In this document: one piece after another, positions 1-45,468 of the stretch | Numbering within the stretch: position 1 is the first letter of the stretch | How the letters are laid out: each line of letters opens with the position of its first letter | From: Deltaproteobacteria bacterium | GTDB taxonomy: Bacteria > Myxococcota_A > Polyangia > Polyangiales > Houyiibacteriaceae | Reading direction: 5' to 3' | DNA: 45,468 nt | Assembly: GCA_034670305.1 (NCBI GenBank) | Contig: JAXMNT010000060.1 | Coordinates: 1-45,468, forward strand | Translations under genes and position numbers: made by a program | The notes under the pieces: model-generated | Told to the model about the DNA's origin: nothing | The model's database searches: none | Seen by the model: only the letters and a program-made list of their open reading frames with translations

Positions 1-124
1 TCCGCTGGGCATCGCGCTCCGATTCGCGCCTCGCCGTCGCGAAACACACGGCGTCCACGACGCGGGCAAGGGCACGGGCAAGGGCAACGGCAAGGGAGCA
101 GGTCGCTTTTCAGCGACCTGCTAG
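1..124 (+). CDS. 3' end of an upstream gene (partial), ending in GKGTGKGNGKG...ATC*
   Basis: The frame from position 2 is open (PLGIALRFAPRRR...) to TAG at 122-124. It is too short to assign a product. Confidence 0.35.
   Translation, partial: PLGIALRFAPRRRETHGVHDAGKGTGKGNGKGAGRFSATC
61..124. repeat. Composite REP/MITE-like element: GGCAAG-type hexamer tract plus hairpin ending in CTAG
   Basis: CGCGGGCAAGGGCACGGGCAAGGGCAACGGCAAGGG is followed by a perfect 11-bp stem AGCAGGTCGCT(97-107)/AGCGACCTGCT(112-122). An inverted related copy lies at 45342-45423. Confidence 0.65.
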
Positions 125-170
125 GCGGGCGACGCGACGGGGACTCCGGCTTGTGGGTACCCTCGACCGC

Positions 171-2555
171 ATGCGCCTCTGGTTCCTCCTCACCTTCGCC
201 TTGATCTCTTGCGGCGGGGACGAACCGGAACCTGCTGCCGAGCCGGCCTCGTCGACTCCGGCGACGACCCCGACCACGCCGGAGGGGTCGACAACCGCAA
301 CCCCCGAGGCGGCGGATTCGTTGGCGCCGCGTCTCGCCGTCACTCCTGGTTTCGCGGTCGTACCGCGCCAGCCTGCGTACCGTGGTGCCGTGTTCGTGGT
401 GCCGGGCAAGCCGCATGGTCTGGTGGCGGGTGATGGACTCACGTTGTTCGACATTCCTTCCGGGGTAGTTCGTGCGCACTGGAAGTTCCTGCGGCCAGGC
501 CAGATCCAGTTCGACGCAGACGTGACGAACATGCTTTTTCGGGCCGGGAACGACGCCACTTCGTGGGAGGGGGGCGAGTACTCCTCTCCAGCGCGGGTGC
601 ACCTGGTCGATCTTGCGACCGGGCATGCGACGACGGTGTGGGACGACGACGAGGAGATCGAAGAGCGCTGCGTCACCGACGCGGCGCTGCATCCGAGCGG
701 AGAGCACGTGGCGCTGCTTCGGCAGTTCCGCGACGACCGCGAGCGGCAGCGGGGATCGCTCGCAGTGCTGCGCCCGGGGCGCAGTCCTCGATGGACTCCG
801 AGCGAAGCCCGCTCTCTCACCTACTCACGGCGAGGAACCGTGCTGGTCTCGACGGAGCCAAATGCCGTCGTCCTCCACCACCCGCGCACGGCCGCGGTGC
901 GGAACCGGATCGAGCTGGAGGGCGACCTTTTGGCCTGGATGCACCCGACCGAGGAAGTCGCCGCGGTGTCGACGGGAACCGAGCTGGTGCTGCTCGACTT
1001 GACCGACGGACAGATCCAGGCGCGCACAACGTTCGATGGCCACTCGCTCGCATGGAGCCCCGATGGATCTCGGGTGGGCGGGTGCGGCGAAGACGACGTG
1101 GCTCATGTGTTCTCGGCTGCGGATCTGACGCCGGAGCCGCCCGCCGGAAACCCCGTCCCATGTGGATACGGTGTCCCCGATCTGCGAGGACGCACCGCCG
1201 CCTACGACGGGGAGGTGTGGCGCACTGGCGACGCGGCGATTCCGTTTCCTGGCTACCATGCGGCCCATCCGCCGGATCGCCCGACCTGGAGCTTGGTGGG
1301 CAGCAACGAGGCGGTGTCGATCCTGAACCATGCGGCGGGTCGGATCCGACCTTTGCTGCGTTCCGACCGCGATGCGGAGCGGTGGGTGTCCGGCGTCAAG
1401 ATGCACCCTCGCGGGCTCGAGGTTCCTCATGGGGGGACGTTTGGCACGGTGCCGACGATGGAGGCACCGGTCTTTCCAGCGCACGTGTTCCCGCCGCCTT
1501 TCACGCCCCAACCGGAACTGACCCAGACGAGCCGCGACGGTCGGCGTCGCGTGGTCATGGCTGTGAACGGACTCGACCTGCGCGTGTTCCTGCTGATCGC
1601 TGGTGCGCCAGATGCGGTGGCGCTCGACATGAGCGGGATGGAGTTCACGTGCCAGTACGGGGAGGATGGGACGGACTGCGTGGCGCCGGTCACGTTTCTG
1701 CCTGAAACGCTGCTTCTGGCGGGCGAGCGGTCGCACTACATGCACTTCGACAACGCGGGGAACCGGCTCGGCAGCCAATCCGAGGTCCACGACATGCAGT
1801 TCATCCCGGACGAGACCGGCGCCCGCTTCGCACTCGTGCGGTCGGATGGTTCGGTTCAGTTGTCGGGTTCCGATCTGCGGCCGACGAAGTACGTGCTCCG
1901 GCCACGCGGCGATCACCTGTTCGTGCGGGCGGTGTTCGCACCGGGCCGCAGTCACCTCGTCGTCACGAGAGGGGCGTCGCTCGTGATCGCAGACGCCGAC
2001 GGAGAGGTCCTGCACCGCGTTGCGTTGCCGCACCCGGCGGTGGATGCGGTGATCGAGGGCGACGCAGTGCGCGTCCAGACGGCGGAGGAACTCGTCTGGG
2101 TGACGCTGGCCTCCGGAGCGACCGCTCGGACCGTGGAGGTTGCTCAGAGGGGGGCGTCGCCGACCGGTTCGACCCGGGTGCTCCACTGCCAGCGCCGGGA
2201 GCTGCGATTGCGCGACCTCGCAACCGGCGGAGACATCCCCATGGGCCCGTGCCCGTACCGGTCGTACGGGGCGGGCACCAACGAGACGCATGCGTGGTGG
2301 CCGCGGGAAGCGGGCCTCGAGCTCTACCGCATCGCAGACGGCGCGCGGATGACGGTGCGTGTGTTCGGCAAGCAGCGCACGTTTGCGGTTGCGTACACCC
2401 CGGAGGGCCAGGTCGAGATGACCGATCCGAGCGCGGCTTCGCGGGTACGGATCCGCGCGGCCGGCCCAGTGCTCGACGCCGCGCTCTCCGATTTGGATCC
2501 CGCGACGCTCGTGCCAGGCCTCGTGGAACGCTACCTGGCTGGCGAACCGCTCTGA
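171..2555 (+). CDS. WD40/beta-propeller repeat lipoprotein
   Basis: Lipobox signal [14 protein letters not shown], a Pro/Thr linker, and propeller motifs (LHPSG, AWSPDG, FAPGR, YTPEG). The start is set at ATG 171. Confidence 0.7.
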
Positions 2556-2567
2556 AACGCGGCTGAG

Positions 2568-2687
2568 TTCGGCTTCGGATTCGGCTCCGGGGTCGGCTTC
2601 GGATTCCGCTTCGGGATCGGCTTCGGCTTCGGGATCGGCTTCGGCTTCGGCTTCGGCTTCGGCTTCGGGGTCGGCTTCGGAGTCGGC
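2568..2687. repeat. Intergenic hexamer tandem repeat (GGCTTC)n with variants
   Basis: About 20 degenerate 6-bp units between two convergent stop codons (2555 and 2691). Confidence 0.85.
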
Positions 2688-2690
2688 GCT

Positions 2691-3029
2691 CTAGGCCAGG
2701 TAGACGAGGCCATCGCGGACCACGATGGCCACTGGGCGCAGCCGCGCTGCCGGGGGCTCGACGCCCTCTCCGGTGCAGGCGTCGTAGCTCCAGAAGTGGG
2801 CGGTGCAGGTCAACACGCCTTTGCACAGCTCGCCTTCGCTCAACTTGATGCGGGCGTGGGCGCAGCGGTCTTCGTACGCGTGGAGCGCGCCGCCGCTTCG
2901 CAGCACGACGACGGGGCCAGCTGGTGTCTCCACGCCGATCATCCCGTCCTCGGCGACCTCGTCGGCGGCGACGAGGGGGGCGCCGACTTCCGCGCCCTCC
3001 GTCGCCTGTGGGTCTTCTTCTGGCGTCAC
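2691..3029 (-). CDS. Rieske [2Fe-2S] ferredoxin (non-haem oxygenase ferredoxin type)
   Basis: Motifs DRCAH ... [16 protein letters not shown] start at 3029 with GGAGAAGG upstream. Confidence 0.85.
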
Positions 3030-3060
3030 GGCGCCTTCTCCGGCGGCGTCCGTGCGTTGC

Positions 3061-4740
3061 CTAGAGACGGCGTCGCCACAGGAGCGCGGCCGCGAGCAAC
3101 AAGAGCGCACCCGCGTCCCCGCCCCCGGTGCTGCGGCACGCGCAGCCGGGATCCGCGGCGCCAGGCACGACGCGTCCGGCGTCGGTGCCATCGCCGCCTG
3201 CGTCTTCTTCGACTGGCGGTTCACCGGCGTCTTCGCCCGGTGGCACGCCGGCGTCTTCACCCGGCGGCACGCCGGCGTCTTCGCCCATCTCGGGGATGTC
3301 GACGCATTCGCCGGTCGTGCACATCTGACCGGGCGGGCAGACCGCGCCGGCGCACGCGTCGTTGCAGGCGCCCGCTTCACAGACCGTACCCGCGGGACAC
3401 ATCATCGACGCGCACGCGTCGTCCACGCAGTGCCCATCCGCACCACAGGTTTCCCCAGCCGCGCAGCCCGAGAGATCGCAGCGGCCGATGCACGCGCCGT
3501 CCGAGCAGACCTGGCATTCCGGATCGCACGTCAGCGTCTCGCACAGATCCAGACAGCGTCCGGCGCGGCACTCCTGGCCGGCCGGGCACGCGATGCCGTC
3601 GCACGCGCCGATGCAGCTGCCGCCGCGGCACCGCTGTCCTTCGGGGCACTCGATGCCTTCGCACGCAGCGTCCACGCAGCGGCCGTCGGCGTTGCAGGTC
3701 TCGCCGTCCATGCAGCCACCTTCGAAGCACACGTCGCGGCACACGCCGCGGTCGCAGATCTCGGTGCCGGTGCAGAGCGCGTCCCCTTCGTCGGTGGTGC
3801 CGTCGCAGTCGTTGTCGACCGCGTCGCAGCGCTCGCCGCTCGGCTCGAGCACGGCCTGGCATTCGGTCCCCATGCCGACGCAGTTGGTGCGGCCTTCGCC
3901 GCAGACGCCGAGCGCGCCGGTGTCGCAGGGCATGCCGGCGTCCGGACACACGACGGTTCCGCCGCGCACCTGAAAGCGCCAGATGCCGGTCTCACCCACG
4001 TTGGAGTCCGTGCAGAGCACGTTGCGGATCCCGTCCATGCGCGAGCCCATGATCGCGACGAAGTTGGTTGAGTCGCCCGCGTCGAATCCCGCTTGGGCCG
4101 GGGTGCCGCCGAGGCCGCCGCTTCCGCCCGAGGCATCGCCGGTCTCCCACTCGCAGCGGTTGTAACGAAACTCCACGTCGAAGTCGCCGGCGCCGCCGCA
4201 GCCTTCGACCGCGGTGAGGATCAGCTGGAAGCTCATGCGCCGGTCGGTGTTGCAGTTGTAGTAGCCGACCCGGTCCCAGGTCACGACCAGCCGCCCAGCC
4301 TCCATGGTCCACCACACGCCGTTCTCGGGCGGGTTGTGGCACGGCGAACAGACGGTGCAGGTCACGCCCACCGATCCCTGGCACGCGCCGCCGGCGGCGA
4401 AGTTGTTCCGGATGTCCACGTCGCCCCAGTAGGGCGCGATCATCGGCTGGTCGGCGACCGGGAACGCGGCGGGCGTGAACGTCGAGAGGCGCTCGCTGAA
4501 GGTGATGTTGCCGTTCGTGTTCACGAAGATGGAGGAGTGGGTGCGGGAGAAGAACCGCAGCCCCGCCGGGAAGAACGGCGTGAGGTCGATCTCCGCGCTC
4601 GAGCCGTCGTCGTTGGGGCTCAAACACTGGGTGCCGTAGCCAGCGGTGCCGCCGAAGCCGTTGATCATCGAGGCCTGCGCGTGCACCAGCTGGGGTGCGA
4701 ACCAGGTGGCGACGAGAAGTAGGAAGGCGGCGCGGAACAT
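3061..4740 (-). CDS. Nidogen-like (NIDO) domain, Cys-rich, MYXO-CTERM surface protein
   Basis: Signal peptide MFRAAFLLL, NIDO motifs (NDDGSS, FVNTNGNITF, IAPYWGDVD, QAGFDAG, SNVG..GIWRF), DNDCDG and Cys repeats, and the C-terminal tail GCAC...LLLLAAALLWRRRL. Confidence 0.85.
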   Translation of the reverse strand: MFRAAFLLLVATWFAPQLVHAQASMINGFGGTAGYGTQCLSPNDDGSSAEIDLTPFFPAGLRFFSRTHSSIFVNTNGNITFSERLSTFTPAAFPVADQPMIAPYWGDVDIRNNFAAGGACQGSVGVTCTVCSPCHNPPENGVWWTMEAGRLVVTWDRVGYYNCNTDRRMSFQLILTAVEGCGGAGDFDVEFRYNRCEWETGDASGGSGGLGGTPAQAGFDAGDSTNFVAIMGSRMDGIRNVLCTDSNVGETGIWRFQVRGGTVVCPDAGMPCDTGALGVCGEGRTNCVGMGTECQAVLEPSGERCDAVDNDCDGTTDEGDALCTGTEICDRGVCRDVCFEGGCMDGETCNADGRCVDAACEGIECPEGQRCRGGSCIGACDGIACPAGQECRAGRCLDLCETLTCDPECQVCSDGACIGRCDLSGCAAGETCGADGHCVDDACASMMCPAGTVCEAGACNDACAGAVCPPGQMCTTGECVDIPEMGEDAGVPPGEDAGVPPGEDAGEPPVEEDAGGDGTDAGRVVPGAADPGCACRSTGGGDAGALLLLAAALLWRRRL

Positions 4741-4880
4741 GTGGAGACCTCTTTCGAATCGATCGAACTCCCCCAAGTCCGGCGAACTCACAGGGTCGTG
4801 GATTCTCGGGTGGAGATCAACGCACCACGGTCCCGGCCACCATTGGATGCCGCCGGACGCCCACGTGCTACATCCCCTTC

Positions 4881-6020
4881 GTGAATGCGCGTCCCGGCGT
4901 TCTGCTCGTCTTGATCCCGCTCTCCATGCTCCTCGGCGCGGGGTTGGTCGTCGCCCTGCAGTTCTGGATGGCGCCGGTGGTGGTGCCGGTCGTGGCGCCG
5001 CCGGATCTGCCGCCGACCCCACCGCTGGTCTTGCCGCGGGGCGACCTCGCCGAGAACGAACGCGCGACGGTGGAGCTCTTCCGCAACGCGGCGCCGAGCG
5101 TGGTGTTCATCACGAAGCTCTCGGTGCGGATGGATCCGTTTCGCCGCAACGCGATGGCCATCCCGGACGGCACCGGCTCCGGCTTCATGTGGGACAACGC
5201 CGGTCACATCGTCACCAACTTCCACGTCATCGCAGGGGCGGACGCGGCCCGGGTCACGCTCGAGGATCAATCGGTGTGGGACGCCCAGCTCGTCGGCGTG
5301 CACCCGCCGAAGGACATCGCCGTGCTGCGCATCACCGCGCCGGCGGCCGTGCTCAAGCCCTTGCCCGTCGGCACGAGCAGCGACTTGCAGGTGGGCCAGA
5401 CCGTGTTCGCGATCGGCAACCCGTTCGGGCTCGATCACACGTTGAGCGCGGGCGTGATCAGCGGGCTCGGCCGCGAGATCATGAGCGTGGGCCGCCGTCC
5501 GATCCAGGGCGTCATTCAGACCGACGCGGCCATCAACCCTGGCAACTCCGGCGGGCCGCTGCTCGACAGCGCCGGTCGGCTGATCGGCATGAACACCGCC
5601 ATCTACAGTCCGTCGGGTGCCAGCGCGGGCGTGGGCTTCGCGGTCCCGGTCGACTCCGTGCAGACCGTCGTGCCTCAGCTCATCGCGAGCGGCCGGGTAG
5701 AGCGGCCTGGTCTCGGCATCCAGATCGACGAAGGGCAGCTCGCGCAGCGGCTCGGATTGCGCGGCGCGTTGGTGCTCGGGGTCGTCGCTGGCTCCGGCGC
5801 CGAGGGCGCGGATCTCTTGCCGACCACGCGCGACCCGCGCACCGGCAGCATCGTGCTCGGCGATCGGATCATCGCGGTGGACGGCGAAGCGGTGTCCGAC
5901 AACCTGGAGCTCTACCGCATCCTCGATCGGCGCCAGGTCGGCGACGTGGTGCGGGTGACGGTGGTGCGCGGCGAGGAGCAACGCGAAGTCCCGATCCGTT
6001 TGAGCGCCATCGTCGAGTAG
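4881..6020 (+). CDS. HtrA/DegP-family trypsin-like serine protease with PDZ domain
   Basis: Catalytic triad TNFHV / KDIAVL / GNSGGP, QTDAAIN motif, N-terminal TM helix and C-terminal PDZ. The GTG 4881 start is inferred. Confidence 0.9.
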   Translation: MNARPGVLLVLIPLSMLLGAGLVVALQFWMAPVVVPVVAPPDLPPTPPLVLPRGDLAENERATVELFRNAAPSVVFITKLSVRMDPFRRNAMAIPDGTGSGFMWDNAGHIVTNFHVIAGADAARVTLEDQSVWDAQLVGVHPPKDIAVLRITAPAAVLKPLPVGTSSDLQVGQTVFAIGNPFGLDHTLSAGVISGLGREIMSVGRRPIQGVIQTDAAINPGNSGGPLLDSAGRLIGMNTAIYSPSGASAGVGFAVPVDSVQTVVPQLIASGRVERPGLGIQIDEGQLAQRLGLRGALVLGVVAGSGAEGADLLPTTRDPRTGSIVLGDRIIAVDGEAVSDNLELYRILDRRQVGDVVRVTVVRGEEQREVPIRLSAIVE

Positions 6021-6051
6021 CCGCGCGCCAGGCCCGTAGCTGCAGAAAGCA

Positions 6052-7479
6052 TCAACGCCGGCGCAGGATCAACATCTCGGACTGTTCGCATTCGCGGCAG
6101 AGCACGTAGGGGGTCGACTCGAGCCGGTGCACGACCTCGAAGCGCGGGCTCGCGACCATGGCCGGGAACCAGGACTCGAAGACGACGTAGTACGCCGGGT
6201 CGCGTGCGCGCAGCACCGCAGCGCGGTCCTCGAGCACCCGGTGGTCGTTGAGCCCCACGAGATCGACCACCGGCCGCTCCGTCAAGAGCCGCACCGCGCC
6301 CGCGTCCGCGCTCGCGAGCCACGCGCCCCGCGGCGCGTGTTCGTCCAGCCAGTGCGCGGCGGCCACGTTCAGCGCCGCGATGTTCGTGCAGCTCTGCCCA
6401 TACTCCGCCGCGGCAGGCACGCTGGCCCCGGCGGCGACCAAGAGCGCCAGCGCACACACGATCGCGCGGCCCACGCGGTGGGGCACGGACCACAGCCCCA
6501 TACCGACGACCACGAGCAAGAGCGGACGGACGGGCAGGGCGTAGCGCATCCAGAAGAAGCGCTCTGTCTCTCGAAGATCGTGCGCCCAAGCCACCGCGGC
6601 GACGAACCCGAGCACGAGCCAGAGTGGGGCGAGCGCGCGGGGTCCGAAGGCGTGCACGGCGAACCCGGCCGCCAGCACGAGCGGCGCCAGCCAGCGTCCA
6701 CCCAGCACCGCGAGTCCTGCGTCGAGCACGTCGCCGAACTGATCCAAAAGCGAGAGTCCGGTGACGTGTTTCGCAAAGTACGTGGTGGGCAGCAGCCGGT
6801 CGGTGGCGTGCAGGCACCAGAGCGACCAGGCGCACAGGAGCACCAGCGAGGGCAGCGCCAGCCAGAGCAGCCCCCGTCGACCGATGCCGCGGCGCGCCTG
6901 CCACCCGATGACGAGCACGACCACGACCGCCAGCTCTGGGCGGGTGAGCGTGGTGAGCCCGAGCAAGAGGCCGGCGGTCGGGAAGTGCAGCCGCTCGAGC
7001 GAGCGCAGCGCCGCCAAGAGCAAGGCGGCGGCGAGCGGCACCTCCATGCCGCTGAGCGCGCTGAACATCATCGCGGGATCGATCGCGACCAACAGCCCTG
7101 CCGCGATGCCCGGTCCCGGGCCGGTGCCTGCGCCGCCAGACCAGGAAGACGCCAGTCGGTCGGCGAGGAGCGCCGCGACGACCATCGTGAAACAGCCGAG
7201 CACCTTGCTCGCGCCCACCAACGTGGACCCCGCGAGGCCGATCACGTGAAACGGAGTCAGCACGAGCGCCCACAGGGGGCTGGTGGTGCCGGCCGCCGGC
7301 TCTCCAGGGTTGTAGGCGAGCCCTTCGCCGTATGCGATGCCTTCTGCGTAGACGTGGTGGATGTAGGCGTCGTCGAGCGCGAAGGTGTCCCAGGCGTGGT
7401 CGCCCCGGCTGAGGAACCAGGCCGCCATGGCGGCGTTGGCGAGCGCGTAGAGCGCGGCGCGTGGCGCGAGTTCCTTCAA
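6052..7479 (-). CDS. Multi-TM GT-C fold glycosyltransferase
   Basis: DDAYI..YA....G.G..YNPGE...GTTSPLW, SGMEVPL, TRPE and DLVGLND motifs, with many TM helices. Confidence 0.75.
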   Translation of the reverse strand: MKELAPRAALYALANAAMAAWFLSRGDHAWDTFALDDAYIHHVYAEGIAYGEGLAYNPGEPAAGTTSPLWALVLTPFHVIGLAGSTLVGASKVLGCFTMVVAALLADRLASSWSGGAGTGPGPGIAAGLLVAIDPAMMFSALSGMEVPLAAALLLAALRSLERLHFPTAGLLLGLTTLTRPELAVVVVLVIGWQARRGIGRRGLLWLALPSLVLLCAWSLWCLHATDRLLPTTYFAKHVTGLSLLDQFGDVLDAGLAVLGGRWLAPLVLAAGFAVHAFGPRALAPLWLVLGFVAAVAWAHDLRETERFFWMRYALPVRPLLLVVVGMGLWSVPHRVGRAIVCALALLVAAGASVPAAAEYGQSCTNIAALNVAAAHWLDEHAPRGAWLASADAGAVRLLTERPVVDLVGLNDHRVLEDRAAVLRARDPAYYVVFESWFPAMVASPRFEVVHRLESTPYVLCRECEQSEMLILRRR

Positions 7480-7560
7480 GCCGCGGATCGTACACCCTTC
7501 GATCCAGCTTCGACGCGCGTGCTATCCTGCCTCCTCGGGGGCGAAGAAGGTGGTGGCGGT

Positions 7561-9042
7561 GTGCGTGTGAGTCCGGTTCGAGTGCGCGTTGGGTTGTCCC
7601 TCGTCTGCCTGTGCGCCAGCGCGTGCGCGGTGGACCGATCGGGACTCGGTTCGAACGACACCATCGACGGCGGCGCCCTGGATGCGCCTGGGTTCGACGC
7701 ACCCGGCATCGATGCGCCGGGCATGGACGCACCGATGGGTATGGACGCGCCGATGGGTGTGGACGCACCGATGGGCGTGGACGCACCGATGGGCGTGGAC
7801 GCGCCGATGATGATGGAGGACGCGGGCACCGACGCGTTCGTCCCGGACGCCGGAACCGACGTGCCGGTGTTCGTCTGCCTGGAGACGGCGCAGCGGTGCG
7901 TCGATGCCGAGCTCCAGACCTGCACCGGCGGCGCGTTCGTGCCCACCGAGACCTGTCTTCTCGGCTGTCTCGACGCGCCGAGCCCGCACTGCGGTTTCTA
8001 CACCCCGAGCAACGTCGGATCCTTCCCCGCTTCGGCGCCGAGCGCGGGCATCGACTCGGCGACCTGGGACACCGACGCCTGCGAAGCGATCCCCCACCAG
8101 AGCCGCACCGCCACCCAGGCTGGCGGCACGAGCGTCTGCATCGTCGAGTTCGAATCGTTGCGACAAGACGGCACCCTGACGGTGCGCGGCAGCCGTCCTT
8201 TGGTGATCCTGGCCCTCGCGGATGTGAACCTCAACGACGTGACCTTCGAACGCAACGTCGCCCCGTGGAACTCGGTGGGCAACGGTGCGAACGGGGAGAA
8301 CCGAGATCTTCGAGCGGACGGCGGTGGGGGAGGGGGCAGCCTCTGTGGCGAAGGGGCCTCGGGTGGCTATGGCGGTGAAAGCGGGGGGGGCGGAAGCCGC
8401 CGGGCGTCTGGCGGCGGCGGCGGCACGCCGCAAGCTGGCGGGTACATGATGGAGCCGCTGCTCTTTGGCGGACGCGGCGGCGTCGGAGGCGCAGGCGCGA
8501 GTCGTGGGTTCGGTGGATGGGGCGGTGGCGCGATCCAGATCTCCGCGATGGGCACCGTCACCTTGTCCGGCGAGATTCGATTGGTCGGTGAGCGTGGCGG
8601 CGCTGGTCGCGATGGCACGGACGATGACGGATTCAATGTCGGCGCGGGAGGCGGCGGCGGCGCGGGCGGTGGTTTGCTGATCGAAGCCGGCCTGCGGATC
8701 GACGCACCGGGGACGGTGCTTCTCGGCGGCGGCGGGGGCGGCGGATCGTCGTCCTGCTACGATCGCGGTCCCGGAGATCCTGGGGAAGAAGGCGCGTTCA
8801 TTCGCGCGGCGCAGGGCGGCGACCGAGGCCCCATGTGCCCTGACGGGGACGGCTACGGCAGCAGTGGTGGCGACGGCGGATGGACCGACGATGCGCCGAC
8901 GGATGGCAACGACAACGGACGGCGCCGGGCGAATGGCGGCGGTGGCGGTGGCGGAGCGGGTTGTCTGATCTTGCGATCCCCGGACCGCTCGAGCCCAACC
9001 CACAACGGCATCGAACGAACGTCCGGTCTCACCATCGAGTAG
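7561..9042 (+). CDS. Secreted lipoprotein with DAPMGV repeats and Gly-rich domain
   Basis: Lipobox ...CLCASAC, tandem DAPMG(M/V) repeats, and GGGGG...GGAIQI / GGGLLIEA Gly-rich blocks. The start is uncertain. Confidence 0.7.
   Translation: MRVSPVRVRVGLSLVCLCASACAVDRSGLGSNDTIDGGALDAPGFDAPGIDAPGMDAPMGMDAPMGVDAPMGVDAPMGVDAPMMMEDAGTDAFVPDAGTDVPVFVCLETAQRCVDAELQTCTGGAFVPTETCLLGCLDAPSPHCGFYTPSNVGSFPASAPSAGIDSATWDTDACEAIPHQSRTATQAGGTSVCIVEFESLRQDGTLTVRGSRPLVILALADVNLNDVTFERNVAPWNSVGNGANGENRDLRADGGGGGGSLCGEGASGGYGGESGGGGSRRASGGGGGTPQAGGYMMEPLLFGGRGGVGGAGASRGFGGWGGGAIQISAMGTVTLSGEIRLVGERGGAGRDGTDDDGFNVGAGGGGGAGGGLLIEAGLRIDAPGTVLLGGGGGGGSSSCYDRGPGDPGEEGAFIRAAQGGDRGPMCPDGDGYGSSGGDGGWTDDAPTDGNDNGRRRANGGGGGGGAGCLILRSPDRSSPTHNGIERTSGLTIE
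7678..7809 (+). repeat. Coding tandem repeat (15/18-bp units: DAPG / DAPMGV)
   Basis: Repeated GACGC(A/G)CCGATGGG(T/C)(A/G)TG units. Confidence 0.8.
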
Positions 9043-9124
9043 GTGCCGTGGGTCGCGGATGGGCGCGCATGGTTCCGGCTGGGCCGAGCGTTGCCCGCCC
9101 CGCCCCACGCGGTACACCTGTGGG

Positions 9125-9814
9125 GTGCGCATTCGATACCACGCGGGCGCCCGCGACCTGGCCGGCTGTTCGGTTGAAGAACTGTCTGGTGGTGCAACCG
9201 ATCTCGCAGCACTCGTGGAGCGGCTGCGAAGCCTCCACCCACGGCTCGCCCCGCACCTCGACCGGATGCGGTTCGCCGTCGCGGGTGAGTTCGCCGTGGC
9301 CACCACGACGGTTCGTGAAGACGACGAGGTCGACGTGATGCCCCCGGTCGCCGGGGGTGCGCCGGAGTCTTCTGCGCGCGAGGCCGTGGTGCTCGCGGAG
9401 ATCCGGTCGACGCCGCTCTCGCTCGACGAGTGCCACCAGGCGGTGTCGCATCCGGGCGCGGGTGCCGTCGTGGTGTTCACTGGCGTGGTCCGGGACCACG
9501 CGCCAGATGCGGAAGGCGTCGTGCGCGGTGTCGTCCGGCTCGACTACGAAGCGCACGACTCGCTCGCACCCAAAGAGATGCGGCGCGTGCTCGAGACGGT
9601 CGCCACCGAGTTCCCTGGCGTGCGCCTCGCCGCCACCCACCGCATCGGAGAACTCCAAGTCGGCGACTTGGCGGTGGTCGTCGCCGCCTCGGCGGCCCAT
9701 CGCGGCGACGCGTTCGAAGCGGGGCGGCTCGCGATCGATCGGATCAAAGAGACCGTGCCGATCTGGAAACACGAACACGGCAAAGAGGGCGACCCGGTGT
9801 GGGTCGCCCTCTGA
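9125..9814 (+). CDS. moaE: Molybdopterin synthase MoaD-MoaE fusion (MoaX-type)
   Basis: A ThiS/MoaD domain ending MPPVAGG is fused to MoaE (GAVVVFTGVVRDH, LDYEA, HRIGEL, HR..AF, KETVPIWKHE). Confidence 0.9.
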   Translation: MRIRYHAGARDLAGCSVEELSGGATDLAALVERLRSLHPRLAPHLDRMRFAVAGEFAVATTTVREDDEVDVMPPVAGGAPESSAREAVVLAEIRSTPLSLDECHQAVSHPGAGAVVVFTGVVRDHAPDAEGVVRGVVRLDYEAHDSLAPKEMRRVLETVATEFPGVRLAATHRIGELQVGDLAVVVAASAAHRGDAFEAGRLAIDRIKETVPIWKHEHGKEGDPVWVAL

Positions 9815-9922
9815 AGAGAACTGAGCGGTATCGATCGCCCTCCGGGCTGCCGGGGTGTGTTGGCAGCGGGCTGCGCAACTGAAGCCGCCTGACCAACGAG
9901 CCAAAGCCCACTTCGCGAGGTT

Positions 9923-10486
9923 CTATTCGATGGTGAAGGTCTGCTCGCTGATCAGGGTGCCGTCGGCGGTGCGGACCTGCGCGGTCCATGCGCCGGGCTC
10001 GTCCGCGCCCTGGGTCCACGCCCAGGTGCGCCAGCGCCACACGTTGGCCGGCACCGAGAGCATGACGTGCCCGGTGCTGCGGCCATCCGGACCTTCGAAG
10101 GTCACGCTCAGCTCCTGCTCTGCGCCGCCGCGGTTGCGCAGCTCGAGGAACGCGAAGAGCCGCTCGCGGCTCGCGGCGAAGGTGTCGCTCGCGTCGACTG
10201 GCTCGCGGTCTTCGATCTCGCGGGTCAGCGCCAGCCGGTGCACGCTCAACGCGTCGGCCCGGTAGGTCGGCCGGGTCGGCGCGGGCGTGGGTGTCGGCTC
10301 CGCGGTCTGCACGCGCGGCGCCGGGGCGGCCTCCGGTGCGGCCTCTGCGACAGGCGCGGTCGGAGCCGCCGGTGCGGTGACGGCCGGGGCGTCCGCAGAG
10401 GCGGGCTCGGTGCAGGCGCTGCCAAGCGCCATCAGCGCGGAAAGGAGGAGCGTGGCGAGGAAGTTGTCTCGGGTGTGGGTGTTCAT
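9923..10486 (-). CDS. DUF2914-like lipoprotein
   Basis: Lipobox ALGSAC, Ala/Pro linker, and IEDREP...WRWRTW...GAW...G motifs. Confidence 0.7.
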   Translation of the reverse strand: MNTHTRDNFLATLLLSALMALGSACTEPASADAPAVTAPAAPTAPVAEAAPEAAPAPRVQTAEPTPTPAPTRPTYRADALSVHRLALTREIEDREPVDASDTFAASRERLFAFLELRNRGGAEQELSVTFEGPDGRSTGHVMLSVPANVWRWRTWAWTQGADEPGAWTAQVRTADGTLISEQTFTIE

Positions 10487-10540
10487 GGCGTTCTCGGTTG
10501 GTGTGGTGTGGGCTGGGGTGTTGATGTGTGCTGGCGCGAC

Positions 10541-11545
10541 TCAGCTGGTGGTGTCTTGGTCGGCGGCGGCGGCGCAGTAGGTCTCGGCTTCGGCGCGGAC
10601 GAGGGCCTGGCGCTCGGCCACGACGTCTTCATCGAGCGTCACGGTGGTGGCGCGCTGGCTCGGGCCGCCGGTGCGGCTCTGGTGGAAGACGCTCAGGTCC
10701 GGCGTCACGTCCCAGAGCTCCTCGTCCGTGTGGAGCAGTTCGCAGTTCCGGGTGCGGAGCTCTTCCATCATCGTCGGGAAGGCATCGACGACCCAGGGCT
10801 TGGTGTCGTGGAGCAGCACGATGCCGCCGGCGCCGCGGGGATGGCGTTCCCGCACATCGAGCGACTCGGAGAACGCCGCGGCGACCTCTTCGGCGGTGCG
10901 GCTCGAGACGTCCTTCGACGTGATGTTCCAGAGCACGTGGGTGTAGCCGCGAGCGGCGGTGATGGCGTCGACCCGTGCGTCGTGGGCACCGTAGGGCGCG
11001 CGGAAGAGGTAGGGGCGCGCGCCGAGGACTTCTTCGAAGATGGTCTCCGAGCGGGTCAGCTGGGCGAGCACCGCTTCGTCGTCGAGCGACGTGAGCCGGC
11101 TGTGGTCGTAGGTGTGGGCGCCGATGGTGTGGCCGCGGCGGGCGATGTCCCGAAGCACCTCGGCCTTGGCGCGGTCGGTGGCGTTCCGACCATCGAAGCC
11201 GCGCGCGACCACGAAGAAGGTGGCCTGCACGCCGTAGTGGTCGAGGTGCTCGAGCAGCCGCGGCGTGGTGTCGAGGCGCGGGCCGTCGTCGAACGTGAAG
11301 TGCAGGGTGCGGTGGCGGATGAAGCCGCGGGTCTCGCGGCCCTCGGCGAGGTCTGGGCGCAGCGGGCTGAGCTCGTCTTCGGTCCGTGTCTCGTCGGTCT
11401 CATCGGCGCCGTCTTCGACCACCTCCGTGTCGACCGCCGCGCCGCGTTCGGTGGTGAGCATGCCCACCACCGGCGCCTGCGCCATCGCGCTGCTCGTCAG
11501 CGCCACCAGAATCACAACCACCCAGCTCGTCTTGCGTCGTCCCAT
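10541..11545 (-). CDS. Polysaccharide deacetylase (CE4/NodB)
   Basis: TFDDGP, HTYDH, FRAPYG and IVLLHD motifs, with an N-terminal signal peptide. Confidence 0.9.
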   Translation of the reverse strand: MGRRKTSWVVVILVALTSSAMAQAPVVGMLTTERGAAVDTEVVEDGADETDETRTEDELSPLRPDLAEGRETRGFIRHRTLHFTFDDGPRLDTTPRLLEHLDHYGVQATFFVVARGFDGRNATDRAKAEVLRDIARRGHTIGAHTYDHSRLTSLDDEAVLAQLTRSETIFEEVLGARPYLFRAPYGAHDARVDAITAARGYTHVLWNITSKDVSSRTAEEVAAAFSESLDVRERHPRGAGGIVLLHDTKPWVVDAFPTMMEELRTRNCELLHTDEELWDVTPDLSVFHQSRTGGPSQRATTVTLDEDVVAERQALVRAEAETYCAAAADQDTTS

Positions 11546-11560
11546 CGTGTGGGAGTGCAT

Positions 11561-11576
11561 CGCAGGGTCTGTGCCC
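11561..11576 (-). promoter_or_regulatory. Candidate sigma54 promoter for the deacetylase
   Basis: The minus strand reads GGGCAC-AGACC-CTGCG (GG-N10-GC). A palindrome GGACAC-N5-GTGTCC lies about 100 bp upstream (11663-11679). Confidence 0.4.
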
Positions 11577-11714
11577 AGCCGTGTTTTGGTCACAAACCCC
11601 GGCGAAACGGAGATCTACGCGTGTGGTGTCGTGTGGGCGCAGCGACGCGACCGAGTCTCGAGGGACACATTCCGTGTCCTTCGCCCGGCGGCTTGGCTGG
11701 TATGGTTCGGCCGA

Positions 11715-12932
11715 ATGCCCTCGGTCATCTCGCGGATCAGACATGGCGCGGCCTCCTCTCCTCCCCCGCCGAAGACCGGGCACTGGTGGGACACGCTGCC
11801 GAAGGACTTCGCCTCGACCCAGGAGCAGTTCGATCTCTCTCCGGCCGACCGCCGGGCCATCCGGGCCACCGCCGCCACCGACGTGGCGATTCGTACCGGC
11901 GGCGCCTTCATGGTGGGCGGGCTCGCGCTTCCGGTCGGCTTCCGCCCCAAAGAGGCGCGGCGCGCGTTCGAAGACACGTCGCTCTACCTTCCCTTCGCCG
12001 AAGCCGGCGACGCGGGCCAATACTTCCAGAAGCCGCCGAGCGGCGTTCGGGTCCGGGCCAAGAAGGCCAACTGGTTCCCGCGCTTCAAGCCGACCGACGG
12101 GGTGTGCGAAGAGCTGACCTTCGACAGCCCTTTCATGCCGCGCAACCGCCGGCTGCACGAGCGCTACCTCAAACACGGGCCGAACCGCACCGCGCACGCG
12201 CACTACTGGCGGCACGACCACGGACCGCGCCCCACCATCGTCGCCGTCCACGGGTTCAGCGCGGATCTGTACCTGGTCAACGAGTGGTTCTTCGCGCTGC
12301 CCTGGTTCTACCGGATGGGCTGCGACGTACTGCTCTACACGCTCCCTTTCCACGGACCGCGCCGCTCGCGCTTCTCCCCGTTCAGTGGGCACGGCTACTT
12401 CGCTGGCGGCCCGGCGCACATCAACGAAGCGGTCGCCCAGTCGGTCTTGGACTTCCGGATCTTCTTCGACTGGCTTCAGAAGGAGCGCGGCGTCGAGCAG
12501 CTCGGCGTGACCGGCGTGAGTCTCGGTGGGTTCACGAGCGCGCTGCTCGCGTGCGCCGAACCCCGCCTCGCGTTCGCAGTCCCGAACGTGCCGGTCGTGT
12601 CGATCCCGGATCTGGTGATGGAGTGGGAGCCGATCGGCACCGCGGTCCGCCGCGGTCTCCGGATGATGGGCAAAGACATCGTCGACGTGCGCAAGCTGCT
12701 CGCCGTCAGCACGCCGCTGACCTTCCCGGCGGCCATCGACAAAGAGCGGCTGATGATCGTCGGCGGGGTCGGCGACCGGCTCGCGCCCCCGAAACACTCG
12801 CGCGTGTTGTGGGACCACTGGGACCGATGTGCGCTGCACTGGTTCCGAGGCAGCCACCTCTTGCACCTCGACCGCGGCCACTACCTCGAAGAGCTCGCCC
12901 GATTCCTTCACGGCATCGAGTTTCTTCCCTGA
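11715..12932 (+). CDS. Alpha/beta hydrolase (ABHD18/DUF2048-like)
   Basis: VHGF, LPFHGPR, GVSLGG nucleophile elbow, GDRL and GSH catalytic positions. Confidence 0.8.
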   Translation: MPSVISRIRHGAASSPPPPKTGHWWDTLPKDFASTQEQFDLSPADRRAIRATAATDVAIRTGGAFMVGGLALPVGFRPKEARRAFEDTSLYLPFAEAGDAGQYFQKPPSGVRVRAKKANWFPRFKPTDGVCEELTFDSPFMPRNRRLHERYLKHGPNRTAHAHYWRHDHGPRPTIVAVHGFSADLYLVNEWFFALPWFYRMGCDVLLYTLPFHGPRRSRFSPFSGHGYFAGGPAHINEAVAQSVLDFRIFFDWLQKERGVEQLGVTGVSLGGFTSALLACAEPRLAFAVPNVPVVSIPDLVMEWEPIGTAVRRGLRMMGKDIVDVRKLLAVSTPLTFPAAIDKERLMIVGGVGDRLAPPKHSRVLWDHWDRCALHWFRGSHLLHLDRGHYLEELARFLHGIEFLP

Positions 12933-13165
12933 CACGACGGGCCTGGCCCGCTTCGCGGGACTGGGATGGATCCCGCTCCGAGTTCGTGGCGGGGCTCCTC
13001 GAACCCGACGACTGACATCCGTGTCCGGGGGCGCGCGATGCAGGCGTGCCAGTGCGTGCCGCGCCGCCCGACTTCGGGGCGCACGCGCACGATCGGCGGG
13101 TTGGGACCGGTCCTTCGCAATCTCTGTTCCACCGGTAAGCCCAGAGATCACACGTCAATTCGACT

Positions 13166-13181
13166 TGGCCTGAGAGTTGCT
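13166..13181 (+). promoter_or_regulatory. Sigma54 promoter upstream of the DUF2330 gene
   Basis: TGGCCT-GAGAG-TTGCT matches TGGCAC-N5-TTGCW spacing, about 55 bp before ATG 13235. Confidence 0.6.
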
Positions 13182-13234
13182 CTGTCCCGGCCTGGTGGAC
13201 CGCGTCGGATCGGCGCGAGAACGGACGAGCGAAG

Positions 13235-14887
13235 ATGAAACATTGGATGAGTGTGGCGGCATTGGCCGCGATGGGTTCCAGCCTCACCCCGACGGCCACG
13301 GCCGAAGCGTGTGGCGGGTTCTTCTGCGGGCAGCAGCCGGTCGATCAGACAGCCGAGCGGGTCGTGTTCGCGGTGGATCGCGAGAACAACACCACCGACA
13401 TGATCGTGCAGATCAGCTACCAGGGCGCGGCGTCGAACTTCGCCTGGGTGGTGCCGCTCGGTTCGGTGCCGCTCGAGGGCAGCCTCGACACCTTCCCGCA
13501 GGCCGCGCTTCAGGCGCTCGACGCCAACTCGTCGCCCCAGGTCTTCGGGGGAGGTGGCTGGTGCTTCGACGCGGCCGCTGGTGCACCCACCGACGACCGC
13601 GAAGGCGAAGTGACCGTCCACATCCGTGAGGACGTCGGCCCCTACGACGTGGCCGTCATCGAGTCGGACGATTCGGGCGCGCTCGTGACCTGGCTGCGCG
13701 ACAACGGCTTTCGGGTGACCGCCCCCATGGAGCCCTACGTCGCCGAGTACGCCTCCCGCGGCATGAAGTTCCTCGCGCTGCGGCTGCAGCCGGAGTCGAA
13801 GGTCAGCGACATCGCGCCCTTCCGCATGACGCTGCCGGGCACCTCCCCGAGCGTGCCGCTCAAGATGACCGCGCTCGCCGCGGAGCCCGAGATGGGCATC
13901 GTCGTGTTCGTGCTCGGCGCGCAGCGCTACGAAGGCGCGAACTGGCCGAACCTCGAGATCCCCACCGACGAGCTCACCTACGACTGGCGCACCGGCCGGA
14001 ACAACTGGACCACCGCCGTGGCACGCGCGGTCGACCGCGCGGGTGGCCAAGGCTGGGTCACCGACACTGCGAGCTCCACCGAGAACTACATCTCGCGGCT
14101 CGAAGCGACTTCGCCCGTCGACGAAGACCAAGCCGAAGCGGTGGACGCCCTGCTCGCGCTCATGCGCCCGCACGCATACATCTCCCGGATGTACACCCGG
14201 CTCAGCGCCGAAGAGATGACCTCCGACCCGATCTTCCGCCGCTCCGCCGGTGGAGACGTCGAGCGCTGGCGCATGATCCCGCCCGAAGAGGGCACCGACA
14301 GCTGCGGCGGCTGGGGTGGCGATGCCGCGGCGGTCTCGCCGTGTGAGTTCGTCGCCTGTGGCGCTGGCGGCCGATGCGCGGAGGTCCGTGTCGGCAGCGA
14401 CGTCGTCGCCGGCTGCGCGTGTGTGCCCGGCGCGACTGCGCGGACCACCGTCGGACCGAGCGGTGAGAGCACGGTCGCGTGTCAGGACATGCGCATGAGC
14501 TTCTTGAACCCTGGCGACCGAGAGACCCCGGACTCGACCCCGCTGCCCGATCCCTGCGTCGGCTTCGACTGCGGCGCGGGCAGCTGCGTGGCGATGAACA
14601 TGACGCCGACCTGTGTGTGTGATCGCGGCCGAGTCGCGATCGGTTCCATCTCCGAAGAGGGCGTGCGCTCCACCGAGTGTGTGCGACCCCGGGAGATCAT
14701 CCCGAGCGCGTTCTACAACGCACGTCTTCCCGACCGTCCGCTCGACCTTCCGCCCGGCCGCGACGTCGACGTGCCTCCGCCGGTGATCCTCGCCGGTGGC
14801 GGTGGTTGCAGCACCTCCGGTGCGGGTTCGCAGGCGGGCTTCTTCGCGATGCTCGGCCTGGCGCTCGTCGCCCGGCGCCGGCGCTAG
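13235..14887 (+). CDS. DUF2330 domain protein with Cys-rich region and MYXO-CTERM
   Basis: ACGGFFC..VDQ.AERV, FAWVVP, VGPYD and WL.DNG motifs, with the C-terminal tail GGGC...LGLALVARRRR. Confidence 0.85.
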   Translation: MKHWMSVAALAAMGSSLTPTATAEACGGFFCGQQPVDQTAERVVFAVDRENNTTDMIVQISYQGAASNFAWVVPLGSVPLEGSLDTFPQAALQALDANSSPQVFGGGGWCFDAAAGAPTDDREGEVTVHIREDVGPYDVAVIESDDSGALVTWLRDNGFRVTAPMEPYVAEYASRGMKFLALRLQPESKVSDIAPFRMTLPGTSPSVPLKMTALAAEPEMGIVVFVLGAQRYEGANWPNLEIPTDELTYDWRTGRNNWTTAVARAVDRAGGQGWVTDTASSTENYISRLEATSPVDEDQAEAVDALLALMRPHAYISRMYTRLSAEEMTSDPIFRRSAGGDVERWRMIPPEEGTDSCGGWGGDAAAVSPCEFVACGAGGRCAEVRVGSDVVAGCACVPGATARTTVGPSGESTVACQDMRMSFLNPGDRETPDSTPLPDPCVGFDCGAGSCVAMNMTPTCVCDRGRVAIGSISEEGVRSTECVRPREIIPSAFYNARLPDRPLDLPPGRDVDVPPPVILAGGGGCSTSGAGSQAGFFAMLGLALVARRRR

Positions 14888-14892
14888 TCTCC

Positions 14893-15390
14893 ATGCGCGG
14901 GTCGCACACACGCTCGGGCATCGGCGGGGTCTTGCTCTGTCTGGTCCTCTGCGCGTGCGGCGACCCGCTGCCGCCGCCCGAGCTCACCCTGGAGCTCGGC
15001 ACCGGCGAGTCGATGTTCGAGCCGCTCACCGACGAGCAAGAAGTACCGCTCGTGGCCGGGCCGCAGGGAGGCCACCACGTGTGGCTCAGCTTGCGGGTGG
15101 GTGGCTTGTCGCAGGGCGAGAACGACCACGTGTTGCTCGACCTCGACATGGTCCTGCTCAACGACACCGAGCCGCCGCCCCGGCGTGCTCCCGTGCGCCT
15201 CTTGATGTCCCCCGACGAGGACGGCCACCTCTACATCGGGTGGCCGGCCCAGCTGGAAGCGCCCGAGTGCGCAGTGGGCGAGCGGATGTCGATCCGCGCG
15301 ACGATCACCTCGACCGATGGACGCATGACGATGGACGAACGCATCGTGGTGCCGCTCGACGATCCGCTGCTCGACGTGTGCGACGCGTAG
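14893..15390 (+). CDS. Hypothetical lipoprotein
   Basis: Lipobox LVLCAC and the LGTG...GPQGGHHVW motif typical of myxobacterial lipoproteins. Confidence 0.7.
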   Translation: MRGSHTRSGIGGVLLCLVLCACGDPLPPPELTLELGTGESMFEPLTDEQEVPLVAGPQGGHHVWLSLRVGGLSQGENDHVLLDLDMVLLNDTEPPPRRAPVRLLMSPDEDGHLYIGWPAQLEAPECAVGERMSIRATITSTDGRMTMDERIVVPLDDPLLDVCDA

Positions 15391-15466
15391 AAGGCCTCTC
15401 GCGTTCGTCGCTCGCCGCGCTTCGCGCTTCGCGCTTCGTGGCCGGTCCGTGGCATGATGGGGTGGG

Positions 15467-17155
15467 ATGGGGAAGCTCGGCGGCGCCACAAGAAGTTCGT
15501 CTGCGCGCGCAACGCGCGGGATCGGGTACCTGGTGCTGCTGGTCTCGAGCGCGATGGGCGCCGTCGCGTGCGGCGGCTCCGAGACCGAGACGCTGACGAC
15601 CGTCATCCTCGAGCCCGACGCGCGCATCCGCGAACAGATGGCCCGGCTCAGCTTGAAGGTCTGGAACACGGAGGGTGTGCTCGAGACCTTCGGCTCCTCT
15701 GACCCCGCGGTGATTCGGCGTGCGACGCGGCTGGATCTCACGCCCGAGCCAGGGACCGATCCCGCGACCCGCCGGTGGCTCGTGGAAGCCGAGTACTTCG
15801 GCGACGACGACACGCTCCTCGGCGTGGCCCGTGCGACCGGTGGCTACGTCGCCGGCGCGCGTCGCGAGGTGCGCCTGTGCACGACGCTCTCGTGTTTCGG
15901 AGTGGCGTGCGACGGGACCGGATGTTCCTCCTCCTCGTCCGACGCCGGTTCGCCCGACGGCGACTCGGCCGACGCCGGGCCACCGGGCGCGTGCACGAGC
16001 TGCGACGAGGGGGTGTGTGCGCGGATCGAGGACGAGGTGCTTCACCTGCCCGGAGGTGCGCCGACGTGTCCGATGGATTGTTTCGCGAGCGAACCCGGCG
16101 CCGAGCGCACGTGCGACAACGCAGTCGACGACGATTGCGACGGCCTCTTCAACTGCGAGGACGACGACTGCGATGGGCGCACCTGCGGCGCGGGCCTCGT
16201 GTGTCGCCGGGACGCCGTGACCGATGGCGAGTGCGTGTGTGACCCGACCGGCACGGAAGACTGCACAAACGGCATCGACGACGATTGCAACGGGCTGACC
16301 GACTGCGCCGATCGCGCGGTCTGTCCCATGGGCACCGCTTGCGGCATCGGTGAACTCGCCTGCAACGCCGCGGGCCTGTGCGAGTGTTCGACCGGCGCGC
16401 TCCCGTCGGCCGAGGTCTGCGCGGACGGTGTCGACAACGACTGCGACGGGGACACAGACTGCGCCGACTCGGACTGCGAGGGCCGCGCGTGCCAAGACGG
16501 CGCGCCCGCGGCGCTGTGCACCTCCGGCGTGTGCCGGTGCGCCGCGGGCGTACCGAGCGTGGAGCTGTGCCACGACATGCTCGACAACGACTGCGACACC
16601 GCGCTCGACTGCGGAGACCCGGAGTGCGTGCGCGGGCGGGAGACGAACTGCACCGACACCCGAGACGACGACTGCGACGGGCTGCGCAACTGCGAGGACA
16701 CCGCGGATTGCAACAACGCCAACATCGCCGAGATCTGCGGCAACGGTCTGGACGACGACTGCGATGACCACACCGACTGCGAAGACCGTGAGTGCTGTGG
16801 CGTGGATCCGATGTGCAACGGCCGACAGATCGAGGGCCTCACCCACACCGCTTGCTGTGGTGGCGTCATGACCAACCTCGCGGACAACGACGACCACTGC
16901 GGCGCGTGCGGCATGGACTGCCAGAACGAGTTCCCCTGTCTCCGCGTGCCCGGGCTCACGCAGGAACGCTACCACTGCGGCTGCGACCGAGGTGTCGGGC
17001 CGGCCCCTCGCTGTCCCAGCGGCCAACAGTGTCTCGAACGGAATGGGCGTGAGCGTTGCCAATGCGAGAGCATCGACGACTGCCGGACTCCCGGCACCTC
17101 GAACTCCAGGTGCAACCGCAACCCTGACGACAACCACAACTACTGCGAGTTCTGA
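15467..17155 (+). CDS. Cys-rich lipoprotein with repeated DxDCDG putative metal-binding motifs
   Basis: Lipobox AVAC, six C.(N/D)..D.DCD/N...C.D..C repeats, and DDHCGACG. Confidence 0.75.
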   Translation: MGKLGGATRSSSARATRGIGYLVLLVSSAMGAVACGGSETETLTTVILEPDARIREQMARLSLKVWNTEGVLETFGSSDPAVIRRATRLDLTPEPGTDPATRRWLVEAEYFGDDDTLLGVARATGGYVAGARREVRLCTTLSCFGVACDGTGCSSSSSDAGSPDGDSADAGPPGACTSCDEGVCARIEDEVLHLPGGAPTCPMDCFASEPGAERTCDNAVDDDCDGLFNCEDDDCDGRTCGAGLVCRRDAVTDGECVCDPTGTEDCTNGIDDDCNGLTDCADRAVCPMGTACGIGELACNAAGLCECSTGALPSAEVCADGVDNDCDGDTDCADSDCEGRACQDGAPAALCTSGVCRCAAGVPSVELCHDMLDNDCDTALDCGDPECVRGRETNCTDTRDDDCDGLRNCEDTADCNNANIAEICGNGLDDDCDDHTDCEDRECCGVDPMCNGRQIEGLTHTACCGGVMTNLADNDDHCGACGMDCQNEFPCLRVPGLTQERYHCGCDRGVGPAPRCPSGQQCLERNGRERCQCESIDDCRTPGTSNSRCNRNPDDNHNYCEF

Positions 17156-17208
17156 ACCGCGCCGACGGGGTAAGAGACCACCACGCAGCGGCGCGGCATC
17201 GTGGAGCC

Positions 17209-19110
17209 ATGGAGCACACGATGGCCAAGACGCAGGCGACAACGTTTCCCTTGCGCACGTCCCCTCGGCGCACGGCGCCTACCATTCCGTTGCTGCTTCT
17301 TCTCGGCGTAGCGGGCTGCACCAACGTGCTCGCCTACGACGACGACGGGGAAGCGCCGTCTTTCGGGCCCGATGGCATCGAAGCCGACGAGACCGAACAC
17401 GACGTCGACCTCACGGCGCTCGAAGCGGAGGAGGTCGAGGACCTGTACGAAGCCACCCTCGCCGATCCAGAAGGCGGCACGATCCCCGAAGGCGCGGGCG
17501 GCGGCGGCAGCGCACGCCCGAAGAGCGACTTCGTCTACTGGGATGGTGGCAACCTGCGCTACCGCCGCAGCAGCCGCGGCGACCGCATCCTGGACTTCTC
17601 ACATGCGGGCTACGGCGGCGGCGGCGTGCGACTGCCCCGCACCGCGGGTTTGCGCTCAGTGCGGGTCCGGCCGAGCGGCGGCGACGACTGCCGCGCGATC
17701 CAGAACGCGATCGACGAAGTCGGAGGTTGGCCGAAGGACGACCGCGGCATGCGCGGCGTCGTCCAGTTGGCCGCGGGCCGCTTCCAGGTGCGCGGGGGCT
17801 ACCTCTCCGACGGAGACACCTGCAATCGGCTCCGTCTGACCCGCAGCGGGGTGGTGTTGCGCGGCGAAGGTTCCGGTCCAGACGGCACCCACCTCGTCGC
17901 GACGCGTGTGGGCGGCGTCGACCCCGACGAAGGTTCCGACCGGCAACGACTCGTGATTCAGGTCGGCGGCCCCGGGTCTGCCGAGTTGATCGGCGGCACG
18001 CGGCAGGAGATCGAGGCGCGGGTCGCGACCGGTTCGCGCCACATCCAGGTCGCCGATCCGGGCGCCTATCGCGTGGGGCAGCGGGTGCTCGTGCGACGCC
18101 GAACGACGCGCGACTGGATTGACCAGATCGGCATGGACAGCTGCGGCAGTACCGGCGGCGCCAACGACCGCTCCGACGACCCGGGGCTCACTTGCTTGCC
18201 AGGCAGCGAGGACTGGTATCCCTGGGTCGGACGCAAGACCATGGACTGGCACCGCCGCATCGCGCGGATCGACCTCGCGGAAGGCCGGGTGGTGCTCGAC
18301 GCCCCCATCACCATGGAGATCGCCCACCGCTTCGGGGGCGGGTTCATTCAGCGCTACACCCGCAACCGAGTGCAGCACGTGGGCATCGAACGGCTGCGCG
18401 GCATCGCGCAGGTGGACCACGGCCGCCCCGACCAGGGCGCGTGGAACTTCATTCACGTGCGCAACACCGAAGACGGCTGGATCCGAAACGTCGTCGCCGA
18501 GAGGTTCGTGCACAGCACCGTGACGCTTCGCCAGGGCACCTCGCGGTTCACCGTGCAGGACAGCGCGTACGTGGATCCGGTCTCGGTGGTCGGTGGTGGC
18601 CGTCGCTACGCCTTCGACATCGACAGCGCAGAGCAAGTGCTGGTGCAGCGGTGTCGATCCGAGCGGGCGCGGCACGCCTTCGTGGTCGGGAGCCTCACGT
18701 CGGGTCCGAACGTCTTCCTGGACTGCAAAGCGACCCAGTCGCTCTCGAGTTCGGAGACGCACAACGCGTTCTCCACGGGCGTGCTCTACGACAACGTGCG
18801 GGACTTCGCGGACGTCGCGAACACCAACTGGAAATCGCGCGGCATCACGCTGCACAACGAGAGCCGCTGGTTGACCACCGACCACGGGTGGAGCGCAGGC
18901 AACTCCGTGATGTGGAACGCGCGGGCCACGCGCATTCGGGTGGAGAGCCCGCCGAGCGCGACCAACTGGTGCGTCGGATGCCGCGCAGGGGTCACCGGAG
19001 GACAGGCCGAGTGGGACCGACTCGGCACGTTCGTCCGGCCGCACAGCCTGTACCTGGCCCAGCTGCGCAACCGACTTGGACCGAACGCGGTCCGCAACAT
19101 CACGGAGTAG
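17209..19110 (+). CDS. Pectin-lyase-like beta-helix lipoprotein (putative polysaccharide lyase)
   Basis: Lipobox GVAGC, with DFSHAGYGGG, AIQNAID, SGVVLRGEG, RRYAF, LYDNV, HGWS and SLYLAQL..RL motifs. The start could be 17221. Confidence 0.7.
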   Translation: MEHTMAKTQATTFPLRTSPRRTAPTIPLLLLLGVAGCTNVLAYDDDGEAPSFGPDGIEADETEHDVDLTALEAEEVEDLYEATLADPEGGTIPEGAGGGGSARPKSDFVYWDGGNLRYRRSSRGDRILDFSHAGYGGGGVRLPRTAGLRSVRVRPSGGDDCRAIQNAIDEVGGWPKDDRGMRGVVQLAAGRFQVRGGYLSDGDTCNRLRLTRSGVVLRGEGSGPDGTHLVATRVGGVDPDEGSDRQRLVIQVGGPGSAELIGGTRQEIEARVATGSRHIQVADPGAYRVGQRVLVRRRTTRDWIDQIGMDSCGSTGGANDRSDDPGLTCLPGSEDWYPWVGRKTMDWHRRIARIDLAEGRVVLDAPITMEIAHRFGGGFIQRYTRNRVQHVGIERLRGIAQVDHGRPDQGAWNFIHVRNTEDGWIRNVVAERFVHSTVTLRQGTSRFTVQDSAYVDPVSVVGGGRRYAFDIDSAEQVLVQRCRSERARHAFVVGSLTSGPNVFLDCKATQSLSSSETHNAFSTGVLYDNVRDFADVANTNWKSRGITLHNESRWLTTDHGWSAGNSVMWNARATRIRVESPPSATNWCVGCRAGVTGGQAEWDRLGTFVRPHSLYLAQLRNRLGPNAVRNITE

Positions 19111-19164
19111 GCTGCGCGCCCGCCGGCGGCGAGAACCGTCGCAGATGCCCGAATACAGTTGCTG

Positions 19165-19890
19165 CTAGAACGTCACCAGTGCGCCGGTGGACGAGAGGGT
19201 CTGGGCGGTGAAGTCCGGCGGTTGCTCCGACGGTCCGCTGTTTCGCAGCGCGAGGCCGACACCGATCGCCGCACCGGCCAAGACCAGACCGCCCGCCAAG
19301 AGGGCAGCGATCCAAATCCGTCGGCGTTTCGTGTCCGCGGCCGACACGACCTGCAGGACAAGAGAGAGCCGCTCGCGGCGGTCGAGATCGAGGGCCCGCT
19401 CTTCGCCTTCGTGTTCGGGCGCCTCCACCCGCAGCACGTGGCGGCCAGGATCCAGTTGGCGGGTGACCGACTCTCCGTCCTCGACGGCTTGAGCTTCTCC
19501 ATCGATCACCAGTCGGATCTCGGGCGCCCCTTGCACGGTGAGCTCCACCACCGGGATCTCCGCCCACAGCGACTCGCACAGTCGCTCCACTTGAACCCGG
19601 CGGTCTCCGAGCTCGCCGAAATCGTCGTCCAGCAATCGATGGCACAGACCCGACGCCGCCAACAGCTCGTTGAGATCGGTCAGGGTCATCATCAGGTTGA
19701 ACCCGGTCCCCGGATGCGGGTTGAGATCCAGCGACGCTTCGAGTGCGACCCGCGCCTCCGGCAACCGACCCTCTTGCAGTGCGGTGGTGCCCTCGCGAAA
19801 CAGCCGCTCGGCGTCGCTGCTCTGCGCGCTCACGGGCACCGCCAGGAGCGCCGTCGCAACGCACGCGATGAGTGTCAGTACTCGGTCCAT
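19165..19890 (-). CDS. TPR + PEGA-like domain protein with C-terminal TM helix
   Basis: Signal peptide, AERLFREG...A...LEASL.L.PHP TPR motif, IDG...LDPGRHVLRV PEGA motif, then a TM helix. Confidence 0.75.
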   Translation of the reverse strand: MDRVLTLIACVATALLAVPVSAQSSDAERLFREGTTALQEGRLPEARVALEASLDLNPHPGTGFNLMMTLTDLNELLAASGLCHRLLDDDFGELGDRRVQVERLCESLWAEIPVVELTVQGAPEIRLVIDGEAQAVEDGESVTRQLDPGRHVLRVEAPEHEGEERALDLDRRERLSLVLQVVSAADTKRRRIWIAALLAGGLVLAGAAIGVGLALRNSGPSEQPPDFTAQTLSSTGALVTF

Positions 19891-21506
19891 ACCGGCCTCG
19901 CTCTCGTGGTCGCCATCTCGGTCTGCATGGAGTGCCCTTCGGCCATCGCCGTGTTTGCGGCCATCTCGGTGTCCCCGGCCATCGCCGTGTCCTGGGTCGC
20001 CATCGTTGAGTTCACCTGGGTCGCCATCGATGTGTCCCCTGCCATCGCGGTGTCCTGGGTCGCCATCGTCGGGCTCACCTGGGCCATCGTTGGCGCCGTC
20101 TCCATCGTGGTCTCCCTCTCCATAGGGGTGGCCACCATTCGCATCGAACGCGATGCGGTTCGGGCGCTGTGCATGGCTTCGGAACTCGGTTGGGTGGGTT
20201 CGACCGGAGCGCCAGGAGTATCTGCAAATGCGGCAGTCTCGGCGGGCGCCGCTCCGATGGTCTCGGATGGCTCCGCGAGGTCCAACTGCACATCGCCAGA
20301 AGTCTCAGTCACGGTCGACTCTGGGGACTGCAACACCGGCTCCGCTCCGTCCTCGCGCAGCACCATCCATCCGGCGACGATCAGCGCGACCGCGCCCAGC
20401 GCGATCCCCCACACGACGCCGCTGCGGCGTTCGGCGGGAAGCGGTGGCTCGGGCGCGGCCGAGGTGGGTTCCGCAGCAGCCGCCAAGTGGGTGTCGGTGG
20501 GCGAGGGTTCAGCAGCAGGCGCCAAACGGGTCTCGGTGTGCTCGAGCGCTTCGTCGACCATCTTCGCGATGTCGGCGCGGGTCTGCTGGAAGTGTTGGTC
20601 GAAGAGACTCGCCAGCGGCACGCGATCGAACGCCTGCGCGATCGCGCCAACCGCCTCCGCCACGGCACGCGCGGACTCGGGACGCGCCGCGGGGTCTTTG
20701 GCGAGCAGCCGATACATCAAGTCCACGAGTTCGGGCGGCGCCCCCGCGCGGAACTCCGCGACATCCGGCGGCGGCTCGCGCAAGATGCGCGGCGCGGCGA
20801 CCTGCATGCCGCCGCCGTAGAGTCGCCTGCCGGCCAAGAGTTCGAACAAGACCACGCCGAGTGAGAAGAGATCGCTCCGGTGGTCGAGCGTCTCGAACCG
20901 CAGTTGCTCGGGCGACATGTATCCGGCTTTGCCCTTGAGCACGCCGGGCCGGGTCTGTCCCACCCGGTCGAGCGCACGCGCCACGCCGAAGTCCGCGACG
21001 CGCACGCAGCCGTCGAAGCCGAGCAAGATGTTGCCGGGCGTCACGTCGCGGTGCACCAGTGAGAGCGCTTGGCCGCCGGCTCCGCGGGCGGTGTGCACCG
21101 CGTGCAACCCCTCGGCCGCCTGGCGCACGATCTCCAGCGCCGCGGCGATGGGGACCTGTTCTCCAGCGCGAAGGCAGCCGCGCACGAAGTCTCCGGCGTC
21201 GACCCCCGCGATGAAGTCCATGACCAAATACGGACCGACCTCGTCTTCGCCGACATCGAGCACCGGCACCGTGTTGGCGTGACGGATGAGGCCCGCGACC
21301 CGGGCCTCTTCCAAGAACATGCCGCGGATCTCCAAGTCCTCGGCGAAGTGCGCGAGCAGACGCTTGCGGGCGTAGGCGCGGGCGAAGCTCCCTTGGCGCC
21401 GGACCACCAACTCGACTTGACCCATGCCCCCCTTGGCGAGGTCTCGGACCTTCTCGTACGCCGGGGCATCGGCAGCCAAGCGTGCGGTGGTGGCCACGGA
21501 CGGCAC
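19875..21506 (-). CDS. Membrane Hanks-type Ser/Thr protein kinase
   Basis: KGGMGQV, ARKR, HRDVTPGN, DFG, GYMSPEQ and SDLFSLG motifs, a TM helix, and a Met/Thr/Ala-rich tail. Confidence 0.92.
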   Translation of the reverse strand: MPSVATTARLAADAPAYEKVRDLAKGGMGQVELVVRRQGSFARAYARKRLLAHFAEDLEIRGMFLEEARVAGLIRHANTVPVLDVGEDEVGPYLVMDFIAGVDAGDFVRGCLRAGEQVPIAAALEIVRQAAEGLHAVHTARGAGGQALSLVHRDVTPGNILLGFDGCVRVADFGVARALDRVGQTRPGVLKGKAGYMSPEQLRFETLDHRSDLFSLGVVLFELLAGRRLYGGGMQVAAPRILREPPPDVAEFRAGAPPELVDLMYRLLAKDPAARPESARAVAEAVGAIAQAFDRVPLASLFDQHFQQTRADIAKMVDEALEHTETRLAPAAEPSPTDTHLAAAAEPTSAAPEPPLPAERRSGVVWGIALGAVALIVAGWMVLREDGAEPVLQSPESTVTETSGDVQLDLAEPSETIGAAPAETAAFADTPGAPVEPTQPSSEAMHSARTASRSMRMVATPMERETTMETAPTMAQVSPTMATQDTAMAGDTSMATQVNSTMATQDTAMAGDTEMAANTAMAEGHSMQTEMATTRARPVWTEY

Positions 21507-21520
21507 CCCGACATTCTAGC

Positions 21521-23098
21521 ATGAAGTACCCTTCAGACCTCCCTGTGGCCCCCGCCTCTTCACCGACCGAACTCGATCGCGCGGGCCGCGAGGCGCGCGA
21601 CGCCGCGCTGCTTGGCGACTTCGGGCCGTGTGTTCCGATCCTCGAACGCACCGACGATGCGAGCGTGGGGTGGCGCGCGTGTTTCGAAGCGATGCGGGCA
21701 GGTGCGGGCTTGATGGCGCGCGGGGTCGATCTGCACGCGCTGTCCGCCGCGTCTTCGAACGCCCGCGTCGGGGTCGCCTTCGCGCTCTTCGAGCTTGCGC
21801 GCGACGCGGTGGCCCGCCTCGATGTCCCGGCCCTCCGGACGGTGGGGCCATTGCTGCAGGCGGCGGCTTCTCGCCCGCCTGCCAGCGCGGTCGAATCGCT
21901 GGGCATAGCGGCGCAGTGGGCGAGCGCGTGGCTCGGCGCCCTCGAATCGCCCTCCGCGGAGCTCGCCAAGGACGTCGCGCAGCTCGGCCGAGCGGCACAG
22001 CAGTGCGGCGCGGCGGAGCTGGTCGTCGAGCTGCCTGCGTTGCGCGCGTTCGTGTTGATGGGCCTTGGCGACCTCGCCGGGGCCACCGACGCGGCGCGCC
22101 GAGCCTCGCGGATGGGCCGCACGGAGGGCATGCCTCAGCAGGAGTACCTGGCGAACCTGGTCCTGGCCCGGCTCCGTCGAAGTACCGGACGACCCCACCT
22201 CGCCATGCGCATCCTGTCTGCGCTCGGACCGGTCGCGCCCGCGCGGTGGCAAGCGTGGATCGCGTGGGAGGCCGCGCTGGCTGGCTCGTTCGAGTCCGCC
22301 CAGGTCGCGCGCGGCGCGGCGCACGACGGGGTGTTGTTGGGCGCGGTCGAGGAGTTGCTCGAGGGCATCCCTTCGGACGCCGAGCTTCCGGCACCGTTCG
22401 CAGCCGAACTCCGCGTGGTGCGCGCCGCGCTCGGCGGAGGGCACGAAGAGGCGGCAGGAGCCTGGCTCTCCGGCGTCGACCCCGAGATGCCACCTGCGCT
22501 TCAGGGACTGGCGCTCCGCGCCGACGCGAGGGGCGACGCCCGGGTGCGCGTGGTGGTGGGGCCGGGACTCGAGCCCCGTCGACGTTTGGCGCTCCGCGCG
22601 TCTGAGACGTACGCGTTGACCGACCCACCCCATCCGCGGACCGAGACGCTCTTGTGCGTGCTCGCGCAGGCATGTGGGCACGGCATCGGGCGCGACGACC
22701 TCTACCAGCAGGTCTACGGCTTCACGTTCGATGCGGTGGTGCACCAGGGGAGTTTCGACGTGCTGTTGCACCGCGCTCGGGCGTGGCTCGGCGACCGGGG
22801 CGCGATCGTCCGAGACGACGGCATCTTCCGGTTGGAGGTCGCGCGGGCGTTCGCCATCCCCGATCCGCGCTGCGAGCGTTCGCTCGACGACCGGCTGCTC
22901 CAAGTGCTCGCGCAGCGCGGTGGGGTGCCGGCGCGCGAAGCCGCCGAAGTGCTCGAGGTCCCGCTCCGGACCGTTCAGACGCTCCTCAAACAACTGGTGG
23001 AAGAGGGGGCCTGCGAACCCGAACGGGAGGGGCGCAAGATCGTCTACCGCGTCGAGGACACGACCTTCCGCGAACCCACCCTCCAGTCGCCAACCTGA
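21521..23098 (+). CDS. Putative transcriptional regulator (helical repeats + two winged-helix domains)
   Basis: OmpR-like wHTH (RDDLYQQVYG...VLLHRARAWL) and a second wHTH (AREAAEVLEVPLRTVQTLLKQLVEEG). Confidence 0.65.
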   Translation: MKYPSDLPVAPASSPTELDRAGREARDAALLGDFGPCVPILERTDDASVGWRACFEAMRAGAGLMARGVDLHALSAASSNARVGVAFALFELARDAVARLDVPALRTVGPLLQAAASRPPASAVESLGIAAQWASAWLGALESPSAELAKDVAQLGRAAQQCGAAELVVELPALRAFVLMGLGDLAGATDAARRASRMGRTEGMPQQEYLANLVLARLRRSTGRPHLAMRILSALGPVAPARWQAWIAWEAALAGSFESAQVARGAAHDGVLLGAVEELLEGIPSDAELPAPFAAELRVVRAALGGGHEEAAGAWLSGVDPEMPPALQGLALRADARGDARVRVVVGPGLEPRRRLALRASETYALTDPPHPRTETLLCVLAQACGHGIGRDDLYQQVYGFTFDAVVHQGSFDVLLHRARAWLGDRGAIVRDDGIFRLEVARAFAIPDPRCERSLDDRLLQVLAQRGGVPAREAAEVLEVPLRTVQTLLKQLVEEGACEPEREGRKIVYRVEDTTFREPTLQSPT

Positions 23099-23169
23099 AC
23101 CGAAGCCGGTGCGGGTGGCCAGTCTCGCGAAGCCGTGACGGCCGTAGATAAAGTGTCACACTCCGGCCG

Positions 23170-23937
23170 ATGCTTTTGGCGATCGACGTAGGCAATACCA
23201 ACACCGTGCTCGGCCTCTACGACGGGGCGCAGCTGGTGCACGATTTTCGGATCGAGACGGCCAAGGGCCGCACCATCGACGAACACCACGTCTTGCTGGC
23301 CAACCTGGTGCAGTTGGCCGGGGTGCCGCGCAGCGAGGTGACCGCGAGCATCCTCGCCTCGGTCGTGCCTTCGGTGACCGACGTCATCGTCGAAGCGGTG
23401 GACCGCGCGTTCGACCACGACGTGCTCGTCATCCGCCCGGGCGTGAAGACCGGCATGCGCCTGCTCTACGAGAACCCGCGCGAGGTCGGCGCGGACCGCA
23501 TCGTGAATGCGGTCGCGGCCTTTGAGCGGGTCAAGGGCGCGGTTATCGTGGTCGACTTCGGCACTGCGACCACGTTCGACTGCATCTCGGCCCAAGGCGA
23601 GTACCTCGGCGGCGCGATCGCACCCGGCATGGAGATCAGCGCCGGCGCCCTCTTCAGCCGCGCCGCGCGGCTCTTTCGCGCGGAGATCGCGCGACCCCCC
23701 AAAGCGATCGGCCGCAACACCGCGCACTCGATGCAGAGCGGCATCGTGTACGGCTACGTGGGGCTCGTGGACGGCCTGGTGGCGCGGCTGCGTGAAGAGA
23801 TGGGTGGCGAGGTCCGGGTCATCGCGACCGGCGGGCTCGCCCGGCTGATCGAACCGGACAGCGAGTCGATCGAAGACGTCGACGAGTTCCTGACGCTGGA
23901 CGGACTGCGCCTGCTCTACGAACTCAACCAGAGCTGA
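23170..23937 (+). CDS. coaX: Type III pantothenate kinase
   Basis: LAIDVGNTN, ASVVP, GADR, VDFGTATT, GGAIAPG, ATGG and LTLDGL motifs. Confidence 0.95.
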   Translation: MLLAIDVGNTNTVLGLYDGAQLVHDFRIETAKGRTIDEHHVLLANLVQLAGVPRSEVTASILASVVPSVTDVIVEAVDRAFDHDVLVIRPGVKTGMRLLYENPREVGADRIVNAVAAFERVKGAVIVVDFGTATTFDCISAQGEYLGGAIAPGMEISAGALFSRAARLFRAEIARPPKAIGRNTAHSMQSGIVYGYVGLVDGLVARLREEMGGEVRVIATGGLARLIEPDSESIEDVDEFLTLDGLRLLYELNQS

Positions 23938-23966
23938 GTGCCGGGTGGCGGGAGCGGAGGAGCCCG

Positions 23967-24080
23967 CCGACGTTGACGCCGACGCTGAAGCCGAAGCCGA
24001 CGCCAAAGCCGAAGCCGAAGCCGAAGCCGAAGCCGAAGCCGAAGCCGAAGCCGATCCCGAAGCCGATCCCGATCCCGACC
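23967..24080. repeat. Intergenic hexamer tandem repeat (CCGAAG)n / CCGATC
   Basis: Same unit as 2568-2687 in the opposite orientation, again between convergent stop codons. Confidence 0.85.
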
Positions 24081-24085
24081 TTGGC

Positions 24086-25387
24086 TCAGGGGGCGGGGAG
24101 GGCGACGAAGGCGCCTTTGGCGACGAAGTTGGGGTTGGTGCCTTCGGACCACACGACGAGGTAGTGGTCGCCGTCGAGGTGCTGGATCGACGGGCGGTAG
24201 GGAACCGGGAAGAGTGCGCCGATCGGGACGTTGACCTCCGGGCCGAGCGCGAGGTCGGTTCCGTCGAACGAGTACGCGCGCACGATGAGCTCCGTCGCGG
24301 AGAAGCCGCTCATGCCGCGTGCGTAGAGGATGGCGCCGCCGGTGTCTCGCGCGGCGAGGTAGGGCGCGACGCCGCGCCGGGTGACTTCGACGAGCGAGTC
24401 CGCGACGCCGACCGCCTGGAGTGAGACGAAGGTCGAGCCGGTGGTGTGCGCCGCAAAGACGTTGCCCGCCGCGTCCACCGCCACCCCGGGATCGCGGCTC
24501 GTGACCACGGTCGTGTCGAGCGCGCCCGTGTCCGCCGCGCCCCCTGCGTAGTACGCCGCGCCGTCTCCGTCGGTCGGCTCGTGGTTCCACACCAGGTGCG
24601 TGCCGTCCGGGCCGACTGCCAGCGTCGGAAGCGACTCGCTGACGTCTTCCATGTAGAGCGGTTCGATCGCGTCGCCGTCGAGCGCTCCGTCGAGATCGAG
24701 CGGCTGCAGGAACACCTGGAACCCGCGCGCTTCTTCGATGCCGCGGCTGCCCGCCAGCCAGAACCCGCCGGCCGCCCGCGGTGCCAAGTGCGGGAACCAG
24801 GTCGTGCCGGTGACCGGCAGACCTTCGCGCATGGTGACCACCCGGGTCTCGGTGCCGAGCGCGGTGCGGGTCACGCGATCGAACGCGCGCGCTGCGGTCT
24901 GCACGCCTTCGCCTTCGTCGAGCTGCCACGCGACGAGCACCCGGTCGCCTTGGATCGCGATCGTGCCGTCGATGTCGTTCGGGGACGCGTCTTCGTGCAC
25001 GCGGCCAGGCATGCCATCCGCGAGTCCACGCGAGACCCCGTTGCAGTCGATCGTGGTGAGGAAGACGTCGAGGCCTTCTTCGCCATCGACGTGCGCGGTC
25101 ACGGTCGCCCAGATGAGCTCCCCGTCGAACACCGCGTAGGGATGGATCTGGGTGTCGAGAAACCCGGGCGCCAGGTCGAACACCCGCGGCTCGAGGGCGT
25201 CGGCACAACTCGGCGGTGGACCCGCGTCGGTGCCGGCGTCCGGAAGTCGCGGCGCATCGACGCCTGCATCGATGGGCGGGGGCGTGTCGAAGACCTCCCC
25301 ATCCAGCGTGCCGGCATCCTCGGCCCCATCGTCGTCCCCACCACACGCCAAGACAAGCGCGAGCGCGCCCAGAAGTAGACCCCTCAT
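24086..25387 (-). CDS. Hypothetical lipoprotein (beta-propeller-like)
   Basis: MRGLLLGALALVLACGG lipobox, DAG linker, and repeated P..A......LVAW motifs. Confidence 0.7.
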   Translation of the reverse strand: MRGLLLGALALVLACGGDDDGAEDAGTLDGEVFDTPPPIDAGVDAPRLPDAGTDAGPPPSCADALEPRVFDLAPGFLDTQIHPYAVFDGELIWATVTAHVDGEEGLDVFLTTIDCNGVSRGLADGMPGRVHEDASPNDIDGTIAIQGDRVLVAWQLDEGEGVQTAARAFDRVTRTALGTETRVVTMREGLPVTGTTWFPHLAPRAAGGFWLAGSRGIEEARGFQVFLQPLDLDGALDGDAIEPLYMEDVSESLPTLAVGPDGTHLVWNHEPTDGDGAAYYAGGAADTGALDTTVVTSRDPGVAVDAAGNVFAAHTTGSTFVSLQAVGVADSLVEVTRRGVAPYLAARDTGGAILYARGMSGFSATELIVRAYSFDGTDLALGPEVNVPIGALFPVPYRPSIQHLDGDHYLVVWSEGTNPNFVAKGAFVALPAP

Positions 25388-25552
25388 GCAGCGAGCCTGG
25401 GGGCCGAGGCCAAGCCTCGCCAACCGACGCATGAGCAAAGTCGCGTGATGCCGCCGATGCGCGCGAAGCTGCCCGCAGCGCCACCTCGATTCCGCTGGGG
25501 GCACGCCCCAAACCGCGGCCCGGGACGCTCTGTTTTCGTGCGACCCTGCGGC

Positions 25553-26335
25553 GTGGCCGAGGGGACCGGTGCCGTCGAAGAGAGCCGCAGCGTCGCGTGC
25601 GAGCGGTGCGGCGCGAACGTGCCGCTGGTCTCGAGCCAGCACGCGCGCTGCGTGTACTGCCTCCACGACCAGAAGATCCCCGCCGATGTCGCGCAGGCGG
25701 TGCACGCGGACCAGGTGCTCGAAGCCAAGCTCGAAGAGGCCGCGGGCTCCGGAGAACGTGCGTTCACGAAGATGTTCGTGGCCAACCGCGGGTGGCAGGT
25801 CGGGCTCGCCGCGTTCACCTTCGTCTCCTGCCTGCCGACCTTTTACCTCGGGTTCTCGGCCGAAGGCGACACGGCCGACCAGCTCTTGCGCGCCGGCCTC
25901 TACGGCGGGGCGGCGCTGGGCAGTGTCCTGATGGCGGCCATTCCGCTCTTGTGGCTGCGCACCCTCAAACGTTCCGGGGAGCAGGCCTTTGCCGCACTGC
26001 CACTCGCCCGGGTGAGCGTGGACGCGGGCGCGTTCGTGGCCGGCTGTCCGAGCTGCGGCGCGCGCCTGAGCGCGGGCGGTGAGGTCGCGGTGGTGTGCGG
26101 GCACTGCCAGACCCAGTCGCTGCTGCCGCAGCCACTGGTCGATGCCCGCATGAAGGGCCGCCACAAGCGGGTGATCGAACTGCGCCTCGCGGGTCAGACC
26201 GCGGCCCACGGCGCCGCCCAACACGCGGTCACGCAATGGCAGAAGAAGTTCGTGCCGATGATCATCGGCATCAACGTGCTCGTGGGCATCGTGATCTTCG
26301 CCGCCGTCATCGCCTACCAACTCGCCAAGTCCTGA
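25553..26335 (+). CDS. Membrane protein with two Zn-ribbon motifs
   Basis: CERC...CVYC and CPSC...CGHC motifs with three hydrophobic helices. The start is uncertain. Confidence 0.6.
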   Translation: MAEGTGAVEESRSVACERCGANVPLVSSQHARCVYCLHDQKIPADVAQAVHADQVLEAKLEEAAGSGERAFTKMFVANRGWQVGLAAFTFVSCLPTFYLGFSAEGDTADQLLRAGLYGGAALGSVLMAAIPLLWLRTLKRSGEQAFAALPLARVSVDAGAFVAGCPSCGARLSAGGEVAVVCGHCQTQSLLPQPLVDARMKGRHKRVIELRLAGQTAAHGAAQHAVTQWQKKFVPMIIGINVLVGIVIFAAVIAYQLAKS

Positions 26336-26402
26336 GCGTGGAGGCGTCGAACGCGACTTCGGGTACACTGGGCCCCGGAGCGGGTGGCTCCGGGATGGGT
26401 GC

Positions 26403-27323
26403 GTGATGACTCGAGTGCGAACGAGCTTCTTGGCGGTGTGTGCAGTCCTTCTCTGGGGATGCGTCGGCGAGCTCTCGATCTCGGGCCCCGCCGGACCCAT
26501 CCCCGACACCGGACCCCGAGCGGACTCTGGACCCGGCGTGGACGGTGGACCGGGCATGGACGCCGGACCGGGCGTGGATGGCGGACCGGGCGCAGACAGT
26601 GGGCCGGGCGTCGACAGCGGACCGCGCGTGGACAGCGGCCCGAGTGAACCCGAGTGTGGCGACGGTCGCACCGAGGGCACCGAACGGTGCGACGGCGACT
26701 GCCCGACCAGCTGCGCGCCGCGCATGTGCGAGACGGGACGGCTGCGCGGCGACGCGACCATGTGTTCCTCGTACTGCGACTACAGCCCGGTCACGACGTG
26801 CATGAACGACGACGGCTGCTGCCCGTCTTCGTGTTCGCCTTCGACGGACAACGACTGCACCGGCCTCGACTGCCGCGACTACGACAGCTGGCCGACCGAC
26901 TGGGCCGCCGAAGAAGTACGCGCAGTGGACGAGATGAATCGCCACCGGCTCGCTGGCACCGACTGTCCGAGCGGGCCCAAACCGCCGGTCCCCGCCCTCG
27001 TCCTCAACCGCGAACTTCGCATCGCCGCGCGTTGCCACAGCATGGACATGGCGACGAACAACTTCTTCAGCCACACCGGGTCCGACGGCAGCAACTTCAG
27101 CGCGCGGGTGCGGGATGCGGGCTACACCGGTGGTCCAAGGGCCGAGAACATCGCCGCGGGCAACGGCACCGGTGTCGCGAGTGTCGGCCAGTGGATGACC
27201 AGCACATCCGGCCACTGCGACGCAAACATGAACAGCGGCTACAACGAAGTCGGGATCGGCTACATGCGCCTGTCGGGCACCATGTGGACCCACTACTGGA
27301 CCGCCAACTTCGGCAGCCGCTAG
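26403..27323 (+). CDS. CAP/SCP domain lipoprotein with Cys-rich segment
   Basis: Lipobox LLWGC, GPGVDG repeats, and AARCHSMDM, FFSH, ENIA, GHC..M and VGIGY motifs. Confidence 0.85.
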   Translation: MMTRVRTSFLAVCAVLLWGCVGELSISGPAGPIPDTGPRADSGPGVDGGPGMDAGPGVDGGPGADSGPGVDSGPRVDSGPSEPECGDGRTEGTERCDGDCPTSCAPRMCETGRLRGDATMCSSYCDYSPVTTCMNDDGCCPSSCSPSTDNDCTGLDCRDYDSWPTDWAAEEVRAVDEMNRHRLAGTDCPSGPKPPVPALVLNRELRIAARCHSMDMATNNFFSHTGSDGSNFSARVRDAGYTGGPRAENIAAGNGTGVASVGQWMTSTSGHCDANMNSGYNEVGIGYMRLSGTMWTHYWTANFGSR

Positions 27324-27353
27324 CCCCGGCTGTGATCCGTGGAGGGTTGCGCC

Positions 27354-27413
27354 GGCGCGCTGCGCGTCGGCACGCTGCGCGTCGGCACGCCGCGCAGCGG
27401 CACGCTGCGCGTT
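27354..27413. repeat. Intergenic 15-bp tandem repeat x4
   Basis: Consensus GGCACGCTGCGCGTC, four units. Confidence 0.75.
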
Positions 27414-27459
27414 GGCTCGCGCCATCAGACGTCGCGCGACCTCTGATACCGTGCACACC

Positions 27460-28242
27460 GTGGGGTATCGGGAGCCAGCTGCGCGGGCGTCGGGCGTGGT
27501 GCGGCTGGGGCCGTTTCGTCGGAAGTGGCGTGGCCTCGCGGTGCTCCCGGTCACGTGCTTGTTCTTCGTGGTCTTCGTGGTCGCGGCCGGCGAGACCGTC
27601 GCGCTCGAGTGCACGGACGGCGCGTGCCAGGTGCAGACCGCGTACCTGTGGGTGTTCGCAACCGAGACGCACGAGTTTCGGGCGGACCAGATCGAACACA
27701 CGAACGCGCACAGCAACCGCAACGGCACCCGCGTGCGGCTGTACCCACGGGACGGCGAGACCCTCGAGTTCCAGCTCGGCGCGCTCTTCGGAGGTTCGGA
27801 CCACGAGGCGATCGCGGCGTACGTGGATCAACCGGTTGGCACCCTGCACGTCTCATCGAACCCAAGCGGCTTTCTCGTCGTCGTGTTCGCGATCGGGCTC
27901 GGCCTCATGGGCGCGGTGTTGGTCGGGCTTCTGAGGATGCCCTCGTGGATCGAAGTCCACGCGCGCCACGACCACCTGGAGGTCGTTGAGCGGTGGCCGA
28001 CCCACGCCAAGACGCGGCGGCTGCCCCTCGATCGTCCGACCGAAGTTCGAGTACTCGAGCGACGCGCCCGAACGTTCTGGGACGGGGACGTGCCGGGGGC
28101 GCTTCTGCAGATCGTCGACGCGGGGGAGCGCGTCCGCGCCCTCACCCTCCGCCCCATGCCCCACCCTGAGCGGCACCGCGCCGCCGCGCAGGCGCTGCGG
28201 CAAGCGCTCGGGCTCGCTCCGGGAGGCAGGGAAGAAGAGTGA
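27460..28242 (+). CDS. Hypothetical membrane protein (2 TM)
   Basis: GYR N-terminal motif, two TM helices and a C.DG.C loop. The GTG start is preceded by a TACCGT -10-like box. Confidence 0.6.
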   Translation: MGYREPAARASGVVRLGPFRRKWRGLAVLPVTCLFFVVFVVAAGETVALECTDGACQVQTAYLWVFATETHEFRADQIEHTNAHSNRNGTRVRLYPRDGETLEFQLGALFGGSDHEAIAAYVDQPVGTLHVSSNPSGFLVVVFAIGLGLMGAVLVGLLRMPSWIEVHARHDHLEVVERWPTHAKTRRLPLDRPTEVRVLERRARTFWDGDVPGALLQIVDAGERVRALTLRPMPHPERHRAAAQALRQALGLAPGGREEE

Positions 28243-28322
28243 CGCGGCGCGATGGTTGCGTCCGCGTACGCACTCGTCGCGCAAATCCTGCGTCATCGCT
28301 TCGTTCAACGTAGGAATCACGC

Positions 28323-28338
28323 TGGCACGCCGCGTGCG
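28323..28338 (+). promoter_or_regulatory. Candidate sigma54 promoter for the Crp/Fnr gene
   Basis: TGGCACG-CCGC-GTGCG (GG-N10-GC), ending 13 nt before ATG 28352. Confidence 0.45.
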
Positions 28339-28351
28339 AGGTCGGGTCCCC

Positions 28352-29077
28352 ATGCACGCGACCTCGACCATCCCGCCGGCCTTCCGCTCCAAGCTCCGGG
28401 AAAGCCTTCGAGGCTGTCGGCTCTTCCAGGGCATGACCGAATCCGAGCTGTGTGAACTCGAGGGGTTGTGCGCTCGGGTTCGGCTCCGCCGGTTCGAACC
28501 GGTCTGGAAGCTGGGCGACCGGGCGACGTCGTTCCACGTCCTGCTCGAGGGGCTGGTCGAGCTGAGGCGGCCGGCGGGCGGCTACGACGCGACCGTCATG
28601 GCGATCTTCGGACCCACCGAATGTCTCGCGGTCCCCGTCGCGCTCACCCGCGGGGTGTACGGCGCGGACGCGGTGGTGGTGAGCGAACACGCGGTGCTCT
28701 TGACCGTCCAAGCGGCGCCGCTGCTGGAGCGCATGCACCGCGACGTGCGGTTGGCGATGGCGCTGAACGCCGCGCTGCTGGAGCAGGTCCAGCTGCTGCA
28801 CCGCAAGATCGACGTGATGTCCGCGGGCACCGTGCAGCAGCGTCTCGCCCGCTTCCTCTTCGACCTCGCCGATCGTTTCGGCGACGAGTTCGAGAACGGG
28901 GAGATTCAGATCCCGTTCTCGTTGTCGCGGGAGCAACTCGCGCACTACGTCAACGCGCGGGAGGAGACCGTCATCCGCGCACTGAGTGCGTGGCGCAAGG
29001 AAGGGCTCATCGAGTTCCGGCCGGGCGCCATCGTGTTTCCGCGCGGCGAGGCGATCCGCGAAACGCTCGCGGCCTAG
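28352..29077 (+). CDS. Crp/Fnr-family regulator (DNR/NnrR/HcpR-like, probable NO sensor)
   Basis: cNMP-like beta-barrel, QRLARFL, and the HTH SREQLA...ETVIR. It lacks the N-terminal FNR Cys cluster and lies next to the nor genes. Confidence 0.85.
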   Translation: MHATSTIPPAFRSKLRESLRGCRLFQGMTESELCELEGLCARVRLRRFEPVWKLGDRATSFHVLLEGLVELRRPAGGYDATVMAIFGPTECLAVPVALTRGVYGADAVVVSEHAVLLTVQAAPLLERMHRDVRLAMALNAALLEQVQLLHRKIDVMSAGTVQQRLARFLFDLADRFGDEFENGEIQIPFSLSREQLAHYVNAREETVIRALSAWRKEGLIEFRPGAIVFPRGEAIRETLAA

Positions 29078-29109
29078 ACCCTCGCGGCCTCGCCAAGAAG
29101 TCCGCCGAC

Positions 29110-29123
29110 CTGACCTATGTCAT
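29110..29123 (+). promoter_or_regulatory. DNR/FNR-like box upstream of HiPIP
   Basis: CTGAC-CTAT-GTCAT, with a CATGGT -10 at 29146-29151 that places the box at -41.5. Confidence 0.65.
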
Positions 29124-29206
29124 CGCCGCGGCGGGAGCATGCCTCCATGGTCCCGATTCGGTGCGCCCCATCACCCTCTTTCATTGCGCCCTGCCCAGGA
29201 GACCTC

Positions 29207-29512
29207 ATGTCCAAACACTCTCGTCGCGTCTTTCTCGCCCGAATCACCGCTGGTGGCGCCGCGCTCGGGGTTCTCCAAGCCGTCGGTTGCGGCGGAGGCG
29301 ACTCGGTGTCTTGCGACACCAACATCACGCCCGACGCCCGCCGCACCCGCACCGCGCTCCGGTACGTCGACGTGACCAGCGATGCGAGCAAACGCTGCAT
29401 CTCGTGCACGCTGTACACCGGCGACGCCACTGCGTGCGGAACCTGCTCTGCGGTGCCCGGTCCGATCCACCCGGACGGAACCTGCTCGGCCTTCGTCGCG
29501 ATCCCGGCCTGA
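29207..29512 (+). CDS. High-potential iron-sulfur protein (HiPIP), Tat-exported lipoprotein
   Basis: SRRVFL Tat motif, AVGC lipobox, LRYV...RCISCTLY...C..VPGPIHPDG.C HiPIP pattern, and an AGGAG RBS. Confidence 0.8.
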   Translation: MSKHSRRVFLARITAGGAALGVLQAVGCGGGDSVSCDTNITPDARRTRTALRYVDVTSDASKRCISCTLYTGDATACGTCSAVPGPIHPDGTCSAFVAIPA

Positions 29513-29547
29513 CCGTCGCTGAACTGCGGGGTCGGTGACCCCGCGTC

Positions 29548-31428
29548 TCAACCCGGGTGCATGGCGGCGACCGCTTCGCCGAGCGCGCGCGGGAGTGAGC
29601 GCGGCTGGCGCAGAAGATGGAAGCGCCCCCGGCCGAACATCTGCGGCAGGTGAAAGCGTGCGTCGTGGTCGATCGCGAACGCGTGGATGTGGACGCCGCG
29701 GGCTTCCGCATCGAGCACCGCACGCCGAACATCCGCGATGCCGTGCCGACCTTCGTAGCGGTCGTAGTCGTTCGGTTTGCCGTCGGTGAGCACGACCACG
29801 AGTCGCCGACGCGCGTCGGTGCGGGAGAGCAGCTCCGTCGCGTGCCGCAGCGCGGGGCCGATCCGGGTGTAGCCGCGCGGCTGCAGGTCGGCGAGGCGGT
29901 GCCGCGCGTCGGTCCACTCTTCGGTGAACGTCTTGAGGATCTCGAAGCGGCAGTCGAGCCGCGTCTGGCTGTGGAACGCGGCCATCGACAGCTCGACCCG
30001 CACCGCGGAGAGCGCCTCACCGAGCGTCACCGCCGCGTCGATCTCGAGGTCGAGCACCCGGACGTCGTCGACCCAGCCGTCGGTGGACAGACTTCCGTCG
30101 AGCAAGAGCATCACCGACAAAGACGGATGGGAGGGCCGCCGGTCTCGGTAGAGCCGGGCCGGAACCGTGGTGCCCGCGGCGAGGCAGGCGTGCCAATCCA
30201 CCAGCGCGTCGAGATCGATCTCCGCGCCATCGAGCTGGCGGTTCTTCCACCGGCGCGACGCGTCGAGGCGTTCGAGTTCGGCGCGCACCGCCTCGTGCTC
30301 CCGCTGCAGTCGGCGCACGCGCGCACGGATCGCCGCCTCCGCATCGGCCCGCGCCATCCGGGCGGGTGGGCGCCCGGCGCGCACTCGGCACCAGGCGTCT
30401 CGGTACTGCCCGCGTTTGCGATCCCACTCCGGGTAAGGCGTGCCCTCCGAGTCCTGGTCCGCGACTTCGCCCGAGCCTTCGAGCATCACGTCCACCCGCA
30501 AGAGCGACTGGGCGCGCTCCAGGCTCCGAACGACTTCGCGCAGATCGAGCTCGTCGATCGCATCCGCGTGCGCGTCCATCTCGTCGTCTCCGTCCAGGTG
30601 CTTCATGCCGCCCTGGTACTCCTCGGCGGTGTGAACCTTCTCGAAGGAGTGGACGAGCGGGTTGTCCTGCAGCGGATCGGTCGGCAGCTCGACCCGCTCG
30701 GGCGACTCCAGGACCTTGCCTTTGCGCTCGGTGCCGTCGGGGAGCGCGTCGGCGTCGCCGGTCCCAGAGACGCTCTGTCCGTGGGCGGGTTCGGTGCCGA
30801 TCGCGCCGAAGAGCGGGAACACCGGCAGGGCACCTTCCAACGACGCGGTGCGCTCCATGAACTCCTCGAAGGACAGATCCGGTGGACCGATCTCACACTC
30901 GATGCCGAGCCCCACCGCCCGCGCGATCCACCGTTCGAACTGGGCCTGCGCGCGGGACGTGGGCTGGCCCGCGCGTTCGAGCAGGAGGGACCGGGTGAGC
31001 GCGACGCAGGGCCGGGCCGCCCCTGGGAGTTCGGCGCGCATCTGCCGGAGCACCGGCTCGGCGAGAAACGCGGTCGCCCACACCCGCGCACGGGGACTCT
31101 CCGGGAGCGGTCGCAACCGTCTCGCGAGAGGCCGGGCGTACGAGGCCCACACCGCGCGAACCAGGTACGCGCGTTCGTTGCCCGCGCGCGTCGCCGCCAT
31201 GTCCAGGTGCGCCGGCAACAAGAGCACGTCTCCCTGCCACCCGCCGTCCGCTTCCGCTTCGCGCACCGTGATCGACCGTTCGGCGACCGCGCTCGAGAGC
31301 CACTGGAGCCGGTCGCGCTGCGATTCGAGGGCGACCCGCCGTGCGAGCACTTTGGCGGCAGGTCGGGGCGCGCGCATGCCCCGCCACGCGCCGTGGAACC
31401 AGCCGAAGATGGCTTCGTCCCACCCCAT
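29548..31428 (-). CDS. norD: Nitric oxide reductase activation protein NorD (VWA)
   Basis: HSFEKV.T, YPEWD, DGSLS MIDAS, YTRIGPALRHA and LTDGKPND.D.YEG motifs. Confidence 0.9.
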   Translation of the reverse strand: MGWDEAIFGWFHGAWRGMRAPRPAAKVLARRVALESQRDRLQWLSSAVAERSITVREAEADGGWQGDVLLLPAHLDMAATRAGNERAYLVRAVWASYARPLARRLRPLPESPRARVWATAFLAEPVLRQMRAELPGAARPCVALTRSLLLERAGQPTSRAQAQFERWIARAVGLGIECEIGPPDLSFEEFMERTASLEGALPVFPLFGAIGTEPAHGQSVSGTGDADALPDGTERKGKVLESPERVELPTDPLQDNPLVHSFEKVHTAEEYQGGMKHLDGDDEMDAHADAIDELDLREVVRSLERAQSLLRVDVMLEGSGEVADQDSEGTPYPEWDRKRGQYRDAWCRVRAGRPPARMARADAEAAIRARVRRLQREHEAVRAELERLDASRRWKNRQLDGAEIDLDALVDWHACLAAGTTVPARLYRDRRPSHPSLSVMLLLDGSLSTDGWVDDVRVLDLEIDAAVTLGEALSAVRVELSMAAFHSQTRLDCRFEILKTFTEEWTDARHRLADLQPRGYTRIGPALRHATELLSRTDARRRLVVVLTDGKPNDYDRYEGRHGIADVRRAVLDAEARGVHIHAFAIDHDARFHLPQMFGRGRFHLLRQPRSLPRALGEAVAAMHPG

Positions 31429-31429
31429 C

Positions 31430-32248
31430 TCAGAACACGAGGTCGGCGAGGTCCTGCAGCGCGTGCCGCGCCTCGGCATCGTCCGTCAGGGGTGCGACGA
31501 TGCCATGCGTGCACGCGATCCGTGGCGCGATGCCGGCGGCCATGAGGAGGCCCGCGCCGATGAGCAAACGGGTCGATACCGTCTCGGTCAGCCCGAGCTC
31601 CCCGAGCGCGCGGATCTTCCGGGCCAGCACCACCAGCCGCTTGGCGCGGGCCAGTTCGAGGCCTGCTTCTCGCGCCACGATCTCGGCTTCGGCCGCGGGC
31701 GGCGGGTAGTCGAAGTCGATGCCGACGAAGCGCTGCCGGGTCGACGGTTTGAGCTCCTTGAACCCATGCCGGTACCCGGGGTTGAAGCTCGCGACGAGCT
31801 GGAACGCCGGCGGCGCCTTCAACGTCTCCGACCGGCGGTCCACGTGCAGCTCCCGCCGGTGGTCGGTGAGCGGATGCAACACCACCACGACGTCCGCCCG
31901 CGCTTCCGCGACCTCGTCGAGGTAGAGCAAACCGCCTGAGCGCACCGCACGGGTCACCGGGCCGTCCTGCCAGACGGTGTCGCCGCCGCGCACGAGCCAG
32001 CGCCCGAGCAGATCCGCGCCGCTCGTCTCGTCGTTGCAGGCGACCGTGATGAGTTCGAGACCGAGGCGCGCCGCCATCGCCTCGACGAAGCGCGACTTGC
32101 CACAGCCGGTCGGACCCTTGAGCAAGACCGGCAGTTCGGACGCATGCGCCGCGGCGAACACCGCCTCCTCGTGCCCCGTCGCCTTGTAGTAGGGCTCGGC
32201 CCCGTCGGACGGCGCCACTTCGGAAGATGGGGCGATGTCGGCGGTCAC
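31430..32248 (-). CDS. norQ: CbbQ/NirQ/NorQ AAA+ ATPase
   Basis: GPTGCGKS, YLDEV.EAR, HPLTD.RR, KPSTRQRF and STRLL motifs. Confidence 0.93.
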   Translation of the reverse strand: MTADIAPSSEVAPSDGAEPYYKATGHEEAVFAAAHASELPVLLKGPTGCGKSRFVEAMAARLGLELITVACNDETSGADLLGRWLVRGGDTVWQDGPVTRAVRSGGLLYLDEVAEARADVVVVLHPLTDHRRELHVDRRSETLKAPPAFQLVASFNPGYRHGFKELKPSTRQRFVGIDFDYPPPAAEAEIVAREAGLELARAKRLVVLARKIRALGELGLTETVSTRLLIGAGLLMAAGIAPRIACTHGIVAPLTDDAEARHALQDLADLVF

Positions 32249-33678
32249 TCGGCGGGCTCGGGTTCGAGGGCCGCTTCCGGTTTCGACTTGGACTTGGACT
32301 TGGACTTGGACTTGGACTTGGGCTCGGGCTCGGGCTCGACGTCCGGATCGCCGCCGGTGAGTTCTCCGCGCGGCAGGCCCTGGCGGATGAAGTTGTACAT
32401 GAACGCGCCCACCCCGAGCGTGAAGAGCGAGGCGGCCAGGATCAGCCCCCAGAAGTGCACCTCCACCTCTTCCTGCACCGCGAGGAACTCCATGCCCATG
32501 CGGCGCTCAAGCACCACCTGCGTCACGCCGGCGACGGCGAACGCGAGCGTCATCGAGATCATGCCGATGTTCGATGTCCAGAACGCGAAGGTCGCGCTCG
32601 GTTTGTCGTGCATCTTGCGGCCGGTGAGCAGCGGCATCGCGTACGTGATGATCGCGAGGATCAACATCGCGTACGCGCCCCAGAACGCCATGTGCCCGTG
32701 CATGGCCGTCACGAGGGTTCCGTGCGTGTACATGTTCACCTGCGGCAGCGTGTGCGCGAAGCCGAGAAACCCGGCGCCGACGAACGACATCACGCAGGTG
32801 CCGACCGTCCACGCGAGCGCAGTGCGGTTGGGGTGTTTGCGCCCCCCCCGTTTGGCCATCGTGATGCCGTACATGGCCATGCCGAGGAACGCGAGCGGCT
32901 CGAGCGCGCTGAAGATGCCGCCGATCCAGAGCCAGTAGCTCGGGGTGCCGATGTAGTAGTAGTGGTGGCCGGTCCCGAGGATGCCGGAGAGGAACGTCAG
33001 CCCGACGATGACGTAGAGCCACTTCTCGATGACCTCGCGGTCGATGCCGGTGAGTTTGATCAGGAGGAACGAGAGGATGCCGCCCATGATCAACTCCCAG
33101 ACGCCCTCCACCCAGAGGTGCACGACCCACCAGCGCCAGTAGGAGTCTTCGGTCTGGTTGTCGGTCGGGATCATGCCCGGCAGGTAGAGCAGCGCGGCCA
33201 TCAAGAGGCCGAAGAACAGGACGGCCGCGGTGGTGGTGATCCGCTTGCCCTTCCAGATCGTCATCCCGATGTTCGCGATGAAGAGCAAGACGTCGACCAC
33301 CACGAGGTAGTCGAGCGGCCGCGGGATCTCGAGGAACTTGCGGCCCTCCCACCAGCCGAAGTGAAAGCCGATGATCGCGGTGACGCCGACCAGGAGGAAC
33401 GCGACGAGCTGCACGATCGCCAGGCGCGGCCAGTAGATCTCGCGGTCGCACTCTTCGGGCACGATGTAGTAGGCCGCGCCCATGAAGCCGCACAGGTTCC
33501 ACATCACCAGCAGGTTGGTGTGGGTCGCGCGGGCGGTGTGGAACGGGATGAAGTCGTGCAGCCCGTCCCATCCGACATGGGCGAACGCCATGATGAAGCC
33601 GTAGACGATCTGTAGACCGAACAGCAGCATGCAGGCGGCGAAGAACCAGTAGGCGACCCGCTGTGATTCGTATTTCAT
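32245..33678 (-). CDS. norB: Nitric oxide reductase large subunit (cNOR)
   Basis: WWVVHLWVEGVWE, GTGHHYY, ALEP and HGHMAFWG motifs, with about 12 TM helices. Confidence 0.95.
   Translation of the reverse strand: MKYESQRVAYWFFAACMLLFGLQIVYGFIMAFAHVGWDGLHDFIPFHTARATHTNLLVMWNLCGFMGAAYYIVPEECDREIYWPRLAIVQLVAFLLVGVTAIIGFHFGWWEGRKFLEIPRPLDYLVVVDVLLFIANIGMTIWKGKRITTTAAVLFFGLLMAALLYLPGMIPTDNQTEDSYWRWWVVHLWVEGVWELIMGGILSFLLIKLTGIDREVIEKWLYVIVGLTFLSGILGTGHHYYYIGTPSYWLWIGGIFSALEPLAFLGMAMYGITMAKRGGRKHPNRTALAWTVGTCVMSFVGAGFLGFAHTLPQVNMYTHGTLVTAMHGHMAFWGAYAMLILAIITYAMPLLTGRKMHDKPSATFAFWTSNIGMISMTLAFAVAGVTQVVLERRMGMEFLAVQEEVEVHFWGLILAASLFTLGVGAFMYNFIRQGLPRGELTGGDPDVEPEPEPKSKSKSKSKSKSKPEAALEPEPAE
32285..32338 (-). 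repeat. Coding hexamer repeat in the NorB tail (EP)3-(KS)n
   Basis: GACTTG x6 followed by GGCTCG x3 on the + strand. Confidence 0.85.
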
Positions 33679-33686
33679 GACGTCAA

Positions 33687-34376
33687 TCAGTTCTCGAGGG
33701 AGGCCAGGTAGTCGGACAGGTCGCCGATCTGCGCTTCGGTGAGCGGCAGCTTCGGCATGGTGGTCTCAGGGCGGATCGCGGTGGGATCCGTGAGCCATTG
33801 CGTGAAGTAGTCCCGGTCGAATCGGCCGGCGATTCCGTCGAGCGCGGGACCGACGGATCCGCCGCGCCCACCGACCGCGTGGCACGCCACGCACATCTGG
33901 TTGAACACCAGCGGCCGGCCGTCCGCGACGGTGGCTTGGTCCGTGGTTCCGGCAGCTTCCGCGAGTGGTGGCGCAGGCGGGAAGCCGTTCAGATCCATCC
34001 CATTGATCCACTCGAGGAACGCGACGAGGTCTTCGATCTCCTGGTCGGTGAAGTCGTACCGCTGCATCCGCCGCCGGCCCGGGTACATCGCCTCCGGATC
34101 CCGGAGCATGGCCGCGATGAACTCCGGACCCCGCCGCTCGTACACCCGCGTCAGCTCCGGCGCGTAGTACGCGCCCTCCCCCAAGATCGTGTGACAGCCC
34201 ATGCAGTTCGATCGGTCGAAGAGGTGTTTGCCTCGAATGGCCGATTCGGTGAGGTCCGCCTCGCGGGTCTGCCCGGGGATCTGCCGAAACGTGTCGAGCG
34301 TCAGCAGAATGAACGCGCCGAAGCACGCGACCGTGCCCACGATGAAGAAGGTCCGCGCCGCAGACTTGGTCAGCAT
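33687..34376 (-). CDS. norC: Nitric oxide reductase cytochrome c subunit, di-haem
   Basis: MLTKSAAR N-terminus, TM helix and CMGCHTILGEGAYYAPELT, plus a second domain CVACH...GPALD...MP. Confidence 0.92.
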   Translation of the reverse strand: MLTKSAARTFFIVGTVACFGAFILLTLDTFRQIPGQTREADLTESAIRGKHLFDRSNCMGCHTILGEGAYYAPELTRVYERRGPEFIAAMLRDPEAMYPGRRRMQRYDFTDQEIEDLVAFLEWINGMDLNGFPPAPPLAEAAGTTDQATVADGRPLVFNQMCVACHAVGGRGGSVGPALDGIAGRFDRDYFTQWLTDPTAIRPETTMPKLPLTEAQIGDLSDYLASLEN

Positions 34377-34503
34377 CGGGCGGGTCCCGGCACATGCTGG
34401 GTGGGCCAGAGGCTCGTCGAGGGAGCGCGCGCGGGTGGGGAGACGGCGCCCCCGAGTAAGCCGTTCATGCCCCCGAGGATGGAGGTCTCCTGAAGGGCCC
34501 ACC

Positions 34504-34517
34504 ATGATCCAGGTCAG
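34504..34517 (-). promoter_or_regulatory. DNR/FNR-like box upstream of norC
   Basis: The minus strand reads CTGAC-CTGG-ATCAT, with CATCCT at 34481-34476. The spacing is the same as at the HiPIP promoter. Confidence 0.65.
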
Positions 34518-34671
34518 TTCCATGTCGCCCAGACCCGAACGCTGCTCGCCACGCCCGACACCCGATCGGAACCGGGACGTCTCTCACCCGCACTGGCCAA
34601 GACCCGTGATCGTCGTGGCGCGATCGTGCTCAAGCGTTGCAAACGCAGACCCGCTGCCGCACAACGGGTTC

Positions 34672-35322
34672 ATGACTGGCAGAGGTTTTCTTCCATGGAT
34701 GTTCGTCGCCCTCTTGGGGTGCGGCGAGGCGGCCCCTGAAGCCGGGACCGAGCCGGCGGAGGCGCCCGAGCCGCCCGCCCAGGCAGCGCCGACCGGGGAC
34801 ACGCGGCTCAGAACCGTCTACGTGCCCGCGTACTCGAGCTTGCCGCACCGAGAGGGTTCGTCGCCTCACTTGGCGGCCGTTCTGCTGAGCGTGCGCAACG
34901 TGGATTCGAGGGCCACCGTCACGCTGACCCACGTCGAGTACTTCGACACCTCGGGCCATCGTGTGCGCCGCTATTTGAGTGCACCCCGCGAGCTGCAGCC
35001 ACTCGAGACGGCGGAGTTCACGGTTCCCGCGTTGGACGACGCCGGGGGGTCCGGGGCGAACTTTCTGGTGTACTGGGAGGGTCCCGCGGACGCGCACTCA
35101 CTTCTCGCGGAGGCGGTGATGACATCGCAGTTCGGCGCGGGGTACGTCGGGTTCACTTCGCGAGGCGTCGAGCTCGAGCACCGGCCAGATCCGTCCCTCT
35201 TCGAGAACGCGGACTCCGACCCGCCGAGCGACCCGCCGAGCGACCCGCCGAGCGACCCGCCGAGCGACGAGCCGAGCGACGTGAACGACGACGGACGTTC
35301 GGCGGCCGACAGCCCGCCGTAG
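34672..35322 (+). CDS. DUF3124-like lipoprotein
   Basis: Lipobox LLGC, VYVPAYS, LSVRN, YFDT.G, GGSGANFLV.W and SRG motifs, with C-terminal PPSD repeats (35218-35280). Confidence 0.8.
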   Translation: MTGRGFLPWMFVALLGCGEAAPEAGTEPAEAPEPPAQAAPTGDTRLRTVYVPAYSSLPHREGSSPHLAAVLLSVRNVDSRATVTLTHVEYFDTSGHRVRRYLSAPRELQPLETAEFTVPALDDAGGSGANFLVYWEGPADAHSLLAEAVMTSQFGAGYVGFTSRGVELEHRPDPSLFENADSDPPSDPPSDPPSDPPSDEPSDVNDDGRSAADSPP

Positions 35323-35434
35323 CGTCAGGCCGTCAGGGTTCGTGGAAACCTGGTTGGGTCATCTCGGAGAACACAGAAGCCGAGTTCAGCCCCAAGGCCT
35401 CGGAAGTGTGCGACGGCTGCCCGCTCTGACCACC

Positions 35435-36772
35435 TCACGAGACCGCATCAGAAGACCGCCCCGGCGCATCGGGTCGGTCCATCTCGGCGGCGACCCCGAA
35501 CCCGTGCTCTTCGACCCAGCGCCAGGTCCCGACCACTTCAACGCCTCGGTAGTCGCGGTAGCCGTGCCAATCCGAGCCCGACTCGCCCGCCGTCGCGGAA
35601 ACCGCCATGCGCGTCAGCGGCATCGCGCCCGGAACCTGGATCTCCCCCGTGAGCAGGTTGCCGCCCGGGTCGCACACCCGGATCCGCCCCGGCGTCTGCA
35701 GCCCGGGTTCGGCGGGGAGCAGCCCCACTCGCCGCAGCTGCTCCGGGAACAGGCTGTTGGAGATCATCACCCCGTCCGCGTCGAACGCATACGTCTCCGC
35801 GGTCGGGGAGGGCCCCGGTTGCGCGAGGATCCGCAAGAAGTGCTCGCGCGCGTCGTGAGTCGTCACCAGCACGACCGGATCCGCACCCGGGATGGCGACC
35901 GCCGCCGCCGCCATGATCACGTGGTGCGTCGTCGGGCTCGCTTCTTTCGGCTCGAGCGGCAACGAGACCGCAGCGCCCTCTCGCAGCGCTCGAGCGACGC
36001 ACGCATCCCGCCCCGGCCCCGGAGCCGCCCTCCACCCCCGATCCAAGAGCGGCTCGCCACCGACCAGCACCTCGAAGCCCCGCACCCCCGACGCCTTGCA
36101 GTGTTCGTGAAGCTCGAGCGCGAGCAGCTGCTCCGTTCGTTGCACGAGCGCCCCCGACCCGCGCAGCACGCTTGCGACCCCATCCCGGATGCTGGCGCGC
36201 TCCGAGATCGCCACCACCGCCTCCCGCTGGCTCGTCATCCATCGTGAGAGCGCTTCGACGCGGGCGTCGAGCATCACGGTGAGCGCCTCGAACGGCGTCG
36301 TCTCCACGAAGCGCGAGAGCTCCGTTTGTTCGTGCGAGAGTTCGGAGTCATCGCGGTACGTCAGCATCACGCACCGCGTCGTGCTGCGGAGCACGGTGGG
36401 CAGATCCGGCCCCCAGAGCCGATCGAAGAGCGTCCGTCGGCGCGCCTCCATCACCAAGAGATCCACCGGCTCCCGCTCCACGTACTCCCGGATCTTCTCC
36501 ACCGGGTCGCCGATCGTCAGGACATGGGTGAACGGCACGCGGGGATCCTCGGGCGTGAGCGACCGAAGCCGCGCACCCACGTCATCCCACACCAGGTCCA
36601 CGCTCGCATGCAGCATCCCGACCCCGTCGACCGCGCGAATGGGAACCACGTGGAGGATCGTGAGCGTCGCCGCATGCTCATGCGCGAACCGAGTCGCCAG
36701 CGCGAGCCCTCGATCCACCGACCCCAAGAGGTCCGTCGCAAACACAACCCGCCGTTCGAGCACCCGACTCAC
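35435..36772 (-). CDS. Universal stress protein fused to a Cache-like domain
   Basis: USP motifs (VFATD, LHVV, GDPVEKI, DLLVM) and a C-terminal ETYAFD...YRDYRGVEVVG.WRW...GVAAEMD Cache-like region. There is no TM helix. Confidence 0.75.
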   Translation of the reverse strand: MSRVLERRVVFATDLLGSVDRGLALATRFAHEHAATLTILHVVPIRAVDGVGMLHASVDLVWDDVGARLRSLTPEDPRVPFTHVLTIGDPVEKIREYVEREPVDLLVMEARRRTLFDRLWGPDLPTVLRSTTRCVMLTYRDDSELSHEQTELSRFVETTPFEALTVMLDARVEALSRWMTSQREAVVAISERASIRDGVASVLRGSGALVQRTEQLLALELHEHCKASGVRGFEVLVGGEPLLDRGWRAAPGPGRDACVARALREGAAVSLPLEPKEASPTTHHVIMAAAAVAIPGADPVVLVTTHDAREHFLRILAQPGPSPTAETYAFDADGVMISNSLFPEQLRRVGLLPAEPGLQTPGRIRVCDPGGNLLTGEIQVPGAMPLTRMAVSATAGESGSDWHGYRDYRGVEVVGTWRWVEEHGFGVAAEMDRPDAPGRSSDAVS

Positions 36773-36918
36773 CCCACCAAGCTATATGGCCCCGGGGTGG
36801 GCAACCAGAGAAGACCCAAACTGGCCTTCGGAGACCCTGTGAGCGAGCACCTGGGACGGATCAGCCATCGGATAGAACAGACCAACGGCAACCAACGCTG
36901 TGTTCAGCCAGATGCAAC

Positions 36919-36952
36919 AAAGCCCCGCCATCCACGGGGGATGCGGGGCTTT
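36919..36952 (-). terminator. Intrinsic terminator downstream of tRNA-Lys
   Basis: Stem AAAGCCCCGC ... GCGGGGCTTT. Confidence 0.7.
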
Positions 36953-36958
36953 CTGCTG

Positions 36959-37031
36959 TGGGTCATCTCGGACTTGAACCGAGAGCCAATGGATTAAGAA
37001 TCCACTGCTCTACCAATTGAGCTAATGACCC
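36959..37031 (-). tRNA. tRNA-Lys (CUU)
   Basis: Cloverleaf GGGTCATTAGCTCAATTGGTAGAGC-GTGGA TT CTT AA TCCAT-...GGTTCAAGTCC...GATGACCCA. CCA is not encoded. Confidence 0.95.
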
Positions 37032-37096
37032 GGGTGCGCCGTGTGGCACGACGACTTCTACTCCGACAGCCCGTGGATCGGATCCGTCGGTCTGGG

Positions 37097-37170
<74 letters not shown>

Positions 37171-37229
37171 TCGGAACCTAAGAAAAACAAAGAGCGCGAC
37201 GAGGCCGACCGAGGGCCGGCAAGGCGCGC

Positions 37230-37257
37230 CTTTTAGAACGATCGAGGGCGCTGTCAA
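37230..37257 (-). promoter_or_regulatory. Sigma70-type stable-RNA promoter for tRNA-Arg/Lys
   Basis: TTGACA-N16-TAAAAG followed by the GC-rich discriminator GCGCGCC. Confidence 0.5.
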
Positions 37258-37307
37258 GCGCCTGCGATCGGAAGACAAGGGTGTCAAGGAACGGGTCCGT
37301 AGACCTT

Positions 37308-37383
37308 TGGGGTGACTGACGGGGCTTGAACCCGCGACATCCGGAACCACAATCCAGCGCTCTACCACTGAGCTACAGTCACC
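37308..37383 (-). tRNA. tRNA-His (GUG)
   Basis: G(-1)GTGACTG...CTGGA TT GTG GT TCCGG...GGTTCAAGCCC...CAGTCACC-CCA. Confidence 0.95.
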
Positions 37384-37567
37384 AAACCCAACCGAGGTCG
37401 GGGTCCGCCAAAACGGACGGCGAGAATAGCGCTTCGTTGCCAGCTGGCAACCCCCCCGCGGTTGGTTTCCGCGCGGTTGGTTTTTCCGAGCCCGGTGGAC
37501 ACACGGCCGGTCGACCTGAGAGTTTGGGGCATGCGATTCGTTCACCGCACGACGTGGAAGCGCTGAC

Positions 37568-38095
37568 GTGGCCAAGGTGCCTTCGCTGCGTATGCCGCGC
37601 GCCGAGATCCGGGAGGAGCTCGACAAGATGAGGCATCCGTTTCGTGTGGTGATCGACCGCGCGAAGAACCCCTTCAACATCGGCGCCATCATCCGGACCG
37701 CGCACTCGTTCATGGCGAAGGAGATCGTGCTGGTCGGCACCGAGCCCTGGTACGAACGCGCGGCGATGGGCATGCAGCGCTACGAGAACATCGTCGAGAT
37801 CTCGAGCACGACGGAGTTCCTCGAGCACGCCGATGAACATGGCTGGCATCTGGTCTCGTTCGAGAAGGACGAATGCAACGTGGGGCTGTGGGAAGCCGAG
37901 ATGCCGGAGGACGCTGTGCTCGTGTTCGGCAACGAAGACCGCGGGGTCTCCAGCCGCATCCTGGCGGCGTCGAAGCAAGTGGTGGGCATCCCGATGTACG
38001 GCATCAACCACAGCTTCCCGATCTCGATCGCAGCCGGGATCGCGATGGCCGAGTGGGCGCGGCGTCGATACGAGGGCGGACGCCTGGTCACCTGA
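37568..38095 (+). CDS. TrmH/SpoU-family RNA methyltransferase
   Basis: PFNIGAIIRTA, VFGNE..GV and IPM.G..HS motifs. Confidence 0.85.
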   Translation: MAKVPSLRMPRAEIREELDKMRHPFRVVIDRAKNPFNIGAIIRTAHSFMAKEIVLVGTEPWYERAAMGMQRYENIVEISSTTEFLEHADEHGWHLVSFEKDECNVGLWEAEMPEDAVLVFGNEDRGVSSRILAASKQVVGIPMYGINHSFPISIAAGIAMAEWARRRYEGGRLVT

Positions 38096-38162
38096 TCGAA
38101 CGCGAAGACGCCCGCGCCTCTCTCGAGACGCGGGCGGTGCACAGGTCGCCGTTGAGACCGGC

Positions 38163-38795
38163 TCAGGTCTTGCGGGCGCGGTAGAGCATCCAGGAGTAGG
38201 GCATCGGCAAGATCGCGCCGACCATCAGGGCGGTGAATGCGATCCAGAAGCCAACCATGCCGGGGACGAGCAGCGCGGCGATGGCGCACACCGCGCCGCC
38301 GATCACCATCGTCTTGGCGCCGAACTCATGGGTGAGCTTCCAGATGGTCTCGTCCGAGAACGTCCACTTGCTGCGGAAGCCAGCCCACTTGTTGGGCTCG
38401 ACGTCCTTGAGCACGAGGCCAAGCCCGGCGAAGAAGAGACCCATCAGCGCCATCAGGCTGCCGGTGTTCAGGCTCATCTCGGGGCCGCTCGCGGCCGCCA
38501 ACATGAGGACCTGCACGCCGCCCAGAAAGAGCACCGTCAAGAGCGCCGACCACCCGAGCGCGACCTTGGCGGTCGGCTTGTCGGTCTTGCCCGAGACGAA
38601 CGCCATGATCCCGGTGACCAGCGCGCCGACGATCGGGAGCATGAGAAGTCCGATCGCCTTCGGCGCGAAGCCGTCGGGCAGGCCATCCGCGCCCCAATGA
38701 ATGGGCATCGGATCGGGCAGGTCGGACGCAAACGCGTACGAACCCACCGCCGTTGCCGCGCTCGTTCCGAGCGCCAGCGTCCACCACTTCTTCAT
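38163..38795 (-). CDS. SdpI/DUF1648-family membrane (immunity-like) protein
   Basis: LPDPMPIHW...G.PDG and PN.WAGFR..WT..DE..W..TH motifs, with about 6 TM helices. Confidence 0.85.
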   Translation of the reverse strand: MKKWWTLALGTSAATAVGSYAFASDLPDPMPIHWGADGLPDGFAPKAIGLLMLPIVGALVTGIMAFVSGKTDKPTAKVALGWSALLTVLFLGGVQVLMLAAASGPEMSLNTGSLMALMGLFFAGLGLVLKDVEPNKWAGFRSKWTFSDETIWKLTHEFGAKTMVIGGAVCAIAALLVPGMVGFWIAFTALMVGAILPMPYSWMLYRARKT

Positions 38796-39000
38796 CTCTC
38801 TGGCTCCACCACCCTCCCGACCACGATGCCGCATTCTGCGTCGCAGCCCCGCGTCCAACGGCGCTCTGAAGCGTTGGTCGGACGGTGGCCATCGGCACCT
38901 GCCGAGGCTGGGTGAAGCGGGGAGGGGCGCCGCTTCGGCTGAACCCTCTAGGTAAGCATTCTCCGGGCGCGCGCAAGACTCAATCGCCCGGAATCGTTGC

Positions 39001-40458
39001 CTAAATCCGGATGGACCAGACGCCGTTCGGGTCGACGTAGATCAACGCATGCGGTCCCAAGCGCCCGATGAACTGGCCCGATGCGTTGCCGATGGCCTCG
39101 CCCGTCGCCGCATCGACGAGCACGTCCGCACCGCCTGGCATGCCGGTCAACATCACGACCCTGCCCTGCACGCTCGCGTGCGCCTCGGGGGGCACTTGCC
39201 ACGCCCACTGCACGACGCCGGCGAGGTCGTGCCCCCGCACCACGTGGTTGATGAGTGAGCGGGTCACGACGCCAACGCCAGCCGCATGGACGTCCACCGG
39301 AGCTTCGTCGGCGGTCCAGGTGCCCACCACTTCGCCGCCCGCGTCGAGCGCGACCACCGTGCCGCCGACGTTGCGGCTCGCGAACTGCTGAAGGTACACA
39401 CCCGTCTCGCCGCGGAGGCGTGCGACGCCCTCGACATCCCGCTGCCACAAGACGGTGCCGCTCGGGTCGAGCAGTCGAGCGTTGCCGCAGCGCTGCACGA
39501 AGAGGCCGTGCTCGGTGACCCGCACCGCGCCTCGGGAGAGGGCCCAGCCCTCGCAGCTCGAGTCGACGATGTGGTGCCAGGCTTCCTGCCCGGTGGCGTG
39601 GAACGCGTACAGACGCAGCGCACTGGTGCCGTCGAGTGGCGCGTCGATCACGTACGCGAGGGTGAGCGCCCCGAACCGCGCACTCTCGATCGACGCACTC
39701 GAATGGGGCGTCAACGGAATGCGGTGGATGTCCCGTCCTTCGATGCGGCCGATCGCCCCGACCCGCGCCTCTCCCTCGCCCATGTCTGCGGCCACGAGCG
39801 CGGTGCGGGTGGCGCCCTCGGCGGGGTCGGTCCCGAGCAGGAGGCGCGCGTTGAGCCGGCACTCTTCGCGTGCTTCTCCATCTCCCTGAAGTGGCCGCCG
39901 CTCCACGGTCTGGCCCGGGAACCTCGGTCCCCATCCTTCGCCGGTGCGGAGGTCGACCAGCCGCTGCGCACACTCGCCGCGGTTGCCATCCAACACCGTC
40001 GAGCCCTTCAGCTCGCCATGGACCCAGGCGTTTGGCCGGAAGCGTTCGGAGCCGTCCGCGAGCGAGACCGCCACGTGACGTTCGCCTTCGCTCAAGACCG
40101 CGACTTGGTCGCCGACGAGCAAGTGCAGTTGTACGTTGGACGCGATCGAACGCGCGAAGCGCCACCGCTGCGCTCCGTCGGCGCCGCGCCGGATGAGTCC
40201 TTGCGGCGAGAGGTGCACGAGGTCGTCCCCGACGAACGAGACCAAGTGCTGCGGTCCGCGGATCGGGAAGCGCCAGTCGGGCCGTTCGCTCAAGTCTGTG
40301 AGATCGGACGGCAAGGCTTGCGGTTCGACGGTCGGTGCGGCCGGGACGACCGGCTCGGCGGGTTCGTTGGGTTCGGTTGGTTCCGTCGTCGTGCGCTCCT
40401 CGCCACCACACCCGAAGGCGATGGCGAGCGAGACCAGGCATGCGCGCGGGAAACCCAC
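39001..40458 (-). CDS. PQQ-like beta-propeller lipoprotein
   Basis: Lipobox AFGCGG and repeated D..TG..W / G...W motifs. The start is uncertain (40458 or further upstream). Confidence 0.65.
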   Translation of the reverse strand: MGFPRACLVSLAIAFGCGGEERTTTEPTEPNEPAEPVVPAAPTVEPQALPSDLTDLSERPDWRFPIRGPQHLVSFVGDDLVHLSPQGLIRRGADGAQRWRFARSIASNVQLHLLVGDQVAVLSEGERHVAVSLADGSERFRPNAWVHGELKGSTVLDGNRGECAQRLVDLRTGEGWGPRFPGQTVERRPLQGDGEAREECRLNARLLLGTDPAEGATRTALVAADMGEGEARVGAIGRIEGRDIHRIPLTPHSSASIESARFGALTLAYVIDAPLDGTSALRLYAFHATGQEAWHHIVDSSCEGWALSRGAVRVTEHGLFVQRCGNARLLDPSGTVLWQRDVEGVARLRGETGVYLQQFASRNVGGTVVALDAGGEVVGTWTADEAPVDVHAAGVGVVTRSLINHVVRGHDLAGVVQWAWQVPPEAHASVQGRVVMLTGMPGGADVLVDAATGEAIGNASGQFIGRLGPHALIYVDPNGVWSIRI

Positions 40459-40629
40459 CCGTGACGACCCTCGGCCCGATGAAACCGAGGGCATCGAGCA
40501 AGCCGTGTCACGGAGACCGGCTGTGCCTACAGGCAGAACGCGTTGGGCGGGACGGAACATGCCGTCGAGTCTACGCGACCCGGTCGCGCCGTACCCCACC
40601 GTCGTCGGTGGGGCTGTTCGCGCCGCGCG

Positions 40630-44401
<3,772 letters not shown>

Positions 44402-44496
44402 GGTTCCCGCAGTACGAACGCACGGACTTTGGTTCGTGCGCCCTTGGCTCGCTTCGAGCCCGACACCGAAACCGACTCGCCCCTCTGGAGGGACCG

Positions 44497-45345
44497 ATGG
44501 GCTACTACAAGCAGATTGATGGCAAGAAGTACGATGGCACCCTGCTCGAGGCCGCTGAGAAAGCGGTCGAGGGACGGGGGGACGGCCGGATCAGCAAAGA
44601 CGATGCGGCGCAGCTGCTGCAGCTGGTCAAAGACGGAGACGCGTACACCGACGTCGAGAAGGACACGGTCGCGTACATCCGCGACAAGATGAAGTGGACC
44701 GACGAGGCGGACGAGTGGTTCCGAACCGAGATCCGCAAGTGGGCCGCGGCTCGGTCGGCGGGTGCGGATCTGCCGGAGAGCGATGAAGGCCTGCGGGCGA
44801 AGATCGACGAGATCCTCACCACGGTCCGGCATCAGCGGGACCAGTGGGACGGCGCGTTTGCGACCTTCCGAGCGATGCTCGAAGGCAAGATGAAGGCGAC
44901 CGCCCGCGATCTGCTTGCGCAGGCCGCGCGGCGGGAGCGGCTCGAGTTCCAGTGGAAGCTCGACGCGCTTCTCGAAGACACCGCGCCGCCCGAGCCCCCC
45001 AAACCTTCGACCGCGCCGCCGGCCGAAGACCTCGGTGCGCCCGAAGTGGTCGGTCAAGAAGTGGCGAACCCGCCGCCCCAGATGCCTGGCGCCGGAGGTC
45101 CGCCCCCCGCGGCGGGCCAGCTCAGCATGGACGACCTCATTCCGATCTACGACGACCCGCGCGGGCTGTTGATCCACCGCCACAAGCTGGACGGCCGCTG
45201 GTTCCTCACCCAGGTCGATCCTCAGACCGGCCAGCCCCAGACCATGCAGCTCCAGGACGCGCAGAAGAGCCAAGTCCAGACCGAACTCGCCGGCAGCCCC
45301 TACTGGCTCGAGAAGAGCTGGGGCGGCCCCCCGATCGTCGGCTAG
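44497..45345 (+). CDS. Hypothetical protein (N-terminal YYKxIDG...GDGRIS domain)
   Basis: GGAGG RBS and typical codon usage. The architecture is an N-terminal domain, a helical segment, a Pro-rich linker and a C-terminal domain. Confidence 0.75.
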   Translation: MGYYKQIDGKKYDGTLLEAAEKAVEGRGDGRISKDDAAQLLQLVKDGDAYTDVEKDTVAYIRDKMKWTDEADEWFRTEIRKWAAARSAGADLPESDEGLRAKIDEILTTVRHQRDQWDGAFATFRAMLEGKMKATARDLLAQAARRERLEFQWKLDALLEDTAPPEPPKPSTAPPAEDLGAPEVVGQEVANPPPQMPGAGGPPPAAGQLSMDDLIPIYDDPRGLLIHRHKLDGRWFLTQVDPQTGQPQTMQLQDAQKSQVQTELAGSPYWLEKSWGGPPIVG

Positions 45346-45423
45346 CAGGCTGCTGAAGAACGCCCGCAGGGCGTTCTCGCAGCCTGCCCCTTGCCCCTGC
45401 CCTTGCCTTTGCCCTTGCCCGCG
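45342..45423. repeat. Composite REP/MITE-like element (hairpin + CTTGCC hexamer tract)
   Basis: CTAG-CAGGCTGC...AGAACGCCC GCA GGGCGTTCT...GCAGCCTGC, then (CCTTGC)-type units ending CCCGCG. It is an inverted relative of 61-124. Confidence 0.65.
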
Positions 45424-45425
45424 GA

Positions 45426-45468
45426 TCAGCGGTCAGATCGCTTGATCAGCGCGACGAGCATCGCGACG
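45426..45468 (-). CDS. 3' end of a downstream convergent gene (partial)
   Basis: The minus frame reads ...VAMLVALIKRSDR-TGA. Confidence 0.35.
   Translation of the reverse strand, partial: VAMLVALIKRSDR

Follow-up and report, generated by a model that had tools for sequence, protein, structure and literature searches.

A candidate HiPIP-coupled nitric oxide reductase module under a shared FNR-type box in a Myxococcota genome

Gene content of the HiPIP-nor locus

The window, the whole 45,468-nt stretch of Myxococcota DNA that was analysed, contains a Crp/Fnr-family regulator gene and a HiPIP gene that converge on norD-norQ-norB-norC (Table 1). This order, including the assignment of the HiPIP as a Tat lipoprotein, was anticipated by the original prediction and is borne out by coordinates and domain content. 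The HiPIP and norD genes converge on a hairpin that is possibly a two-way terminator; it has no T-run, and a terminator scan gave none.

Table 1 Positions and properties of the genes and promoter elements of the locus.
Feature	Position	Strand	Properties
Crp/Fnr-family regulator, 241 aa	28352..29077	+	Pfam HTH_Crp_2 57.9 bits, cNMP_binding 29.1 bits
Box 1, CTGACCTATGTCAT, FNR-type inverted repeat	29110..29123	+	96 nt upstream of the HiPIP ATG
-10-like hexamer CATGGT	29146..29151	+	Positions 37-42 from box 1 start; TSS predicted near 29158
HiPIP precursor, 101 aa	29207..29512	+	SRRVFL Tat signal, lipobox Cys28, Cys64/67/80/93 ligands, extra Cys36/Cys77 pair
Hairpin, 9-bp, GC-rich	29525..29545		Between the HiPIP and norD stops; folding -18.4 kcal/mol, z -2.09
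norD, VWA-domain maturation factor	29548..31479	-	Pfam VWA 34.1 bits; syntenic with norQ in relatives
norQ, MoxR-type AAA+ ATPase	31430..32248	-	Pfam AAA_5 118 bits, CbbQ_C 94 bits
norB, cNOR catalytic subunit, 477 aa	32245..33678	-	PDB comparison with P. aeruginosa NorB 3o0r_B, E 1.2e-118; VVHLWVEGVWELIMG, GTGHHY, HGHMAF retained
norC, two-haem form, 229 aa	33687..34376	-	NorC domain and C-terminal class I cytochrome c domain
-10-like hexamer CATCCT	34476..34481	-	Positions 37-42 from box 2 start; TSS predicted near 34469
Box 2, CTGACCTGGATCAT	34517-34504	-	141 nt upstream of the norC ATG

Judged from sequence, the norCBQD product would be a canonical FeB-type cNOR whose NorC bears an extra tethered cytochrome c domain. 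In the alignment of NorB with 3o0r_B, the segments HLWVEGVWE, GTGHHY, and HGHMAF are kept; these are taken to provide the three His and the Glu ligands of FeB as well as the haem His ligands. Residues 2-134 of NorC match the NorC chain 3o0r_C at 5.6e-29, CMGCH included, residues 133-229 match other c-type cytochromes, and two CxxCH motifs are present. This second domain overturns the earlier statement that the window holds no other carrier. In most of the 70 nor loci described below, norQ and norD retain their synteny.

The HiPIP ORF matches Pfam PF01355 at 21.1 bits (E 3.8e-4), 0.9 bit short of the gathering cut-off of 22; the orthologue in genome G017 scores 23.9 and a paralogue in the same genome as the window scores 28.8. 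Because the score falls just below the cut-off, membership in the family is drawn from other tests. A profile of 19 homologues matches the HiPIP of Rhodothermus marinus in the PDB (3h31_A, 8.4e-28), followed by 1isu_A (1.8e-8) and 1hpi_A (4.7e-7), and the 15 PDB matches with E no higher than 1 consist entirely of HiPIPs and PioC. The AF2 model has a mean pLDDT of 76.3, with values of about 90 from residue 41 onward and above 90 in the core, and the top 17 Foldseek matches to this model in the PDB are all HiPIPs, the best being 3h31 (TMt 0.78, rmsd 2.3 Å). The four cluster ligands Cys64, Cys67, Cys80, and Cys93 are invariant in 19/19 sequences, in register with the ligand Cys residues of 3h31 (C-x2-C...C...C); together with lipobox Cys28, they belong to six Cys residues that are invariant in the alignment. 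As read from the motifs, SRRVFL occupies residues 5-10 and the lipobox reads AVG-C28, with the RR pair present in 17 of the 19 aligned homologues. Profile, fold, Cys pattern, Tat signal, and lipobox support the predicted Tat-lipoprotein HiPIP, although the HMM match proposed as a check of its identity stays below the cut-off.

Promoter boxes and the adjacent regulator

The two predicted 14-nt boxes are indeed near-identical, and each is followed by CCTCCAT at equal spacing, +32 from the box start (29142 and 34485). The box consensus is yTGAy-N4-rTCAk, with a TGA-N6-TCA core. No box is found upstream of the regulator gene at this locus, and the rest of the 7.9-Mb genome contains no further box copy with promoter-like geometry of this type. 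Genome-wide, the degenerate box [AC]TGA[CT]N4[AG]TCA[TG] occurs 60 times against about 71 copies expected, without enrichment; the support for the box is comparative. Of 69 related nor loci, 36 have the core box in the 700 nt that precede norC, where 0.089 per 700 nt is expected, with the reservation that these counts come from related genomes and are not independent samples; a near-identical copy, CTGACCCAGATCATGGTGGGG, precedes norC in G017. Of the 42 distinct sites with a box, 12 have a hexamer xAxxxT that starts at offset 37, and no other offset between 26 and 51 has more than four. This peak places the box centre at -41.5, which bears out in silico the class II position that had been proposed.

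The same box accompanies the HiPIP gene. It lies 63-162 nt upstream in 10 of 14 HiPIP genes (nine relatives and the window), three of the other four being operon-internal, and four further HiPIP genes have it at -93 to -125. In all four genomes of genus g18 (G017, G295, G194, and G240), the HiPIP orthologue is unlinked from nor and still retains the box. Among type-A HiPIP loci that are unlinked from nor, the core box is near the start in 0/8. Box conservation, including that in relatives with an unlinked HiPIP gene, argues for the predicted co-regulation of HiPIP and nor genes through one FNR-type box.

Seventeen orthologues of the regulator stand beside nor genes in relatives and have a common recognition helix, AR(V/E)ET(V/T)IR. 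No Cys column is conserved among these and the window regulator. FNR proper, the O2-sensing [4Fe-4S] protein, was considered and rejected, as neither an N-terminal Cys cluster nor a central Cys is conserved across the window regulator and its orthologues. The description of the regulator as DNR-like applies to its presumed role only: DNR (3dkw) is a weak match at 2e-6, rank 12 of 16 PDB matches, and no NCBIfam match exceeds 42.8 bits, where the cut-offs are at least 211. Where a Crp gene adjoins the nor locus, 13 of 18 loci have a box upstream of norC, and where none does, 23 of 51; the regulator is tied to the box solely through adjacency. It is presumed to be the activator of both box promoters. 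In relatives, the regulon comprises nirK, norCBQD, and the di-iron repair gene RIC/ScdA, a content that suggests NO as the regulator's signal.

Linkage of HiPIP and nor genes in relatives

Linkage was evaluated by tblastn within the order to which the window belongs (Sandaracinaceae-like Myxococcota), in 70 nor loci that include the window, each fetched with 9 kb on either side. In 11 of these related, non-independent loci, norB has a HiPIP gene no more than about 9 kb away, where about 0.2 would be expected from a density of 43 HiPIP matches in about 255 Mb applied to 1.15 Mb. The 11 loci represent four families, eight genera, and at least five architectures. In five (L065, L073, L089, L101, and L103), the two genes share a strand, and 3-18 nt separate the HiPIP stop from the norC start that follows it; in L065, L073, and L101, HiPIP directly precedes norC and no nirK is present in the fetched stretch. 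In contrast, none of 40 control nor loci from outside the order has a HiPIP gene nearby, eight of those genomes encoding one elsewhere. Linkage of HiPIP to nor is recurrent within the order and absent from the 40 loci outside it. A close HiPIP match (E<=1e-18) occurs in 18 of 301 genomes, and NorB is present in 14 of the 18, against a base rate of 81/301; G012, G287, G075, and G095 have no NorB match. The recurrent HiPIP-norCBQD operons of relatives lend weight to the suggested functional tie between HiPIP and cNOR.

It is very improbable that the HiPIP gene and the likeness of the two boxes are coincidences of a GC-rich genome. The unenriched genome-wide box count would fit such a chance neighbourhood, as would the window's own gene order, which is unique among the 70 nor loci. 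However, it is contradicted by the excess of linked loci in eight genera, by the boxes kept at unlinked orthologues, and by the 0/40 control.

Proposed electron supply to the reductase and comparison with known systems

The bc1 cytochrome b was not found in the window's genome, whereas alternative complex III (ACIII) is present; among six genomes tested, ActD of ACIII occurs in 6/6 and cytochrome b (PF00033) in 1/6. On this ground, ACIII is the probable source of the HiPIP's electrons. PMC5928083 describes ACIII as a HiPIP reductase and electron transfer from ACIII to the caa3 oxidase as possible without a soluble carrier.

That carrier-free transfer has a counterpart here in an improbable alternative, in which the HiPIP has no donor role: the cytochrome c domain tethered to NorC could be reduced directly by ACIII, and the co-induced HiPIP would have another task under NO stress, perhaps as an NO-tolerant stand-in for the housekeeping HiPIP of the oxidases or as an NO-reactive Fe-S protein. 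Two-haem NorC occurs without a linked HiPIP in 59/70 nor loci in the order and in 40/40 outside it, so linkage to a HiPIP gene is not a requirement of this cNOR. Moreover, a second, housekeeping-type HiPIP is encoded on a different contig of the genome, and the nor-linked clade has G-T-C-[DS]-[AS]-F in place of the aromatic G-Y-C-N-S-W. The motif change is not required for nor association, however, because type-A HiPIPs also adjoin nor in L069, L089, and L103, and functional partners show gaps as tight as the 3-18 nt to norC more commonly than a substitute aerobic carrier would.

The nirK genes of relatives show that the HiPIP is not NOR-specific. In genus g12, a nirK-nirV-sco1 operon ends with its orthologue, and the 'dedicated' donor to cNOR of the original prediction was therefore too strong. 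The closest orthologues (60-62% identity), in G011, G230, and G263, end a nirK-nirV-sco1-HiPIP series with the box in front, and in G189 HiPIP is the first gene of the nirK operon. Like NorC, NirK of relatives bears a cytochrome c domain at its C-terminus. A search of the window's genome gave no NirK orthologue, the best match having 26% identity; the genome is 96% complete, so that nirK could have been missed. These observations would suit a carrier shared by the whole NO-regulon branch, cytochrome-c-fused NirK and NOR together, of which only the NOR arm is left here. Such a history is unlikely, though with a real share of the probability: HiPIP stands directly ahead of norC in five loci, three of them without nirK in the fetched stretch, and the window's genome retains HiPIP where NirK was not found.

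The preferred reading is that an FNR-type regulon co-expresses cNOR and a HiPIP that supplies it with electrons, which is judged reasonably probable; the original interpretation as a whole is partly supported. The module would have three parts, an activator, the norCBQD promoter, and the HiPIP promoter. The activator, from a nor-travelling Crp/Fnr subfamily without the FNR-type Cys cluster, would bind the repeat 41.5 nt upstream of two transcription starts; the box 2 promoter would drive norCBQD, and the box 1 promoter a Tat-exported, lipid-anchored HiPIP of the R. marinus type. The HiPIP most likely carries periplasmic electrons from ACIII to NOR, where the additional cytochrome c domain of NorC is the probable point of entry, and it would also serve the cytochrome-c-fused NirK in relatives that have one. 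More tentatively, and with a little less than even confidence, it is proposed for this Myxococcota order, which would depend on ACIII and not bc1, that a distinct lipid-anchored HiPIP lineage of the NO regulon, with the motif G-T-C-[DS]-[AS]-F at its C-terminus, physiologically reduces the two-haem-NorC cNOR, plus the cytochrome-c-fused NirK where present. If true, this would constitute a complete branch from ACIII through HiPIP to denitrification. Literature searches returned no paper linking HiPIP to NOR and no described iron-sulfur donor to nitric oxide reductase, and, being aimed at HiPIP, they also returned none on a two-haem NorC. The common promoter signal and frequent operon sharing point to a route of electron supply to NOR for which no description was found.

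The nearest known system is the R. marinus chain from ACIII through HiPIP to the caa3 oxidase, which is reportedly named a 'HiPIP:oxygen oxidoreductase' in the title of a cited paper. The HiPIP here belongs to the same subfamily (8.4e-28, two extra Cys, TMt 0.78), ACIII is likewise present with bc1 cytochrome b not found, and the acceptor in both belongs to the haem-copper superfamily and has cytochrome c fused to it. In contrast to R. marinus, the proposed acceptor is cNOR and not an oxygen reductase; an FNR-type box precedes the HiPIP gene, which in relatives is often part of the nor operon; and the protein has a lipobox. The canonical cNOR of Pseudomonas aeruginosa and Paracoccus denitrificans is alike in the FeB His/Glu motifs of NorB, the N-terminal domain of NorC, and the possession of norQ and norD, whereas NorC here has a second haem c domain (229 versus 146 aa). 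Described donors to cNOR are c-type cytochromes, azurin, and pseudoazurin; the co-regulated candidate donor here is instead an iron-sulfur protein. Fusion of class I cytochrome c to the subunit at which electrons enter, as in NorC here and NirK of relatives, is likewise found in cytochrome-c-tethered enzymes (NirK, caa3 subunit II). The DNR, NNR, and NnrR regulons, which have class II FNR-type sites ahead of nir and nor genes, share a Crp/Fnr protein beside nor and TGA-N6-TCA at -41.5 (in silico here), and the regulon of relatives includes nirK, norCBQD, and RIC/ScdA. The regulator, however, is not recognisable by sequence as an orthologue of DNR (3dkw 2e-6; NCBIfam far below cut-offs), and whereas FNR and DNR sites have a TTGAT outer half, the outer bases of the boxes here are C/A.

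Identity of the HiPIP and of the nitric oxide reductase

The small Fe-S carrier encoded convergently with norDQBC scores 21.1 bits against the Pfam model for HiPIPs (PF01355), which has a cut-off of 22, and none of the NCBIfam models matches it. The HMM match put forward as a check in the original prediction thus falls just short of the threshold. In an alignment of 19 homologues from relatives, Cys28 of the lipobox, Cys36, Cys64, Cys67, Cys77, Cys80 and Cys93 are invariant. The best PDB match of the 19-homologue profile is the HiPIP of Rhodothermus marinus (3h31_A, 8.4e-28), the two extra cysteines included, and every one of its 15 PDB matches is a HiPIP or PioC. An AlphaFold2 model has a pLDDT of ~90 from residue 41 on, and the best 17 Foldseek matches of this model in the PDB are HiPIPs, with 3h31 first (TMt 0.78). 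Together, the aligned cysteines, the profile and the fold settle the identity of the protein despite the sub-threshold Pfam score. Judged by eye, its N-terminus (SRRVFL ... AVG-C) consists of a twin-arginine signal and a lipobox.

NorB from the window matches NorB of the Pseudomonas aeruginosa NorCB nitric oxide reductase (cNOR; 3o0r_B, 1.2e-118), and the motifs HLWVEGVWE, GTGHHY and HGHMAF are preserved in the alignment. Residues 2-134 of NorC match 3o0r_C (5.6e-29). The 229-residue protein also contains a second CxxCH motif and a C-terminal class I cytochrome c domain, so that a carrier-like domain is built into the enzyme; the earlier statement that the window has no other carrier gene had overlooked this domain. 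Two CxxCH motifs are found in 54/54 full-length NorC orthologues within the order, and all 40 nor loci from outside it give a match to the C-terminal domain. Judged from these sequences, the two-haem NorC is the usual form in the Myxococcota sampled; literature searches directed at HiPIPs turned up no account of it. The C-terminus of NorB is a tail of low complexity (...PEPEPKSKSKSKSKSKSKPEAALEPEPAE); the NorB alignments of relatives mostly stop at residue ~440-457, and the tail appears to be specific to this genome.

Features of the window, in window coordinates
Feature	Position	Strand	Remarks
Rieske [2Fe-2S] domain protein	2691-3380	-	57 bits
Long ORFs upstream of regulator	26762-28351	both	~1.6 kb
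Sigma-54-like -24/-12 element	28324-28337	+	GGCACG-N4-GTGC, 28 nt before regulator ATG
Crp/Fnr-family regulator	28352-29077	+	
Box 1, upstream of HiPIP gene	29110-29123	+	CTGACCTATGTCAT
Predicted transcription start	near 29158	+	
HiPIP ORF	29207-29512	+	101 aa
Hairpin	29525-29545		9 bp, between convergent HiPIP and norD stops; -18.4 kcal/mol, z -2.1
norD		-	VWA domain; norDQBC convergent toward HiPIP gene
norQ		-	AAA_5 and CbbQ_C domains
norB		-	
NorB low-complexity tail	32245-32340	-	residues ~448-477
Third box-like sequence	33677-33690	-	CTGATTGACGTCAT, spans norC stop and norB start codon
norC	33687-34376	-	
Predicted transcription start	near 34469	-	
Box 2, upstream of norC	34517-34504	-	CTGACCTGGATCAT
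DUF3124 lipoprotein gene	34672-35322	+	113.7 bits, divergent from norC

Promoter boxes and the regulator

Both FNR-type boxes were read at the positions originally claimed, with CCTCCAT starting 32 nt past the first base of each. In relatives, 36 of 69 loci have the core box TGAy-N4-rTCA in the 700 nt preceding norC, the expectation for a stretch of this length being 0.089. A box is likewise located at -63 to -162 of the HiPIP in 10 of the 14 genes examined; of the remaining four, three lie inside operons, downstream of sco1 or ric, and the fourth has its box at -356. The genus g18 is the most telling case: its closest HiPIP orthologues (56-68% identity) lie on contigs other than those with nor, and all four of these unlinked genes (sampled genomes G017, G295, G194 and G240) keep both the box and, at positions 37-42, a CAnnnT hexamer. 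In G017, the promoter of norC, CTGACCCAGATCATGGTGGGG, is nearly identical to that of the window. Conservation of the boxes in relatives is thus borne out at both kinds of gene. An xAxxxT hexamer starts at offset 37 in 12 of 42 different box sites that precede norC, and at most four times at each of the other offsets from 26 to 51. If the -10 element spans -12 to -7, this peak places the box centre at -41.5, in agreement with the original prediction.

No core box was found within 450 nt upstream of nor-unlinked HiPIPs of type A, the common type with a C-terminal G-Y-C-N-S-W (0/8 loci). The genome of the window encodes a second HiPIP with this C-terminus on another contig (C38), with no box nearby. 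A generic housekeeping carrier lying beside nor by accident is rejected as an explanation of the boxed gene, given this separate type-A HiPIP without a box.

Neither box coincides with a sigma-70 consensus promoter in a simple promoter scan; this is expected for activator-dependent promoters and makes the scan uninformative. A simple terminator scan found no T-tailed terminator after the HiPIP gene. The degenerate box is not enriched in the genome (60 copies versus ~71 expected), and none of 22 intergenic or near-start copies of the strict box, the two window boxes aside, has a persuasive geometry or lies in front of a related gene. The third box-like sequence is too near norB for a role as promoter site and is probably a by-product of the coding sequence. 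On the DUF3124 side of box 2, no -10-like hexamer is present at the matching offset, and a DUF3124 gene adjoins nor in none of the 69 related loci.

The Crp fold domains are present in the regulator. The earlier designation of this protein as DNR-like applies by role only; in sequence, no model or structure groups it with DNR, NnrR or FNR, and the match to DNR (3dkw) reaches just 2e-6. The helix AR(V/E)ET(V/T)IR is common to 17 regulator orthologues adjoining nor, and the absence of a conserved cysteine among them excludes an FNR-type Fe-S oxygen sensor. In relatives, the box is also observed upstream of the regulator gene itself (genus g12), a RIC/ScdA di-iron gene, hemerythrin-domain genes and nirK. 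Together with nor, a gene set of this kind is typical of NO-responsive regulons, and this regulon content makes NO a plausible signal for the regulator.

The sigma-54-like element upstream of the regulator recurs 31 nt before the ATG of its orthologue in G017 (locus L053), which belongs to a different genus; the frequency of the pattern in the genome is ~0.012 per kb per strand. In g12, an FNR-type box occupies the place of this element. There may be a two-step cascade above the regulator. The ORFs further upstream have no Pfam match and no clear codon-position GC bias. In G010 (locus L027), a sigma-54-type promoter sequence, TGGCACGGCGAGTGCTT, lies ~60-80 nt upstream of a norC that has neither an FNR-type box nor an adjoining Crp gene, which indicates that the nor regulator has been swapped within the family.

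Linkage of HiPIP and nor genes

Of the 301 genomes sampled from the order, 81 have NorB-like genes (E<=1e-60), the unpublished genome G142 counted. For 68 of these genomes, 69 nor loci were fetched with 9 kb on either side of norB, giving 70 loci with the window; G142, contig-edge fragments and part of a group of ~53% identity were excluded. Searched with the proteins of the window, 11/70 loci, from four families and eight genera, contain a HiPIP within the fetched stretch, against a chance expectation of ~0.2 (43 HiPIP matches per ~255 Mb; 1.15 Mb examined). A search with the single HiPIP protein of the window confirmed only 4 loci and is too narrow for a census.

Among the 70 loci, the arrangement crp>HiPIP><norDQBC is restricted to the window. 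The HiPIP gene lies immediately 5' of norC on the same strand in G101, G134, G220, G124 and G269, with gaps of 3, 15, 18, 6 and 6 nt, respectively; it closes the series norCBQD-nirK-nirV-sco1-HiPIP in G011 and G230 (the nirK end is alike in G263, on a short contig); it is first in a nirK operon in G189, is divergent from ric-crp-norCBQD in G150, and in G054 is part of a ric-HiPIP pair that separates nor from nirK. HiPIP-norCBQD operons are present in several genomes of the order, two of which are assembled into one or two contigs. In the phylum sample, 62 genomes from outside the order have NorB (E<=1e-100), and as a negative control none of the 40 loci fetched from them has a HiPIP near nor; a HiPIP is encoded elsewhere in 8 of those 40 genomes. 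The synteny envisaged across Myxococcota is seen within the order and in none of the 40 loci from outside it, and the exact gene order of the window is unique among the 70 loci.

In a phylogeny of 44 HiPIP domains, eight of the 11 proteins linked to nor form one clade with the boxed genes of G017 and G022, with a support of 85/93 that is not strong and a hallmark of ...G-T-C-[DS]-[AS]-F. Three nor-linked HiPIPs (G054, G220 and G269) are of the common type, which implies recruitment to nor more than once. At E<=1e-18, 18/301 genomes have a match to the HiPIP of the window, and 14 of them have NorB, versus the base rate of 81/301; the comparison carries no p-value because the relatives are not independent. 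The close matches without NorB are in G012, G287, G075 and G095.

In relatives, NirK has a C-terminal cytochrome c fusion (L022 9866-11386, L024 5467-6975, L025 14203-15741 and others). Its gene lies behind an FNR-type box of its own just 3' of norD and precedes nirV (FGE-sulfatase domain) and a gene for a SCO1/SenC copper chaperone. The unlinked boxed HiPIP of G017 (L023 5347-10399) adjoins SCO1 and the genes of a di-haem cytochrome c and of a molybdopterin oxidoreductase of 920 aa; this last enzyme could be a further client of the HiPIP.

Proposed electron route and comparison with known systems

The window is contig C60 of an assembly of 7.93 Mb in 105 contigs that is 96% complete. Related MAGs are assigned to the Myxococcales and the Sandaracinaceae, a family that the NCBI taxonomy places in the Polyangiales (Myxococcota). 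No NirK orthologue was detected in this genome (the best match is 26% identical), nor was RIC, and cytochrome d1 gives a marginal match only. Within the window, a tblastn search (E<=5) yielded no credible remnant of nirK, nirV, sco1, ric or hemerythrin genes, and a composition profile revealed no island. The organism looks like an NO consumer that lacks nitrite reductase, a trait that bears on N2O production in its habitat. ActD, the marker of alternative complex III (ACIII), scores 203 bits in the genome, and cytochrome b (PF00033) has no match. ActD is present in 6/6 genomes tested and a bc1-type cytochrome b in 1/6. The Rieske domain protein of the window is thus encoded in a genome with no detected bc1-type cytochrome b.

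In the best-supported reading, the regulator would, given its signal, switch on two class II promoters, and cNOR would be made together with a membrane-tethered periplasmic HiPIP that would pass electrons from ACIII to NOR. Entry would probably be via the extra cytochrome c domain of NorC. Three points weaken the role of the HiPIP as donor: a linked HiPIP is missing from the majority of nor loci that have the same NorC, ACIII might feed the tethered cytochrome c of NorC directly, and in one genus the HiPIP gene belongs to the nirK operon. A complex prediction for NorC 30-229 and HiPIP 32-101, both supplied as alignments, gave a score of 0.00 and "no answer", and weighs neither way.

To our knowledge, the described electron donors of cNOR are haem or copper proteins; if the HiPIP route is correct, a HiPIP would be a third donor type and would explain how periplasmic denitrification enzymes are fed in bacteria without bc1. 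In annotation, a HiPIP adjoining norC or behind a box would mark a NOR-associated carrier, and the FNR-type box with C/A outer bases would aid the prediction of NO regulons in Myxococcota. The HiPIP-norCBQD operons are ready test systems; each of the two proteins is sufficiently small or tractable for its kinetics to be measured directly. Searches of open-access papers and bioRxiv preprints found none that links a HiPIP to NOR or NirK. The relevant passages of published accounts assign HiPIPs to photosynthesis or iron oxidation (PMC8954225, PMC3753534) and to a caa3-type HiPIP oxidase (PMC2842291), and the corresponding part of an account of NOR diversity includes no HiPIP donor (PMC11214002).

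The constituents proposed here (a cNOR, an FNR-type regulon and a HiPIP carrier) are each of a known kind. A HiPIP donor to cNOR would extend the one well-studied respiratory role of HiPIPs, between ACIII and the caa3 oxidase in Rhodothermus, to nitrogen-oxide reduction. The R. marinus caa3 oxidase has reportedly been named a HiPIP:oxygen oxidoreductase and, like NorC here, has a fused cytochrome c.
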